A DNA stretch of 64,000 nt, taken from Oceanispirochaeta sp. Lineage in GTDB: Bacteria; Spirochaetota; Spirochaetia; DSM-2461. The stretch lies in contig CAXXXD010000004.1 of the NCBI GenBank assembly GCA_963663385.2, forward strand, positions 640,001 through 704,000, written 5' to 3'. Made by a program: the position numbers and the translations under genes. Below, one piece after another: positions 1 through 64,000 of this stretch. The stretch's first letter is position 1; the number at the start of each line of letters is the position of its first letter. The notes under the pieces are model-generated. The model had not been told where the DNA came from and did no database searches. It was given only the letters and a program-made list of their open reading frames with translations.

Positions 1-7
1 TGCGGTA

Positions 8-1348
8 ATGGCGGAATCGAACAGGGGGATGAAAAAATCCTTTATTGATAATTTTACCTCTCACCTGGTTATAAAGGCCCCCACAGAAATGGAGGTCGGA
101 CTCTTCGGTGCGACAACCCCCTCTATCGGGGAGTTTTATGCATTGCCCGTATTGAAAGAGAGGGATGCTCTGGAGCAGTTGGCTAAGAATCAGCCCGATA
201 TAGAAGCCGTTACCCCCCTGATTTATGGAGCCTGTGCTCTGGATGCCGCCGGTATACGCTATAATATTCCGGTTTTCGGCGTTGAAGGGGAGGGGTATTT
301 TGATTTTTTCCCGGGGATTCACATTGTAGAAGGCAGTAAGCTTCAGGACGGAATGCCCGGAGTAATGATTACCCGGAGCAGGTTTGAACGGATACAGCGG
401 GACAGCGGCAGAGAATTGGAAACAGGAGAGCCTCTTCTGTTGAGTATGTATGGCAATGGGGGCTTTAAAATCCGTCAGGTTCCTCTGGCGGGGGTTTTTA
501 CCTATGAAAACAGTAACCCCCAGCTGGATGAAATGGTCATAACGGATATGCAGACCATCCGGTCATTAAACTCCCTCTCCCTGGCAAAAGAAGAGGATCA
601 GACGATTCTTGAAAAAGACATGGATCTGCTCGGAGGAGAGCTGGATGACCTTTTTCAGGAGGAAGACCTGTTTGAAGAAGCCTCTGAAGGAGAATCTGCC
701 GTCCACCCCGGCGTTATTGAAGACCTGGTCGATACGGTCGATATGACGGTCTTTCAGACAGGAGGAAGCTGCCACTTCCTGTTACTGAAGCTGAGGAACG
801 CCCGAATCATCCCCAAAGTCGAAAGCAGGCTCTCCCGGATTATTGAACATAACGGGTTTGAAGCTGAGATCATAGGATGGCGGCAGGCGGCAGGACTTTC
901 CGCACAGTTAATATTCCTCCTGCGCATTCTGTATAACACAGGTTTTTTACTGGTAGCCCTGGCGGGGTGTATCGCCCTGGTCAACATATTGCTGATCTCC
1001 GTATTCGACCGGACCCCTGAAATCGGGACCTTGCGGGCTGTAGGCGCCCGAAAGAGTTATGTCCGGAAACTGATCCTGACAGAAAATCTGGTACTGGCCG
1101 GAATCGGGGCTGTAACCGGAATCCTGGCCGGTCAGCTGGTTCTGTTCGGGGTTAACGCCCTCTCCCTTCCGATTCGGAACGGCATGCTGCAGAACCTGCT
1201 GGGACAGAGAATCCTCTATGTGGGAATCGCTCCCCTCTGGTGGGGCATAAGTTTGATAACAACATTGATTCTGGGCTGGATCGCATCGGTCTACCCGGTT
1301 TCACGGGCTCTTCGGATTCAACCGGTAACAGCTCAGAGCAGAGGATAA
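8..1348 (+). CDS. ABC transporter permease, FtsX/LolE/MacB family (probably 5'-truncated by window edge)
   Basis: C-terminal DRTPEIGTLRAVGA FtsX motif plus three TM helices; frame is open upstream of the ATG at 8 and the N-terminal TM helix is missing. Confidence 0.85.
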   Translation: MAESNRGMKKSFIDNFTSHLVIKAPTEMEVGLFGATTPSIGEFYALPVLKERDALEQLAKNQPDIEAVTPLIYGACALDAAGIRYNIPVFGVEGEGYFDFFPGIHIVEGSKLQDGMPGVMITRSRFERIQRDSGRELETGEPLLLSMYGNGGFKIRQVPLAGVFTYENSNPQLDEMVITDMQTIRSLNSLSLAKEEDQTILEKDMDLLGGELDDLFQEEDLFEEASEGESAVHPGVIEDLVDTVDMTVFQTGGSCHFLLLKLRNARIIPKVESRLSRIIEHNGFEAEIIGWRQAAGLSAQLIFLLRILYNTGFLLVALAGCIALVNILLISVFDRTPEIGTLRAVGARKSYVRKLILTENLVLAGIGAVTGILAGQLVLFGVNALSLPIRNGMLQNLLGQRILYVGIAPLWWGISLITTLILGWIASVYPVSRALRIQPVTAQSRG

Positions 1349-1351
1349 TCC

Positions 1352-2671
1352 ATGAAGCTGAAAAACAAAATACACCTGTCCTCTCTGTATTTCAGAAAGC
1401 ACTTCAGACGCTACCTGTTTCTTATGGCAGCCCTGAGTTTCGGTTTTGCCGTAATTACAGTTATGACCTCTCTTTCCGCCGGGATGACCGGGAGCCTTCA
1501 TGAGGCGGCCCTGAGGCATTACGGGGGAGATCTTGTACTGATCGGGTACAACTTCGAAAGAGGGAAGAAAATGCAGATCCCCCGGGCCGGTGCAGTGGAG
1601 GCCCTTCTGGACCATGCTGTAGAAAAAACGAACCTTGAAGTCCGGAAAACCCTTAAGAGAATCAATTATTTCCGGGACGGCGCCCTCTATTTCAGCGGTC
1701 ATATGGTCAGACAGAAGAATGTCCTGGGGATCGACTGGGAACAGGAGCGGGATTTTCTCAGCGCCATGCATCTGATTCAGGGGAGTGTGGACGAACTGAT
1801 TCAGAGGGACAGTATCCTTATTTCCGAAGCGGTCGCCCGGCAGCTGAATTGCCGTATGGGAGACGACCTGGTACTGAAAGCGGACACCCTGACGGGGCAG
1901 CACAATACGGGAACTTTTATTGTCCGGGGCATCTTTCGGGATACCAGCATTTTCGGGTATTACAAATGCTTTGTCGGCCTGGACCGGATGAATTCCCTTT
2001 TAAATTATGGGGAGGGGGATGTGTCTTCATTCGGTCTGGTGCTTGAAGACCGGGAAATTGAAGAAGAGGAGCTGAATCGCCTTTATACCGCTCTTTCCGG
2101 ATCACTGCCCATGGCTCCTCCCATAACTGCAAAAGAAGACCTGACCTACCAGCTTGATCATGTTTCCTGGTCCGGAATCCGTTATTTTCTGGTTCCCCTT
2201 TCTGTTTATGTTTCCCAGGTGGACGAGCTGTTATTGGCGATGGATCTGCTTTCCTATTTTCTCTATGTCATAATGGCCCTGATCATACTGGTCAGCATCA
2301 GTGTGACATACCGGGTTATCCTGCGGGAAAGAACCCGTGAGATCGGAACCATGCTGTCCATGGGGCTGCACAGGAGGGATGCGGTAGGGATTTTATGCCT
2401 GGAAGCGTTCTGGCTGTTTCTTCTCGCCCTTCTGGCGGGGGCTCTGCTTGCCGCGATCCTGATACAAATTCTGACTCTGCTCTCCTACTCCCGGATTCCC
2501 GGGTTCGAACTATTTCTCAGGAGGGGGCGTTTAGTCCCCTCCTTTTCTTTAAAAACTGCAGCAGGCAATATTTTCCTGCTGTTAGGCATAACCCTGCCGG
2601 CGGTTCTGGTCCCTTCCCTTCGGGTAAGCCGAATGGCGCTGACAAGAGCGTTGGCAGGAGATTTTTCATAA
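1352..2671 (+). CDS. ABC transporter permease, FtsX/LolE family
   Basis: N-terminal TM, large periplasmic loop, ERTREIGTMLSMG motif, C-terminal TMs; GAGGA RBS. Confidence 0.9.
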   Translation: MKLKNKIHLSSLYFRKHFRRYLFLMAALSFGFAVITVMTSLSAGMTGSLHEAALRHYGGDLVLIGYNFERGKKMQIPRAGAVEALLDHAVEKTNLEVRKTLKRINYFRDGALYFSGHMVRQKNVLGIDWEQERDFLSAMHLIQGSVDELIQRDSILISEAVARQLNCRMGDDLVLKADTLTGQHNTGTFIVRGIFRDTSIFGYYKCFVGLDRMNSLLNYGEGDVSSFGLVLEDREIEEEELNRLYTALSGSLPMAPPITAKEDLTYQLDHVSWSGIRYFLVPLSVYVSQVDELLLAMDLLSYFLYVIMALIILVSISVTYRVILRERTREIGTMLSMGLHRRDAVGILCLEAFWLFLLALLAGALLAAILIQILTLLSYSRIPGFELFLRRGRLVPSFSLKTAAGNIFLLLGITLPAVLVPSLRVSRMALTRALAGDFS

Positions 2672-2683
2672 GGATAGTAATAC

Positions 2684-3430
2684 ATGTATTTACCAAAACA
2701 GACCCTTACCCGGGTTCTTCTTCTGCTGCTGTTTATACAGGCGGCGGGAGCGGAGGATTTTAAAACAATCCTGCAGAAAGTAGATGAATTAGCCAGCTAC
2801 AAAAACAGCGACTTTGCCGCCGAATATACCATAGTGGAGGACAAACCCGGTGAAGAAAGGAGCAAGACCGTAGCAGTCGTATTCCGCCGGGATGCCCTGG
2901 AAAAATATGTTATTGTAATAATGGAGCCGCAGATTAATAAGGGAGAAGGGTATCTGAAAGTGGAAGATGCCCTGTGGCTCTACGATCCCGAAAGCCGCCG
3001 GTTCAACTATACCAGCTCAAAGGACCGCTTTCAGAATACGAATGCCAGGAATTCGGACTTTACCCAGTCCACCCTGGCGCAGGACTACGATGTGGAATCG
3101 GGGGAACAGGTCAAACTGGGGCGGTATAACTGCTGGAAGCTGCATCTGGTTGCCAATAATGACAAAGTGACCTATCCCATTATGGATATCTGGGTGGATG
3201 AGGACTACCTGGTCAGGAAAACCGACGATTACAGCCTCTCCGGGCAGCGTCTCAGGACAACGGCCTTCCCCAGTTATCAGAAGGTGGACGGGGCGTATGT
3301 GCCCCATAAATTTGTTCTGCTTGAAATTCTGGAACAGGAAAAAACCCAGATTACCATCTCTAAAGTGTCTTTTGACAGCTTACCCGATACGACATTCTCA
3401 AAACAGTTCCTCGAAAAGGTAAACCGTTAG
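2684..3430 (+). CDS. Outer-membrane lipoprotein-sorting protein (LolA-like)
   Basis: Signal peptide; G.GYLK...LWLYDP and NSDF motifs typical of LolA-like proteins that follow FtsX permeases. Confidence 0.85.
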   Translation: MYLPKQTLTRVLLLLLFIQAAGAEDFKTILQKVDELASYKNSDFAAEYTIVEDKPGEERSKTVAVVFRRDALEKYVIVIMEPQINKGEGYLKVEDALWLYDPESRRFNYTSSKDRFQNTNARNSDFTQSTLAQDYDVESGEQVKLGRYNCWKLHLVANNDKVTYPIMDIWVDEDYLVRKTDDYSLSGQRLRTTAFPSYQKVDGAYVPHKFVLLEILEQEKTQITISKVSFDSLPDTTFSKQFLEKVNR

Positions 3431-3438
3431 GAAATTTT

Positions 3439-5262
3439 ATGAAATGTAGAATATTTAATCTCATCTTCGGACTGAGCCTGATCTCAGCCGGCTGCACTAT
3501 GTTCGATTACTCCGGTGAAAGCAGTTCTATCACACTGAGAATTTCAGAGGTGGGCTGCGGGTATTATCAGGATATCCCCCTCTATCTTGAAGTGTATAAC
3601 TACGGAACCGAAACAGTCGATCTGGGGAAGGTTGTACTGCGCAGCAGTGCATCCGTTCTGGGATCGGACCTGTTATACGAGGGCGAGTTTTCTCTTCCAT
3701 CATTCGAGGTTCCCCCTGGCGCCTATATTCTGCTGAGATCGGGTATTTCCGATTCTCTGATGGATGCGGAAGAACAGGGCGTCTTCTATATTTCCGAAGG
3801 AGACTACTTTCCCTACTGGACCAATATGGGATTTGCCGAGCTGATGGCACGGGGGCAGACAGTGGATTTTGTCCGCTGGGGATCCGGCGGTATTGCCCAG
3901 CCCACTTCCGGCACATTCGAAGGAACTGCGCCCGGTACAACCTACAGCGCTTCCTATTCTTACGGGCGGAGTATTATCCGGTCGGATGTGGACAATGATA
4001 CGGATGAGGGTCTGGACTGGTCCTCCTGCACAAAACATACCCCGGGCGGTCCGAACGATATAAGGGATACCACAGATTCAGATGGGGACGGGATCCCCGA
4101 TGAGGCGGAGGTTTCCGGGGGAACCTATGCCGGGGTGGACTACTATGCCATGGGGGCCCGTACCGGACAGAAGGATATGTTTATCCATATAGCCTATATG
4201 GAGGACTGTGAACCGGTAGAAGAAGCCCTGTCCATGGTTCAGGATGTTTTCCAGAGTTATAACAGCTCCTACCGGATACACTTTGATGCGGGAACCCTTT
4301 TTGACAGTTCCCCCTTTAATACCGCCAGATACAATCTGAGCGGAACAAGCCATCAGGTTCCAGCGAGTGATACGGTCTCCCTTTCGCGGGATGCCGGGAC
4401 GGCAGACTCCTATTTGAATGATTATAAGAATCTCTGCTTTCCCGTAAGTCGCAAGCCCGTGTTCCATTTTCTGTTAATGGGAACGTCCATGGGGAATCTG
4501 GGAACCTACGGTGCGGCGGAGATTCTGGGGAACGATATGCTTGTTACCCTGGGAGATATGGAGTGGACCGATCTGGAAACGTATCCTCAGGAGAAGGCCA
4601 ATGTTCAGGCATCGGTTATCCTTCATCAGATAGGCCATAATATGGGCCTGCTCCACGGCGGGAATGATGAATGCGAATACAAACCAAACTACCTGAGTGT
4701 TATGAATCCCCTTTATGTGCTGGAAGGTCTCCCCGCCGCAAGCGGCGACACCATCGGCGACCGGTATTACTGGCAGATGTGGTCTCTGGAGAATTTCCGT
4801 GCCGATTCAAAGTGGGCGGTATTTTTTCCCACCTTCCCGGCGGACCGGAATGACCTGGATTTGAACCGGCTCGGCACCGACCCGGACGAGGGAGAGGAAT
4901 TTCTTATCGGTTTTTCCAGAGGGTATTACGACAGTCTGGATGAATCGTCCCTTGATGAATCGATGGGAATCCGGAAAAACTCGGATAAAAACCCCGTTGA
5001 CTGGGATGGTGACGGCTCGGCTGATGAAACTGCGGACGGTACGGCATTGCGGAGCAAGGCGGATATCAACTCCGACGGCAGTCTCTCGGTATTGCATGAC
5101 TACAACGACTGGGGGTATCTGAAGTGGCCCTTTGCCTCCTATTACACAAGCGAGTATATGGGTGTTTCACTCAGCGAAACAGCACCGTCTCCGGAACACT
5201 ATGGCTATCCTTTTATGCTGGATGACTCACAGGATTTTGTCGTGGAGGGGGGATCATGGTAA
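3439..5262 (+). CDS. Lipoprotein with lamin-tail-like domain, DxDxDG calcium-binding motifs and metzincin-like domain
   Basis: Lipobox LISAG-C; RISEV...LEVYNYG..TVDL (LTD-like) ending in HTPG; DSDGDGIPD; HQIGHNMGLLH plus YLSVMN Met-turn. Confidence 0.7.
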   Translation: MKCRIFNLIFGLSLISAGCTMFDYSGESSSITLRISEVGCGYYQDIPLYLEVYNYGTETVDLGKVVLRSSASVLGSDLLYEGEFSLPSFEVPPGAYILLRSGISDSLMDAEEQGVFYISEGDYFPYWTNMGFAELMARGQTVDFVRWGSGGIAQPTSGTFEGTAPGTTYSASYSYGRSIIRSDVDNDTDEGLDWSSCTKHTPGGPNDIRDTTDSDGDGIPDEAEVSGGTYAGVDYYAMGARTGQKDMFIHIAYMEDCEPVEEALSMVQDVFQSYNSSYRIHFDAGTLFDSSPFNTARYNLSGTSHQVPASDTVSLSRDAGTADSYLNDYKNLCFPVSRKPVFHFLLMGTSMGNLGTYGAAEILGNDMLVTLGDMEWTDLETYPQEKANVQASVILHQIGHNMGLLHGGNDECEYKPNYLSVMNPLYVLEGLPAASGDTIGDRYYWQMWSLENFRADSKWAVFFPTFPADRNDLDLNRLGTDPDEGEEFLIGFSRGYYDSLDESSLDESMGIRKNSDKNPVDWDGDGSADETADGTALRSKADINSDGSLSVLHDYNDWGYLKWPFASYYTSEYMGVSLSETAPSPEHYGYPFMLDDSQDFVVEGGSW

Positions 5263-6674
5263 AAATACTTCGCTCCCTTATTCTGTGTCTGTTACTATGT
5301 GCCTTTGCGTTTTCCACCTATGCAGAAACCGGAACGGCCACGACCGATCTGATGGATGAGGATCTGAATCTGGACGAACTGTTTGAAGAGGATTCGGAGG
5401 TTCAGGATCTGGAGGGTGATGAGCAGGCGGAAAAGCCGGAAGAGCCTCAGAAGGAAACTGTTCCGCCGAAAGATAAGGTTGACCTTCTGGAGGATGTCGT
5501 AGGAAAAAGTGAATTTGTTTTTGGCGGGAATTTCCGCTTTGCAACAGGTTATTCATCAGGATGGACCTACATGCCCTGGAATCCGGCTGTGGGGGAAGAC
5601 ACGGAGATGGACGATATGGTCATGATGGATATGTCTTCCACTCTGACCCTGGATTTTAAACTGGGGCCGGAATTCCGGGTCCTTCAGAAATACTCTCTCT
5701 CATTTCCGAAATTCGAGACTCAGGTGACAGAGTTTTTTGGAGATTACTCCATCAGGGACCAGATCTTTTTCAGGATCGGGCGTCAGAATCTCACATGGGG
5801 TACTTCCCGGTTTTATCCCTTTGCCAATCTGACCGCCAGGATTCCCGAGGATTTTGGAGCGATAGGCTATAACGATGCGATTAATGATGCAGACTCTTAT
5901 GCTTTAAAACTGGATATTCCGGTTGCCATGGGAGGGATTCAGGGACTGATCTTTACACGAAACGGTTTCTTCGAGGATCCCAATGCCCCCTCTTCCGAAG
6001 AGATCGGGTATGGGGGAAATTTCAATCTGGCTCAAACCTGGGGGGATTTCACAGTCGGAACGTTCTACCATAAAGCCATGAACTGGAGAAGTTTCTATAG
6101 TTTCAGTGCAACTGTTTTTGACAATATCGAGATTTATCAGGAAGGGGTTGTTTCCTATGATATACAGAATGATGATCTTCAGCCTTTGTATGATAAAAGC
6201 TTTGTGGAAATAGACCAATCCTACCAGTATCCCGTGAGTCTTGAAGACTACTCCTGTAATCCGATTCTGTCGGATAGAATGGATTTCGATCTGAACTTCG
6301 GCGGGTTTGTCGAACTGTTTGACAAGAAGCTGAAACTGTCTGCCGAATATTTTTACTGCGGAGAAGAGACCGAACTGGATTTGAAAAACTCCTCATACCC
6401 CCTGCTGTGGGGGCATAATCTGGCAGGAGGATTCTCCTGCCAGGTTTTCAGGGATAAACTGAAGGTATACTCTCAGGTTAAGTACAATACTAACGAGAAA
6501 TCGGGTCTGATCCTTTCCGGAATGACATTTGATACGGCTGAATATTTCACTTTGAACCTAGCTGTGCCGGTAATATTCGGTGAAACATCCGGCGGGTATT
6601 ATACGGATAATACGGACCGGCTGGACAGACCTGTCAGTTTTATCCTGTACGGTGTTATCTCCGGAAAGATGTAG
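5256..6674 (+). CDS. Putative outer-membrane beta-barrel protein
   Basis: Signal peptide, acidic linker, alternating aromatic beta-strand pattern, RIGRQNLTWG motif; last gene of cassette. Confidence 0.6.
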   Translation: MVKILRSLILCLLLCAFAFSTYAETGTATTDLMDEDLNLDELFEEDSEVQDLEGDEQAEKPEEPQKETVPPKDKVDLLEDVVGKSEFVFGGNFRFATGYSSGWTYMPWNPAVGEDTEMDDMVMMDMSSTLTLDFKLGPEFRVLQKYSLSFPKFETQVTEFFGDYSIRDQIFFRIGRQNLTWGTSRFYPFANLTARIPEDFGAIGYNDAINDADSYALKLDIPVAMGGIQGLIFTRNGFFEDPNAPSSEEIGYGGNFNLAQTWGDFTVGTFYHKAMNWRSFYSFSATVFDNIEIYQEGVVSYDIQNDDLQPLYDKSFVEIDQSYQYPVSLEDYSCNPILSDRMDFDLNFGGFVELFDKKLKLSAEYFYCGEETELDLKNSSYPLLWGHNLAGGFSCQVFRDKLKVYSQVKYNTNEKSGLILSGMTFDTAEYFTLNLAVPVIFGETSGGYYTDNTDRLDRPVSFILYGVISGKM

Positions 6675-6678
6675 GACC

Positions 6679-7434
6679 CTATTTCAGGAATTTTACTGTT
6701 CCATAGATGGCATAATGGGAGAAGTAAAACAGAGTTTCAGGGAGAGACAGGTTTAAAGATTCCCGGTAAAACAGCCACTGTTTCCCGGCTTCTTTCATTT
6801 TATTGCCCGTCCAGGAATCCGAATGAATTCTGAGGCGGGCCAGATCTTCATTTAATCCGAAGCCGTATTCTATCTTTTTCAGTATCTTCAACCATAAATA
6901 CAGGTCGTCCTTATGGACGGCTGTCAAATCCTGAAGGATGGGGCCTGTTTTTTCCGTATCGTAAATGGCGGAGGATGCCATGATGCTGCAGGTTTTTTTC
7001 ATGGATCTGTAAGTGATCCGGTCCGGTATCGTAATAAGACTTCGGCTTGTGATAATCCCTTCATTGTTAAACTTTCTGTAAGCGGTATAACTTAAACCGG
7101 CATCTTTCTCCTTCATAAAACGGATATGCCTCTCCAGTTTCCCGGGCAGCCAGTTGTCATCAATATCCAAAAAAGCTATATACCGGCCTCTGGCTGCCTG
7201 CAAGGCGGCATTCCGGGCGTGTACAGGCCCCCTGTTACGGGACATCCTGAGAACTGATATCCTCTTGTTCTGATTCTCCAGTTCTTTCAGTACTTCATGG
7301 GTTTTGTCTGTTGAACTATCATCAACAATCAACCATTCATAGTCTGTATATGTCTGAGATAAAACGCTTCTTGCAGCTGATTCTATATACATAAATCCGT
7401 TATATACTGGAGTAATGATACTTACTTCTGGCAT
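6679..7434 (-). CDS. Glycosyltransferase family 2
   Basis: VSIITPVYN, IVDDSSTD, IAFLDIDD (DxD) motifs. Confidence 0.92.
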   Translation of the reverse strand: MPEVSIITPVYNGFMYIESAARSVLSQTYTDYEWLIVDDSSTDKTHEVLKELENQNKRISVLRMSRNRGPVHARNAALQAARGRYIAFLDIDDNWLPGKLERHIRFMKEKDAGLSYTAYRKFNNEGIITSRSLITIPDRITYRSMKKTCSIMASSAIYDTEKTGPILQDLTAVHKDDLYLWLKILKKIEYGFGLNEDLARLRIHSDSWTGNKMKEAGKQWLFYRESLNLSLPETLFYFSHYAIYGTVKFLK

Positions 7435-7575
7435 CTTACAAATATCCTTAAATAATGTTCCTATAAAGTCTATAAAGAATATATTTTCACTATTTAAGGA
7501 AACATAAAATAGGAATTGTTCTTATATTGGAATAAATATTTACATTTTAAGATAATAACTATATTGTTTGATTTT

Positions 7576-8682
7576 ATGAAAGCAAGAGTCCGGAAGCTTC
7601 AGATTCTTTACATTATAGGCTTGATCTCTGTTGTCATTCTGGGGTTTTCTCTTTACACAACCATAGAGTTGTCAGCTGGAAGGCTGATGAATGTTTTAAT
7701 TGACATTAACTCATTTATCGGGGATGCGATATATTTTTCCTATCATGAAGGATACAGTGATAAGGAATACTTTTTTTTTATAAATAACATTCATGAGTAT
7801 TTCCATCAGGCAAATTTGAACTTAATCTTTGACGAACTGGGAATATACAATATAGATAGATTAGAGTTGTTTACTCAACCTGATCAGGCTGATATTGCTC
7901 TGTCTGAATTAAGACATATTCAGGATCTGCTGGGTGAGCTTGTTAAGAGGCAGCATAACGTTTCCTATGGAATCGTTATATCAAGCAGTATTGTTCTTAT
8001 TACAGTTGTAACAATGTTGTTTGTTACAGGTTCAAAAAAAAGGAATCATTATCAAAACCAGATTCTCAGGAACAAAATGCAGACTGATTTATTGAACACA
8101 ATGGAAAAGGAGCGAAATCTTCTCTCTTTTGAACTGCATGATGATCTGGCTCAGAAGCTGGCATTGATTAATCGCTACTTTTATAAACCGGACTTGAACA
8201 AAGACAATATCCAGATACTGAAATCCTATTCGGAAGAGGCAATACAGCAGATTCGACTTGTTTCAAACCGTCTTAAAACCCCGGGATTCAATAATCTCTC
8301 TTTAAAAGATTCATTTTATAAACTTTTTTCTGATTTTAAGATACTGACAGGTATTAATCTCAAATACAGTATTATTGGATTTGCGAGTTTAAAGCTTGAT
8401 ACTGATGCAACCATAAATGTCTATAGAGTTGTTCAGGAATTGTTAAGTAACGCCTATAAGCATTCAAAAGCGGAATGTATAAGCATTGTTTTAATATACG
8501 GACACCCCGAATTAATTATCAGGTATAAGGATAATGGTGTCGGATACGATCCTGAAACAGGAAATACTAAAGGTCTTGGGATGGAAAGTATGCGTTTTAG
8601 ACTGGAATTACTGAATGCAGGTTGGGATATTCAATCCAGACTGAATGCGGGTGTTACGTGTAAGATAAGGATCCCGGTATAA
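7576..8682 (+). CDS. Sensor histidine kinase, HisKA_3 (NarX/UhpB type)
   Basis: Two TMs; ERNLLSFELHDDLAQ H-box; VQELLSNAYKH, DNGVG, GLGM boxes; ATG at 7576 preferred over TTG 7516. Confidence 0.9.
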   Translation: MKARVRKLQILYIIGLISVVILGFSLYTTIELSAGRLMNVLIDINSFIGDAIYFSYHEGYSDKEYFFFINNIHEYFHQANLNLIFDELGIYNIDRLELFTQPDQADIALSELRHIQDLLGELVKRQHNVSYGIVISSSIVLITVVTMLFVTGSKKRNHYQNQILRNKMQTDLLNTMEKERNLLSFELHDDLAQKLALINRYFYKPDLNKDNIQILKSYSEEAIQQIRLVSNRLKTPGFNNLSLKDSFYKLFSDFKILTGINLKYSIIGFASLKLDTDATINVYRVVQELLSNAYKHSKAECISIVLIYGHPELIIRYKDNGVGYDPETGNTKGLGMESMRFRLELLNAGWDIQSRLNAGVTCKIRIPV

Positions 8683-9296
8683 TGAATAAGAAAGTGTTAA
8701 TCGTTGATGATCATGAACTGATCTTTTCCGGCTTAAAAGGATATCTTGAAAATATTGAGTTATTATTTGCGCAAAGCCAGGATGAAGTGGATAACTATCT
8801 CTACTCAGAGCAGATTGCAAGTGCAGTAATTGATGTAACAATTGGAAACGACAACGGATTTGATGTAGCGTATAAAATCCGGAATCATGTTAAACACATC
8901 TTTTTTCTCTCCATGCATAAATCGCCGCTATATATTCATAAGGCGATGGAAGAGGGGTATGCAGGATACTTCCTGAAGGATGAACCGTTGGATCTTCTCA
9001 GTGAAGCTCTTCGGAAACCTGATTACAGAGAATTCTGGATGTCGGATTCAGTATCATCTATTATAAAGGAAGAGGGATCAAGAAAATTTGAATTATATGA
9101 CCGATTATCTCCCCGTGAGCAGCAGATCCTGAGATTATTGGCTGAAGGTATCGGATATAAGGATATTGGTCAGGAACTGAACATCAGTGCTAAAACTGTA
9201 AATGTTCATAGGGCTAATATTTTCAAAAAACTTGGGCTGGAAAAACAGGTTGATATTGTAAAATATGCCATTAAAATAGGACTGATAGATTTGTGA
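8682..9296 (+). CDS. Response regulator, NarL/LuxR family
   Basis: LIVDDH receiver; LSPREQQIL...TVNVHRANI HTH; TAATG overlap with kinase. Confidence 0.92.
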   Translation: MNKKVLIVDDHELIFSGLKGYLENIELLFAQSQDEVDNYLYSEQIASAVIDVTIGNDNGFDVAYKIRNHVKHIFFLSMHKSPLYIHKAMEEGYAGYFLKDEPLDLLSEALRKPDYREFWMSDSVSSIIKEEGSRKFELYDRLSPREQQILRLLAEGIGYKDIGQELNISAKTVNVHRANIFKKLGLEKQVDIVKYAIKIGLIDL

Positions 9297-9376
9297 TAAT
9301 AGGAAAAATCCCTATATAATTTCACTTCGTTTGCAGATAGTATACCCTTGTTCTTTTATTGGGAAGAGGATTATTT

Positions 9377-9958
9377 ATGAAGGGTAGAACTCTATTCGTT
9401 AACACTATGCGTACCTGCATTGTTATCATATTTATAAGCATTCTGCTGAACAATTCAATCTCTTTATTTGTTCGTAAATATCATCTTCCCCTATTTTTAG
9501 ACACTTGTTTCAGTATTTTCTGCGGTATTACCTTTGGATCTGTACACGGATTTCTGACAGGAGTTTTTTCAAATTTATTTGAGCTTTATCTGTATGGGTT
9601 TACAGATATGCTTGCAATGGATTCGATTATTAACGGTTTAGTCGGGCTGGGCGCAGGTCTGTATTGTAAATATAAATGTTCCGGAAATATAATTTTCCCA
9701 GCTGTTCTAATAGTCTATACTACATTAATTTCAATGACTATCAGTCTGATTTATGCATGGATTTTTAACGGGCATTTCCATCACCCGTTCATGGATACCT
9801 GTATTTCAATTTTTCTTGTATTGGGTTTCGGAAAATATATTTCTACCTTGGGGGCACTATTTCTGTTACATCTGAATGATAAATTCATATCTGTTACAAT
9901 TGCCTATATCCTATGGGTACTGTACAGCAAACACTTTTCAGACAGCAATGATTCCTAA
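9377..9958 (+). CDS. ECF transporter S-component-like membrane protein
   Basis: Hydrophobic, LPLFLDT motif, G...G.LTG..SN and C-terminal DK motif; GAGGA RBS before ATG 9377. Confidence 0.7.
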   Translation: MKGRTLFVNTMRTCIVIIFISILLNNSISLFVRKYHLPLFLDTCFSIFCGITFGSVHGFLTGVFSNLFELYLYGFTDMLAMDSIINGLVGLGAGLYCKYKCSGNIIFPAVLIVYTTLISMTISLIYAWIFNGHFHHPFMDTCISIFLVLGFGKYISTLGALFLLHLNDKFISVTIAYILWVLYSKHFSDSNDS

Positions 9959-10552
9959 CTCTATAGCTTTCTTTACTATGCCTATCTGGTTTGTGGCGTT
10001 GAATTTAGAAAGTATTTTTTCTCTATGGTTACTTACTGTTTTTTTGCTGATGTTCAAGTCCTGTGCTATTTTATTGTAATCAGCCCCCCGGGCCATCAAA
10101 ATAAAAACCTCCTGTTCTCGTGGCGAAAGCCTGAGATACTCGGTTATTACAGAGGATTCAGAATGCTGCATTAGTTTCCGGGTCTCCTGTGACATCCAAA
10201 AATCTTTAAGGGACGGGTTTTTTAAGGCTTCCAATACCAAACCAGTCGATTCATCCTTTAAGAAATATCCTTTCACTCCAATTTCCCTGGCCTGCTCAAT
10301 GTAGGAAATATCCTTATGCATAGTGAGTATGAATGTGTATGTATCTGAAGGGATGAAACTGAAAAGATCAAGACCGTTTTCCAATCCAAGAGATATATCC
10401 AGCAGAACCGCATGAAATTTTTTTAACCGCAGCAGTGATCTGGCTTCTTCCAGAGAGGAGGCGTAATCCAGTTTATAATGGGGGTGAAAGTAATATTTCT
10501 GAAGACCCTGGAAGATTAAGTAATGATCATCGATTATTAAGACTCTTTTCAT
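9938..10552 (-). CDS. Response regulator, NarL/LuxR family
   Basis: LIIDDH, LLDISL receiver; LSPREQEV...TVSNHREKI HTH. Confidence 0.92.
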   Translation of the reverse strand: MKRVLIIDDHYLIFQGLQKYYFHPHYKLDYASSLEEARSLLRLKKFHAVLLDISLGLENGLDLFSFIPSDTYTFILTMHKDISYIEQAREIGVKGYFLKDESTGLVLEALKNPSLKDFWMSQETRKLMQHSESSVITEYLRLSPREQEVFILMARGADYNKIAQDLNISKKTVSNHREKILSKFNATNQIGIVKKAIELGIIAV

Positions 10553-10836
10553 TTTAAATACCTGAATTCGTAATTAATAGTATTGTATTTGAATGAATCC
10601 GTTCTGAATAGGTATTTTGGGCCAAAATCATGCCTGTTACCGGAGCTGCTAATTCTAAATTATTTTATTAAAACAGTTTATGTGATTTGTTTACTAACTA
10701 AAGTTAGTGCATGGAAAAGGGGTTTCAGCCCGGATCTGCACTTATTGAGAACTTATCCTGAAGAATCATTAATACTATGATATATTATGAAATTTGAAGT
10801 GATATCAGTTTAAATAGTATTGGGGATAGATTCATC

Positions 10837-13800
10837 ATGAGAAGAATTATTGTTGTGTTGTTTATTATATTTGTGACAGGTGTGACGTCTTGTAAAAATA
10901 ATTTGATATCAATGGATGAGGATCTGCTTGAAAAAACAAAAGATTCGGTGGTTCCCGTACTTGTAATAGACAGCCCCGAGACAGAATCCCTTTTTAATCA
11001 AACCGTAGTTGTTACGGGATCTGTCACGGATGACGGTGCTGTTTTGCCGGAACTTCATTATTCGGTGAAAAATGAGCTGGGAGAGATAAAGGCTGAAGGG
11101 GTAGTTGAGTTAACAGCAGAAACTGTTGACAGCGGTGTTAAAGGGACATTTTCATTCAGTTTTTCCACAAGCAGCATGGATACGGATGTATTGCTGGAAA
11201 TGACTGCTGTTGACTGGAATGACAATGAAGCTGAGGTAGTTTCGGTCAAACTGCTCTACCCGGGAAGTTCCATCCCCACCTTTTCCGTTCAGCCCGGAAA
11301 CGACAGCATCGCCCTCTCCTGGGACGCTCTGCCCGAAGCAGCATCCTATACCGTGTATTACAGCCCCAAAGGGGAGGAGTTTCTGGAAAATACGGCTCAT
11401 TCCTTTACCCTGACCGCCGATGAGGTTGGGGAATCCGCTGAAATTTCCATGACATCAGAGGAGTATGATATTGCCAACGGCTGGATGACCAAGGTACGGG
11501 TCAAGGCTGAATCGGAAACCGGTTCCTGGCTCTCTCCCCTTCTTACGGCCATACCGGTATCATGCTTTACGCTTATACCGAAAAGCAACTGTTATACGGA
11601 TAAGATTGCCCTGTCCTGGAAGCCCTTTCATACGCCGGCGGGTGAGAGAGTGAATTATACGGTTTGGCGCTCTTCATCCTATGACGGGGTGTATTCCCGG
11701 ATCTCCTCCGACAGCCTCGATGAGGCTTTCTATGAGGACACAGGAGTACCGGAAGGTCAAACGGTTTACTATAAGATTGGCTATACCGTGGGGGAAGGGG
11801 TGGAAGAGGCGTCTTCGAGCGAGCCGCTGGCAGCCGAAACCTCGGTGCTCGATCCCGATGCTTCAGCCGATGCGGATGTGAATCTGCTCTTAACAGACGA
11901 TACGGAGCTGATCAACCATGTGGAGTTTGCAAGCGATGGATCGCGGGCCTTTGCCATAGACTCTATCTATGTCAGTTCCACCACCTCCTATGTTTCCTAC
12001 CTTATGGAAACCAGCTTATCCGGTTCCGGGGCGAACGGAACGGTTATGGAGATCTCGGTTCCCGAGGTTTCGGGAAATAGAATGACTATCCACGGATTGA
12101 AGGCAACCCCTGAACGAACCTACGTCGCTCTCTCTGCCAAGGAAGACGGCGTTACTACCCGTCAAATCCGTTCCTATGATATCTCCGTACCGGGAAGCAT
12201 GACGTATAATCCCTCCGAGAACATCAGTTTCAGTTCTATCTGCAGGGGGTTGAATTACGGAACCCCCGGCGGAACTGAGACTCTTTTCTACTTCGACTCT
12301 GCAGGGCTACGCTCGGTGGATATTTCCGATCCGGCCAGTCCCGGTACGCCCGTCACCCATTCGGCACTCTCCGGCATTGTCGGGCCGACATATGTGCAGG
12401 ATGTCGCCTATGCAGGCGGCTATCTCTATATCCTCCACTACGTCAGCGCCAGTACCGACTGGAACCTCACCGCCTATGATGTCACGGCACATACTCAGAC
12501 AACTTACACCCTCCATCACAGGGTGATCGGCTCCGAGGTCTACGGCGCCTTCTCCCTGGAAGCGGATGCTTCGTCAGGCAATCTGGTGGTAGCGGCAAGC
12601 GGCTATCACTATCAGTACATATATCCGGCGGACAAGGGCTTTCTCTGGTACTTTGATATCGGGACCGATCCCGCCGATCCTTCTCTGGAACGTTATGAGG
12701 AGATGGGGATACGTATCGACGATGTGGAGGTTCTGGGAGCGAGGGCCTTCTGTTCGACCTACAACGGATTGGTACTGGTTGTGGATTTGAACTCCACCGC
12801 TCTGATCGCCCGTTCGGAGATCAAAGCCAGGGGATACGGGCCGGACCTTGATGTAGCTGACGGTTCGGCCAGGGTTATAGTGGCCAGCGGCTCCTCGGGA
12901 GTTTCGTATACGGTAATCGAGGACTCTCAGTCTCCCTCCTATGGAGATATTGTTTCTCTTGGTTACGGAGGAATCGCCCGGAATAATGTCTGCTTTGCCG
13001 ACGGGTACCTCTATGCTCCCACCGGCCAAACGACTATGAAAAGCTACACTCAGCGGAGCGACGGCAGCCTGACGCTTTTTTCCGAAAGGGCTATGGATAC
13101 CCGGAGTGTCCTTGTACGGGGCAATTATCTGTTTACCGGATACAAGACGCTGACCATTGCCCGGATGTCGGCCAAAGGGGATGTGGCCTCCATGGAGGTA
13201 TTGGCCGAGCTTAATGTTATGGGGGATATTACCGGCCTTGCTATCCGGGGGGACTATCTCTATGTCTCGGAGGGAAATTTCGGAGTGGAGATCTTCAATA
13301 TTTCCGATCCCTCCCGGCCCGAGTCGATCGGCTGGGCCAACTCCTTCGGCGAGGCCAGGGAGATCTTTATTGCCAGGGACAGGCTGATTATGGCCGATAC
13401 CAGCCTGGGGCTGCGCTGTTTTGATGTAAGCGTACCCGAGTCGCCGGAGCTGCTGGGGGATTTCAGGGACACTGATTCGGATGCGGGTACCGACGGTTTG
13501 AGTGTGGCTGGAGACTATATCTACTGGGCCACCAGCACAGGGCTTTTCGTACTGCGGGGAGAGGACGCCTCTACCTGGCGGAATGCATCTTCCGTATCCG
13601 GTGATCCGGGTTCGGCTCTGGACTGGGTGGATACGGAGATGAACTGCCTCAATGCCCAGGGGGATGCCCTGTATGCCGCCGTAAAAGCTTCTCAGTTCTA
13701 TTTCGGCGCCTTCGATATCACTCTGCCGGCCAAACCGGATCTCTTCTATATGAACTACGATACCTATATCAAGAACAGTCCCGTTATGGTTGTTTCGGGC

Positions 13801-13857
13801 AGTCACTTCTTCTCTCATCAAGAGCATGATATGAGGCCCTTCTATCTGCCGCGCTGA
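10837..13857 (+). CDS. Large surface lipoprotein with Ig/FN3-like domains and LVIVD repeats
   Basis: Lipobox VTS-C; PGNDSIALSW and YTVWRS...YYKI FN3-like motifs; repeats such as GDYLYV..GVEIFNISDP. Confidence 0.8.
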   Translation: MRRIIVVLFIIFVTGVTSCKNNLISMDEDLLEKTKDSVVPVLVIDSPETESLFNQTVVVTGSVTDDGAVLPELHYSVKNELGEIKAEGVVELTAETVDSGVKGTFSFSFSTSSMDTDVLLEMTAVDWNDNEAEVVSVKLLYPGSSIPTFSVQPGNDSIALSWDALPEAASYTVYYSPKGEEFLENTAHSFTLTADEVGESAEISMTSEEYDIANGWMTKVRVKAESETGSWLSPLLTAIPVSCFTLIPKSNCYTDKIALSWKPFHTPAGERVNYTVWRSSSYDGVYSRISSDSLDEAFYEDTGVPEGQTVYYKIGYTVGEGVEEASSSEPLAAETSVLDPDASADADVNLLLTDDTELINHVEFASDGSRAFAIDSIYVSSTTSYVSYLMETSLSGSGANGTVMEISVPEVSGNRMTIHGLKATPERTYVALSAKEDGVTTRQIRSYDISVPGSMTYNPSENISFSSICRGLNYGTPGGTETLFYFDSAGLRSVDISDPASPGTPVTHSALSGIVGPTYVQDVAYAGGYLYILHYVSASTDWNLTAYDVTAHTQTTYTLHHRVIGSEVYGAFSLEADASSGNLVVAASGYHYQYIYPADKGFLWYFDIGTDPADPSLERYEEMGIRIDDVEVLGARAFCSTYNGLVLVVDLNSTALIARSEIKARGYGPDLDVADGSARVIVASGSSGVSYTVIEDSQSPSYGDIVSLGYGGIARNNVCFADGYLYAPTGQTTMKSYTQRSDGSLTLFSERAMDTRSVLVRGNYLFTGYKTLTIARMSAKGDVASMEVLAELNVMGDITGLAIRGDYLYVSEGNFGVEIFNISDPSRPESIGWANSFGEAREIFIARDRLIMADTSLGLRCFDVSVPESPELLGDFRDTDSDAGTDGLSVAGDYIYWATSTGLFVLRGEDASTWRNASSVSGDPGSALDWVDTEMNCLNAQGDALYAAVKASQFYFGAFDITLPAKPDLFYMNYDTYIKNSPVMVVSGSHFFSHQEHDMRPFYLPR

Positions 13858-13883
13858 GAGGATGCGGGAATAATTGTGAGGGC

Positions 13884-13915
13884 AAAAAAAAAGAGCAGGC
13901 GAAACGCTTGCTCTT
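13884..13915 (-). terminator. Intrinsic terminator after tRNA-Asn
   Basis: AAGAGCAGGCG-AAA-CGCTTGCTCTT hairpin with a U-tract on the minus strand. Confidence 0.8.
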
Positions 13916-13918
13916 AAG

Positions 13919-13991
13919 CTCCCCCGAACAGACTCGAACTGCTGACATGGTGGTTAACAGCCACCCGCTCTACCGACTGAGCTACAGGGGA
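13919..13991 (-). tRNA. tRNA-Asn (GTT)
   Basis: Cloverleaf TCCCCTG..GGTGG-CTGTTAA-CCACC..TTCGAGT..CGGGGGAG; CCA not encoded. Confidence 0.97.
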
Positions 13992-14010
13992 ATATAAATA
14001 ATTCTTGATG

Positions 14011-14039
14011 AATATATCCGGTTTCCCTTTTTGTGTCAA
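14011..14039 (-). promoter_or_regulatory. Sigma-70 promoter of tRNA-Asn
   Basis: TTGACA-17 bp-TATATT. Confidence 0.75.
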
Positions 14040-14124
14040 CAGCTCTTTCAAAGAAAAATTCAGCCATTCCGGAACCTGCATTTCTGTAGGGATGTTCTCA
14101 TGGAAACAGATGCCGGATAAACGA

Positions 14125-14160
14125 GAAAAAAGCCGTCCCCGGAGGAACGGCTTTTTTTTT
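14125..14160. terminator. Bidirectional intrinsic terminator downstream of glutamine synthetase
   Basis: AAAAAAGCCGT...ACGGCTTTTTTTTT hairpin with A and T tracts on both sides. Confidence 0.8.
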
Positions 14161-14197
14161 AAATATTACTGTGTAATGATTTAAATAAAGTTAAATC

Positions 14198-16321
14198 TTA
14201 AAGATTAAACAGCATGTCCTCATAGGAGGGAAAAGGCCATCTGTCCTTGTCCGTAATCTTTTCCAGCGCATCGGCAAAGCCCCGCAGAGCATCCATGGCG
14301 GGAATGACTTTTTCTCTGTAAGCTTTGGCCTGAGCCATCAGATCCTCTTCCTGCTCAAGGGCTGCATCGATCTCTTTCTTCAGTACCGTATTGGCTTTCA
14401 GCATGCCTTCCATATTGCTGTTCAGTTCTGCCAGAACGGCTTCCTGAGCGGATGTATCGGCTGAAGAAAGGACTGATTTGATGGATGTGATCCCTTCGGC
14501 AACCGAAGCGGCAAATTCACTGACAGCGGGGAAGATCATTCTTCCGGCCATTTCGTAGGAAACACCGGCTTCTATATTAATCTGTTTGCTGTAGTTCTCC
14601 AGGTAGATGTCTACACGGGATTTGAGTTCCTCTTTGCTCAATACTTTGTATTTTTCAAAAAGGGCAATCGATTCGGGGCTGCCCATAACAGGAACCGCCT
14701 CTACTGTAGACTTCAGGTTGGGAAGCCCCCGTTTTTCCGCTTCTGCCAGCCATTCATCGGAGTAACCGTTTCCGTTGAAAACAATTCTGCTGTGGGCTTT
14801 ATACGTATCTTTTACAATTTTCTGAATCTCGGCATTTACGTCGGATGCTTTTTCCAGCTGTGAGGCAAACTCATCAAGAACTTCTGCCACTGCTGTGTTA
14901 AGAACAACATTGGGTCCCGCAACAGACTGGGTGGAACCGACCATTCTGAATTCAAACTTGTTCCCTGTAAAGGCAAAAGGCGATGTTCTGTTACGGTCGG
15001 TCATATCCATGGGAAGAGTGGGGAGCGTGGTTGCTCCGATTTCCATTTTTCTTCCGCCTTCGACTGTTACAGTTTCTCCGGCAGCCAGTTTTTCCAGAAT
15101 GTCGGAAAGCTGGTCTCCCATAAAAATGGAAATTACTGCGGGGGGCGCTTCATTGGCTCCCAGTCTATGATCGTTTCCGGAGCTGGCTGCTGAAGATCTG
15201 AGAAGAGCTGAATACTTGTCTACAGCTTTTATGGTAGCAACGCAGAACAGGAGAAACTGGGCATTGTCATGGGGAGTCGCGCCGGGGTTCAGCAGGTTGA
15301 TGCCGTCGTCTGTTGCGATAGACCAGTTGTTATGTTTACCCGAGCCGTTTACGCCGGCAAAGGGCTTCTCATGGAGCAGACAGGCCAGATCATGTTTGTC
15401 CGCAACCTTTTTCATCATCTCCATGGTGATCTGGTTCCAGTCTGTTGCCACATTGGCAGAGCAGTAGATGGGTGCCAGCTCGAACTGGTTGGGCGCTACT
15501 TCGTTATGCTGTGTTTTGGCTGAAATTCCCAGTTTCCAGAGTTCCGTGTTCAGATCTCTCATAAAATCGGCGACTCTGTCCTTGATGGCGCCAAAGTAGT
15601 GATCGTCCAGTTCCTGTCCTTTGGCGGACATGGTTCCGAATACTGTTCTTCCGGTCAGCTTGATATCGGGTCTCTGCAGAAAATACTCTTTATCAATCAG
15701 GAAGTATTCCTGTTCGGGACCGACGGAAGTGACAACTCTTGCGGAAGTTGTGTTTCCCATCAGTTTCAGGATTCTCATGGCCTGTTTGTTAATTGCGTCC
15801 ATGGAACGGAGCAGCGGGGTTTTCTTGTCCAGAGCTTCGCTTGTGTAGGAGACGAATGCTGTGGGAATAGTCAGTGTCAGACCAGTATTGTCCTGCTTCA
15901 GAAACGCGGGCGATCCCGTATCCCAGGCTGTATAACCACGGGCTTCAAAAGTCTCTCTCAGTCCGCCGTTAGGGAAAGAGGAGGCATCCGGTTCACCCTG
16001 GATGAGCTCCTTGCCGGAGAACTCCATCATGACAGTCCCGTCACCCACAGGATCGATAAAGGCATCGTGTTTTTCTGCGGTAAGACCGGTCAGGGGCTGG
16101 AACCAGTGGGTAAAGTGGGTGGCGCCTTTCTCTATGGCCCAGTCTTTCATGGCTGCTGCGATGACTTCCGCTACTGCCAGAGAAAGCTTGATTTCTCCGG
16201 TCTGTACTTTCTTGAACTCTTTAAAAACTGATTTGGGCAGTCTTTCCTTCATAGCTGCTTCTGAAAAACAGTATTCTCCGTAAATGGATTGCAGTGATGT
16301 TTCTGAATAATTAACGCTCAA
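14198..16321 (-). CDS. glnN: Glutamine synthetase type III
   Basis: 707 aa; [71 protein letters not shown]. Confidence 0.97.
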
Positions 16322-16367
16322 GTCTTTCTCCTTGATTAAATATCTTTAATTGTAATGGCAAATAATA

Positions 16368-16383
16368 TGCAGGTTTCATGCCA
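16368..16383 (-). promoter_or_regulatory. Sigma-54 -24/-12 promoter of GSIII
   Basis: TGGCATGAAACCTGCA with exact GG-N10-GC spacing. Confidence 0.85.
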
Positions 16384-16493
16384 TTTTTCTGATTGGCTGA
16401 TTGATGTTTGTGTAAGTGTATATGGGGAAAGCAATAAAAACATTTTGAATGCTTTGAATATTTATAATTTGTTAAATATCTGAATATAGTATC

Positions 16494-16535
16494 TACAATT
16501 ATGTATTAAAATGGCATGAATACTACAAAAATGTA
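16494..16535. promoter_or_regulatory. Paired palindromic enhancer sites TACA-N4-TGTA upstream of GSIII
   Basis: TACAATTATGTA (16494) and TACAAAAATGTA (16524), 30 bp apart, about 110 bp upstream of the -24 element. Confidence 0.7.
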
Positions 16536-16628
16536 TCGATAGGACAGGCCTTGTGAAAACATGTTCCTGATCGGCTGACAAGGTCATTCATTTTCGCGGG
16601 TGTAAGAAAAACCGGCGGGTTTTGCATA

Positions 16629-16676
16629 AAAAAAGGCTGTTCTCCTACTTATGCATCAGGAAAACAGCCCTTTTGA
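16629..16676 (-). terminator. Probable terminator after glnK
   Basis: AAAAGGCTGTT...AACAGCCCTTTT imperfect hairpin with U-tract on the minus strand. Confidence 0.55.
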
Positions 16677-16688
16677 TTTTGCCGGAGA

Positions 16689-17030
16689 TCAGCCGATGGC
16701 CGTCTCTCCTCTCTCTCCGCTTCTGATTCTTATGGAGTCTTCAATAGGCAGGATAAATATCTTGCCGTCACCGATTTCTCCGGAACGGGCGCCGCGGATA
16801 ATGGCATCGATCGTGGGTTGTACAAACCTGGCTGTTACAGCTATTTCAATCCGAACCTTTTTCAGCAGGTTCACCTCCACGTCAACACCGCGGTAGGTTT
16901 CGGTATAACCCATCTGCTGTCCGCATCCCATGGCATTGGTAACGGAAATCTTATGTATTTCATCTTTGAACAGTTCCTGCTTAACCGCATTCAGTTTATC
17001 AGGCTGTATATACGCAACAATCAGTTTCAT
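16689..17030 (-). CDS. glnK: P-II nitrogen regulatory protein
   Basis: 113 aa; G.GQQ.G..E.YRG T-loop, GEIGDGKIF, IRIRSGERG; adjacent to amtB. Confidence 0.93.
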   Translation of the reverse strand: MKLIVAYIQPDKLNAVKQELFKDEIHKISVTNAMGCGQQMGYTETYRGVDVEVNLLKKVRIEIAVTARFVQPTIDAIIRGARSGEIGDGKIFILPIEDSIRIRSGERGETAIG

Positions 17031-17057
17031 TAATGCTTCTCCTTCTACCTGGTCTTG

Positions 17058-18368
17058 TTATATGTTCTGGAAAATCTGGAATCCTGCATAGGATTCCGTT
17101 CCATGTTCTTCAATATCCAAACCTCTCAGTTCTTCATCTGCAGAAACTCTCAGACCGACAGTCTTGCTGATAATGAAGAACAGCAGACCGGCTGTTACGG
17201 TAACCCATATGAATACGGATGCCGCACCTAGCGCCTGAACGCCAATCTGTCCGGCTCTGGTCAGACCGGAACCGATCATCTCGATATCACCGAAGATACC
17301 AACCGCAAGGGTTCCCCATACACCGCATACGCCATGTACGGAAATGGCACCGACAGGATCGTCAATATGCAGAACCTTATCGATAAACTCTACGGATGCG
17401 ACAACCAGGATACCGGCTGCCAGACCGATAATTATGGATGCACCGGGGCTGACTACCCAACAGGGTGCTGTAATACCAACCAGTCCGGCCAGAGCTCCAT
17501 TCAGGGACATGGAAACATCGGGTTTTCCAAAAGCTATCCAGGTGGTAAACATGGCGGCAATTGAACCGGCCGCAGCTGCAAGGGTTGTCGTAACCGCTAC
17601 GGCTGTCATGCTGACATCGGTACCGGAAAGGGTTGAGCCCGCATTGAATCCATACCAGCCGAACCAGAGGATAAATACACCAAGGGCCGCCAGAGGCATG
17701 TTGTGTCCCATTATGGCTTTTACACTGGTTTTTCCATTAACCTTTACATATTTTCCCATACGGGGACCGATAATAATGGCGCCCATCAGAGCCGCCCAGG
17801 CGCCTACGGAGTGGACTACGGTAGAACCGGCAAAGTCATGGAATCCCATGGCGCTTAACCACCCGCCGTTCCAGATCCAGTGACCGGAAATGGGGTAGAT
17901 AATACCTGAAATAACAACACTGTAGATCAGGTAGGAAGAAAACTTTGTTCTTTCCGCCATGGCGCCGGATACAATAGTCGCTGCGGTTGCTGCAAATACG
18001 ACCTGGAAGAACCAGTTCATTGTGTCGCCGCTGGCCAGAAAGAAATCGCTGGTTCCGATAATACCGCCTGCTGATTTCCCGTACATCAGACCCCAGCCGA
18101 TAGCCCAGTACAGGATGGCTCCGGCAGAAAAGTCCATCAGGTTCTTCATGATAATGTTACCGGCATTTTTTGCCCGGGTCAGACCTGTTTCAACCATGGC
18201 GAATCCGGCCTGCATGAAGAATACAAGCCCTCCGCAGAGGAGCAGCCAGATGGCATCAAACGCTGCTGAATAAAGTTCCAGTGTGTCTGTGATTTCGTCA
18301 GCATGGACGCTGACGCTCAATAATAAAGCCAGTATTGTGAAGATTAGCATCTTCCTGCTTTTTTTCAT
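17058..18368 (-). CDS. amtB: Ammonium transporter
   Basis: FFMQAGFAMVE, HDFAGSTVVH, LWFGWYGFNAGS, IDDPVGAISVHG. Confidence 0.97.
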   Translation of the reverse strand: MKKSRKMLIFTILALLLSVSVHADEITDTLELYSAAFDAIWLLLCGGLVFFMQAGFAMVETGLTRAKNAGNIIMKNLMDFSAGAILYWAIGWGLMYGKSAGGIIGTSDFFLASGDTMNWFFQVVFAATAATIVSGAMAERTKFSSYLIYSVVISGIIYPISGHWIWNGGWLSAMGFHDFAGSTVVHSVGAWAALMGAIIIGPRMGKYVKVNGKTSVKAIMGHNMPLAALGVFILWFGWYGFNAGSTLSGTDVSMTAVAVTTTLAAAAGSIAAMFTTWIAFGKPDVSMSLNGALAGLVGITAPCWVVSPGASIIIGLAAGILVVASVEFIDKVLHIDDPVGAISVHGVCGVWGTLAVGIFGDIEMIGSGLTRAGQIGVQALGAASVFIWVTVTAGLLFFIISKTVGLRVSADEELRGLDIEEHGTESYAGFQIFQNI

Positions 18369-18409
18369 TTTAGGATACCTCTCCTGTTTTGTGTTCTGAT
18401 CACTTATAT

Positions 18410-18425
18410 TGCAGGAGCTGTGCCA
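18410..18425 (-). promoter_or_regulatory. Sigma-54 -24/-12 promoter of amtB-glnK
   Basis: TGGCACAGCTCCTGCA with exact spacing. Confidence 0.88.
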
Positions 18426-18489
18426 AAAAAAGTTTCCTTTTATGGCATTAAATTCTAAATCGTTATTTTATAGGAAAATACAGTGTGAT

Positions 18490-18520
18490 AAAAAAAATGG
18501 GGTCCCGGGGGACCCCATTT
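18490..18520 (-). terminator. Intrinsic terminator after the NifA-like activator gene
   Basis: AAATGGGGTCC...GGACCCCATTT hairpin followed by a T tract on the minus strand. Confidence 0.8.
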
Positions 18521-18549
18521 CCGGGACGAATCCAGAAAATGAAACAAAC

Positions 18550-18591
18550 TACCATTATGTAGGTGTTTTGAAGTATTCCTACATAATGGTC
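18550..18591. promoter_or_regulatory. Paired enhancer-like sites upstream of amtB
   Basis: TACCATTATGTA (18550) and TACATAATGGTC (18580), 30 bp apart, mutually inverted copies of ACCATTATGTAGG. Confidence 0.65.
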
Positions 18592-20143
18592 CTGTAGTTT
18601 TTGTAGTTGATATTATATTTTTTAACCCGCAAGCCATAATCCTCTCGGTAATACCGAGCTTTCGGGCCGCTCTGGCCATATTGCCCCTGTTGGATTTGAG
18701 GGCTTCGCTGATTAATTCCTTCTCCAGGTTCTCAACAGCTTCCTGAAGAGTCGAGTGAATACCCGTATTGGATGACTCGGCTGACTGAAGGCTGGGGGGG
18801 AGGTGGTAGGCATGAATTACCTGATCCGTACTGAGCAGAACAGCTCTCTCGATACAGTTTTCAAGCTCACGGACATTTCCGGGCCAGTGATAACTCATAA
18901 TAAGGTCTATGGCCGAGCTGGAAATCCTCTTGATATGCTTCCGGTTTCTTTTACTGTACTTTTCGGTAAAAAAATCTGCCAGCAGCATCAGGTCCGTTTT
19001 TCTCTCCCGCATGGGAGGGATATGAATGGGAAAAACATTAAGCCTGTAATACAGGTCTTCCCGGAATGTATTATTCTCGATCTCCTCTTCCAGGTTGCGG
19101 TTGGTTGCCGCCAGGATCCGGACATTTACCTTGATCGTCTCAGATCCTCCTACCCGTTCTATTTCGCGTTCCTGCAGAACCCGGAGCAGTTTTACCTGGG
19201 TCATGGGTGAGATCTCTCCAATCTCATCCAGGAAGATGGTTCCGCCGTCGGCCATTTCAAACCTCCCTTTACGGGTGTTCATGGCGCCTGTAAAAGCGCC
19301 TTTTTCATGACCGAACAGCTCACTTTCTATTACGCTTTCGGGAAGAGCGGCGCAGTTTATTTTAATAAACGGCTTATCCGCTCTTAAACTGTTGTAATGT
19401 ATGGCCTGGGCTACAAGTTCCTTTCCGGTACCGCTTTCTCCGCGGATCAAAACCGTTGCGTCGCTGCCGGAAACCTGAGACATCAGATCGAAGACTTCCT
19501 GCATGGCCTGGGAGTTTCCTACCATATTGTCGGGCTGAAATTTCGCTTTCAACTCTTTCTGCAGACGGGTATTTTCTTCCAGAAGACGTTGTTTCTCTTC
19601 TTCCGAGCGCTGTCTCAGCTGTACCGCACGGGCTATCATACTGGAAACGATGGAAAGGAGCCGGACATCATCATCCAGGTCCATCTCCCCCTCCTGATTG
19701 AGGCGATCGATACTGAAGGTTCCAATTACTTCATTCCCGCTTTTGATGGGAACACAGATAAAAGATGTCTGTTTATTCTGCCAGCTTTTCCTGGCGCCTG
19801 TTTTATCCAGGAAGGAGGGTTCATCTTCGATGTTGGGAATAATCATAGGCTGCCCCGTTTCGACAACCTTACCTGTTATGCCTTCTCCGACTTTATATCG
19901 CCCTTTCATTTTTTCCTGAGAGGAGAGGCCGTAGGCCGCTTCGATGGACAGTTCTCCTGTTTTTCTGTTAAGCAGGGTTATGGTTGCTCTCTGCATTCCG
20001 ATATTTTCAGCCATGGATTCCAGAAGCGGGTGGATAACTTCTTTAAGGTCCATATCTTCATCCAGGATCCGGCTTATTTCGAACAAAAGGGTCAGCTCTT
20101 TAATTTTTCTTCTGTAGTGTTTTGTATTTAATGCTTCAGACAT
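18579..20143 (-). CDS. NifA-like sigma-54 activator (GAF-AAA+-Fis HTH) with an apparent 1-bp deletion near its 3' end
   Basis: [46 protein letters not shown]; one added G near 18634 gives [15 protein letters not shown]..stop at 18579; as sequenced the ORF runs to 18455. Confidence 0.9.
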
Positions 20144-20149
20144 GGAGCT

Positions 20150-20178
20150 ATCATACGTATATGTAGGAAATAAAGCAA
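20150..20178 (-). promoter_or_regulatory. Sigma-70 promoter of the activator, probably leaderless
   Basis: TTGCTT-17 bp-TATGAT ending 6 nt before the ATG; no SD. Confidence 0.6.
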
Positions 20179-20200
20179 GAGGAAAATTACATTTATGTCG

Positions 20201-20962
20201 TTAATAGACTCTGAAAAATGAGTAATGTTCTCCTGAAGAGGAATATATGCTTTCAGTGATCAGTATGGTACTGATCAGGAATATATACAGCAGGACTGCC
20301 GCAATCCAGCTTCTTCCGGCGTTGTATTCCGGTGCCGTCGCATCTTCGGTAAATAGACGGGATTCCATGGCATCAGACAGGCTCTCGGCTTTATTCAGGA
20401 TGCCCTCCATCAGCGGGAACCCCAGCCGGATCATATTTCTGACCGGTTGAATACGGTTTAAAGCCCCCCGGGACCACATGGCTTCACGAATTTCCCGTAT
20501 CTGATCAAGGATCAGGGGGAGCATGGTCAGGCTGAGTCCCAGGGTAGTACTGATCTGTCTGGCCGGGAGGAGCGGAATCGGCTTCAGGAGGCGGTAGATG
20601 CCGGAACCCACGGACAGGGGATCTGTTGTATAGGTAAAAATAAGAGCTGCCCACAATATAAAAAAGAAGCGAAGGGTTTTCAGAATCCCGTTTATCAGGA
20701 TGCCGCTGCTTAAAAAGTTGGAAAGGAAAATAATCACCCCCATAATCAGAAAGAAAAGGCCCTCCTTCAGAAAGGAGTTAAATTTTATCCGGGAACTTTT
20801 ATGAGCCAGAAGAAGGCAGGGCAACAGGGCTGTCAGTCTAAAGGCGCTCACCGGCAGAAGAAGAAGGCTGAAACAGAACAGGCCAGCCAGTTTTACAGGA
20901 ACATCCATCCTGTGGAGCGGGCTGTTACCCTTCTGGTAGTGGAATATCAGGATTTCAGCCAT
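20201..20962 (-). CDS. bioN: ECF transporter T component (BioN/CbiQ family)
   Basis: SPLHRMD..VKL N-terminus; AMWSRG and AMESR arginine motifs; in operon with bioY. Confidence 0.85.
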   Translation of the reverse strand: MAEILIFHYQKGNSPLHRMDVPVKLAGLFCFSLLLLPVSAFRLTALLPCLLLAHKSSRIKFNSFLKEGLFFLIMGVIIFLSNFLSSGILINGILKTLRFFFILWAALIFTYTTDPLSVGSGIYRLLKPIPLLPARQISTTLGLSLTMLPLILDQIREIREAMWSRGALNRIQPVRNMIRLGFPLMEGILNKAESLSDAMESRLFTEDATAPEYNAGRSWIAAVLLYIFLISTILITESIYSSSGEHYSFFRVY

Positions 20963-21693
20963 GTCATGCTTTCCAGAGTTCGGTTTATTCCCCAGGGACG
21001 ACGGATGCCGTACTGTTCCAGTTCGGAAAGCAGTTTGGCCGGAGGACCCGCTTTTCGGATTTCGCCCCGGCTCATCAGCACCAGTTGAGTGGCATGGGCC
21101 AGGACTTTTTCCAGATCGTGTGATATGAGAATGATGGTTCTGCCGTTTTTGTGGAGATTCACCATATCCTGGAGTATTTCCTGTACCCCTTCATAATCCA
21201 GACCGGTAAAAGGCTCATCCAGAATGATAACCTTCGGGTCCATCACAAGAACCGCAGCCAGGGCGGCTCTTCGTTTTTCCCCTCCCGAGAGGGTGTGGGG
21301 TCTGCGGTCGGCCAGAGCTTCCAGCCCGAGTTCTCCGAGAACCCTATCGGTTTCCCTGTTGATTCTCTCCCGGGGCCATTTCAGGTTTTCCGGGCCAAAA
21401 GCAATATCAGAGCGGACGGTTTGTCCGACGATCTGGGAGTCGGCATTCTGAAAAACCACACCGATACTCTTGCGTGCCCCATTAAGATTCTTATGAATGG
21501 AAACTCCCTTTAAAAGAACATCGCCCTCCTGAGGTTTCAGCAGTCCGTTGAGATGGCGCATCAACTGGGTTTTGCCCGATCCGTTAGGACCGGCGATAAC
21601 CGTAAAAGAACCTTCCGGGAATACGAGATTAATATTATTCAGAACTTTATTGCTGTCCCGGTATGACCGGCTCAGTCCTTTTACTTCCAGCAC
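20947..21693 (-). CDS. bioM: ECF transporter ATPase
   Basis: GPNGSGKT, VFQNADSQIVG, LSGGEK, ILDEPFTGLD. Confidence 0.88.
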   Translation of the reverse strand: MLEVKGLSRSYRDSNKVLNNINLVFPEGSFTVIAGPNGSGKTQLMRHLNGLLKPQEGDVLLKGVSIHKNLNGARKSIGVVFQNADSQIVGQTVRSDIAFGPENLKWPRERINRETDRVLGELGLEALADRRPHTLSGGEKRRAALAAVLVMDPKVIILDEPFTGLDYEGVQEILQDMVNLHKNGRTIILISHDLEKVLAHATQLVLMSRGEIRKAGPPAKLLSELEQYGIRRPWGINRTLESMTWLKS

Positions 21694-21697
21694 GGGA

Positions 21698-22255
21698 TTA
21701 CTCGGCGTTCAGAAAGTCGTTGAATCGTGTTATGAAAGCGGCAGCCAGAGCGGCTGCGGCAAAAATCTTTAATAGATCTCCCGGTATAAAGGGGATCATC
21801 CCGGCCTGAAGGGCTCTTCCCCATTCCATCCCCAGGGAAAACTTCAGCCAGGGCAGACCGGGAAGGTATATCATAACGCTTCCTGCCAGGGCGGCCAGAA
21901 GGGCTTGTACAGTACGTGTTTTAAGGCTGTCCTTTTCTGAGGGATGAAAAAGCAGTCCTGATATCGCCGCAGCCAGTACATACCCGATCAGGTATCCTCC
22001 GGTAGGGCCGGTCAGAACGGCAAATCCGGCAGCGCCGCCTGCAAAAACAGGAAGCCCCAGGATCCCCAGAAGAAGGTAGGCGGCTGTGCTGTAAAGGCCT
22101 ATCCGGAAGCCTCCCAGCAGTCCGCTGAGAATTACAAAGAGGCTGGTCATTACAATGGGAACCGGTCCGATGGGAACCGCCGCATAGGCTCCGGCGGCAA
22201 TCAGGGCTGTAAAAACAGCGGTCAATACGGTTCGTCTGATCTGTTGTCTATTCAT
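21698..22255 (-). CDS. bioY: Biotin ECF S component
   Basis: PVPI, YLLLGILGLPVFAG, GPTGGYLIGY, PFIPGDLLK. Confidence 0.95.
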   Translation of the reverse strand: MNRQQIRRTVLTAVFTALIAAGAYAAVPIGPVPIVMTSLFVILSGLLGGFRIGLYSTAAYLLLGILGLPVFAGGAAGFAVLTGPTGGYLIGYVLAAAISGLLFHPSEKDSLKTRTVQALLAALAGSVMIYLPGLPWLKFSLGMEWGRALQAGMIPFIPGDLLKIFAAAALAAAFITRFNDFLNAE

Positions 22256-22285
22256 TAAAGTGAATCTCCTGTTTATAAACTTGTT

Positions 22286-23080
22286 TTATCCGGTAATATT
22301 CCGGAAATATTCCAGTTCTTTCTTTATGCCGAAGGATTCCTGTTCAAGGTACCGCTTCCAGTTCTCTGTGAACCGGTATATAAACTCCTTCCGCAGCAGC
22401 TGAATCCCTGTCATCTCCTGAATGGATGCCAGTCCGGAAGTTTCTCTGTTTTTAAGAGTGTCATTAACATGGATCCCGATACCCAGGGCAAACCAGCAGA
22501 TCCTTCCCCCCCGCACATGGTACTCCTCCAGCAGGCCTCCTATTTTCCGGTCTTCTATCAGGATATCCCCCGGCAAACGGTATCCCGGTGAGGGAATGCC
22601 GCATTCAACCAGTGTTTTTAAAACCGTAAGGATTCCCTTCAGGGGAAGGACACCGGCTTCTTCAAGGGGGAGAGCGCGGTTGATCATGCAGGTCATATAA
22701 ATACCGCCGTCGGGGGAGTCCCAGGCTTTTTCACCCCGGGCGATTCCTCCGCTCTGATGTTCTGCCAGAACGATGAAATCTTCCTCTTCCAGAAGTGTCC
22801 TTCTTTTTCCCGCTTCCTTCATGGTGGACTCCAGATCCCGGAAAAAGAGGATCTCCCCGGATGAGGCAAAGTCCATGGAGGAGAGGTTGTCCGTCTCTCC
22901 GGTCAGTCTGTAACCCTTATGGCCCGCCTCTATCAGATAGCCCTCGTCCTGAAGGGCCTTGATATGTTTCCAGATAGCCACACGGCTGATACCGAACTTT
23001 CTGCTCAGATCTTCTCCCGATATCCAGGATGAGGCGGATTGGAATGTTTCCAGCAGAGACTGGCGTGTTTTGTTAACCAT
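22286..23080 (-). CDS. birA: BirA-like HTH-biotin ligase protein, divergent and lacking the C-terminal domain
   Basis: SGEDLS...SRVAIWKHIKAL..EGY HTH; STM, AEHQ, KIGGLL, GIGI motifs. Confidence 0.8.
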   Translation of the reverse strand: MVNKTRQSLLETFQSASSWISGEDLSRKFGISRVAIWKHIKALQDEGYLIEAGHKGYRLTGETDNLSSMDFASSGEILFFRDLESTMKEAGKRRTLLEEEDFIVLAEHQSGGIARGEKAWDSPDGGIYMTCMINRALPLEEAGVLPLKGILTVLKTLVECGIPSPGYRLPGDILIEDRKIGGLLEEYHVRGGRICWFALGIGIHVNDTLKNRETSGLASIQEMTGIQLLRKEFIYRFTENWKRYLEQESFGIKKELEYFRNITG

Positions 23081-23101
23081 GCTATGTTGAACAGGTTAAC
23101 G
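23071..23101. promoter_or_regulatory. BirA operator
   Basis: TGTTAACC-N15-GGTTAACG palindrome over the birA start codon, matching the known TGTtAAC-N-GTTaACA BirA box. Confidence 0.85.
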
Positions 23102-23162
23102 AAAGATGCAGAAAAAATCAAGCAGGTTCACTGCCTGATTTTTCATTAATTGTTTTAGGGGG

Positions 23163-25352
23163 TTACTCCTCATCCATAAAAATCACTCGATCTTCCTGTA
23201 CTTCCGAAGCCCGTGCTGTATCCGAACCGGAGCCGACGGCGGCTAGGTAGCTGTATTCGGCGGTTTTGTCTGAATCGATATTTTTTGCCAGCTCAAAGTA
23301 GTTACCCGCATCGTCAAATTTTTCCATGGCGTAATAGGCCTTGGAGAGGTTCAGGTTAATAATAACGGCGGCACTGCTGGAGGCTTTTTCTTTCTTTTCC
23401 AGAATGGTGTAAGCCTGGTTCAGAAGGTCGATGGCTGTTCCGTAGTTTTCGTTGATAAATTCCAGGTTCCCCAGGTTCACCAGAGGGCTTATATAATCCG
23501 GGTCCAGTTTGATGGCATTGCTAAAAGCTGATCGTGCTTTTGTCAGGTTGTTGAACTCCGCCAGGGCGATTCCCAGTTTGTTGAAGTCCTGTTTTGTCCC
23601 CCGGGTTTCCGCACGGTCGTAGAAGTCCGCCAGGATTGTATCTGTCAGGGTTCCCATATCCCTGGTAAAAGCCTGGCTGATAAAATCACTGCTGCCGTAC
23701 TGAAGCCCCAGGTCTTTCTCTCTCAGGCCTACGGGCCTGAAAAGCTCCCTCGCATCGTTTGTGCGGTAGAGCATCCGCATATCGGGTGTTTCCTCCAGAG
23801 AATTCCACTCGTCGGCTCCCTTCTTCCAGGCATCAATAAAATTTGTCCGGCCTATCAGGGTTATTTCAACGGGAACCCACAGTTTTCCGTCGATATTGAT
23901 TGTCATTGTTCTGTCGGGATGGATCTTTCCAAACCCCCTGGCATCGGTATTGGTGTTGAAGGCGGTGTATATATGTCCCGGTACGGTAATAAAGGCCGTT
24001 TCTATCCCCAGGGTTTCCAGAAGGCTGAGGTACATAACGGTCAGGTCGTCGCAGTCTCCGGTCAGCTTCTTCAGGGTGGTACGGGGAAGGCTTACCGAAT
24101 CGATTGTGGTGGAACCTTCTCCCGCTACCGAAGCAAAGGGCTGCATGGGATCTACCTGGTAGATGCAGCCTATCTCACCCAGAGCATGGAATATCTGAAT
24201 GGCGCTCTGAAGGTTTTTATTAAACTGCTCCAGCTCCTCCTCTTTACAGCTCTGGCGGATAAAACTTGTGTAATTCTGCAGGGCGCTGTCTGCGGGCGTG
24301 ATAAAGGCGGCTACCTTCCGGTCGTCATCCCAGACAATGGAGGATTTGTCATACAGATCATAGGAAACCGGATAGCTCTGTTCCACAGGTCTCCGGTTGT
24401 AGGTGTAGGATACTCTTATTTCCCCGGTAAGGGGGGTGATCCCCTCGGTCATAAATATCTCATTGTTAAAAGACGCTTTCAGATCAACAAGCTGAGAGCT
24501 GCCTCCTTCCATATAATCCATCTCATGAATAATGGTGGGGGCATCCATATAACCGGGCTGGAAGAAGGAAACCACCACATCGCTGATTTCTCCCTTTTCG
24601 GTGTTTTCCAGCTTGATGGAGCCGAAGGAGTTTTTTATATAATAGCTCTGCATAGCTGCAAAGAGAGGATCAATTTCCACATCCCGGAAGCGGATGCTTT
24701 TAATAGCCGCGGCAGGAGAGTCGGGATCCCGGCCGAATCGAAAACGAACGGCGCCGCCCACACCCAGAAGAAATCCGTTCATATCCGTAAAAAAGCTGTC
24801 CGTTGACTGCTGGTAACGGATGGTGGGAGCCAGTTCGATACTCATATTATAAGTGGGACTCAGTCCCAGATGAAGGCTGCCCTGGCTCAGCCAGTAACTG
24901 GTTCCCACGCTTCCTTCATCTGACAGGTTGGGAAATACACCCTGACCGTATCCAAACGCTCCGCCCAGGCCGATCTCGAAACTTTTGGTGAATTTGTGGG
25001 CCAGCCGGATCCCGCCCATCCCGTAGGTCATAGAGTTGTCCCAGGTGGATGACTCAATGGAATTCTGGCTGTTGGCGTTTGTGTATCCCCCTATGATTTC
25101 CGGTTGAATAACCGTCCATTTAGTATGGGTATAGCGCAGGCTGGCCGAAAGATCGTAGATGCTATAGGGCGAGCCCTCTTCGTAATTGGAGAGGGGGGAG
25201 AAACTGGTATAGTTAAATCCCAGTGTCAGGGGGGACCTGTAGTACTGGTTGTTATCGATTTTAGTTTCCTGTTTCGGTACCAGCACCTCCTCGGCAGCTA
25301 GCGTTCCGAAGAGGGAAAGTATAATGGCAAATAAAAGGATCTTTCTTTTCAT
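23163..25352 (-). CDS. Secreted multidomain protein: beta-barrel-like N-terminus, transglutaminase-like core, C-terminal TPR
   Basis: Signal peptide; GDCDDL, VPGHIY, WVPVEIT; TPR helices such as FNKLGIALA..A...F..AIKLDP. Confidence 0.7.
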   Translation of the reverse strand: MKRKILLFAIILSLFGTLAAEEVLVPKQETKIDNNQYYRSPLTLGFNYTSFSPLSNYEEGSPYSIYDLSASLRYTHTKWTVIQPEIIGGYTNANSQNSIESSTWDNSMTYGMGGIRLAHKFTKSFEIGLGGAFGYGQGVFPNLSDEGSVGTSYWLSQGSLHLGLSPTYNMSIELAPTIRYQQSTDSFFTDMNGFLLGVGGAVRFRFGRDPDSPAAAIKSIRFRDVEIDPLFAAMQSYYIKNSFGSIKLENTEKGEISDVVVSFFQPGYMDAPTIIHEMDYMEGGSSQLVDLKASFNNEIFMTEGITPLTGEIRVSYTYNRRPVEQSYPVSYDLYDKSSIVWDDDRKVAAFITPADSALQNYTSFIRQSCKEEELEQFNKNLQSAIQIFHALGEIGCIYQVDPMQPFASVAGEGSTTIDSVSLPRTTLKKLTGDCDDLTVMYLSLLETLGIETAFITVPGHIYTAFNTNTDARGFGKIHPDRTMTINIDGKLWVPVEITLIGRTNFIDAWKKGADEWNSLEETPDMRMLYRTNDARELFRPVGLREKDLGLQYGSSDFISQAFTRDMGTLTDTILADFYDRAETRGTKQDFNKLGIALAEFNNLTKARSAFSNAIKLDPDYISPLVNLGNLEFINENYGTAIDLLNQAYTILEKKEKASSSAAVIINLNLSKAYYAMEKFDDAGNYFELAKNIDSDKTAEYSYLAAVGSGSDTARASEVQEDRVIFMDEE

Positions 25353-25354
25353 GA

Positions 25355-26248
25355 CTATTGTTCCTTGATTGATTTGAAAATACGGGCTGACTGCTCAGCA
25401 ATATCGCCGGACGGTCCGGCTTCAGCTTTCTGAAACCAGTTCCCGGCACTTACGGGATCGTTCAGGCTGTAGTAGCAGCAGCCATATAGAAAATTCGCCA
25501 GTTGACGGTCCCTGTCAATTTTTAACTCATTATAAAAGCTGTCCAGCAGATCCAGGGCTTCAAGAAACTGGAATTGTTCTATCTGCCAGTTAACCCGGAA
25601 GAACATATATTCGTTATAGGTCTCGCTGTCTCTGGAAACCGTATAATCCGCCAGGGTCGCCTGAATATCCTTCACCTCATTCAACTGGAAAAGGCAGAGG
25701 ATAGCATGCAGGTAAAGGGTATCATAATTAGCCCCCTCCCATTCCATCCCGTCCTGAAAGTATCTCAACGCAGTCTTGAAATCACCGGCTTCATAGTATT
25801 CCATCCCCAGTCTATAGTCTTCATAATCCACATCTTCGAAATTCCCCAGGAAATCATCCGGGGTTACCTGCTGATCACCCCTGACGCCCGCGGTTGTTTC
25901 ATGTTTTATATCATTCTGTTTTAATGCAAGGCGATTGAGAATATAAGAGCTTGTTTGAATGGGGGATTGAATTCTGTTCCTGTATATTGTCTGCAGGTGG
26001 TAATCTCCGGGCTGAAAAAGTCTTATAATATTTCCGTTGTTCTCCAGTTCCAGGTAATCTCCTTCCTCCAGGATTACGGAACCGTCCAGGGGCAGTTTAT
26101 CTCCCATATTCAAGTCCAGTTCATCCGAACCGCATTTATAAAAAGGGTAACCCTCAAGGTACTGGATTGTCAGGGTCTGGGCAGCGGCGGTGCTGCTGAG
26201 AATGCTAATACCGACCACAAAAAGAATAACGGTTCTATTTCTCATCAT
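25355..26248 (-). CDS. Secreted FecR-like/TPR protein
   Basis: Signal peptide from M at 26248/26245; TTAGVRG motif; C-terminal TPR-like helices. Confidence 0.55.
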   Translation of the reverse strand: MMRNRTVILFVVGISILSSTAAAQTLTIQYLEGYPFYKCGSDELDLNMGDKLPLDGSVILEEGDYLELENNGNIIRLFQPGDYHLQTIYRNRIQSPIQTSSYILNRLALKQNDIKHETTAGVRGDQQVTPDDFLGNFEDVDYEDYRLGMEYYEAGDFKTALRYFQDGMEWEGANYDTLYLHAILCLFQLNEVKDIQATLADYTVSRDSETYNEYMFFRVNWQIEQFQFLEALDLLDSFYNELKIDRDRQLANFLYGCCYYSLNDPVSAGNWFQKAEAGPSGDIAEQSARIFKSIKEQ

Positions 26249-26346
26249 AAATACCCCGTAATAATAAACTCGATACTTATGAAAATATACCATTTATTAA
26301 TAAAAAACATCAAAGGGAAATGTTATTTATTAAAAAGGACCTCCTC

Positions 26347-29300
26347 TTACTGATTTATCTGAAGTGAGTAGAGTGTATAGTGATCATGTACGACAATATA
26401 GTTTCCGAACAACTCAATTGTTTCATTGTTCCCCGAAATCAACCCGTAAGGACTGATATAGATCATCCGGGGACTGTCAGCTTTTTCCAGAGAATACATG
26501 TAGACGGTAAAATTTTTTGTAAAATAGAGGATGCTTCCTTCGGCCAGCAGCCCTGAATTATAGAGATTGATGGCAGCCAGGGCGGATCCCAGTTCTGCGG
26601 GGGTTAAACTCCCGGCACTGATCCCGCTTGACGAGGCATTCGCTTCCACCCAGTCTGTCTGCGGTCTGGCGGGCAGAATATAGGTAGCCAGATCTGCCGA
26701 GAATACAATGTGATCTTTCGTTGCGCTGATATTTGTGGCAGAGCGTTCTGCCGCATCGGAATTCCTGTTATAGAAATCACCGATATAGATGGGATTCAGG
26801 GGATCGGTAATATCATAGCATAACAGGCCGTACCAGTTATCGGCAATGTAAAGGTAATCGTCTCGGGCAAGAACAAATTCGGCGCTGCGGTTAACCGGAA
26901 TCAAACCGACGGACACAAGATTTTCCGGATCTGAAATATCGAATATTTCAACACCGGCTCCCCCTTCTCCCGCATAGAGATAGTCTCCCCAGTAATCAAG
27001 GGATGTTGTATTATCGACTCCAACATAGTACCGGGGAGATGCGCTGACGTCTCCATTGGCAGATAACCCGATAACCGCTATTTCTCCGGAAGTGTTTGAT
27101 CCGGCGGCATAGAAAGCGTAATCTCCCAACACGACCACATCTTCACTGTACATACTCTGATAGTTCAATCGGGACATCATTCCGCCGGAGGTAATCTGAT
27201 AGGCCGAGACGCCGAACCTTTGTGCAAGGTAGAGAATGTCTCCTTTCAGGAAACTTCCATAGGATTGACTGGGCGATTCTGTATCCGCTTCCGTCAGGGA
27301 TTCGGCATTGCTTGTTTTTATTGTCGTTATACCCGCGGAATCATCTGCCACGATAATCCCCTCGTCATTCAGTCCCAGTCCGGGGGAATCCCCCGTGGTA
27401 TCGTATTCAACTCTTTCATAGATACTGGACGGCGTGGATATTCCGAGTACTTTAACTTTGCCGTTTTTAGTGGAGCAGTAGGCGAAGGAGTCTTTTATCT
27501 CTACATCCGTCAGAGGTATGCCCGCATCGATTCCTCCCTGAAAATCCGGTGTGCCTGGGGTGCTTATATCATAGACCCACACACCCCCGTGGTAATAATA
27601 GCTGTCCGTGTAATCCGGCTGGCTGACAATCACCATAATGCCCGAAGCCGTGTCTATATCCAGGGCCGTAATATAGTCGAAGTCGTCGTACAGGTCGGAT
27701 GTTGCATGGGCCTCTTCGTAGTTGCTGGAATCGGTCAGGCTGACCGGTGTTCCTATGGAAGGGGCTGTCGGGACAGTACAGTCGTATGGTGTCAGTTTGG
27801 CATGACTGTTCGGGTCGGAGAAATCCGGCTGGGTTGAGATAAGGTAGGCGTAGTTTTCCGAAAATCCTACATCCTTCGGCATACCAGCTACTACTGCACC
27901 CATATTGATTGCTCCGGGAGATGCTGCTGTTGATATATCTGCGGATCCCAGATAGGCATCCGTTCCATCCCGCATCCCGATATAAAGGACATCTCTGCTG
28001 CTGTCTGCGGAAACGCAGTAGATATCATCAAACGGGGAGGCCGCCGGAGGATCTATCGTTTCCGATGGCTTGAGCTGGATATTTGCCGGGGTTGTAATAT
28101 CAAATGAATAGATCTTGTAAATTTCCTGACTGCTGAGGTTGGTGTACCGGAGGGCGACATAAGCCCGTTCATCGCTTATGGTCAGATCATTCCAGTAGAC
28201 ACTGCTGGTCTCCTTTTTTACATCCTCCAGGTCGCATTCATCCCGGGAAAGAACGGTAATACTGGACAGATCGGAGATATCCATCGCAATCAGTTCGATA
28301 TCCACCCAGTAGGGCGAACTCGGATTTGTGTGATGAACCCTGCGAATGGCATAGGCCGTATTGCCGGAAATTTCGACTCTTCCGTATAACTCTCCATTGA
28401 AAAAACGGTTTATTTCGGCCGACAGTTCCGTATACATTTCCGGGCACTGTGCCGCTATGGGCAAACTTGTTGTGTTTTCATTTTCTTCTGCTGATACCTT
28501 ATAATAGTAGATTGTACCGCCTGCAGCGCTTGTATCAGTAAATTCCGAATCAATAAGCAATTCGTTTGATAGCAGACTGTATGTGCCGTCTTCCCCGCTG
28601 CTCGAACGCCAGACCTGGTAGGTTACGGATTTCTGGGGCGGTACTTTTACAGGTTTCCATGTAAGAAATATTTTATCCTCGTATGTTTCCGTTTTGGGGA
28701 TAAGAGTGAAGGGGGACAGGGGGACTGTATCCATCAGGGGGGATGACCAGGTATTCCCCTCGCTGTCCGATGCGGTTACCCGGATCTGGCAGAGGATTCC
28801 GTTTTTGACGCCGTGTTCGCTGCTGTTCAGGGTTATCGGGGAGGCGGTTGCCAGTTCCGCCGCAGTAAGGGATATGGTTCCCGCCAGGCTTTCGGCAAAG
28901 GGAGTCCCTTCCGTATTGTAAAAAATCGTATAATCCTCGGCTTCTGAAATGGCAGCCCAGTTTATTGTTATCTCACTGTTTCCGGGTGTAACTGTCAACG
29001 ACGGGAGGGTGCTTCCCGGGTAGTTCAATTTTACGGAGACAGTCTCGGCAGAATTCCCGTTCCAGTCTACCGCATCAAGGGTCAGTATTATATCCGTATC
29101 GAACCTGGCTGTGGACAGTTCAAACGAGAAGATGCCGGCGCTTCCCGATTCACTTTCACTTTCGGTGACATCTACCGTTCCTTCTATGGTCTCTACTCCC
29201 AGAATGTCTGAGAGGGAATAGTTAATGGCCGGCATTTCCACACCATCATCCGATATGGATCCGCTTATGGTTATCTTCTGATCATAAATCGAGTCTTCTA

Positions 29301-29457
29301 TGGGGGTCTCCAGAACAAGAACCGGTACTGTTGTATCCGAGGCCCGGTCCAGTATGTTTTCCTTCATTTCAATCAGATTGTTTTTACAGGATACTGTAAC
29401 CAGCAGAAAAAACGCCGATACGAAATGCATAACACAAATTCCACGCCTCATAGCCAT
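26347..29457 (-). CDS. Large surface lipoprotein with Ig/FN3-like domains and LVIVD repeats (paralogue of 10837..13857)
   Basis: Lipobox TVS-C followed by KNNLI; PGNSEITINW; GDYLYAG..GVEIFDISDP repeats. Confidence 0.8.
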   Translation of the reverse strand: MAMRRGICVMHFVSAFFLLVTVSCKNNLIEMKENILDRASDTTVPVLVLETPIEDSIYDQKITISGSISDDGVEMPAINYSLSDILGVETIEGTVDVTESESESGSAGIFSFELSTARFDTDIILTLDAVDWNGNSAETVSVKLNYPGSTLPSLTVTPGNSEITINWAAISEAEDYTIFYNTEGTPFAESLAGTISLTAAELATASPITLNSSEHGVKNGILCQIRVTASDSEGNTWSSPLMDTVPLSPFTLIPKTETYEDKIFLTWKPVKVPPQKSVTYQVWRSSSGEDGTYSLLSNELLIDSEFTDTSAAGGTIYYYKVSAEENENTTSLPIAAQCPEMYTELSAEINRFFNGELYGRVEISGNTAYAIRRVHHTNPSSPYWVDIELIAMDISDLSSITVLSRDECDLEDVKKETSSVYWNDLTISDERAYVALRYTNLSSQEIYKIYSFDITTPANIQLKPSETIDPPAASPFDDIYCVSADSSRDVLYIGMRDGTDAYLGSADISTAASPGAINMGAVVAGMPKDVGFSENYAYLISTQPDFSDPNSHAKLTPYDCTVPTAPSIGTPVSLTDSSNYEEAHATSDLYDDFDYITALDIDTASGIMVIVSQPDYTDSYYYHGGVWVYDISTPGTPDFQGGIDAGIPLTDVEIKDSFAYCSTKNGKVKVLGISTPSSIYERVEYDTTGDSPGLGLNDEGIIVADDSAGITTIKTSNAESLTEADTESPSQSYGSFLKGDILYLAQRFGVSAYQITSGGMMSRLNYQSMYSEDVVVLGDYAFYAAGSNTSGEIAVIGLSANGDVSASPRYYVGVDNTTSLDYWGDYLYAGEGGAGVEIFDISDPENLVSVGLIPVNRSAEFVLARDDYLYIADNWYGLLCYDITDPLNPIYIGDFYNRNSDAAERSATNISATKDHIVFSADLATYILPARPQTDWVEANASSSGISAGSLTPAELGSALAAINLYNSGLLAEGSILYFTKNFTVYMYSLEKADSPRMIYISPYGLISGNNETIELFGNYIVVHDHYTLYSLQINQ

Positions 29458-29798
29458 CTCCCGCGACTTATGTCAAATGTGAACCAATGCTTTTCAACTC
29501 CTTATGATGAAACTGTTTATTGTTATCAAGCCCTAGTTCTATTATAACCCTAATCCAGGGGATTTTCCTGTTTCCTTCCTGAAAAAATGTTTCTGTTTTT
29601 CTTCTTCTTTGAGTCAGCGGTGAAACAACGGATTATCCCTGCTGTTCAGGAACCTTCAATTCTGAACAATATTGGAACACCGCGGAAAGGTTCGTTGACA
29701 GAACAGGACACTTTATTCATTCGATTCTATTAATAGAGATCATTAAAAAATGACAAAAACGGGTAACACTTTTTCTGCCTCAGGTGTTAAAGAGGAAT

Positions 29799-31010
29799 AT
29801 GAACAGAATGAAAAGATATATAAGTACACTTCTTTTACTGATCCTGACAGTCGGAGCTCTCAGTTCCGAGGTCATACAAAGTATCGATATCGAAGGTTTG
29901 AAGAAAACAAAAGACTCGACCGTAAAGGGTATTATCGGTTACCGTGAAGGCGACCAGATTCAAATCGATAGTGAATCGGATATCCGGCAGAAACTGGTTA
30001 AATCCGGTCTGTTTGTCAATGAGACCATTGATGTCCAGTTGGAAGCCAGGGGAGATAAAGCTTTTATCAGGATCTATATGAATGACAGGGTCTCCCTCCT
30101 GCCCATCCCAATTGCCAGTTTCAGCGACGGTGAGGTTAACGTCGGTGCTTTTCTGATGGACAGTAATTTTCTGGGATATGGGCACAGCCTTTTTTCCGGA
30201 GGAATGTACGGCAGCAAAGACAGGATGTTTATGTTCGGGTATTCCAATCCGGCCTTTAGGGGGAGCCGCATAAAGATGGGCGTCTCCATGGGGGTATATG
30301 ACAATGAGGTTGAAATCACAACCCTTGAGGGTGAGGATAATCTTGTTGAATACGATCAGACAATGGCCCGTTTCGGTATCAATTCAGGGTGGGATCTGAA
30401 TCCTTTTGAAATCAGTCTGGGAGTAGACGGTTCCTATATTTCCGCCTCTCTCTCGGATAAGGATATTTTTAGATTTTCCCAGGATATCAGATTAGACTAC
30501 AACTCACTTTATTACGATACGTTTTTCACGGAAGGTTTCAAGACATATATAGGATATGAACTGCAGTCTTTTTCCGATGCTTTCGACCTGACCCAATCCG
30601 TTCAGGCATCTTTGTCCTATCAGTACCTGGTGCATGAACGCGTTCAAATTGAGCTAAGCGGGGATTCCGGGTATTCCAGCGGAGATGAGCTGCAGTCTCT
30701 TTTTCTTAAATACGGGTATTCCTGGACAATTCTGCCGGAAGATGTTCTTGCGGACCGTTTTATTCAGGGAGATCTCAAGCTGAAGTTTGCCGCTCTGGAT
30801 TTCAACTGGGGCTACCTGGCTGTTCCCCTTACCTATCAGTTGGGAGTCATGGACGGGATCAGCGGAGAGAACGAATTCTATCACGGGCCTTCCGCCGGTA
30901 TGGCAATCTATCTGAAGAAAGTGGCCATACCCGCTCTGTCTATCCGTTATGCCCATAATATGGAGAACAATAAGGGTGTCTTTACTTTCAATATCGGGAT
31001 GTCCATGTAA
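29799..31010 (+). CDS. Single-POTRA outer-membrane beta-barrel protein (Omp85/TamA-like)
   Basis: Signal peptide; IDIEGLKKTKD...LVKSGLF POTRA; DSNFLGYG barrel start; start 29799 or 29808. Confidence 0.75.
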   Translation: MNRMKRYISTLLLLILTVGALSSEVIQSIDIEGLKKTKDSTVKGIIGYREGDQIQIDSESDIRQKLVKSGLFVNETIDVQLEARGDKAFIRIYMNDRVSLLPIPIASFSDGEVNVGAFLMDSNFLGYGHSLFSGGMYGSKDRMFMFGYSNPAFRGSRIKMGVSMGVYDNEVEITTLEGEDNLVEYDQTMARFGINSGWDLNPFEISLGVDGSYISASLSDKDIFRFSQDIRLDYNSLYYDTFFTEGFKTYIGYELQSFSDAFDLTQSVQASLSYQYLVHERVQIELSGDSGYSSGDELQSLFLKYGYSWTILPEDVLADRFIQGDLKLKFAALDFNWGYLAVPLTYQLGVMDGISGENEFYHGPSAGMAIYLKKVAIPALSIRYAHNMENNKGVFTFNIGMSM

Positions 31011-31101
31011 CTGAAATGTACTACAGGAATAATCAGGAGACTCACCATTCATATTCAATTGGATAAATAGAAAAAGGAAAGTCTCCCGGATTGTTCTTTT
31101 C

Positions 31102-32199
31102 TTATCGATTTTTCCTTATCTGTTTTAAATCCTTCTGAATTTTAGCAATACCTTTCCACTTCTCCCGTTCCAGACGGGCGGCGCCGGCATCCTGACGGGT
31201 TTTCAGGTACTGGAGTTCCTTCTGAAGCTCCAGGTAGTTTTCATACCGTCTGTATTCCAGTTCTCCCGATGCAAGGGCCGCCTGAACGGCACAGCCCGGC
31301 TCTCCCTGATGGGAGCAGTCCCGGAAACGGCAGCCTTCAGACAGTTCGGTAATATCCTGGAATGCTTCAGCCAGGGCATCTTCATCAGCCCATAACTGAA
31401 CTTCTTTTAAACCCGGGGTATCCACCAGAATCACACCCGAAGGCAGACGGAATATCTCTTTGTGTGTCGTCGTATGGCGGCCCCTCAGATCTCCCTCTCT
31501 CTGGGCTGTGGTCTTTTGCAGCGGCTTACCCGCCAGGGCATTGATTATTGTAGACTTGCCAACACCGGACGGACCGGTAAGGGCAATGGTTTTCCCCGGT
31601 TTCAAAGTCGATTTCAGTTCAGGGAAGCCCTCTTCCGTTACGGCGCTTACAAGATAAACCTCAACACCCGGGGCTGCACTCTCAGCTGTCAAAAGAGCCT
31701 TCTCTCTTTCCTCTTGTGTACAGAGATCCGCTTTATTCAATACAATTGCCGGCCGGGCTCCGCTGTCCCAGGCCAGAGTCATATAGCGTTCCAGTCCTCC
31801 GGATGTAAAATTCCGGCCGCCGTTTATTCCGAATACAAGATAAATGGTATCGATATTGGCTGCCAGAACCTGCTCATCCGTTCTGTCTCCCGCTACTTTG
31901 CGGGAGAAGCGGCTTATCCGCGGGAGGATATATTCAATTATTGCCTTATCCTCCGATGCCCGGCGGAAAAGGACCCAGTCTCCAATGGCTGGATAGTCTG
32001 CCGGACCGGCTGCTTTATACTGAAAGGCGCCTGATACTTCCGCCGAAAGGTATACATCATCACGGTCAGGTGTTTCTGCTGCAAGGGTATACAGATGATG
32101 TACCTCCCTGATCACTCTTCCGGCTTCCAGTGTGTCTGCTTTTCTCGTTTCGTATTCTTTCTCCAGGGAGCTGTTCCATCCCCAGGATTCTCTGCTCAT
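31102..32199 (-). CDS. rsgA: Ribosome small subunit-dependent GTPase A
   Basis: AANID, NKADL, GPSGVGKST, GRHTTT, DTPG, CRFRDCSH..EPGC zinc finger. Confidence 0.95.
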   Translation of the reverse strand: MSRESWGWNSSLEKEYETRKADTLEAGRVIREVHHLYTLAAETPDRDDVYLSAEVSGAFQYKAAGPADYPAIGDWVLFRRASEDKAIIEYILPRISRFSRKVAGDRTDEQVLAANIDTIYLVFGINGGRNFTSGGLERYMTLAWDSGARPAIVLNKADLCTQEEREKALLTAESAAPGVEVYLVSAVTEEGFPELKSTLKPGKTIALTGPSGVGKSTIINALAGKPLQKTTAQREGDLRGRHTTTHKEIFRLPSGVILVDTPGLKEVQLWADEDALAEAFQDITELSEGCRFRDCSHQGEPGCAVQAALASGELEYRRYENYLELQKELQYLKTRQDAGAARLEREKWKGIAKIQKDLKQIRKNR

Positions 32200-32567
32200 A
32201 CAATTTTCTCCAAAGTGTTTTTAGCGGGGAACGGCAGCATGGTTATCGGCTTGGCTGCCAGCCTGAACAGGACCATTTCATTGTCATCCCCGGCGATTCT
32301 GTTGGTTCGTATAAATCCACAGCTTTGACAGCGATGGATAACAGACCACTCTTTTGACGGTTTGACCCATACGCTGATAGGTTCCATCAGTCCCCGGCAG
32401 CCGCATCTCCGGTCGCCTTTCTTAAGGTCCACATGCAGGCTCCAGAGGCAGTGGGGGCAGTGGTTCCGGTGAGATCCTCCCGTTTCAGGGGGAGGGACTG
32501 TCATGCCGCAGTTACGGCAGATAAATGTGTTTGTATAGTTGTTGTCTCTGTGATTGTATCGGGACAT
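32196..32567 (-). CDS. RNHCP domain zinc-binding protein
   Basis: F.C..CG, HRNHCPHCLWSLHVD, C.G.MEP, HRC..CG, NRIAGDD; ATG 32567 with AAGGA RBS; ATGA overlap with rsgA. Confidence 0.92.
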   Translation of the reverse strand: MSRYNHRDNNYTNTFICRNCGMTVPPPETGGSHRNHCPHCLWSLHVDLKKGDRRCGCRGLMEPISVWVKPSKEWSVIHRCQSCGFIRTNRIAGDDNEMVLFRLAAKPITMLPFPAKNTLEKIV

Positions 32568-32696
32568 ACCATTTTCCTTCTGGTGCAAAATTCTATGCAT
32601 AAGGTATGTGATGTCCTGTTCAATTGGAATTGATTTTGGATTTTCCGATGGGAAATGACGGGCTGAAGAATTCCTATTTTAATAAATAAGAGTGAA

Positions 32697-32750
32697 TCAG
32701 CAGCCGCACGTTCCCTGAACAGGAACATCCCCAACAGCAATTGTAAACAT
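32697..32750 (-). CDS. Putative leader peptide MFTIAVGDVPVQGTCGC (17 aa)
   Basis: Strong GAGGAGG SD 5 nt before the ATG; lies between the promoter and the RNHCP gene. Confidence 0.65.
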   Translation of the reverse strand: MFTIAVGDVPVQGTCGC

Positions 32751-32784
32751 GTACGCCTCCTCAGGTAACTTAAGATAGTTTTAT

Positions 32785-32813
32785 CTTATAGACCCTGGCA
32801 GGGATTCTGTCAA
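32785..32813 (-). promoter_or_regulatory. Sigma-70 promoter of leader-RNHCP-rsgA
   Basis: TTGACA-17 bp-TATAAG. Confidence 0.7.
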
Positions 32814-32839
32814 GGTCTATTGAAAATGAGCGATCAGGA

Positions 32840-34837
32840 TCAGTGATCACTTAACAGTTTTCTTTTTACTGTTCCGTCTTCTGTCTGAAAATAGTTAATT
32901 GTTTCAAACATGCTTTTTGCGGATTGAGAGAGCATCAGCGCTGTTGCAGACAGTTCTTCCGAAGCTGAGGCGTTTCTCTGAATAACCTTATCCAGTTCGA
33001 GGATCGCATCGTTTATCTGGGAAGCTCCGACCTTCTGTTCTCCGCTGGCCGCGCTGATCTCCTTGATCAGGTCAGCGGTGCTGTTTATTTCTGTAACAAG
33101 AGAGGCCAGCAGGGTGCTGGTTGTGCCGGCATTTTCCATGGTGATGGAAGACAGTTCCATAATGCTCCCCGCAGCATCCTGGCTTCTTTCGGCTAGTTTG
33201 CGCACTTCCGAGGCGACTACGGCGAAGCCTTTGCCGTGCTCACCTGCCCGGGCCGCTTCGATTGCCGCATTGAGGGCCAGCATATTCGTTTGTCTGGCTA
33301 TTTCTTCAATAATGGAAATTTTCTGTACTATCTCTTTCATGGCCTCCACGGCGCTGTTCATGGATTTGCTGTTCGATCCGGCATCCTGAGCTACCTTGAG
33401 GGCTATCACTTCGGTCTGGCGGGAATTGTCGGCATTCTGCATAATTACGGATGTCATTTCTTCCATGGAAGAGGAGACCTCCTCCGATGATGCAGCCTGT
33501 TCCGAAGCCCCTTCTGCAATCTGCTGGGAGGAGACATTCACCTGATCGCTGTTTACAGTCAGCTGCTTTGCTTCCTCCTTGATATTGGCGACAATGGACC
33601 GCAGAGAGGACACCATGTGTCCCAGGGCCTGTGTCAGGTCTCCAAACTCATCCTTTCTGTTCAGAAATTCCGCGGAAGGTTCCACAGTCAGATCTCCGCT
33701 GCTGATGGACTGGCTGAGATGCAGGGCTTCATCAATGGGTTTCAGCATTATGTTCAGAATAAAGATAATAAAAGCACTTAACAGGGCAACTGTTATGAGT
33801 GATACCACTATAAAGGCAAAAAGCTGCCTTCTTATGGGCTGCAGGATCTCTCCCTTGTTTACAGCCAGAAAACTTATCCAGCCGGTCTGTTTTATCCGGT
33901 CCGTAAACAGGATATAATCCGTTCCATCCTGCCGGTATTCAATATGCGAGAGTTTCCCCTCTGCAATAAGGGGCAGGGCGTCCTTCAATTCCTGCGGGAA
34001 ACTGTCATCCGTTGCGATGGATGCTTTCATAATCAGGTCTGAATTCGGGTGAGCTATAATCATTCCATCCGTGTCTGTAAGATAAGCCCGGGTTTCCACA
34101 TCCAGTTTAAGGGTCCTTATCAGGTCCTGAATGGTCGTAATGGATAGATCAATCGCAGTTGTACCAAGCAGTTTCCCCCCCTGTACCACAGCTTTTGCAG
34201 CGGTCACAACCAGCTCTCCGGTGACACCGTCTATATAGGGGGCAGTCAGTATGGTATCACTGCTGTTTATGGCGCTCATATACCACCCGCGGTTTCTCAG
34301 GTAAAAAGATTTTTTCCCCGTCCATGTTGCTGGATCCGTATAAAACTCCTGGGTATTCTCCACCCCGATATAGGTTAACAGGAGGGATGGGTTTTTATTT
34401 GTAATATTTTTAATGGACTGTACAAAATTCCTGTGTCTTTGCATCAGGTCCGGGTCTCTTGGTGTTGTTTCATCTGCTTCCGGTATGGACTCTGCCAGTT
34501 GCTTAATATTAGCCGGCAGGGCATCGTACTGACGCTTTTCCTCCTCCTGAGAAAGAGGAGGGGGCGAGGTAAAGTAGTAGCGGTAGCTGGTATCTTCCAT
34601 AAGGGACTGTATATTATAATCTTCAGCCATGACCTGAGGAATCATCATCTGTTCCTGCAGGAAACCCTCCACATCATTTACGGTGGCGTTCAGTCTGGCT
34701 TCCGCCTGGTTGTAGGTCGCCGAAATAAGAGTTGATGTAAATCTGGTAAATGTGATTATTCCGTTGATGGTAAATAGCACAATTACGATAAGGGTAATGA
34801 ACAGGGGCAATTTGAACTTGATTGAATGTATCTTCAT
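32840..34837 (-). CDS. Methyl-accepting chemotaxis protein with Cache and HAMP domains
   Basis: R.WY, APYID Cache motifs; [48 protein letters not shown]. Confidence 0.95.
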
Positions 34838-34961
34838 TGATGACTCCTTTGAGATAAATTAAAAAATAGCAAACCTTTTTTCTAACTTATCTTAAATAAT
34901 AAAAGACCGGACTCTTTTCATTCCCTGTTTTTTCTGTGAATATAGAGTGTGGAGACGGTGA

Positions 34962-37508
34962 TTACCCATCTATGACTCTCTCTACTGCTTCGGTGAGTTT
35001 CTGAAGGGTAAATGGCTTCCGGATGAACTCCGCAACTCCCATATCCATAAGTTCCCGTATTCTTTCATCCTCACTGAATCCTGATGTCAGCAGGATTTTC
35101 ATGGAGGGAGCAAGGTCCCGTATACCCTCTATGGTTTCCTTGCAGGTCAGACCCGGCATAATCATATCCAGCAGAACAAGGTTTATCGCGGAGGGATCTC
35201 CGGTTATGGTTTCCAGAGCCTCCCTGCCGTTTCCTGCCGTCAGGATTTCGTAGCCGAAGGATTCCAGAATATTCCGTGTCATCTCCCTCAGGACTTCCTC
35301 ATCGTCCACTATCAGAATCCTTCCCCGGCCGGTTTTTACGGCTGTCCTCTTATCCTTCTCAGGTTCTTTCTGAGGGGGCTCTTTCAGAACCGGAAGATAG
35401 ATGCGGAAATCGCTGCCTTCCTGTTCAACCGATTTTACATCAATGAAGCCGGAATGGGATTGTATAATGGTATAGGCCATGGATAAGCCCAGGCCTAATC
35501 CTTTTCCTTTTTCTTTTGTTGTGTAAAAGGGGGTGAATATCTCCTGAATTTTATCGGCAGCAATCCCGATGCCTGTATCGGACACGGATATGCACCAGTA
35601 GGACTGCGATATATCATTATCGCATCGCTTGAGATAAGGATCATCTTTGCCGGCCAGCTTCAATGCAATGCCGAGAGTCCCGCCCCATGTCTGGTCGGGG
35701 GGTCTCATAATCGTCATGGCATGTTCCGCATTGATGCAGAAATTCAGAAGGACCTGCTCCAGCTGCCCGGTGTCGGCCTGTACTAAAGCCTTTCTTTCCG
35801 TATATTCCGGATTGAGCCGGACAGATTTATCCAGAGAATGGGAACAGATTTTAATAACATTGGTCACAACTTTGTTCAGATCTACGGGAGTCAGGGTTAT
35901 ATCCCTTTTTCTGGAAAGGGTCAGCAGGTTCTGTACAATCTCCGAGGCTCTCTCTGAACTGGCTTTCAGAATATCCAGATATTCCCGGAATTTTTCGCTC
36001 TCGATTTTCTTCTCTGTTTTGAACAGGTAGTCCATCAGAGATACGGTTGCGGTTATTCCTCCGAGGATATTGTTAAAATCATGGGCTATCCCTCCGGCCA
36101 GAATTCCGACTGTTTCCATCTTCTGGGTCTGCCGCAGCTCCTCTTCTGCTCTGACTAGACTGGTTATATCGTATATGAATCCATCGAGAAAACAGAATTC
36201 CCCTGTCTTCGAATAGATCGGCTGTCCTTTTTCTCTTACCCATCTGATTGAACCGTCTGCGTGATATATCCGGTAACTGAACTGATAGATGGATCTGTTT
36301 TCCATACTTTTCCTGATGGCCCGGCGTACCTGTTCCCTGTCATCCGGATGGATGGCAGCCCGGAAGAGTTCTTTCGATGTATCTGTAAAATCGGAGCCGG
36401 GGTAACCGGTTATCTGGGAAATATAGTCGCTGATATAGATTATATTCCTGCCTTCACCGTCAATGGAGCGGTAGACAGCTCCGGGAAGGTGATTCACCAG
36501 TGATCTGTAGCGGTTTTCACTCTGGATGAGATTTTCCTCCATCAGTTTCCTCTGTCTCAGTTCATCCTTCAGGGCGCGGGTTTTCAGAGATACCGCTTTT
36601 CTAAGGGATGTTATCCAGATAAGGATTGTTCCGGCTATCAGGAGCCCGGCGGAAAACAACCCCAGTAGAAATATGCGGAAAGCCCTGTGCTCCAGTAAAC
36701 GGCCCGCTTCAATCTGCACCCATTTCTGCCAGATCTTTTTCCTGGTGCGGGAAGAGACAGTGCTCAGGGCTTTATTTAAAATACTTTGAAGTTCGGGCCA
36801 GTCCTTTCTGACTGCAAAGGCAAGGGGGGCCCTGATCTCTGTGGTCCCCGCCAGTTTTATATTACTGTAGCCCTCCACTTCTATTGTATAAAGAATACTG
36901 GGAATAAAACCCACAAAGACATCAAGCTCACCAAAGGAAAGCCGGGCCAGACCTTCTTTAATGCTGTCTACAGGAATCAGGTCATACCAGGGATAATTGG
37001 TTTTAAGAAAATTATGGGGAATATAGCTGGATGCAACGCCTATCTTTTTCCCTTCCAGATCCTCAAGAGTCAGGTCTTTCTGCCCATCCTTGGGTATGAC
37101 AATCACCGCCTGAAGTGTAATAAAGGGATCCGTAAAATTCATATATTTCAGGCGGTCTTCGGTTGGAGCTGCTGCACCGAACATATCAACTTCCCGGGAT
37201 TTCGCTTTGCCAATCACTTCCTCCCAGGTTTCCGATCGGTCAATTTCAAAACGGAGGGGAAGCATCTGTTCCAGCAGGGAAATATAATCGGCGGCCACTC
37301 CTCTGTATTTCCCGTTTTCATCAAAGAACTCTATGGGTGGAAAAAGGGGGTCCGGTCCCACCCTGATGACAGGATGGTTTTCCAGCCAGAGCTTTTCCTG
37401 TTCCGTCAGTTCCGGCATTTCTCCAAATCTGTCCGGAGAGGAACAGGTAAACACTGTCATTAGGAGCAATATGAGGCAGAGAGTATAGGCCGGTCTGGAA
37501 TTTGACAT
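34962..37508 (-). CDS. Hybrid sensor kinase (SBP family 3 sensor, PAS, HisKA, HATPase, receiver)
   Basis: PPIEF/GVAADY SBP; IHPDD PAS; AGGIAHDFNNIL; DTGIGI, GLGLS; LVLLDMIMP. Confidence 0.93.
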   Translation of the reverse strand: MSNSRPAYTLCLILLLMTVFTCSSPDRFGEMPELTEQEKLWLENHPVIRVGPDPLFPPIEFFDENGKYRGVAADYISLLEQMLPLRFEIDRSETWEEVIGKAKSREVDMFGAAAPTEDRLKYMNFTDPFITLQAVIVIPKDGQKDLTLEDLEGKKIGVASSYIPHNFLKTNYPWYDLIPVDSIKEGLARLSFGELDVFVGFIPSILYTIEVEGYSNIKLAGTTEIRAPLAFAVRKDWPELQSILNKALSTVSSRTRKKIWQKWVQIEAGRLLEHRAFRIFLLGLFSAGLLIAGTILIWITSLRKAVSLKTRALKDELRQRKLMEENLIQSENRYRSLVNHLPGAVYRSIDGEGRNIIYISDYISQITGYPGSDFTDTSKELFRAAIHPDDREQVRRAIRKSMENRSIYQFSYRIYHADGSIRWVREKGQPIYSKTGEFCFLDGFIYDITSLVRAEEELRQTQKMETVGILAGGIAHDFNNILGGITATVSLMDYLFKTEKKIESEKFREYLDILKASSERASEIVQNLLTLSRKRDITLTPVDLNKVVTNVIKICSHSLDKSVRLNPEYTERKALVQADTGQLEQVLLNFCINAEHAMTIMRPPDQTWGGTLGIALKLAGKDDPYLKRCDNDISQSYWCISVSDTGIGIAADKIQEIFTPFYTTKEKGKGLGLGLSMAYTIIQSHSGFIDVKSVEQEGSDFRIYLPVLKEPPQKEPEKDKRTAVKTGRGRILIVDDEEVLREMTRNILESFGYEILTAGNGREALETITGDPSAINLVLLDMIMPGLTCKETIEGIRDLAPSMKILLTSGFSEDERIRELMDMGVAEFIRKPFTLQKLTEAVERVIDG

Positions 37509-37672
37509 ATACTAATAGTATAGTTTGGGGCTGATGGGCATTTCAAACGGATTGATCATTATCCCCAACAGAGATTTTGAGGAGTTTCTGGAAGTGCCGT
37601 TTCTCCGTTTCGAGTTCAGGCTTTGCTCATTTGGGAAAGTGCGAGGGGACCTTTTGTGAACAGGAGGTAAGC

Positions 37673-38190
37673 CTCGCCATCCATTCATCAGCATCGTGCT
37701 GATTCATTCCTGGCCGCCTCCGTTCCTGAAAAAACGTCCTGTTTTTTCGCGGTTTCACCGCCGGAACTCCGTTTCGAGTCGTAAGTTATTATAAAAAAAA
37801 GGATCACTAAATCGTGATCCTTAAATACTTTAGCAGGGGTAGGACTCGCCATCCATTCATCAGCATCGTGCTGATTCATTCCTGGCCGCCTCCGTTCCTG
37901 AAAAAACGTCCTGTTTTTTCGCGGTTTCACCGCCGGAACTCCGTTTCGAGTCGTAAGTTATAATAAAAAAAGGATCACTAAATCGTGATCCTTTAATACT
38001 TTAGCAGGGGTAGGACTCGCCATCCATTCATCAGCATCGTGCTGATTCATTCCTGGCCGCCTCCGTTCCTGAAAAAACGTCCTGTTTTTTCGCGGTTTCA
38101 CCGCCGGAACTCCGTTTCGAGTCGTAAGTTATAATAAAAAAAGGATCACTAAATCGTGATCCTTTAATACTTTAGCAGGGGTAGGACTCG
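37673..38190 (-). repeat. Three tandem 171-172 bp repeats downstream of tRNA-fMet, each containing the tRNA 3' end and terminator
   Basis: Units start at CTCG 37673, 37845 and 38016 and run into the tRNA at 38187; near-identical apart from the A-tract region. Confidence 0.95.
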
Positions 38191-38245
38191 AACCTACGGC
38201 CTTTGGGTTATGAGCCCAACGAGCTGCCAACTGCTCCACCCTGCG
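38173..38245 (-). tRNA. Initiator tRNA-fMet (CAT), copy 1
   Basis: Unpaired C1/T72, GGG:CCC in the anticodon stem, CTCATAA loop; CCA not encoded. Confidence 0.96.
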
Positions 38246-38259
38246 TCGTTTGCTTGATG

Positions 38260-38288
38260 AATGTATAGTGTATGGGATTATTTGTCAA
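38260..38288 (-). promoter_or_regulatory. Sigma-70 promoter of tRNA-fMet copy 1
   Basis: TTGACA-17 bp-TACATT. Confidence 0.7.
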
Positions 38289-38392
38289 GAGAAATGTAAA
38301 AAAAAGTGATTATTAGATTTTTCGGGCTGCTTTGATGTTTCCTTCGTTGTACTATAGAGTCCCTGTTATGCAACTCAAAAGGAGAACTTCTC

Positions 38393-39139
38393 ATGCTTTT
38401 TGAAATTTTGACCCCTCTGGATTGGGGTATCCTTGCCTTTTTTACATTGCTGATCGGTATTGATAAAGCGGGATTACGGGGAACGAATATTGTCACGATC
38501 CCGGCTTTTGCGGCGTATTTCAGCGGAAAGGTCTCCGTTTCGATTGTGCTGGTGCTGTTCCTGGCGGGAGATTTCTGTGCCATTGTAATATACAGGAATA
38601 AAATCAGCTGGAAGCATCTGATCCGGCTTCTTCCGCCGGCCCTGGCAGGAATTATTGCCGGTATGCTCGTAGGAAATGCCCTGTCTGATTCGTTGTTCCG
38701 TTTCGTTATGGGAGTTCTCGTTTTAATCTGTCTGATTCTTATGATTTTAAAAGAACTGGGTAAGCTGGGATTTGAGGTTCCGGATCATTGGGCTTTGCAC
38801 GGTTTATTTGGCTCCATGGGCGGGTTCTCCTCCATGGTCGGGAATGCGGCCGGTCCTATCATGTCTTTTTACCTTCTGTCCATGAATCTTTCAAAGGAAA
38901 TATTTATTGGAACGGGAACCCTGTTTTTTCTTGTTATAAATCTGATCAAGCTTCCGGTACATGTTTTTGTCTGGAACTCTGTTTTTATGGATTCCCTGAT
39001 TATCGATCTGATTCTTTGTCCGTTTGTCCTTATCGGGGTCTTTATTGGATTGAAAATTGTGAAGAGGATTCCCGAGAGACCTTTCCGGTTTCTGATTATC
39101 GGGGCTGCTTTTCTGGCTACCTTGAAGTTGTTTATGTAA
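38393..39139 (+). CDS. TSUP (TauE/SafE) family transporter
   Basis: About 8 TMs; GIDKAG, GNAAGP, NLIKLP motifs; AGGAGA RBS. Confidence 0.88.
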   Translation: MLFEILTPLDWGILAFFTLLIGIDKAGLRGTNIVTIPAFAAYFSGKVSVSIVLVLFLAGDFCAIVIYRNKISWKHLIRLLPPALAGIIAGMLVGNALSDSLFRFVMGVLVLICLILMILKELGKLGFEVPDHWALHGLFGSMGGFSSMVGNAAGPIMSFYLLSMNLSKEIFIGTGTLFFLVINLIKLPVHVFVWNSVFMDSLIIDLILCPFVLIGVFIGLKIVKRIPERPFRFLIIGAAFLATLKLFM

Positions 39140-39144
39140 TGGCA

Positions 39145-39372
39145 TCCTGCCCCTGCTTTTTATAATGGGAAAGTGTGAGGAGTACATTTTTTACAGGAGG
39201 CTGGCCTCGCTTTATTTCGTCGGCATCGTGCCTCCTCAATTAAGCCGGCTACAGGATTAAATGGCATCCTGCCATTTGCGCTCCAGGTATTCGCGCCATC
39301 CTTCCGCTTCGAGTCCTGCCCCTGCTTTTTATAAATGAAAAAAGATCCGAATAAATCCGGATCTTTTTTCAT
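39145..39372. repeat. tRNA-linked repeat element related to the 171 bp unit, with inverted tRNA 3'-end copies
   Basis: TGGGAAAGTG.GAGG..CAGGAGG..GCCTCGC..GCATCGTGC shared with 37632-37700; TCCTGCCCCTGCTTTTTATA occurs at 39145 and 39314. Confidence 0.75.
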
Positions 39373-39373
39373 T

Positions 39374-39446
39374 TAGCAGGGGCAGGACTCGAACCTGCGG
39401 CCTTTGGGTTATGAGCCCAACGAGCTGCCAACTGCTCCACCCTGCG
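39374..39446 (-). tRNA. Initiator tRNA-fMet (CAT), copy 2
   Basis: Same as copy 1 except a compensatory T-stem pair (GCAGG/CCTGC vs GTAGG/CCTAC). Confidence 0.96.
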
Positions 39447-39460
39447 TCGTTTGCTTGGTG

Positions 39461-39489
39461 AAGATAAAGGTTATCCGGAATAATGTCAA
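39461..39489 (-). promoter_or_regulatory. Sigma-70 promoter of tRNA-fMet copy 2
   Basis: TTGACA-17 bp-TATCTT. Confidence 0.65.
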
Positions 39490-39539
39490 GGGAAGTCTAT
39501 ATATATCTGCAACTATTCTTGATAAACCTGATTAACCGG

Positions 39540-40244
39540 TCAGAAACGGAAGAATCTTCTGTCTTCGTCTATGGCATCCTGCATAATGTGCTTGGCGTGG
39601 AAGAACAGAACAAATAACAGGGGGAGGCTGAGCCAGGCGAGAGCTCCTCCGTAAAACAGGAAGAAGTCATAGAGTCCGTGGTAGAAAACGGCCAGGAAGA
39701 GTCCCAGAGGGATGAGGTTTTTTCCTTCCATTTTTGTTCTGCCCATATAATAACCCATTACGGCGGAAGTGAGCCCGTGGAGGGGAACGGCCGTGACTCC
39801 CCTTGTCAGGAGGAGGGTCCATGAGTGATAACTGTTCATGGAATAGATAATATTTTCCAGAAAGGCAAAACCCAGACCGGCTGACACGGTGTATATGATG
39901 CCGTCTGTCACTTCGTCGAACGCCGGATGGGGGTAGATATGCTGTTTCACCATATAGAGCTTACAGCTCTCCTCAACCAGAGCCGTCACAACAAAGGCCC
40001 GGAAGGCTATCTGCATTAGCGGCGTCATCCCCGGGAGGGGCAGGTAGTCCAGAAGGAGTTCGATAATTACCGCCGGGATGGTTGAGAGAATTCCAAAGAA
40101 GAAGGCCTTGATAACAACCTGCCGGGGTTCCGGCCGGGGATCCCTCCTGTAAAAATAGTTCAGAAGAATCAGGGCCGGAATCAGCGCCAGCAGAAAGTTT
40201 ATAACCTGAGGCAGCAGCAGGAAGGCAAAGAGAAATCCTATCAT
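39540..40244 (-). CDS. prsW: PrsW family intramembrane glutamic protease
   Basis: D...PEP, VEESCK, DGIIY..SAGLGFAFLEN, R...AVPLHG, HGLYDF. Confidence 0.9.
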   Translation of the reverse strand: MIGFLFAFLLLPQVINFLLALIPALILLNYFYRRDPRPEPRQVVIKAFFFGILSTIPAVIIELLLDYLPLPGMTPLMQIAFRAFVVTALVEESCKLYMVKQHIYPHPAFDEVTDGIIYTVSAGLGFAFLENIIYSMNSYHSWTLLLTRGVTAVPLHGLTSAVMGYYMGRTKMEGKNLIPLGLFLAVFYHGLYDFFLFYGGALAWLSLPLLFVLFFHAKHIMQDAIDEDRRFFRF

Positions 40245-41305
40245 TTATCCGCAATCCCGGTCTGACTCAGTATCCGGATAAACTCCCGATTCTGATCCTC
40301 TGTGCCGATGGTGAATCGGATCCACTCCTCCATCCCGAAAGAGGCAAGGGGGCGAATCGCCATACCTTCTGACAGGAACTCATTAAAAACGGCTTTACTG
40401 TCTTTATTCACTTTTATACAGATAAAATTGGCTTCTGTGGGATAATAGGTAAATCCAAGACGATCCAGTTCCCTGTAGAGGTATGCCTTTCCCTTCTCAC
40501 AGAGTTCCAGAGTGCGGGAAATGAATTCTCTGTCATCCATGGCCGCCGAACCTGCAAGCTGCGCCAGTATATTTACATTAAAAGCCTGCTTTGTACGCAG
40601 TACCTGCTGAATCAGTTCGGGATGAGCCATGGCATATCCCAGGCGAAGACCCGCAAGACCGTAAAGCTTGGAGAAGGTATGTGTAACAATAAGCTGTTTG
40701 TTTTCCATTATAAGGTCCCGACCGGAGGAAAAATCCGCAGAGGTGGCAAACTCCCCGTATGCTTCATCCAGAACGGTAAGGACGTGAGAGGGAACGGCAT
40801 TCAGGAAATCCTGTAATTCCCGCGTATTAAGGTATCGTCCGGTGGGATTGTTCGGGTTGCAGATAAAAACCAGAGAGGTTTTGTCTGTAATCTGGTCAAG
40901 GATTCCTTTCGTATCGTAGCGTCCCTCTATTAACGGGACCTTTTTTACGTGGCCGCCGTATAGAAGGCCCGAAAAGTTATACTCCGAGAAAGTTTCCCTG
41001 GCTGTGACAACTTCGTACCCTTCCTCAAGGTAGGTCCCGGCAATCATGGCGAATATCTCATCCGATCCATTCCCGGCAATGATGCACTCTTTGGGAAGAT
41101 TGTGATGGGCCGCTATGGTTTCGCAGAGAAGTCCTGACATCCCGTCGGGATAACGGTGCAGATGATTAAGTTCCTGAGATATGGCAGCCATCGCCCTGGG
41201 AGATGGTCCGAGGGGATTTTCATTTGATGAAAGTTTGACTGCTCCGGGTCGTGTTTTCCCGGCAACATAGAGTTCTACCGATTCGAGGGTTTTGCGGATT
41301 TTCAT
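40241..41305 (-). CDS. hisC: Histidinol-phosphate aminotransferase
   Basis: KLSSNENP, GNGSDE, CNPNNPTG, DEAY, TFSKLYGLAGLRLGY. Confidence 0.93.
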   Translation of the reverse strand: MKIRKTLESVELYVAGKTRPGAVKLSSNENPLGPSPRAMAAISQELNHLHRYPDGMSGLLCETIAAHHNLPKECIIAGNGSDEIFAMIAGTYLEEGYEVVTARETFSEYNFSGLLYGGHVKKVPLIEGRYDTKGILDQITDKTSLVFICNPNNPTGRYLNTRELQDFLNAVPSHVLTVLDEAYGEFATSADFSSGRDLIMENKQLIVTHTFSKLYGLAGLRLGYAMAHPELIQQVLRTKQAFNVNILAQLAGSAAMDDREFISRTLELCEKGKAYLYRELDRLGFTYYPTEANFICIKVNKDSKAVFNEFLSEGMAIRPLASFGMEEWIRFTIGTEDQNREFIRILSQTGIADK

Positions 41306-41320
41306 GTAATCTCCTATTAT

Positions 41321-42730
41321 TCAGGTCTTTACATACTTATGCAGGATTTTCTTAAGGTCAATAGGACTCACAGGTTTCCCTAAAAAATCATCTATTCCGG
41401 ACTCAAGTATCCTCTTCCTGTCTTCAGCCATGGCCAATGCCGTAAGAGCGATAATAGGAATGGGGCAGGATGTTTTTCCCTCCAGTTTACGTATAGCCCG
41501 GGCTGTATCATAACCATCCATCACAGGCATCTGGATATCCATTAATATTATATCCGGCTTCTCATTGATAAATTTATCCAATCCCTCTTTCCCGTTTTCG
41601 GCCGTGGTTACCTGATAACCGGCTTTTTCCATTGTGCGTACAGCCAATAGCTGGTTTACGCGGTTATCTTCCATCAGAAGAATCAGCGGTCCTTCTGTGT
41701 GGTGATGCTCGAGCTGTTCTTTTTCCAGGTGCTCCGGATGGGCTACCGGTATCAGCTCATTCTGTATCGGTTCCGGAGACGTGAGGGGGAGGAAAAAACG
41801 GAATGTGCTTCCTTCTCCTTCCCTGCTTTTTACATCTATCATTCCGCCCATACTGCTGGTCAGGTGGGCGCAGATAGCCAGTCCCAATCCGGTTCCGCCG
41901 TATTTTCTGGTAGTTGAGTCATCAACCTGTGTAAAGGACCGGAACAGGAGATGCTGCTTGTTGGACGGGATTCCTATTCCCGAATCGGCAATATAGAAAT
42001 AGATCCGGGGATTCCCCTCATTTTTCTCTACACAGGCTGATATCTCTATATACCCTTTTTTCGTAAATTTGAGAGCATTGCTCAGCAGGTTCATGATAAT
42101 CTGTCTGATTCTAACCGGATCCCCCATTATCTTTTCCGGCAGATCCGGAGAGGGGTTATAGCGAAACGCAAGTCCCTTGGCTTTAGCCTGAGGAGAGAAT
42201 ATCCGCACAATATCTTCCATAAAAACGGTTAATTTAAAGGGGATATGTTCTATATTCAGTTTCCCTGCTTCAATCTTGGAGTAATCCAGGATATCGTTGA
42301 TTACACGCATCAGGGAGTCTGCTGAAAGCCTGATAACTTCCAGATACTCCTTCAGGACGGGAGAGGTCTCTTCTTCCAGGGCCAGGTCGGTCATCCCTAC
42401 AATCCCGTTCATGGGAGTTCTGATCTCATGGGTCATGGAGGCCAGGAAGGTCCCGGCTGTGCTCCGGTTTTTCTTCCTTTTCCTTTCCTGGGAGATACGC
42501 CACATAATGGGACCGGCACTGTCAACCGGCGAAATATCCTCCAGATTAAATTCATCCTGCCGGGGAGTCAGGAGAGCATGGATATGACGGTCCCTAAGAT
42601 CGGAATCCTCCATTTTCAGCAGTTCCCGGGCTTTCCTGTTGGCGGCCTGTATCAGCCCCGCGTCGTTGCTTATAATCAGGGCTTCATTCATCGTTTCAAA
42701 AAGCTGCATCATTTCATCGAATCGAATCAA
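41321..42730 (-). CDS. Cytoplasmic hybrid histidine kinase (PAS-like, HisKA, HATPase, receiver)
   Basis: FLASMTHEIRTPMNG, NLLSNALKFT, YGGTGLGL, LMDIQMP; TTG start at 42730 overlaps the upstream stop, GGAGAG RBS. Confidence 0.9.
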   Translation of the reverse strand: MIRFDEMMQLFETMNEALIISNDAGLIQAANRKARELLKMEDSDLRDRHIHALLTPRQDEFNLEDISPVDSAGPIMWRISQERKRKKNRSTAGTFLASMTHEIRTPMNGIVGMTDLALEEETSPVLKEYLEVIRLSADSLMRVINDILDYSKIEAGKLNIEHIPFKLTVFMEDIVRIFSPQAKAKGLAFRYNPSPDLPEKIMGDPVRIRQIIMNLLSNALKFTKKGYIEISACVEKNEGNPRIYFYIADSGIGIPSNKQHLLFRSFTQVDDSTTRKYGGTGLGLAICAHLTSSMGGMIDVKSREGEGSTFRFFLPLTSPEPIQNELIPVAHPEHLEKEQLEHHHTEGPLILLMEDNRVNQLLAVRTMEKAGYQVTTAENGKEGLDKFINEKPDIILMDIQMPVMDGYDTARAIRKLEGKTSCPIPIIALTALAMAEDRKRILESGIDDFLGKPVSPIDLKKILHKYVKT

Positions 42731-44916
42731 AACTCTCCCCCGTTTTTTAAAATATGGTAGGTGAAAAACAGTACTCCCAGAGAGTTGGAACTGTCGGCTT
42801 TTTCTATATCCAGCCTGCGGATGGAGTTCAGTACCGGTATTGCGGCGCCCCTGGCACGGGTCCCGGATAATACCGAGCAGCACCACTCCCACACAAGCTG
42901 ATATTTTCCCCCCGTGAAACTTCTGTACAGCCACTCCTGGTTTTTATAGAAGAGTTCCATCTCTCTGGCTTCATCCAGCAGGATAATCATTCCTTCTCCC
43001 GGTTCATCATTATTTCTCTGAAAAATCCATCCCAGGGGCGGATTCATTCCCAATTGCTGAGAAATAAGGGTTATGTAGTTTTGTACATAGGTTTCACCCA
43101 TGGACAAGGTCTTTTCATCAAAAATGGTTTCCAGCCATTCTCCCTGGGGATGCATATTATGAAAAGCAATCAGGTAGTTTAAATCCCGTTCAATATTTCC
43201 CCGCTGACCTTCTGAAAACCTCTTATATATGGATTCGTAATGGTCCCTGTTTCCTATTCTGCCCAGGGACTTTGCCGCATTGGCCGAGATAAGACAGTCT
43301 TTATCGTCAAGCAGTTTTATCAGAAGCTCTTCCACCTTTTTTTCCGGATAAGCTCCCAGGGCGAAAATCGCCTCCTTTCTGTTGAAGCTGCAGGGCTCCG
43401 AGGCTTCCGTCAGCAGTTCCGGGATAAGCTGGGGCCTTTTCTTTTCAAAAAGGGTTTTAATGATTTCTCCCCTTTCCGGAGAAAGGGGCTGGAGGAATTT
43501 CTGACGTATCTCATCGTTTGCAAGGGAGGATCCGGTATAGCCCAGAGACAGGAGCAGGGACTTCCGCTGCAGAGTTGTATTATAGGTACTGAGCCGGTTA
43601 ATATCCCGGAATGTACGCAAATGGTCAATGGACAGGAGCATCGTCCAGGTTTCTTTTAAGGATGCGCTGCCTTTTTCTTCGAATCGGGCGGCCGTCAGGG
43701 TTATAATCAGGCACAGGATGACTCCCATGGAATAGGTTAGACCGTATGTGTTGAGATACGGCAGAGCCAGTATCTCGGACCAGTCCGCCAGATACCCTCC
43801 CGAGAACCCCAGTCCAAGGGCCACCAGAGAGGTAATAAAGACATCCATTGATGTAAAACTTACAGAATCTTCATCTGGTATAAGCTGGACAAACAGACGG
43901 GAAGCAAGAAGGATCAGCGATGTCTGGAGCATAACCGTAATAAATCCCAGAAAATAAAAAAACTCGGCACTTCGGGATGTATCTGTCAGCATCCATACAA
44001 CCAGTATCCCGCCGGTAGCTACTGCGGTGGGGAGAATGAACGGCCGGCTTCCGAGTCTGTCGGCAAAAGGTTTTATCATCTGAGCACCCATAATGGCGGC
44101 CAGGGTGATTATAATTGTATAAAGGAAGATCATGGGGGAGGAGAAGCCGGCGTATTTTCTCAAGAAGGGGATAGTCATTCCCGTTATAATTTCGATCCCC
44201 ACACTGCACCAGCGGACAATCAATACGCTCCGTTCCAGGGGTTTTCCCATATTTTCAATAAAAAGTTTTCCCACATGCCTGCCTTTGTGATGTTCAATAA
44301 TCTCACGGCAGGGGATTCTTTTCATTGCTCTGGCTGATAATGTATTTGAAAGGACGCCCAGTACCTGGAGGAACAGGATCTCGGTCTGTTCCGATACAAA
44401 CTGCGTGGTGGTTACAAGATAACTGAACACTCTGGAAAAAATAGCTGTCGTATTGAAACGGGTGGAGGCTGTCATAATAACCTCACCTCTGGTCCGGCTG
44501 GTAGAGATCATTTTCTGTATATTCTGCTGAACTGATACTCCGATTGTTCTGGTTATACTGAAAAGGGTATAGATTGTCAGGATGAGGAATACCGCTGATT
44601 GTCCGCTGAAAAAGGTAAGGGCGAGGTAACCGAGACAAAAGAATCCCCGCAATAACCAGGCGATATAACCGACGGTAAGAATGGATTTCCCGTTAAAAAC
44701 CTTTGTATAAAAAAGCAGACTGATACCTGTTATGTAAATGACAGATGAGATATAGCCTAATTGCGTGTTAGTCGCTCCGTACAGGATGGCTAACAGGTAA
44801 ACTGTCGTATTCCCCAGAAAACTGAACCCGATTCCGTTCCAGCCGGCGTATCGGTAATAATATTTTCTTCCGGTTTCTCTTTCGTACTGGGAAAGGTACT
44901 TGGTTTTTTTGATCAT
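42727..44916 (-). CDS. MFS-like transporter fused to a C-terminal HEAT-repeat domain
   Basis: About 12 hydrophobic segments with ADRLGSR; RKEAIFALG, NAAKSLGRIG HEAT-like repeats. Confidence 0.75.
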   Translation of the reverse strand: MIKKTKYLSQYERETGRKYYYRYAGWNGIGFSFLGNTTVYLLAILYGATNTQLGYISSVIYITGISLLFYTKVFNGKSILTVGYIAWLLRGFFCLGYLALTFFSGQSAVFLILTIYTLFSITRTIGVSVQQNIQKMISTSRTRGEVIMTASTRFNTTAIFSRVFSYLVTTTQFVSEQTEILFLQVLGVLSNTLSARAMKRIPCREIIEHHKGRHVGKLFIENMGKPLERSVLIVRWCSVGIEIITGMTIPFLRKYAGFSSPMIFLYTIIITLAAIMGAQMIKPFADRLGSRPFILPTAVATGGILVVWMLTDTSRSAEFFYFLGFITVMLQTSLILLASRLFVQLIPDEDSVSFTSMDVFITSLVALGLGFSGGYLADWSEILALPYLNTYGLTYSMGVILCLIITLTAARFEEKGSASLKETWTMLLSIDHLRTFRDINRLSTYNTTLQRKSLLLSLGYTGSSLANDEIRQKFLQPLSPERGEIIKTLFEKKRPQLIPELLTEASEPCSFNRKEAIFALGAYPEKKVEELLIKLLDDKDCLISANAAKSLGRIGNRDHYESIYKRFSEGQRGNIERDLNYLIAFHNMHPQGEWLETIFDEKTLSMGETYVQNYITLISQQLGMNPPLGWIFQRNNDEPGEGMIILLDEAREMELFYKNQEWLYRSFTGGKYQLVWEWCCSVLSGTRARGAAIPVLNSIRRLDIEKADSSNSLGVLFFTYHILKNGGEF

Positions 44917-45039
44917 ATTTTTTCAATTTCCCGATTCGTGAATAAGGGTTTCTAGAATAATAGGCTTTTGTTCTGTAAGGGTAAAGAAAAAAATTGAAAA
45001 AAAACGTAACCATTCCCGGTCTTTTCAGTTTTACTTTAT

Positions 45040-45136
45040 GTAAGCGTTTCCGAAGAGGGAATGACTTGCTTTTTTCATTTGAATTTCTCCAGTTTTCTGG
45101 CCCCGGTTTTCCTCCTTTTCCGGGGCCTCTTTTTTT
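45040..45136 (+). ncRNA. Candidate sRNA 1 with anti-SD terminator loop
   Basis: GTAACC-16-GTTTTA promoter-like motif at 45006; GGCCCCGG-TTTTCCTCCTTTT-CCGGGGCC hairpin plus T tract; 5' end approximate. Confidence 0.5.
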
Positions 45137-45334
45137 ATGGGTTAACAACAGGGTTAATTCCGGTGTTCCTGCTCAATCTTTTCACAGGCTGCCGCGTCGA
45201 AGGAATACTCATTTAACACATAATAATTCCGATCTCAACCTGTTGTTATAATCGGGTGAATAAAGGGGCGGAAAAACTTTTCAAAAAAATGTTTTTTTTT
45301 GTAACCCTCTCTATGGGGTGATGTTTAATGAGTA

Positions 45335-45422
45335 TAAATGGCAAAGATTTTCTTTTTGGGTTTGTAGTTTCATTTTTTTTCTTCGCCCCCGGGTTTCCTC
45401 CTTTTCCCGGGGGCTTTTTTTT
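45335..45422 (+). ncRNA. Candidate sRNA 2 with anti-SD terminator loop
   Basis: GTAACC-16-GTTTAA at 45301; GCCCCCGGG-TTTCCTCCTTTT-CCCGGGGGC hairpin plus T8; 5' end approximate. Confidence 0.5.
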
Positions 45423-45426
45423 CGGA

Positions 45427-47391
45427 TCAATCCGCGGCGGAAAAGAAATTCTGAAACTCGTCGTCCGCCTGACGGATAAACTGTTTGAGCTCTTCATCGC
45501 TGCAGTTTGCCATCTTTTCAAATGTACAGCTGATATCGATGTCTATATCTTCCGAGTGCCTGACATAGGTCGTCTGGTAGAGAGCCAGCTTTTTATCTTT
45601 GTGAATCCCGATCTCAAGGAGTTTGCGGGCGCCCTGACGGATCAGTTTCAGTTTTTCCATCAGGTCCTCCCGGGACTCAATGCTCCAGACTCCCAGGAAA
45701 ATAGCCTGGGAATCATTATTCATATCCCCTATGAATTCTCCTCTCAGGAGTCTGTTCTTTTCTTTTCCCAGGTAGGGGGCAAAATCAAGGTGTTCCGCCA
45801 GCTTCCGGTCTGTCGCCAGGAAATTCCCCGTTTCCGGGTCCATGGTGAATATAATAACGTTCTCAAAGGCCTGTCCGTAGCTTTTAAAAAGCGCTCCCCG
45901 GAAATCATTGATATCTATGGCGGAAAAGAGCCGTTCCTGTCTTCTGTGTATGGCTCCGGATATTTCTATCAGCCATTCCTTCATGGTCTCATACTCGCAG
46001 CTGTACTCAGAAACCTCTTCTTCCAGGGCTTCTGCACTGATCCGGTTCTGAAGATAGGAGAGCACTGTTCGGAAGATTGTTCTGATATTGTGGAATTTGC
46101 TGAATTTAAGAATCAGATCAAAAAGGAATATTTCCATTTTGCGGAGTTGCCAGATCGAGGCGATATATTCGGTTCGATCGGGATTGTCACTTCTGGCCGG
46201 TTCTTCCCACAGCTGTTTGAATTCATTCAGCCTTCGATCCATCTGAATGTACCATCTGTCCAGGGTCCCCGCGACCTTTTCCATCCGGATATGCCATTCC
46301 GTGCCCTCCCCCTCAATACTCTCCACATGGATGTTCTCCGGTCCGAAGGTGGAATAGATCTGTCTGGTTCCCAGTCCTTCTCCGCTTTTTTTACCCTTTG
46401 TCGTTACCCCGACAAACGCGGGAATACCCTCTTCGGTCAGCTTCATCTTCTCCGCCGGGATACCCGCTCCATTATCCTTCAAGAGGAGGTGAACCGTATC
46501 TTCCTTCCTGGTAATGGATATTTCTATAATGCCCCGGCGCCCTGTCTCTCTGATGGACTCCAGGGAGTTGGATACCATATTAATCAGGGCTCTGCCGATG
46601 TTTACATAAAAACCGGGAACCATGGGCATCCGGGAACTCAGTTTAAGGTAGAGTTCACAGGGAATGGTGGAGGCTTCCACGTACGGGACAATCCGGTCCA
46701 GAATAACCTCCTGCAGGTTGACTTTATGCACTATCTGCATGGTATCCCGGAAGGAGTTGAGCATGTTGATCAGCGTTGTGGTTTCCCTGTTAATATCTTC
46801 GATTATCCGGTCTCCGTTATCCACGGAAAGCATATCTACCATGCTGGAAAGCAGACGGAGGGTTTTTCTGGCATCATGACGGGTCTTTCCGATTTCCTCA
46901 TCGGTCTGGGCATAGTCTTTCCTGTCCGGCATGGAGTAGGACAGGATCTGCTCTTTTGCTGCAATTAAATTATTGTATATAAGATTCCGGTATACGATAG
47001 GATCCCTCGATTCAAACCCTTTTTTATGAAAGAACTCAATCGTATCGATCTGTTTCTCCCAGATATAGAGGTAAACCCTGGATTTCTTCGGGATACTCCA
47101 GGCAAGGTTCTCAATAAAATGCGAACCGATCCCCTTGCCTCGTCCAAAGGGACTGGTAACAATTTTGTAGATCAGAAAATTCTTCTTTTCCTTATCCGAG
47201 TAGACAAGCATATAACCAAGAATTTCACCTTCGTCTATCCAGACTGAGCTGAATTCCCTGTCTTTTGTAATTTCCGGATCCTTGATATAGGGGGAGGGGA
47301 TGATAAAGGTATCGATATTCAGAAGAGGATTCCTGAGGACCTGATCTTCAATCTCCTGAGTCAGCGGTCTGATATGATTGTGCCCTTCCAT
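45427..47391 (-). CDS. GNAT acetyltransferase-histidine kinase fusion with uncharacterised C-terminal region
   Basis: SPFGRGKGIG and FFHKKGF GNAT motifs; RHDARK H-box-like; NMVSNS, DNGAGI, GEGLG; start 47391 (TAATG overlap). Confidence 0.8.
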   Translation of the reverse strand: MEGHNHIRPLTQEIEDQVLRNPLLNIDTFIIPSPYIKDPEITKDREFSSVWIDEGEILGYMLVYSDKEKKNFLIYKIVTSPFGRGKGIGSHFIENLAWSIPKKSRVYLYIWEKQIDTIEFFHKKGFESRDPIVYRNLIYNNLIAAKEQILSYSMPDRKDYAQTDEEIGKTRHDARKTLRLLSSMVDMLSVDNGDRIIEDINRETTTLINMLNSFRDTMQIVHKVNLQEVILDRIVPYVEASTIPCELYLKLSSRMPMVPGFYVNIGRALINMVSNSLESIRETGRRGIIEISITRKEDTVHLLLKDNGAGIPAEKMKLTEEGIPAFVGVTTKGKKSGEGLGTRQIYSTFGPENIHVESIEGEGTEWHIRMEKVAGTLDRWYIQMDRRLNEFKQLWEEPARSDNPDRTEYIASIWQLRKMEIFLFDLILKFSKFHNIRTIFRTVLSYLQNRISAEALEEEVSEYSCEYETMKEWLIEISGAIHRRQERLFSAIDINDFRGALFKSYGQAFENVIIFTMDPETGNFLATDRKLAEHLDFAPYLGKEKNRLLRGEFIGDMNNDSQAIFLGVWSIESREDLMEKLKLIRQGARKLLEIGIHKDKKLALYQTTYVRHSEDIDIDISCTFEKMANCSDEELKQFIRQADDEFQNFFSAAD

Positions 47392-47957
47392 TATTCTCCT
47401 GCCAGGCCCAGTTCGACTGCGGATTTTCTCATTCCTTCTATGGTCATGGTAATAAGTTCGCTTAACTCCATGCCCAGCATCTCCGCACCTTTTTCGATGA
47501 TGCTGCGATCCACTCCTGCGGAGAACTGTCTGGCCTTCCATTTTTTCTTTACCGATTTAGCCGTCATGTCCATTATGCTTTTTGAGGGACGGACCAGCGC
47601 TGTCGCTGTGATCAGACCGGTCAGTTCGTCTGTGGCAAAGAGAACTTTCTCCATCTCCTCGACCGGTTCCGTTTCGCTGCAGATACCCCATCCGTGGGAA
47701 ACCACCGCATGAATATATTCTGCGGGCCATCCCCTCTCTTTCAGTATCTCCTCGGCTTTGCTGCAGTGCCGGTCCGGGTACATTTCATAGTCCAGGTCGT
47801 GGATCAGGCCTATTACACCCCATTTTTCAGGATCTTCTCCTCTTATTTCCGCTGCATGCCGCATCACGGCTTCCACAGCCAGGGCGTGTTTGAAAAGGCT
47901 TTCGCTTTTGTTGAATTCCTTAAAAAGTTCTATGGCATTAGTTCTGTCCGGCATCAT
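47391..47957 (-). CDS. HD-domain (HDIG) hydrolase
   Basis: KHALAVEAVM, GLIHDLDYE, HAVVSHG, DELTGLI, FSAGVDR; AAGGAG RBS before ATG 47957. Confidence 0.9.
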   Translation of the reverse strand: MMPDRTNAIELFKEFNKSESLFKHALAVEAVMRHAAEIRGEDPEKWGVIGLIHDLDYEMYPDRHCSKAEEILKERGWPAEYIHAVVSHGWGICSETEPVEEMEKVLFATDELTGLITATALVRPSKSIMDMTAKSVKKKWKARQFSAGVDRSIIEKGAEMLGMELSELITMTIEGMRKSAVELGLAGE

Positions 47958-48050
47958 GTCCTGCTCCTTTATCGCTTTCGCGGATTTTCTTCGAAAAGTC
48001 ACTGTCGCTGATGATGAAAAGGGACCCGAATACTACCGTATTCCCTTTTA

Positions 48051-49730
48051 TCATGCCTCCTGTCTCTGACGCATCTTTTTTTCTTTTTCCAGTAGATCCT
48101 TTATATGTTTATCGGAAAAACCGGATGTTTCCTGCCAGGCAATCAGATCCAGTTCTTCCAGATTTACAAGCTTTTCCTTTTCTATGGACTGAAGAACCTC
48201 TTCCGAAAGGGTATTCATTCTGTTTTTCTCATCCTTATCCATAATGTTTTTATGGAAAACGGGGTATCGATCACTTTTTTTACTCAGCGCCGGAGCTTCA
48301 TTCAGCTGAATGAAATTATCTTCGGTCAAACAGCCTTCGGGGCCCCATCTACGCTCATATTCCATCAGTTTATTCCGGAGTTCTTCCTTTTTTGCGAGGA
48401 TATCCCCGTCGGGGGAGTGCAGCAGGTTCGTTCCTTCTCCCGGATCTTTGCTGAGATGAAACAGCTCCTCATACCCCCCATTGTAATAATAGTTATACTT
48501 GTATTCTCTGGTCCTGCAGGAAATCCATCGCCGTAAACCGGCGGAGAATTCCACGTACTGGCTGGTCCTGTCTTTATTTCTCTCTTTTTCCGGCATCAGA
48601 AGGCTTTCTCCCGGAAAACTGGTATTTTTATAATTGATGCTTATCCCGGCGGAATTCAGAATGGTGGGAAACAGATCGTTCAGATCGGCAAAGTCTTCCG
48701 AAATATCTCCCGGTTCAATTGTTCCGGGATAACTTAGTACCAGAGGAATTCTGGTACAGCTGTCATAGGGGAGTCCCTTTTCAAGAGCGCTGTGATCACC
48801 CAGCATTTCCCCATGGTCGCTGGTAAAAATAATGAGAGTTTTCTCCAGCTGACCTGTACTCTCCAGAGCATCCAGTATCCGGCCGATATTGTAATCCACC
48901 TGGCTGATGGCCGAGTAGTAGAGCTGACGGTACCGTTTCCTGAGTCTGTCCGATAAGCCTTCTGTCAGGCGGACGTTTTCCATGGCCGGCCGGGATAGGG
49001 GCGTCCTGGATTTGACAGGCTCCGGAAGTTCCACATCCTCGTAGAGATCAGCAAAACGGGGTGCCGGAGACTGGGGGGGGTGGGGGGATAACCAGCTGAC
49101 TTTCAGCAGCCAGGGGTGACGTCCCTGATTGGTTTTGAGAAAATCCACAGCCTTGTCGGCTACCCAGGTATCACCCATATGTTCTTCCGGTATAATGGAT
49201 TGCTGCGGAATATGGTAAAGCAGATTTTCACAGCCGTGCAAATTCAGAATATGTCCCCATCCTGATTCCTTGAGGTAAAGGGCGTAATCATCCTGTTCTC
49301 TGTATTCGGGTCTGCTCTCCATCAGGTGAAGCCGGTCATAACCGTGATGCCTTCGTACCGGCATAAACTGGTTCTTTCCAATGGCGATGGTTTCATAACC
49401 GTGATCGGACAGAACCTTCGGGAAGGTATTGATCCAGTTGGGCATGGTGTAGTTTTTATTGTTTTCTGTAAAACCGTGAATCTTTCCGTTCAGACCTGTC
49501 AGGATATTGTGCCGGGCCGGCATCCCGTCCGGAACAGGGGTAAACGCATGGGTATAAATCCGTCCGGAGCTGACCAGACGGTCCAGATTCGGTGTATACA
49601 TATAGGAATATCCAGCTGCCCTGATGGTGTTATAACGCATCTGGTCGGCAAGAAGGAGAAGGATATTCGGCCTGTTCTCTTTCTGTTCATACGGAACGGT
49701 TGCAGCTGTACTTCCCTGTGGGGTTACCAT
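48051..49730 (-). CDS. Sulfatase-family protein lacking the FGly precursor residue
   Basis: RPNILLLLADQMR, GY.T.AIGK, PHPP, FTSDHGEMLGDH; signature reads DGMPAR. Confidence 0.85.
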   Translation of the reverse strand: MVTPQGSTAATVPYEQKENRPNILLLLADQMRYNTIRAAGYSYMYTPNLDRLVSSGRIYTHAFTPVPDGMPARHNILTGLNGKIHGFTENNKNYTMPNWINTFPKVLSDHGYETIAIGKNQFMPVRRHHGYDRLHLMESRPEYREQDDYALYLKESGWGHILNLHGCENLLYHIPQQSIIPEEHMGDTWVADKAVDFLKTNQGRHPWLLKVSWLSPHPPQSPAPRFADLYEDVELPEPVKSRTPLSRPAMENVRLTEGLSDRLRKRYRQLYYSAISQVDYNIGRILDALESTGQLEKTLIIFTSDHGEMLGDHSALEKGLPYDSCTRIPLVLSYPGTIEPGDISEDFADLNDLFPTILNSAGISINYKNTSFPGESLLMPEKERNKDRTSQYVEFSAGLRRWISCRTREYKYNYYYNGGYEELFHLSKDPGEGTNLLHSPDGDILAKKEELRNKLMEYERRWGPEGCLTEDNFIQLNEAPALSKKSDRYPVFHKNIMDKDEKNRMNTLSEEVLQSIEKEKLVNLEELDLIAWQETSGFSDKHIKDLLEKEKKMRQRQEA

Positions 49731-49853
49731 GGATTCATCCTCCCGGGTTCCTCTGGGGAACCCGGAATCATTTTACAGGATAATCTGTGATGAGAGAAGG
49801 ATGAAAACGGGAGAATCAGCCACCCCGTACCGGAACAGGGCAGCCGAAGGGCA

Positions 49854-52800
49854 TCAGATTCCCTGACAGCTCAGAGCGGCAGGCAATGTTATACTCCAGA
49901 GAAACCGGAAAAACGCCGCCCCGGGATAAACAGGATCTTCATCAAGCACTTCCTCCAGCAGTTCCCGGCCGCGGTCTGTATTACCCAGTCCGTACTCTCC
50001 CAGAGCCATCAGATAGCGGCAGTAGAGCCTGTTCCGAGCATCCCCGTCCTGATCGAATATCAGCAGATCCGGAAGGGATACGGCAAAGTAGTCTATTTCC
50101 GTTTTGTCATGGTAGTGGGATTTTCCCCAGGACAGGAGTTTGTTGAACCTTCGGCGTGCTTCAACCGGATTCCCCAGACTCAACTGGGCCACGCCCTGAA
50201 AGTAGATAAGGTCGGCGGACTGATCGTTATAGTAACGGGATGCCGCAGGTTCCTGCTCTCCCCGGGTGGCCTCTGTAAAAGACTGGCGGGCTTCCTCCCT
50301 TCTGCCGGCAGCATCAAGGGCCAGACCTCTGAAATAGTCCAGCTCGTTATCCGTTATGGTACAGAGCTTTCCTTCTCCCAGGTTGTGAGGGTAGGAGTAG
50401 GCTCTTTCAAACCGGGCGAGAGCTTCTTCCGTGCGGCCGGATATAAGATTTTTTAAACCCGTCAGAACAAGAGAGCGGATGTACTGGGCGGAAACCCGTC
50501 CCTCTCCTCCCTCCCAGGGCTGAAACTGTCTGGTATTCAGGATCCCGATGGCTTCCTCCTCCTGTCCGGTCAGATTCAGGAGAGTCAGTTTTTCCACGGT
50601 CAGATCGTCCCGGGCTTCAACACAGTCCGGATACTTCTGCAGAAAGGCCAGGCGCTTCTCGGGGGAGTATCCCATCTTTTTGTAGAGCTGATCCAGTTCA
50701 AAAAGGATCCTGCTGTCCGTTGAATCCAGAAAGAAGGCTTCCTCCAGCAGTTTCAGGGCTTTTTCCGGATTTTCTTCTTTATTGCAGGCTCCCAGGGCCA
50801 GGTTTCTCCTGACTGTGGGGAAAACCGGATCGGCATCCGCCGCTTTCCGCCAGAGAGTAATCGCTCTGTCGAAGTTCCTGTGATGATAGTAGAAGTTTCC
50901 CGCGTAATAGGGTGCTTTTGTATCGTCAGGATGGTTCTGTATAACATGTTCCAGGATCATGATTGAATCGGTTCTGACGGGGAAGCAGAAATCCGGATCA
51001 GCTTCCGCTCCTGATTTATACCAGAGCGCTGCCTCTTCACTCTTTCCGGATTTTTCATAAAGGTAACCCAGGTAGTAACAGACCAGGGGTGATTCTGTTT
51101 TCCCGTCAATAAGATTAAGCAGCCCGATCGCCTCTTCAAAGGCGCCGCACCACAGGTAATCCAGGGCCAGCTCCCTGTAGGAGAACCGGTCTCCCCGTAT
51201 GAGTTTCTGAAATGATTTCAGATTCTGTTCCGTAGGCTGGAGCAGCCCTGTTTCATAGGAGGCCGCATGGCTCAGGGGATCAGCGGTTTTCAGTTCTTCC
51301 AGAATCTTCACAGCTTCCGTGGCTCTGTTGAGTTTCCTCAGGATCAGAGCCTTCAGGTGGAGGGCTTTCCTGTTGTGACGACCTGCCCAAAGAGCGCGAT
51401 CGACTTCCAGTAGAGCCTGATCCAGATTTCCCCGGGCGCAGGACAGTCTGGCCAGTTCACAGTATCCGGCCCCCTGCCAGGCGCCGTTCCATACGGATTT
51501 ATAGAACTTTTCATAGGCTTCCCTGTCTTTGCCCTGGTAGCGGAGCGTCCATCCGAGGTGAAAAAGGGCCTCTCCGTCATAAGGGTTGGGGTTGCGGAAG
51601 GTCTGCCGTTTTACAGCCTGACGGAAATGATCCTCTGCCGCAGTAAAGCGACCTCTCTGCAGCTCCCTTTTTCCCAGAGCCGTATGACAGCGGCTGTCTC
51701 CGGGATCCCGTTTCAGGCCTTCCCGGTAGTAATCGTCGGGATTGCGGGTCGCATGACGGTACTGTTCCAGGTGAAGCCCCGTAAGAAAGAGTTCTTCTGT
51801 TGAGGCAATCTCCTCTGCGGGAGGAGCTGCTTCGGCCGGTTCCGGTATGGGGCGCAGCTGGTCTTCCTCCTTCCAGGCAGACAGGATCTGCTCCGTCCGG
51901 CTGGATAGAACCAGTGAAAAATCCTTCTCGCCGGAGCCGGCGGGCCGGGGGAAGGTGGAATGAAAACTTTTTTCCGGTGTGAGGTTCAGGGTTTGGGTAT
52001 ATAGAACTTCGGATCCCAGTTTCAGCTCCAGGGTCAGATCCTTTTCCGGGCTCATTGTATAGACCCCCATCCTGATTTCATCCTCTTCTATCTGGAGAGA
52101 GAGGGCCGCCCTGGTGGAGGCATTCTCTACACTGTTCAGTTCCTTGTAGGGCATAAAGTTCTGCCGGAAAACCTTCTCTTCTCCGGGCTGAAGCCAGGAG
52201 AAGTCCGGCTGGTTATCTGTAAAAGCCCCGGTCATCAGTTCAATATAAGGGCCGTCTTCATCAGTCAGATTCCGGTCCCAGGCCTGACCGAAGTCCCCGT
52301 TGCCCCAGGTCCACTGTTTTTTTCCCGGTACCAGGTGGTGGTTGGCCACATGAAGCATCCCGGCTTTTTTTTCATGATCATAGCAGCCCATAAAATCATA
52401 ATCCGAATGATAGGCCATATAACTGGTAGGGACGGGAATATTTTTATAGCGGCTGATATCGACCCCTTCGGAGTAGTCCATCTTGTAATAGGTTCCCGTA
52501 GCGATGGGGAAGGTGGATACATCCCTTTTCCCGTGATCCATAACAGCATGAACATCCGGCGGGAAAATGGACTGATAGCTGTCGCTTACGGCAACCGCCG
52601 GGTTGGCCCACCAGAGGAAGGTCCGGGGAGTATTGGAACCGTTATACAGCCGGGCTTCTATTTCCAGTACGGCCTTTTCCGGGCGCAGTATGAAAGCGGT
52701 GGAACAGCGGGTCAGGCCGATGTGATCCTGTTCTCCCACCCATATTACGGCGCTGCCGTCCTCCTTCGTTTCATAGAGATGATCCGTAGGTTCATAGGTT

Positions 52801-53177
52801 CCGGGACGGTGGTGCTGGGGCCAGTTGAACTCGATGCCTCCGGAGATCCAGGGGCCGGTCAGACCGACCAGGGCCGGTTTTATTACTCTGTTATGGTAGA
52901 CAAAGTGGTAATCATTTGTCTTGTCGTAGGCCATCTGGACCCTTCCTCCCAGTTCCGGGAGGACCATAATCTTAAGGTACTCATTCTCCAGGTAGAGGGC
53001 TTTCCACTGCCGGTTTTCTTTTTCCGTTCCCACCGATTCTATTACGGGATAAGGGTAAACAGCTCCGCTGGATCCCTGATAGACCCGTTTTTCCAGAAAA
53101 AGGGGATTCTTTTCTTTTTTTCCAACAGGGTAGGTCGGTATGGTTATCCTCTCCTCCCATACTTGAACAGTCCTCAT
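49854..53177 (-). CDS. DUF5107/TPR protein (YphG-like)
   Basis: KRVYQGSSGAVYPYP, LENEYL.IMVLPELGGR, KPALVGLTGPWISGGIEFNWPQHHRP; C-terminal TPRs. Confidence 0.9.
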   Translation of the reverse strand: MRTVQVWEERITIPTYPVGKKEKNPLFLEKRVYQGSSGAVYPYPVIESVGTEKENRQWKALYLENEYLKIMVLPELGGRVQMAYDKTNDYHFVYHNRVIKPALVGLTGPWISGGIEFNWPQHHRPGTYEPTDHLYETKEDGSAVIWVGEQDHIGLTRCSTAFILRPEKAVLEIEARLYNGSNTPRTFLWWANPAVAVSDSYQSIFPPDVHAVMDHGKRDVSTFPIATGTYYKMDYSEGVDISRYKNIPVPTSYMAYHSDYDFMGCYDHEKKAGMLHVANHHLVPGKKQWTWGNGDFGQAWDRNLTDEDGPYIELMTGAFTDNQPDFSWLQPGEEKVFRQNFMPYKELNSVENASTRAALSLQIEEDEIRMGVYTMSPEKDLTLELKLGSEVLYTQTLNLTPEKSFHSTFPRPAGSGEKDFSLVLSSRTEQILSAWKEEDQLRPIPEPAEAAPPAEEIASTEELFLTGLHLEQYRHATRNPDDYYREGLKRDPGDSRCHTALGKRELQRGRFTAAEDHFRQAVKRQTFRNPNPYDGEALFHLGWTLRYQGKDREAYEKFYKSVWNGAWQGAGYCELARLSCARGNLDQALLEVDRALWAGRHNRKALHLKALILRKLNRATEAVKILEELKTADPLSHAASYETGLLQPTEQNLKSFQKLIRGDRFSYRELALDYLWCGAFEEAIGLLNLIDGKTESPLVCYYLGYLYEKSGKSEEAALWYKSGAEADPDFCFPVRTDSIMILEHVIQNHPDDTKAPYYAGNFYYHHRNFDRAITLWRKAADADPVFPTVRRNLALGACNKEENPEKALKLLEEAFFLDSTDSRILFELDQLYKKMGYSPEKRLAFLQKYPDCVEARDDLTVEKLTLLNLTGQEEEAIGILNTRQFQPWEGGEGRVSAQYIRSLVLTGLKNLISGRTEEALARFERAYSYPHNLGEGKLCTITDNELDYFRGLALDAAGRREEARQSFTEATRGEQEPAASRYYNDQSADLIYFQGVAQLSLGNPVEARRRFNKLLSWGKSHYHDKTEIDYFAVSLPDLLIFDQDGDARNRLYCRYLMALGEYGLGNTDRGRELLEEVLDEDPVYPGAAFFRFLWSITLPAALSCQGI

Positions 53178-53338
53178 ATTTTTCTCCTTGCAGGGTAAGC
53201 TTTTGTCTTTTTACCTGATTATAGAACCGTACTATCCGGTTTAAAATGGACGGATTTCTTCAGGGATGGATAATCTTATGATTTGACTGTTCAATAACTG
53301 TGATATAATCGAAAATACAAGAGTTTCAGGAGATTATA

Positions 53339-54232
53339 TTGAAATATTTAAGGAAAGAGGAAGGGTTCCGGGGGCAGCGGCTGTTTGTAATACCACCGGA
53401 TGTTACAGATGAGGCGAACCTCAATCCGCACAACCGGAATCTGCAGGTCAGCGCCGCGGGGTACTACCCTTCCGCGGCGGGGCATCAGAAAATCCGCTCT
53501 GAACCTCTGGAGGAGGGGATCCTCCTTTTCTGTCACAGGGGCAGCGGTTTTGTAAGAACCGGCGGGAAGTCGGTTCTGCTCCATGAACGGGAGGTCTGTC
53601 TCCTGCCGCCGGGGCAGTCCCATATCTACGGGGCTTCGGACCATGATCCATGGAGCCTGTACTGGATGCATATCAGAGGCGATCTGCTGGGGGTCTATCT
53701 GCGGCTTCTCAAGGAGAACAGTATGGTCCCTGTCAGTTCCGGTGCGGATGAGCAGGCTGTGCAGCTGTTCGGGATGCTGTTCCAGGCTCTTGAAAGAGGG
53801 TATTCCCGGGAGATCCTGATTCACGCCGGACAGCTGGCCGGTACTATTCTTACAGCCCTTTTCTATAGTAACCGGGATTTTCATCCCCAGATGGGCTCTG
53901 CAAACAGCCGGCGCCTGGATGATGCAGTGAAGACGATGCAGGATAAGGTTGCTGAGGGTGAAAGTTTTTCTCTTTCCGAGATGGCGTTGTCCGTGGGGCT
54001 TTCGGTGCCTCATTTTTCTGAATTATTCCGAAACGGGATGGGATATCCGCCGGTTGAATACTTCAACCGGCTCCGTATTCAAAAGGCCTGCCGGCTTCTT
54101 GAACTTACCACTGAGACAATTCAGGAGGTGGCCGGAGAGAGCGGCTATAGTGATCAGTACTATTTCTCCCGGGTTTTCAGAAAGATAATGGGGGTATCTC
54201 CCAGTGAATACAGAAATAAAGCGCATCATTAA
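53339..54232 (+). CDS. AraC family transcriptional regulator
   Basis: EGF.GQR, HIYGAS..DPWSLYWMH; C-terminal YFSRVFRKIMGVSPSEYR. Confidence 0.93.
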   Translation: MKYLRKEEGFRGQRLFVIPPDVTDEANLNPHNRNLQVSAAGYYPSAAGHQKIRSEPLEEGILLFCHRGSGFVRTGGKSVLLHEREVCLLPPGQSHIYGASDHDPWSLYWMHIRGDLLGVYLRLLKENSMVPVSSGADEQAVQLFGMLFQALERGYSREILIHAGQLAGTILTALFYSNRDFHPQMGSANSRRLDDAVKTMQDKVAEGESFSLSEMALSVGLSVPHFSELFRNGMGYPPVEYFNRLRIQKACRLLELTTETIQEVAGESGYSDQYYFSRVFRKIMGVSPSEYRNKAHH

Positions 54233-54245
54233 GGAGTAGAAACAC

Positions 54246-55154
54246 GTGAATAATATGGTAATACTGGAAAACAGTTCTCTGCGGCTGGAGATCCTGCCGT
54301 CGCGGGGCGGTAAGATCTTGTCTATCTGGAATAAGGAAAACGGGGCTGAATGGCTCTACCGGGGGGAGTCAGACGGTTTTCCGGCCCCCGAATCTTATAG
54401 AAGGAGGATCTTTGATGAAAAGGAAGCCTTCGGGATGGATGAAATGTTCCCGACAATCAACCCTGAAGAAATTACGGATCCCTCCGGATCTGTCTTAACC
54501 CTGCCGGATCATGGTGAAATATGGAGCCGGTCCTGGGAGGTCGTCCAGCACAGTTCCAAAGAGCTGAATCTGAAAGTTGAGGGATCCATACTCCCTTACA
54601 CTTTCAGCCGGGATCTTCTGCTGGAGAATAACCGTATCCTTCTCCGGTACAGAGCCGGGAATCCGGGGGACGCCCCCATCCCTGCTCTCTGGACCCCTCA
54701 TCCTCTCTTTTCGTTTTATGACGAAACAGAAATTCTGGTCCCCGATGAACTTGATACCATCCGGCAGGCCATGGCGGACGGTCCCCTGGGAGAGTACGGT
54801 TCCCTGCACTCCCTTGCTCCTTCCGGTGACATTCCCGGTGCGGGCAACCTGCTGCACCCCGGGACCCTGCCGGAAGGCAGCGCCTTTAAATTCTACGGAG
54901 AAAAACCTTTGAAGGAAGGTTATTGCGGATTAAAAGACAGGCGGGGGCGTCTGACTTTCACCTATCCTGCAGAACAGATACCCTGGCTGGGGTTCTGGAT
55001 TAACAGGAAAGGCTGGGGAAATCAGCAGAATCTGGCCCTGGAACCGGCTACCGCTCCCATGGACGGGCCGAAAGCCGCAGAGAAGTTCAAGGTAACCGCC
55101 CAGCTCAAATCCCGGGAGGTTTGGGAGTGGGAGATGGTTATTGAAATCCGATAA
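54246..55154 (+). CDS. Galactose mutarotase-like (aldose 1-epimerase fold) protein
   Basis: LEN..LRLEILP.RGGKI.S, G.DEMFPT, PDHGEIW, W.PHP, LALEP. Confidence 0.75.
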   Translation: MNNMVILENSSLRLEILPSRGGKILSIWNKENGAEWLYRGESDGFPAPESYRRRIFDEKEAFGMDEMFPTINPEEITDPSGSVLTLPDHGEIWSRSWEVVQHSSKELNLKVEGSILPYTFSRDLLLENNRILLRYRAGNPGDAPIPALWTPHPLFSFYDETEILVPDELDTIRQAMADGPLGEYGSLHSLAPSGDIPGAGNLLHPGTLPEGSAFKFYGEKPLKEGYCGLKDRRGRLTFTYPAEQIPWLGFWINRKGWGNQQNLALEPATAPMDGPKAAEKFKVTAQLKSREVWEWEMVIEIR

Positions 55155-55196
55155 GATTGCTTATACAGGACGCCCCGATTCATATCTATTTGAGTT

Positions 55197-56285
55197 TTAG
55201 AACGGATTCAGCTCTTTCATGATCCTGATATAGCTGTGCAGGTTGTCCCAGGGGACTTCCGGTTCAATTACATGGGTTGGAGAGATCAGAAAGCCCCGCT
55301 TCCCATTGCTCATTTCGACTCTTTTCATCACATCGTTTCTCACATCCTCAGGAGATCCGAAAGGCATGGTTGTCTGAGTTCCGATTGAGCCCCAGAAGGC
55401 CAGTCTGTCGCAGTATTTACTGTAGACTTCCTCCACATCCATGCTTTCCGGCTGAACCGGATTCAGTACTTCAACCCCCGCATCGATCAGGTCGTCGATA
55501 AAGGGGGTGGCAAAACCGCAGGAGTGATAGGATATGATTACATCGGGATTGACAGCTTTGGCCGAAGCAATGACCCGGGCCAGTTTGGGTTGAATATACC
55601 GGAGCCATAGGTTCGGGTCCATAAGGGGAGTGGACTGCATGCCTATATCGTCGCCCAGGGCAATCAGGTCCACCCCGGCTTCCGCCAGAAAGGCGGCTGT
55701 CCGGCAGGAGTGTTCGCATATCCTGTCCAGCAGCCGTTCCGCTTTGGGATCGTCCAGCATCATATCCATCATCAGATCTTCCATTCCCCGGATCAGCCAG
55801 GAGCGTTCCCATATCGTCTGCTCAAGCCATGCCCTGACAGCAAGGCCCTTGCCATGGATCTCATTAATAGTTTTCTTTAACCGCTCTTCCTCCCCTTCTG
55901 CTATTTTCGGAAGGAGATGGTTCTCTATATCCTCCAGTGTACATTCACCTGTAAGGGGTGGATGAAAGTGAACCATATGCATGCAGGCTTCCGATCCCCT
56001 GGATGTAGCGGTTCCAAAGGGATCCACTTCAAACTCATCGGGCATATCCCGGTCTGCAAAAAGGGATTTTCCGTCTCCCTCATAGGTTTTTGCCATTTCC
56101 ACCTGAACCGTTCTGTGGAACAGCCCGAAGTACTCTTCCACGGTCTGGCCGGTCTTCATTCCATTGAACTCCGTCAGTTTGGGGGGAGTCAGATCGATAT
56201 CCGGGGGAAAGATCCTGGCATCACATTCTTTCTCTTCTCTCTTTAAAACTTTTCTAAATGCGTCTCTCTTGTTCATACCTGACAT
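55197..56285 (-). CDS. Uroporphyrinogen decarboxylase / MtaA-like TIM-barrel protein
   Basis: WLIRGMEDLM, GDDIG.Q, YHSCG, LNPVQPE, FWGSIGTQ, SPTH.I. Confidence 0.88.
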   Translation of the reverse strand: MSGMNKRDAFRKVLKREEKECDARIFPPDIDLTPPKLTEFNGMKTGQTVEEYFGLFHRTVQVEMAKTYEGDGKSLFADRDMPDEFEVDPFGTATSRGSEACMHMVHFHPPLTGECTLEDIENHLLPKIAEGEEERLKKTINEIHGKGLAVRAWLEQTIWERSWLIRGMEDLMMDMMLDDPKAERLLDRICEHSCRTAAFLAEAGVDLIALGDDIGMQSTPLMDPNLWLRYIQPKLARVIASAKAVNPDVIISYHSCGFATPFIDDLIDAGVEVLNPVQPESMDVEEVYSKYCDRLAFWGSIGTQTTMPFGSPEDVRNDVMKRVEMSNGKRGFLISPTHVIEPEVPWDNLHSYIRIMKELNPF

Positions 56286-56375
56286 TATCAGGCCGGATTA
56301 GTCTGTCGTATAGAGATTTTTTGCCGCATAATAGTGGATAAAATGATTGTTTTATATGTTTAAATAGCATTAAGA

Positions 56376-57263
56376 ATGATATATAAGGATTTTAGAGTGT
56401 ATAATATGACTATGAATTCACTCGAGAACAATATCATCTTCAAGAGCCCCGGGAAGATGATTCCCGGACTGACTGTTATTGCTTCAGGTAAAATTGAGCA
56501 CCAGGATTTCAATATTGAAGGATTCCGGGTTTTGAATAACTATGCTGCTGTTTTTGTTTCTAAAGGGCAGGGGGAGTATTACACGCCGGAAGATACGGCT
56601 CCGATCAGGCTGGAAGAAGGGAATCTTTTCTTTCTTGCTCCGGGTGTCGCTCACAGGTATGGACCTGTGGACGGACTGTGGACCCAGTATTGGGTGGTTT
56701 TTACGGGACAGATGGCCCAGCTGTTTGAAAAAGGGGGGTATTTTGATCCTGCCTCGCCGGTTTTGAACAATCTCCGGCGATGGGATGTACAGTCGGCTTT
56801 TGAAGAGCTGATCACTCTTTCCGAACGGAAACCCCTGGATTACGGGATTCAGATGTCGGTTATCCTCTACCGCCTGCTGCTTTCCGTCATTCCGGGGATT
56901 TCCGATGCCGGCAGATCCTGCAACGTGAAGGAGGAACTGACGGAGGAGATAAAAAGCCGGCTTCAGGAGAATCTGCTGACCAGGAGGACCGTAAAGGAGA
57001 TCCTGAGCATCCGGGGGTACTCCTATAACTATCTCAGGGCTGTTTTCAAGGAGATTACCGGGTATTCTCCCATACAGTATCAGAACAGGCTCCGGGTGGA
57101 GTATGTCTGCGAACAGCTCTCCTTTTCCAGTCAGTCCATAAAGGAGATCGCTTATAATGCCGGGTTTGACGATCCTCAGTATTTCAGCAGAATGTTTCGC
57201 AAAACAACCGGGATCACTCCCGGGCAGTATAGAAAGTCCATTGTCTCGTATGCACAGAATTAA
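56376..57263 (+). CDS. AraC family transcriptional regulator
   Basis: PGVAHRYG, W.QYWV.F; C-terminal GFDDPQYFSRMFRK.TG.TP..YR; true start may be 56406/56412. Confidence 0.92.
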   Translation: MIYKDFRVYNMTMNSLENNIIFKSPGKMIPGLTVIASGKIEHQDFNIEGFRVLNNYAAVFVSKGQGEYYTPEDTAPIRLEEGNLFFLAPGVAHRYGPVDGLWTQYWVVFTGQMAQLFEKGGYFDPASPVLNNLRRWDVQSAFEELITLSERKPLDYGIQMSVILYRLLLSVIPGISDAGRSCNVKEELTEEIKSRLQENLLTRRTVKEILSIRGYSYNYLRAVFKEITGYSPIQYQNRLRVEYVCEQLSFSSQSIKEIAYNAGFDDPQYFSRMFRKTTGITPGQYRKSIVSYAQN

Positions 57264-57304
57264 GTCTTCTTTTACAATCTGTTTTCCTCGGGTATAATTC
57301 TGCC

Positions 57305-58345
57305 ATGGCAGAAAGAGTATCGCTTCAGGATATCGCCGATTCCCTGGGAATCTCGCGGGGAACCGTTGACCGGGCCATCCATAACCGGGGACGGATTAAC
57401 TCCGAAACCAGAGATAAAGTCCTATCGGAAGCCAGGCGTCTGGGGTATATAGACAGAAAAATAGATTCCTTTCTCCCTCTGAAGGAGAAGAAAATCATAG
57501 AAATCCTGATTCCGGGGGAGGATCCTTTTTTCGGAAAAATCGAGGAGGGTTTCCGGAAGGCCATGGCCAATGAGCCCTCCGGCTTCCAGCTGCGGATCAG
57601 GAATGTCACCCTTGAAAATCCGGAGGAGGAAAAAAAATATCTGGATAAACTCGGCAGGAATCCCGGTGAGGTTTCCGGGGTTATTATCGTCCCATCCGAC
57701 CGGGATTATCTGAACAGTTCCATACTGAAACTGGAACTGGCGGGGATTCGGGTCGTAACGGTTAATACGGATGCTCCCGACAGCGGCAGGTCCGTTTTTT
57801 TCGGCCAGAATCTTTATGCATCCGGTCGTGTTGCCGGTGAGATTCTGATGCAGATAAGCAGTGGACCAGTACTTATCCTGAGCGGATATGAACGGCTGTG
57901 GGCCCATGAGGAGAGAATCAGGGGATTCCTTGATATTTACAGGGAAAACGGGCGTCAACGCGAGATAGTCGGGCCCTTTTTTATGCAGGATAAAATTGCA
58001 AATGCATATACGATACTATCGAATAATCTGGGAGCTGTTAACGGAATCTATGCCGTAAGCGGTCAGGCGACGGAAGGGGCCGGGAGTTTTCTGGCCGGCA
58101 ATAAATTGAAGCTTCCACTGGTGGGGTATGACTGCAGCGATGCAAACCGGAAACTTCTGAAAGCAGGAGCCGTTACATCCCTGATTTATCAGTCCCCCGA
58201 ACTTCAGGGGTATTTTGCCGTTAAATGGCTGATACAATCTTTAAACAATAATTCAATAGGCAGGGATGAAGGAATTCAGACTCCCATCGATATCTATTTC
58301 CGGGAGAATATTGACTTTTTCAAAGACCATACAGAGTTGTATTAA
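57305..58345 (+). CDS. LacI family transcriptional regulator
   Basis: SLQDIA..LGISRGTVDRAIHNRG HTH plus sugar-binding domain. Confidence 0.93.
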   Translation: MAERVSLQDIADSLGISRGTVDRAIHNRGRINSETRDKVLSEARRLGYIDRKIDSFLPLKEKKIIEILIPGEDPFFGKIEEGFRKAMANEPSGFQLRIRNVTLENPEEEKKYLDKLGRNPGEVSGVIIVPSDRDYLNSSILKLELAGIRVVTVNTDAPDSGRSVFFGQNLYASGRVAGEILMQISSGPVLILSGYERLWAHEERIRGFLDIYRENGRQREIVGPFFMQDKIANAYTILSNNLGAVNGIYAVSGQATEGAGSFLAGNKLKLPLVGYDCSDANRKLLKAGAVTSLIYQSPELQGYFAVKWLIQSLNNNSIGRDEGIQTPIDIYFRENIDFFKDHTELY

Positions 58346-58375
58346 ATTACGATTTTCCAGCTGATCATTTTTTTT

Positions 58376-58446
58376 ATATGCGTGCATATGAACGCTTGAC
58401 TGATACCTTTCCGGAGAGGTAAAATTAAGTGTGCAAATGCACGCAT
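58376..58446 (+). promoter_or_regulatory. Promoter flanked by two LacI-type operator candidates
   Basis: ATATGCGTGCATAT (58376) and ATGCACGCAT (58437) around TTGACT-18-TAAAAT. Confidence 0.6.
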
Positions 58447-58474
58447 AGTCCAATACTTTCTAAAAGGAGATAAG

Positions 58475-59650
58475 ATGAACGGAAGAGAACGATTACTGAC
58501 CGTATTAAACGGTGAAAGGGCAGACCGGGTCCCGGTTACCCTTTTTATTCAGGGACAGGGGCATTTCATAACCCAGGTAAACCCGGAGACCGACCCCTGG
58601 GATTTTATAGCCATCCAGAAAAATGTCATTGATTATCAGAAGAGCCTGGGGCTGGATGTCCATGCCAGGATGCTTTTTTTCAATCCCCATAAACCGGTTT
58701 TTGCCCATCTGGGGTATATGAATGTGGATGTGCAGACCGAAAACTGGGAAGTGAAACACTGGGAGGAGAGCAATGGTAATACGGTACTCCATAAATACGA
58801 GATAAAAACCCCCGAAGGGACCTTGAAGCAGACTTTCTCCATTAACGAACTCAGACCCAAAACCTATATGTATGCCTGTACGGAAAAGCCGGTAAACGGA
58901 CCGGATGATCTGAAAATCGCCATGAAGTATGAGCCGGCCTATTCGAATGAAGTCAAGAGTGAAATGAAGAGGAATGTGGCGGCTGTCAAGGCGGAAGTCG
59001 GAGATTCGGGTATCCTCTCCGCCTGGACCAACGGCGGTCTGTTCAATAATATTTCCGGTTTTATAGATCATGAAGTGCTCTATTCCATCTTCCTGCTGGA
59101 TCCGGAGTATTACGGGGCGCTCATGGCTTTTGCCAGAAAGCGGGTTTATGATTTTACCGATGCCATCATCCAGACCGGTGTCGATGCCCTCTGTGTGGGA
59201 GGGAATGTAGCCGGAGGTTTTCTGGGAGAGAACTGTTTCGATGAGTATATCCGCCCCTTTGAAACAGAGTATATAAACCATATCCAGAATCAGGAAAAAC
59301 CGGTTATCTACCATAACTGCGGCGATATTATGAACCTGATCGAACCCTATAAGAAGATGGGCATCAAAAATATCGAACCCTTCAGCCCCCGCCCTCTGGG
59401 CGACGGCGATCTGGAAGTTCTGGCGCAGAGAATGAACGGAGAGTTTACGGTAACCGGGGGGGTGGACCAGGTCAATGTGATTCAGAAGGGGAGTGTGGCC
59501 GATGTGGAGCGCGCTACCATTGATACAATCACCAGAGGCAAGAAGCTGAACCGGTATATCCTGCAGAATGCGGATTTTCTGGAGTACGGGACTCCCCTTG
59601 AAAATGTGGAAGCCTATGCCCGGACGGGACTGGCCAACGCGGGGTATTAA
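58475..59650 (+). CDS. Uroporphyrinogen decarboxylase / MtaA-like protein
   Basis: RERLL..L.GE.ADRVPV, TPEG.L, IYHNCG, GGVDQ, GTPLENV. Confidence 0.88.
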   Translation: MNGRERLLTVLNGERADRVPVTLFIQGQGHFITQVNPETDPWDFIAIQKNVIDYQKSLGLDVHARMLFFNPHKPVFAHLGYMNVDVQTENWEVKHWEESNGNTVLHKYEIKTPEGTLKQTFSINELRPKTYMYACTEKPVNGPDDLKIAMKYEPAYSNEVKSEMKRNVAAVKAEVGDSGILSAWTNGGLFNNISGFIDHEVLYSIFLLDPEYYGALMAFARKRVYDFTDAIIQTGVDALCVGGNVAGGFLGENCFDEYIRPFETEYINHIQNQEKPVIYHNCGDIMNLIEPYKKMGIKNIEPFSPRPLGDGDLEVLAQRMNGEFTVTGGVDQVNVIQKGSVADVERATIDTITRGKKLNRYILQNADFLEYGTPLENVEAYARTGLANAGY

Positions 59651-59654
59651 AGAT

Positions 59655-59679
59655 AAAAAAGACCGGCAATTCGCCGGTC
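59655..59679 (-). terminator. Terminator between convergent URO-D genes
   Basis: GACCGGC-AATTC-GCCGGTC hairpin with a T tract on the minus strand. Confidence 0.65.
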
Positions 59680-59704
59680 CTGGTTCAGGAATAAACTATT
59701 TTCA

Positions 59705-60904
59705 TTACACAGCACAGTCGGGGCACCGGTCGTGTTCCAGGGAGTAATCTTTCCGTATCTCCCTTTTTCCGGCTATATCCAGGCGCCGGCGCTGGATTCG
59801 TTCAATATCCAGGGGATAGGAGCCGTATTCGTGAACTGTGTTATACATGGTTTCGATATTAAGCAGAGGGATCTTGTCGTGGACCTCGCTGGAAGAGCCT
59901 ATAAAGAGCTTTCGGGACGGTCCGATCCTCTCAATCAGTTCAAGGGTTTCATCCTCCACATCAAAGGCATTCCCGAAGGGGAGGGTCTCTTCGCAGCAGA
60001 CATTTCCAAACAGGAATTTATCAGGCCAGGCCCGGTGAATCTCAAAAATATCGTTGCATCCGCAGCGTTCTATGGGATTGAGTCCCTCTGCATGGAACTT
60101 GTTCTCTCCCAGGATAATATCCAGCAGAGCCCCGTAGCGGCCGTCCGTATGGAAGAGAAAGGATCCTCCCTTTTCCCGGATGGGCCGGGCGATTTTCAGC
60201 CATCGTTCCAGACAGTTCTCCTCTATCCACAGGGGAGAAAAAATGGGGCCGTTGGAACCGGCCATATCCTCACCCATAAACTGCAGGGGCGGTGTAGCAT
60301 TATCCGCATAGACTTTTGTCAGAGCGGCGGAATAGGCTGTGGTACAGTCCAGTATATGATCGATCAGCTCAGGCGCATCGTAAAGGACCATGGAAAAGAG
60401 TTCCAGATCCACATAGGTATAGGCATCACAGAGGGGGCCTTCGACGCAACCGATATAGACCCGGTCCTGTGAGGCGAACCGTTGGGTGATGTTTTTCAGG
60501 TAGGGGGTGAACCACTCCCTGATTTCATCCTCTTCAGGGATGGACGGCATGTTTTTTTCAAGGCCTGCCAGATCATTAAAAGGACGTCTTGATATCCAGG
60601 CTGTATCGCCACCCTGTTCCACACCCCAGCTGGAGGGATCCACACCCATAAAGCGAATCCAGTTGTCTACCTTGTGCCTCATCCAGTGGTCCACAGGATC
60701 ATGGGTAAAGCGGGTAATATCCAGACCTATCCCTTTAAGAGCTCTGGCATTGATATCCAGCAGTTCATCGGAAGAGTATTTTCTGTCGTCCCTGTATCCC
60801 CCGTAAACCCGCAGGACTTCCGTGTTATCTATCAGATCATAGGTCATAATGCGGTCGACTTCCCGGCCCTGCAGGGCCTTTGTCATTCGTTCAAGATTAT
60901 TCAT
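59705..60904 (-). CDS. Uroporphyrinogen decarboxylase-like protein
   Basis: ERM..AL.G.EVDR, GEDMAG..GP.FSP, FHTDG, LNPIE, FGNV; AAGGAG RBS before ATG 60904. Confidence 0.82.
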   Translation of the reverse strand: MNNLERMTKALQGREVDRIMTYDLIDNTEVLRVYGGYRDDRKYSSDELLDINARALKGIGLDITRFTHDPVDHWMRHKVDNWIRFMGVDPSSWGVEQGGDTAWISRRPFNDLAGLEKNMPSIPEEDEIREWFTPYLKNITQRFASQDRVYIGCVEGPLCDAYTYVDLELFSMVLYDAPELIDHILDCTTAYSAALTKVYADNATPPLQFMGEDMAGSNGPIFSPLWIEENCLERWLKIARPIREKGGSFLFHTDGRYGALLDIILGENKFHAEGLNPIERCGCNDIFEIHRAWPDKFLFGNVCCEETLPFGNAFDVEDETLELIERIGPSRKLFIGSSSEVHDKIPLLNIETMYNTVHEYGSYPLDIERIQRRRLDIAGKREIRKDYSLEHDRCPDCAV

Positions 60905-60971
60905 GCCTTGCTCCTTTCGCATAACGAATAAATATAAAACCGGAACAGGATTGTTCCGGCTGCAGTAAATT

Positions 60972-61958
60972 TTAATTTTTGGTATTTACCTGTTTAAAAC
61001 GGTCAATCAGCACGGCGATAAGAAGAATAAGACCGCGCACAACGTACTGGTAGAAAGTCGGGATATTCATCAGGTTCATGGCATTCTGCACGGTACCCAT
61101 AATCAGAACACCTACGATAGCCCCCTGTATCGGTGCAACACCGCCCGAGAGGGATACGCCGCCGAGTACACAGGCTGAAATGACATCCAGAGAGAATCCC
61201 ACGGAGGTATTGGGCTGTCCGCTGGTCATTCTGGATGCCAGTACGACTCCCGCAAAACCGGCCATCATTCCCTGAATGGTAAAAATGATTATCTTGATTT
61301 TGTCCACCGCTACACCGGCCAGACGGGTCGCTTCCATATTGCCCCCCATGGCCAGGGTGTTTTTACCGTAGGACGTGTTGTTCAGAAGAACTCCGAATAT
61401 GACAAAACAGACGGTTGTAATCCAGATAGGGTTGGGAATCCCCAGAACCTGTCCGTTTCCCAAACCGAAAAAGCGCATATCCGGAACACCTACGGCGCTT
61501 CCTCCGGAAACAATAAAGGCCAGCCCTCTGACAATCTGAGCCATAGCCAGTGTTGTAATCAGAGCATTGATTTTGGCTTTGGCAATAATCGTACCGTTAA
61601 TCAGGCCGATTAAACCGCCGCCCAGAATCCCGGATACCACACCCAGAAAGATGCTTCCCGTCGCATTGATCATCACAGCAGCGGTTACCCCGGAAAAAGC
61701 GACGATATTTTCAACAGACAGATCAAAGTCTCCGGAGGCCAGGCAGAACAGCATGGTACAGGCTACCATTCCCACCATGGACACCGACAGGCCCAGACCT
61801 ATCATGTTTCTCCATGTAAAGAAGTAGGGGACGAAGATTGAGAGTGCGATAAACAGCAGGATGAAGATTACCAGCATCCCGGAATTCTCCCATAAATGCC
61901 GGATGAATTTAAAAATCTTATTCTCCGATTTCATGGCTACAGTATTTTCCATTTTCAT
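60972..61958 (-). CDS. araH: L-arabinose-type ABC permease
   Basis: GMVACTMLFCLASGDFDLSV, INALITTLA..QIVRGL, SRMTSGQP, VISACVLGGVSL. Confidence 0.9.
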   Translation of the reverse strand: MKMENTVAMKSENKIFKFIRHLWENSGMLVIFILLFIALSIFVPYFFTWRNMIGLGLSVSMVGMVACTMLFCLASGDFDLSVENIVAFSGVTAAVMINATGSIFLGVVSGILGGGLIGLINGTIIAKAKINALITTLAMAQIVRGLAFIVSGGSAVGVPDMRFFGLGNGQVLGIPNPIWITTVCFVIFGVLLNNTSYGKNTLAMGGNMEATRLAGVAVDKIKIIIFTIQGMMAGFAGVVLASRMTSGQPNTSVGFSLDVISACVLGGVSLSGGVAPIQGAIVGVLIMGTVQNAMNLMNIPTFYQYVVRGLILLIAVLIDRFKQVNTKN

Positions 61959-61970
61959 TTCCTTTTCTTG

Positions 61971-63485
61971 TTATACTGATTTTTCTTCACCGGCTTTATC
62001 CGGCAGAGCTTTGCTTAGAATAGCTTCATCCGAGTATTCCTCTTTCTCAAATGAACCGACAATCTCTCCTTCCCGCATAATAATCATACGGTCGGATACA
62101 CCCATAACTTCGGGCAGATCGCTGGATATACAGATAATGGACTTTCCCTCTTCCGCCAGATTATACATCAGCTGGTAAATTTCATTTTTTGTCCCCACAT
62201 CGATTCCCCGGGTGGGTTCATCCATAATCAGAACATTCACATCTTCCGCCAGCCACCGCGCCAGGATTACCTTCTGCTGGTTTCCGCCCGAAAGGCTTCC
62301 CACATTGTTCTCCCTGCTTGGGGTCTTTATCTGCAGGGTATCGATAAAGGAGTCTGTCGTTTCCTGCTCCGCTTTTTTGTCCAGAAAAAAACCGGCTTTC
62401 ATACTGTGGCGTCTGACGCTTATATTGATGTTTTCATCCACACTCCGGATCGGAATGATTCCATCGTCTTTTCTGTCCTCGGGACAGAAGAAAATCCCGT
62501 TTTCAATGGCATCCCGGGGCGATTGGATCCGAACCTTCTTATCCTCAAGGGTAATGGTTCCGCCGCTGTGTTTTTCCGCGCCGTAAAGCAGCCTCATCAA
62601 TTCGGATCGTCCGGCTCCCACCAGTCCGAAGAATCCCAGAATTTCACCTTTTCTCAGTTCAAAACTGGCCGGTTTCTTCAGTCCGGGACCGGAGATATCG
62701 TCCGCCCTGAAAACAGTATTCCCCAGGGGTCTGCTCCGGTAGGAGTAGATATCCCTGATATCCCGGCCCACCATGCGGCTCACAAGCAGGTCATGGGTTA
62801 CATTCTGCATATCCTGGAAGGTTTCTATTTTTTTCCCGTCCCGGAATACAGTAACGGAATCGCAGATCTTGAAGATCTCTTCCATCCTGTGAGAGACATA
62901 AATGATGGATTTGCCCTTTCCTCTGAGATTTCTGATAATGTCGAAAAGACGGATGGTCTCTTTGTCGGAAAGGGAGCTGGTCGGTTCATCAAAGGCTATA
63001 ATATCCGCATTATGCAGCAGCGCTTTGGCTATTTCTATCATCTGCCTCTGGCCGATGGGCAGATCTTTAATTTTCCTGTTAGGGTCTATATCTTCCAGTA
63101 TGTAGCTGAGTTCTTCACTGGCAATGGACTTCATCGCTTTAAAGTCGATCAGACCGGACTTTTTCAAAGGGTAGTGGCCCAGCAGCAGATTTTCTGCAAC
63201 GGTCATCTCCGGTACAAGGTTCAGTTCCTGATAAATAATGGCCACTCCTGCGTCCAGAGCGTCCCTGGTTCCCTGAAAATCCCGGGGGGTTCCATTAATG
63301 ATGACCTTTCCGTCGGAGGGGTAGTAGGCTCCGCTGAGGATTTTCAGCAGAGTGGACTTACCGGCTCCGTTTTCTCCGATCAGACCGCGAACTTCACCGC
63401 TCTGCACTTCGAAGGAAACTCCATCGAGAGCGCGAACCCCGGGAAAGCTTTTTGATACCGACTGAAATTGTAAATAGGGTGTCAT
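61971..63485 (-). CDS. araG: L-arabinose-type ABC ATPase (two ABC domains)
   Basis: GENGAGKSTL, IAFDEPTSSLS, CPEDRK, LSGGNQQKVIL, DEPTRGIDVG. Confidence 0.92.
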   Translation of the reverse strand: MTPYLQFQSVSKSFPGVRALDGVSFEVQSGEVRGLIGENGAGKSTLLKILSGAYYPSDGKVIINGTPRDFQGTRDALDAGVAIIYQELNLVPEMTVAENLLLGHYPLKKSGLIDFKAMKSIASEELSYILEDIDPNRKIKDLPIGQRQMIEIAKALLHNADIIAFDEPTSSLSDKETIRLFDIIRNLRGKGKSIIYVSHRMEEIFKICDSVTVFRDGKKIETFQDMQNVTHDLLVSRMVGRDIRDIYSYRSRPLGNTVFRADDISGPGLKKPASFELRKGEILGFFGLVGAGRSELMRLLYGAEKHSGGTITLEDKKVRIQSPRDAIENGIFFCPEDRKDDGIIPIRSVDENINISVRRHSMKAGFFLDKKAEQETTDSFIDTLQIKTPSRENNVGSLSGGNQQKVILARWLAEDVNVLIMDEPTRGIDVGTKNEIYQLMYNLAEEGKSIICISSDLPEVMGVSDRMIIMREGEIVGSFEKEEYSDEAILSKALPDKAGEEKSV

Positions 63486-63515
63486 GTAAAACTCTTTTAA
63501 TTTGATTGAAGATGA

Positions 63516-63544
63516 GAAGCGGGAGGAACGGCTCCTCCCGCTTC
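63516..63544 (-). other. Intercistronic stem-loop after the binding-protein gene
   Basis: GAAGCGGGAGGA-ACGGC-TCCTCCCGCTTC perfect 12 bp stem, typical mRNA-stabilising element. Confidence 0.7.
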
Positions 63545-63571
63545 CGGACTTGTATCTACTGATTATGAATC

Positions 63572-64000
63572 TCAGCCGTTTTCTTTAAGTTTCTGTTCGT
63601 AGTTATCCCGGTTCATCATAACAGCGGTTGTCCATGTGGTGGCAGGAGGTTCAACACCTTCGGTAATCCATTTGTAGACATATTCGCTTGTTTCATATCC
63701 GTGTCTTCTGGGAGAGATCAAGGCTGTGGCATAAAATCCGGTAATTTCGGATTTGGCAAACTCGGCCGTGGCTGTTCCGCTTCCGCCGATTCCCACAGCA
63801 CAGATGTCAGCAGCTGTAAATCCGTTTCCTTCACAGGCTCTGGTTCCGCCCATGGCAGCTTCATCATTCAGACCGCCGATCAGCCAGTGCTTAATCTGGG
63901 GGTTTTTGGTGATTGTGATATTGGCTGCGTTGAATCCGCCTTCTGTATCGGTTGTTTTTTCGGGTGATTCAAAAATAAAAGCTTTGTCGAATCCTTTTTC
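63572..64000 (-). CDS. araF: L-arabinose-binding protein, C-terminal part (5'-truncated by window edge)
   Basis: Open frame to the window end: TDTEGGFNAA..T.NP.IKHWLIGGLNDE..MGG.RA.EG, HGY.T, W.T.GVEPP. Confidence 0.88.
   Translation of the reverse strand, partial: EKGFDKAFIFESPEKTTDTEGGFNAANITITKNPQIKHWLIGGLNDEAAMGGTRACEGNGFTAADICAVGIGGSGTATAEFAKSEITGFYATALISPRRHGYETSEYVYKWITEGVEPPATTWTTAVMMNRDNYEQKLKENG

Follow-up and report, generated by a model that had tools for sequence, protein, structure and literature searches.

MicA and RybB are sigma-E sRNAs of enterobacteria. Non-coding arms of the sigma-E type have been described in proteobacteria and in Fusobacterium; FoxI, from Fusobacterium nucleatum, acts in a host lacking Hfq (PMC9546586). 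The LhrC1-5 RNAs of Listeria monocytogenes are multicopy RNAs of about 100 nt with a 5' hairpin, an open linker and a terminator. Their CU sites in loop and linker have been shown to bind the Shine-Dalgarno (SD) sequence; they are induced by envelope stress, are controlled by the two-component system LisRK and do not need Hfq (PMC4132741). The Cuckoo / RSs0680 (CcsR) RNAs have a fixed anti-SD loop, variable covarying stems and sibling copies; CCUCCUCCC is present in 2-4 adjacent hairpin loops, and the available text of PMC4615179 confines them to alphaproteobacteria. Spirochete ECF groups include ECF208 and ECF229 (PMC7826278), and the regulon of Treponema pallidum TP0092 (RpoE, sigma-24) is cited in PMC4368718 and PMC4222731. 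In the literature search no sigma-E-type non-coding arm was found in spirochetes. The family reported here is not described in the literature searched, including the available text of PMC7826278, PMC8551640, PMC8632094, PMC4368718 and PMC4222731; the supplements of transcriptome and RNA-motif papers may list these RNAs.

The window is the whole stretch of 64,000 nt analysed, positions 640001-704000 of contig C4 of a 5.3-Mb genome (G000; other G-numbers denote the genomes compared with it). Its intergenic gap 44917-45426 (510 bp) is flanked by two minus-strand ORFs and holds two parallel plus-strand units, as the first-pass annotation had reported. Each unit comprises a GTAAC-N17-GTT promoter, an RNA of about 90 nt and a terminator with a CCUCC loop.

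42727..44916, minus strand: divergent left neighbour; membrane protein of 729 aa, HEAT repeats
44985-44957, minus strand: the left neighbour's own sigma-70-like promoter
45006..45030, plus strand: unit 1 ECF-type promoter (-35 GTAAC 45006-45010, 17 nt, -10 GTT 45028-45030)
45040..45136, plus strand: candidate sRNA 1 with 5' hairpin (45040-45069), open linker and terminator; ~97 nt, start inferred from the distance to the promoter
45068..45090, plus strand: unit 1 seed; anti-AUG-AAA-AAA then anti-SD (UUUCUCC), co-linear with an SD-spacer-start site
45099..45136, plus strand: unit 1 intrinsic terminator; hairpin 45099-45127 with 8-bp GC stem and 13-nt anti-SD loop UUUUCCUCCUUUU (45107-45119), U-tract 45128-45136
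45301..45325, plus strand: unit 2 ECF-type promoter (GTAAC 45301-45305, 17 nt, GTT 45323-45325)
45335..45422, plus strand: candidate sRNA 2, ~88 nt, start inferred
45364..45384, plus strand: unit 2 linker seed; anti-AUG-AAA plus UUCUUC
45385..45422, plus strand: unit 2 intrinsic terminator; hairpin 45385-45414 with 9-bp GC stem and 12-nt loop UUUCCUCCUUUU (45394-45405), U-tract 45415-45422
45427..47391, minus strand: right neighbour, convergent; kinase-like GNAT + HATPase_c protein

Comparison with described RNA families

Rfam gives no gathering-level match for either unit or for 14 homologous loci. The only repeated signal is LhrC (RF00616) with 25.4 and 22.8 bits, the best of the 14 further loci reaching 31.3 against a gathering score of 110. 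The likeness to LhrC lies in the multicopy, three-part layout and in the CU-rich anti-SD sites of linker and terminator loop (PMC4132741); two or more CTCC are present in 57 of 68 hits of the present family, a set that includes training sequences and near-duplicates. The differences are the phylum, the ECF-type motif instead of LisRK control, and CCUCC instead of UCCC; an anti-start-codon seed of LhrC is not described in the available text of PMC4132741. Membership in LhrC was rejected in view of the scores far from 110 bits, the spirochete hosts and the ECF-type upstream motif. The units resemble Cuckoo/CcsR in the fixed anti-SD loop on covarying stems and in their sibling copies. They have, on the other hand, one terminator loop with CCUCCUUUU plus a linker site, and membership was rejected on this single loop and the spirochete hosts.

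With MicA, RybB and FoxI the units share a promoter motif that is common to an ECF sigma gene and to envelope foldase and protease genes. They may also share the repression of envelope protein synthesis, here predicted only. The -10 element is GTT, not GTCWAA, and recognition is apparently of the generic SD and start codon, not by a gene-specific seed. Homology to these families was dropped, as no Rfam gathering-level match to them exists. Enterobacterial-type sigma-E sRNAs use the Hfq chaperone, whereas neither Hfq nor ProQ was found in G000 (98% complete); two Jag_N domains (Jag/KhpB-type) and CsrA are encoded. Membership in two further classes was rejected: type I toxin-antitoxin systems, as no conserved small hydrophobic ORF lies opposite the RNA, and CsrB/RsmZ sponges, as GGA is on the minus strand with one loop per unit and neither promoter nor U-tract.

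Architecture of the two units

The sequence agrees with the pattern GTAACC-N16-GTTTWA annotated at 45006 and 45301. This pattern occurs five times in the 5.3-Mb genome (both strands), two of them in the gap; the 14-nt loop motif TTTCCTCCTTTTCC occurs three times, again with two in the gap. TTTCATTT is present in both units, and an A-tract lies upstream of the unit 1 promoter. The plus strand folds into 5' hairpin, open linker and terminator with z-scores of -3.58 (unit 1) and -2.51 (unit 2), and the GC hairpin with U-tract that was reported to end each unit is confirmed in sequence and fold. The stems had been described as different around a shared loop. The loop is conserved, but the stems are 83% alike over 36 nt and thus not unrelated.

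Only the plus strand, on which no gene ends, carries U-tracts; the minus strand of the unit 2 hairpin has none. The plus strand of the gap contains no gene that the terminators could serve. Since a separate sigma-70-like promoter serves the left gene, neither unit is part of its leader. Across the genus, candidate sRNA 2 is the copy that stays with the kinase-like neighbour, at the 3' end of that gene.

As annotated, an idealised SD-spacer-ATG-AAA-AAA start has its reverse complement in 45068-45090, but an exact match is present at none of the starts in the genome. Through G-U wobble, the UUCUUC of unit 2 may pair with GGAGGA. The spacer separating the two units contains a perfect 10-nt inverted repeat (window 45143-45152 and 45239-45248, 86 nt apart). 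It is absent from the G010 spacer and is perhaps an insertion remnant.

Conservation and structure of the family

Promoter-plus-terminator units are present upstream of the left-gene orthologue in seven of nine other genus genomes with a syntenic locus (G001, G002, G003, G007, G008, G009 and G010); no unit was found at this locus in G005 and G006. Orthologues of unit 1 in G003, G007 and G010 keep the promoter. All three retain the GAAUUUCUCC part of the seed, and the CAU part is kept only in G010. The unit 2 promoter is conserved in its orthologues, and the complete unit 2 cassette is inverted in G007. Conservation of loop and promoter in relatives had been named in advance as a test, and both are conserved. 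The promoter is kept as TGT(A/T)AC(C/T)-N16-GTT; the TWA tail of the annotated element is not.

An exact pattern scan of the genome collection returned nine matching stretches, all from spirochetes. A covariance model built from 12 sequences with the promoter included (R1) matches 80 of 141 sampled genomes of the class (E ≤ 0.01). A second model built from 47 sequences (R2) matches 27 of 46 selected genomes (for the most part genomes missed before and relatives not yet sampled), 52 of 101 genomes of the family of G058 and 21 of 141 genomes of a phylum sample. The E-values of the models are rough. Each of the 11 genus genomes has three to six matches. Thus, the two units, annotated as a local sRNA pair, are real but are part of a class-wide family with further copies in the same genome. 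The family of G058 is probably Treponemataceae, because the copy in G058 has a TD-1 RNA nearby and is divergent from an OmpA-family gene; the promoter is present at 22 of 23 inspected loci of this family (30 retrieved). The neighbours of the copies vary across the class, many lying between pfk and a convergent pgi and others among unrelated genes. Four small genomes other than G180 have no match at E < 0.3.

The terminator stem covaries around a fixed loop sequence. In alignments fitted to the model, eight of nine pairs have two-sided changes among 47 aligned hits, and among 21 hits outside R1 building this holds for 9/9 pairs with 98.4% of cells paired; none of 500 shuffles is as high and slid controls are lower. 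The covariance alignment with related genomes, which the first-pass annotation had proposed as a check, therefore supports it. The promoter is at a fixed distance in 63/68 hits, a count that is partly circular as the model contains the promoter. CTCCT is present at the 3' end in 67/68 hits, and the loop CUCC is the only near-universal element.

Among 69 distinct promoter-bearing RNAs, the loop CUCC is predicted to be open in 64 of 66, the linker CUCC in 39 of 58 and UUCAU in only 22 of 40. The sequence ACCUCCUUU, identical to the 16S 3' end of G000, is found in 35 of the 69. A common class linker, UUUUUCAU-(C/U)G-ACCUCCUUUU, corresponds to an anti-start codon adjoining an anti-SD. Support for the 5' hairpin is weak (median z -0.64). 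Taken as a whole, the RNA family is real, conserved and apparently undescribed.

Promoter and ECF sigma factor

In G000, GTAAC-N17-GTT lies upstream of an ECF sigma gene (C2:1239347-1239868) that is followed by a zf-HC2 gene.

L048:310-1434 (G000:C2:1239312-1240433): locus cysS - ECF sigma - zinc-finger anti-sigma, with class-wide promoter conservation

The motif also precedes htrA and the genes of a cyclophilin-FKBP protein, a MoxR ATPase and a DUF4912 protein. The ECF-type assignment of the promoter is thereby supported, the motif being common to the conserved ECF sigma gene, htrA and a periplasmic-type PPIase gene. One close orthologue of the ECF sigma is present in 54 of 61 class genomes. 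In 27 of the 30 best-scoring loci (G000 included) the motif is located 26-38 nt before the aligned ECF start. Two more have an 18-nt spacer, which gives 29/30, and four further treponemal-type ECF loci also carry the motif. A promoter motif before its own gene is the usual sign of an autoregulated ECF. The motif precedes htrA in 10/10 genus loci and was found at 0/20 htrA loci beyond the genus. RNA hits occur in 47 of the 54 class genomes with the ECF sigma versus none of the seven without; these seven are small genomes from four families, kin are not independent, and the model that gave the hits contains the promoter.

The promoter evidence is positional, because intergenic DNA as a whole shows no enrichment of the bare motif: at N17 G000 has 14 intergenic sites, and other spacings give 7-26. 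With a matrix made from the family promoters, the unit 2 promoter, itself in the matrix, is top-scoring in the genome. The scan of G000 yields 23 sites above 14 bits (11 intergenic) and misses the ECF and htrA sites. The end of a repeated element at nine places in G000 (e.g. C1:363140, C2:1103706 and C3:59716) carries GTAACC-N17-GTTT and an anti-SD-like tail. The element is probably an insertion sequence, and since it carries the motif, motif counts at this spacing are inflated. At G000:C3:988642-988668 two overlapping motifs on opposite strands lie between divergent genes of a folD-type and an exported-looking protein. A leaderless ECF mRNA immune to the RNA was considered and dropped, as the ECF start lies 22 nt after GTT in G000.

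G180 (1.1 Mb) has a single, 45%-identical ECF orthologue after cysS near 101.6 kb with the same promoter, which by gene order we take to be TP0092. The ECF sigma described here is likely the orthologue of Treponema pallidum TP0092/RpoE. The TP0092 system would then share the promoter, and the RNA family was not found in G180 at E up to 5; inspection by eye of 12 promoter-pattern sites in this genome revealed no obvious RNA unit. One G180 motif (L253, C1:156731-156756, minus strand) lies 21 nt before a 376-aa lipoprotein-like ORF, a candidate regulon member.

Sibling RNAs

Further members of the family in G000 and in the genus fall into several types.

G000:C4 ~1117213-1117350 (L006:1440-1620), minus strand: third ECF-promoter sRNA candidate, RNA ~1117316-1117213
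G000:C4:820440-820670 (L004): longer sibling, ~180 nt; sigma-70-like promoter, two CCUCC loops, conserved central GUUGUUAAC
L305, L306, L307, L311, L315, L318, L319, L321 (eight genus genomes): short ECF-promoter sibling, ~65 nt, starting AACCGUUU
G000:C4:418242-418316 (L002) and 433101-433143 (L003): near-identical anti-SD terminator copies

Each of the 10 other genus genomes has a match to the third RNA, and all 10 copies that could be extracted, G000 included, carry the promoter. Its anti-AUG-AAA-AAA plus anti-SD seed is near-invariant and its 5' part drifts; the terminator differs from those of the two units and is conserved in sequence. Inspection of 19 further genus matches gave eight short ECF-promoter siblings, ten of sigma-70 type and one after a gene end. 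The ten are longer two-loop RNAs behind sigma-70-like promoters, and the ~180-nt sibling has counterparts in all 10 other genus genomes. The short sibling was not seen among the matches of G000. A dehydrogenase E1-type gene and a sulfatase gene end 50-60 nt before these two terminator copies (L002 and L003), which are possibly 3'-UTR-derived RNAs or recent copies.

In a sister-class family (f54, L237-L246; matches in 9 of 12 genomes) the same loop-terminator is found mostly behind AT-rich sigma-70-like promoters, and the ECF promoter is mostly absent. A close ECF sigma orthologue was found in none of three tested f54 genomes. Because sigma-70-type siblings and this sister-class family carry the anti-SD terminator module, it is wider than ECF control. 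Two elements from another genus (L019 and L020, ~1390-1486, minus strand, two genomes) have the promoter with a CCUCC hairpin close behind it and a separate terminator further on. Both are upstream of the same membrane-protein gene and were scored by neither model.

Predicted targets

Targets were ranked by duplex energy on our own heuristic gene calls (4469 genes in G000). The label exported-like, given to 714 of 4321 proteins, rests on an own heuristic hydrophobicity rule that ignores residues 1-3. Of 313 proteins with MKK starts, 170 are exported-like. Among genes with GGAG and ATGAAAAA the fraction is 100/145, versus 333/1916 for other GGAG genes and also versus 14.7%. The seed would reach a subset of exported-like genes, because only 133/714 start with ATGAAAAA.

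For the unit 1 linker, 65 of the top 200 sites belong to exported-like genes. Shuffling this linker 21 times gives 34 ± 6 with a maximum of 45, so that no shuffle is as high. Enrichment of secreted proteins among predicted targets, which had been suggested as a check, is accordingly seen with unit 1. Enrichment is weak for the unit 2 linker (47 of the top 200) and for the loop alone (49 of the top 200). Hence, the seed directed at MKK-type starts, which had been proposed for the pair, is strong in unit 1, where the seed complement marks exported-type proteins, but weak in unit 2.

The top unit 1 sites in G000 include Skp/OmpH (rank 3), solute-binding proteins and an outer-membrane efflux protein; C1:57902-58273, C3:1086998-1087519 and C3:590813-591802 are among the top loci. 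Skp/OmpH as a conserved target was dropped: 1 of 24 linker-site pairs from 19 genomes is in the top 1%, in a flawed, weak test in which linker extraction failed in five pairs and clipped the anti-SD in several others. In the same weak test no single conserved target was found. The loop would hit regulon members too, because the anti-sigma gene ranks 30th and the foldase 147th of 4321 in the loop-alone ranking.

Proposed mechanism and alternative explanations

Judged from the sequence comparisons, the units are probably Hfq-independent, ECF-driven, translation-blocking sibling trans-acting sRNAs, with a probability of roughly 0.7. The preference for exported proteins is the less certain half of this mechanism. 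The comparisons establish the anatomy, conservation and covariation of the units, their shared promoter motif and the statistical bias of the seed complement, and in each part open to such comparison the outcome was the one predicted by the first-pass annotation. The two sRNAs would be part of a non-coding, repressing arm of the ECF sigma encoded after cysS and before the zinc-finger anti-sigma gene. Stress would free the sigma factor from its anti-sigma. As the shared motif suggests, it would then transcribe itself, htrA, the cyclophilin-FKBP foldase and the ~90-nt RNAs. In each RNA an open terminator loop is predicted to present CUCC, and the linker a further anti-SD adjoining UUUCAU. By complementarity and by analogy to LhrC, the open loop or the linker would dock on the mRNA SD and extend over AUG-AAA-AAA. 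Blocked 30S loading would reduce synthesis, preferentially of exported proteins with MKK signal-peptide starts.

A bolder form of this reading is tentative. The class-wide family might recognise the mRNAs of exported proteins collectively, and not individually, through mimicry of the initiation complex, with a copy of the 16S 3' tail (ACCUCCUUU) beside CAU and U-runs that read AUG-AAA-AAA, the typical start of signal peptides. The ECF sigma could then throttle envelope traffic with a single generic seed and no need of Hfq. In the genus, the family might have multiplied into several ECF-driven and sigma-70-driven siblings.

It is unlikely that the RNAs, though ECF-driven, act as dampers or decoys against SD sequences in general and do not truly favour mRNAs of exported proteins, the CAU-U-rich linker being a by-product or directed at other targets (e.g. 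transport, metabolism). Such a role fits the loop CUCC as sole near-universal element (67/68), the existence of sigma-70-type siblings and the result that no single conserved target was found. The CAU seed is missing in 26/68 hits, two unit 1 orthologues among them, and Treponema-like copies and the short genus siblings are without it. However, TTCAT is kept in 42/68 hits and TTTTTCAT in 31/68 across families, the third ECF-promoter RNA keeps its anti-SD and anti-AUG-AAA-AAA seed despite the drift of its 5' part, and the shuffle control of unit 1 (0/21 as high) argues for a real preference. We give little credence to the RNAs acting as protein-binding sponges (e.g. for a CU-reading protein or KhpA/B) and not on mRNA. 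Repeated loop motifs in multicopy RNAs do resemble a sponge design, which is discussed for LhrC (PMC4132741), and Jag/KhpB-type domains are encoded in G000. The motifs, though, complement SD and start codon in the order needed for antiparallel pairing, and the CsrA that is present reads GGA, which is on the strand without promoter or U-tract.

On another view the hairpins are plain terminators with a favoured loop, and the promoter motifs are vestigial or due to chance. In its favour, two copies in G000 and one in G007 lie just after gene ends with no clear promoter, and many class copies face the convergent pgi gene. Yet the plus strand of the gap offers nothing to terminate, the minus strand lacks a U-tract, the fixed loop sits on a covarying stem with the promoter at a fixed distance (63/68 hits), and the cassette is inverted as a whole in G007; this view is very improbable. 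Hardly any weight is left for minus-strand small peptides with antisense RNAs, a type I toxin-antitoxin-like arrangement that the first-pass annotation gave as its alternative. Both peptides exist as ORFs, and a well-spaced SD and ATG is present on the minus strand in unit 1 and in the third sibling, but the ORFs are not conserved in relatives. Among 42 cases they range from 3 to >100 codons and have no sequence in common outside the seed. The unit 1 peptide has 15 aa in this genome and 4 aa in G010, and there is no ATG for it in G003 or G007; the third sibling gives 4-31 aa, and the SD-ATG spacing is 4 nt in most class members. At the level of sequence, the conserved feature is the complement of a start site and not a coding frame.

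Implications

The analysis provides a concrete promoter consensus for a conserved spirochete ECF sigma, which makes its regulon directly testable; a reconstituted spirochete transcription system exists (bioRxiv 10.64898/2026.02.09.704077). If the proposed mechanism is true, the logic of the sigma-E non-coding arm would have originated independently in a deep phylum. It would also suggest a simple rule, by which exported-protein mRNAs are picked by their start codons.
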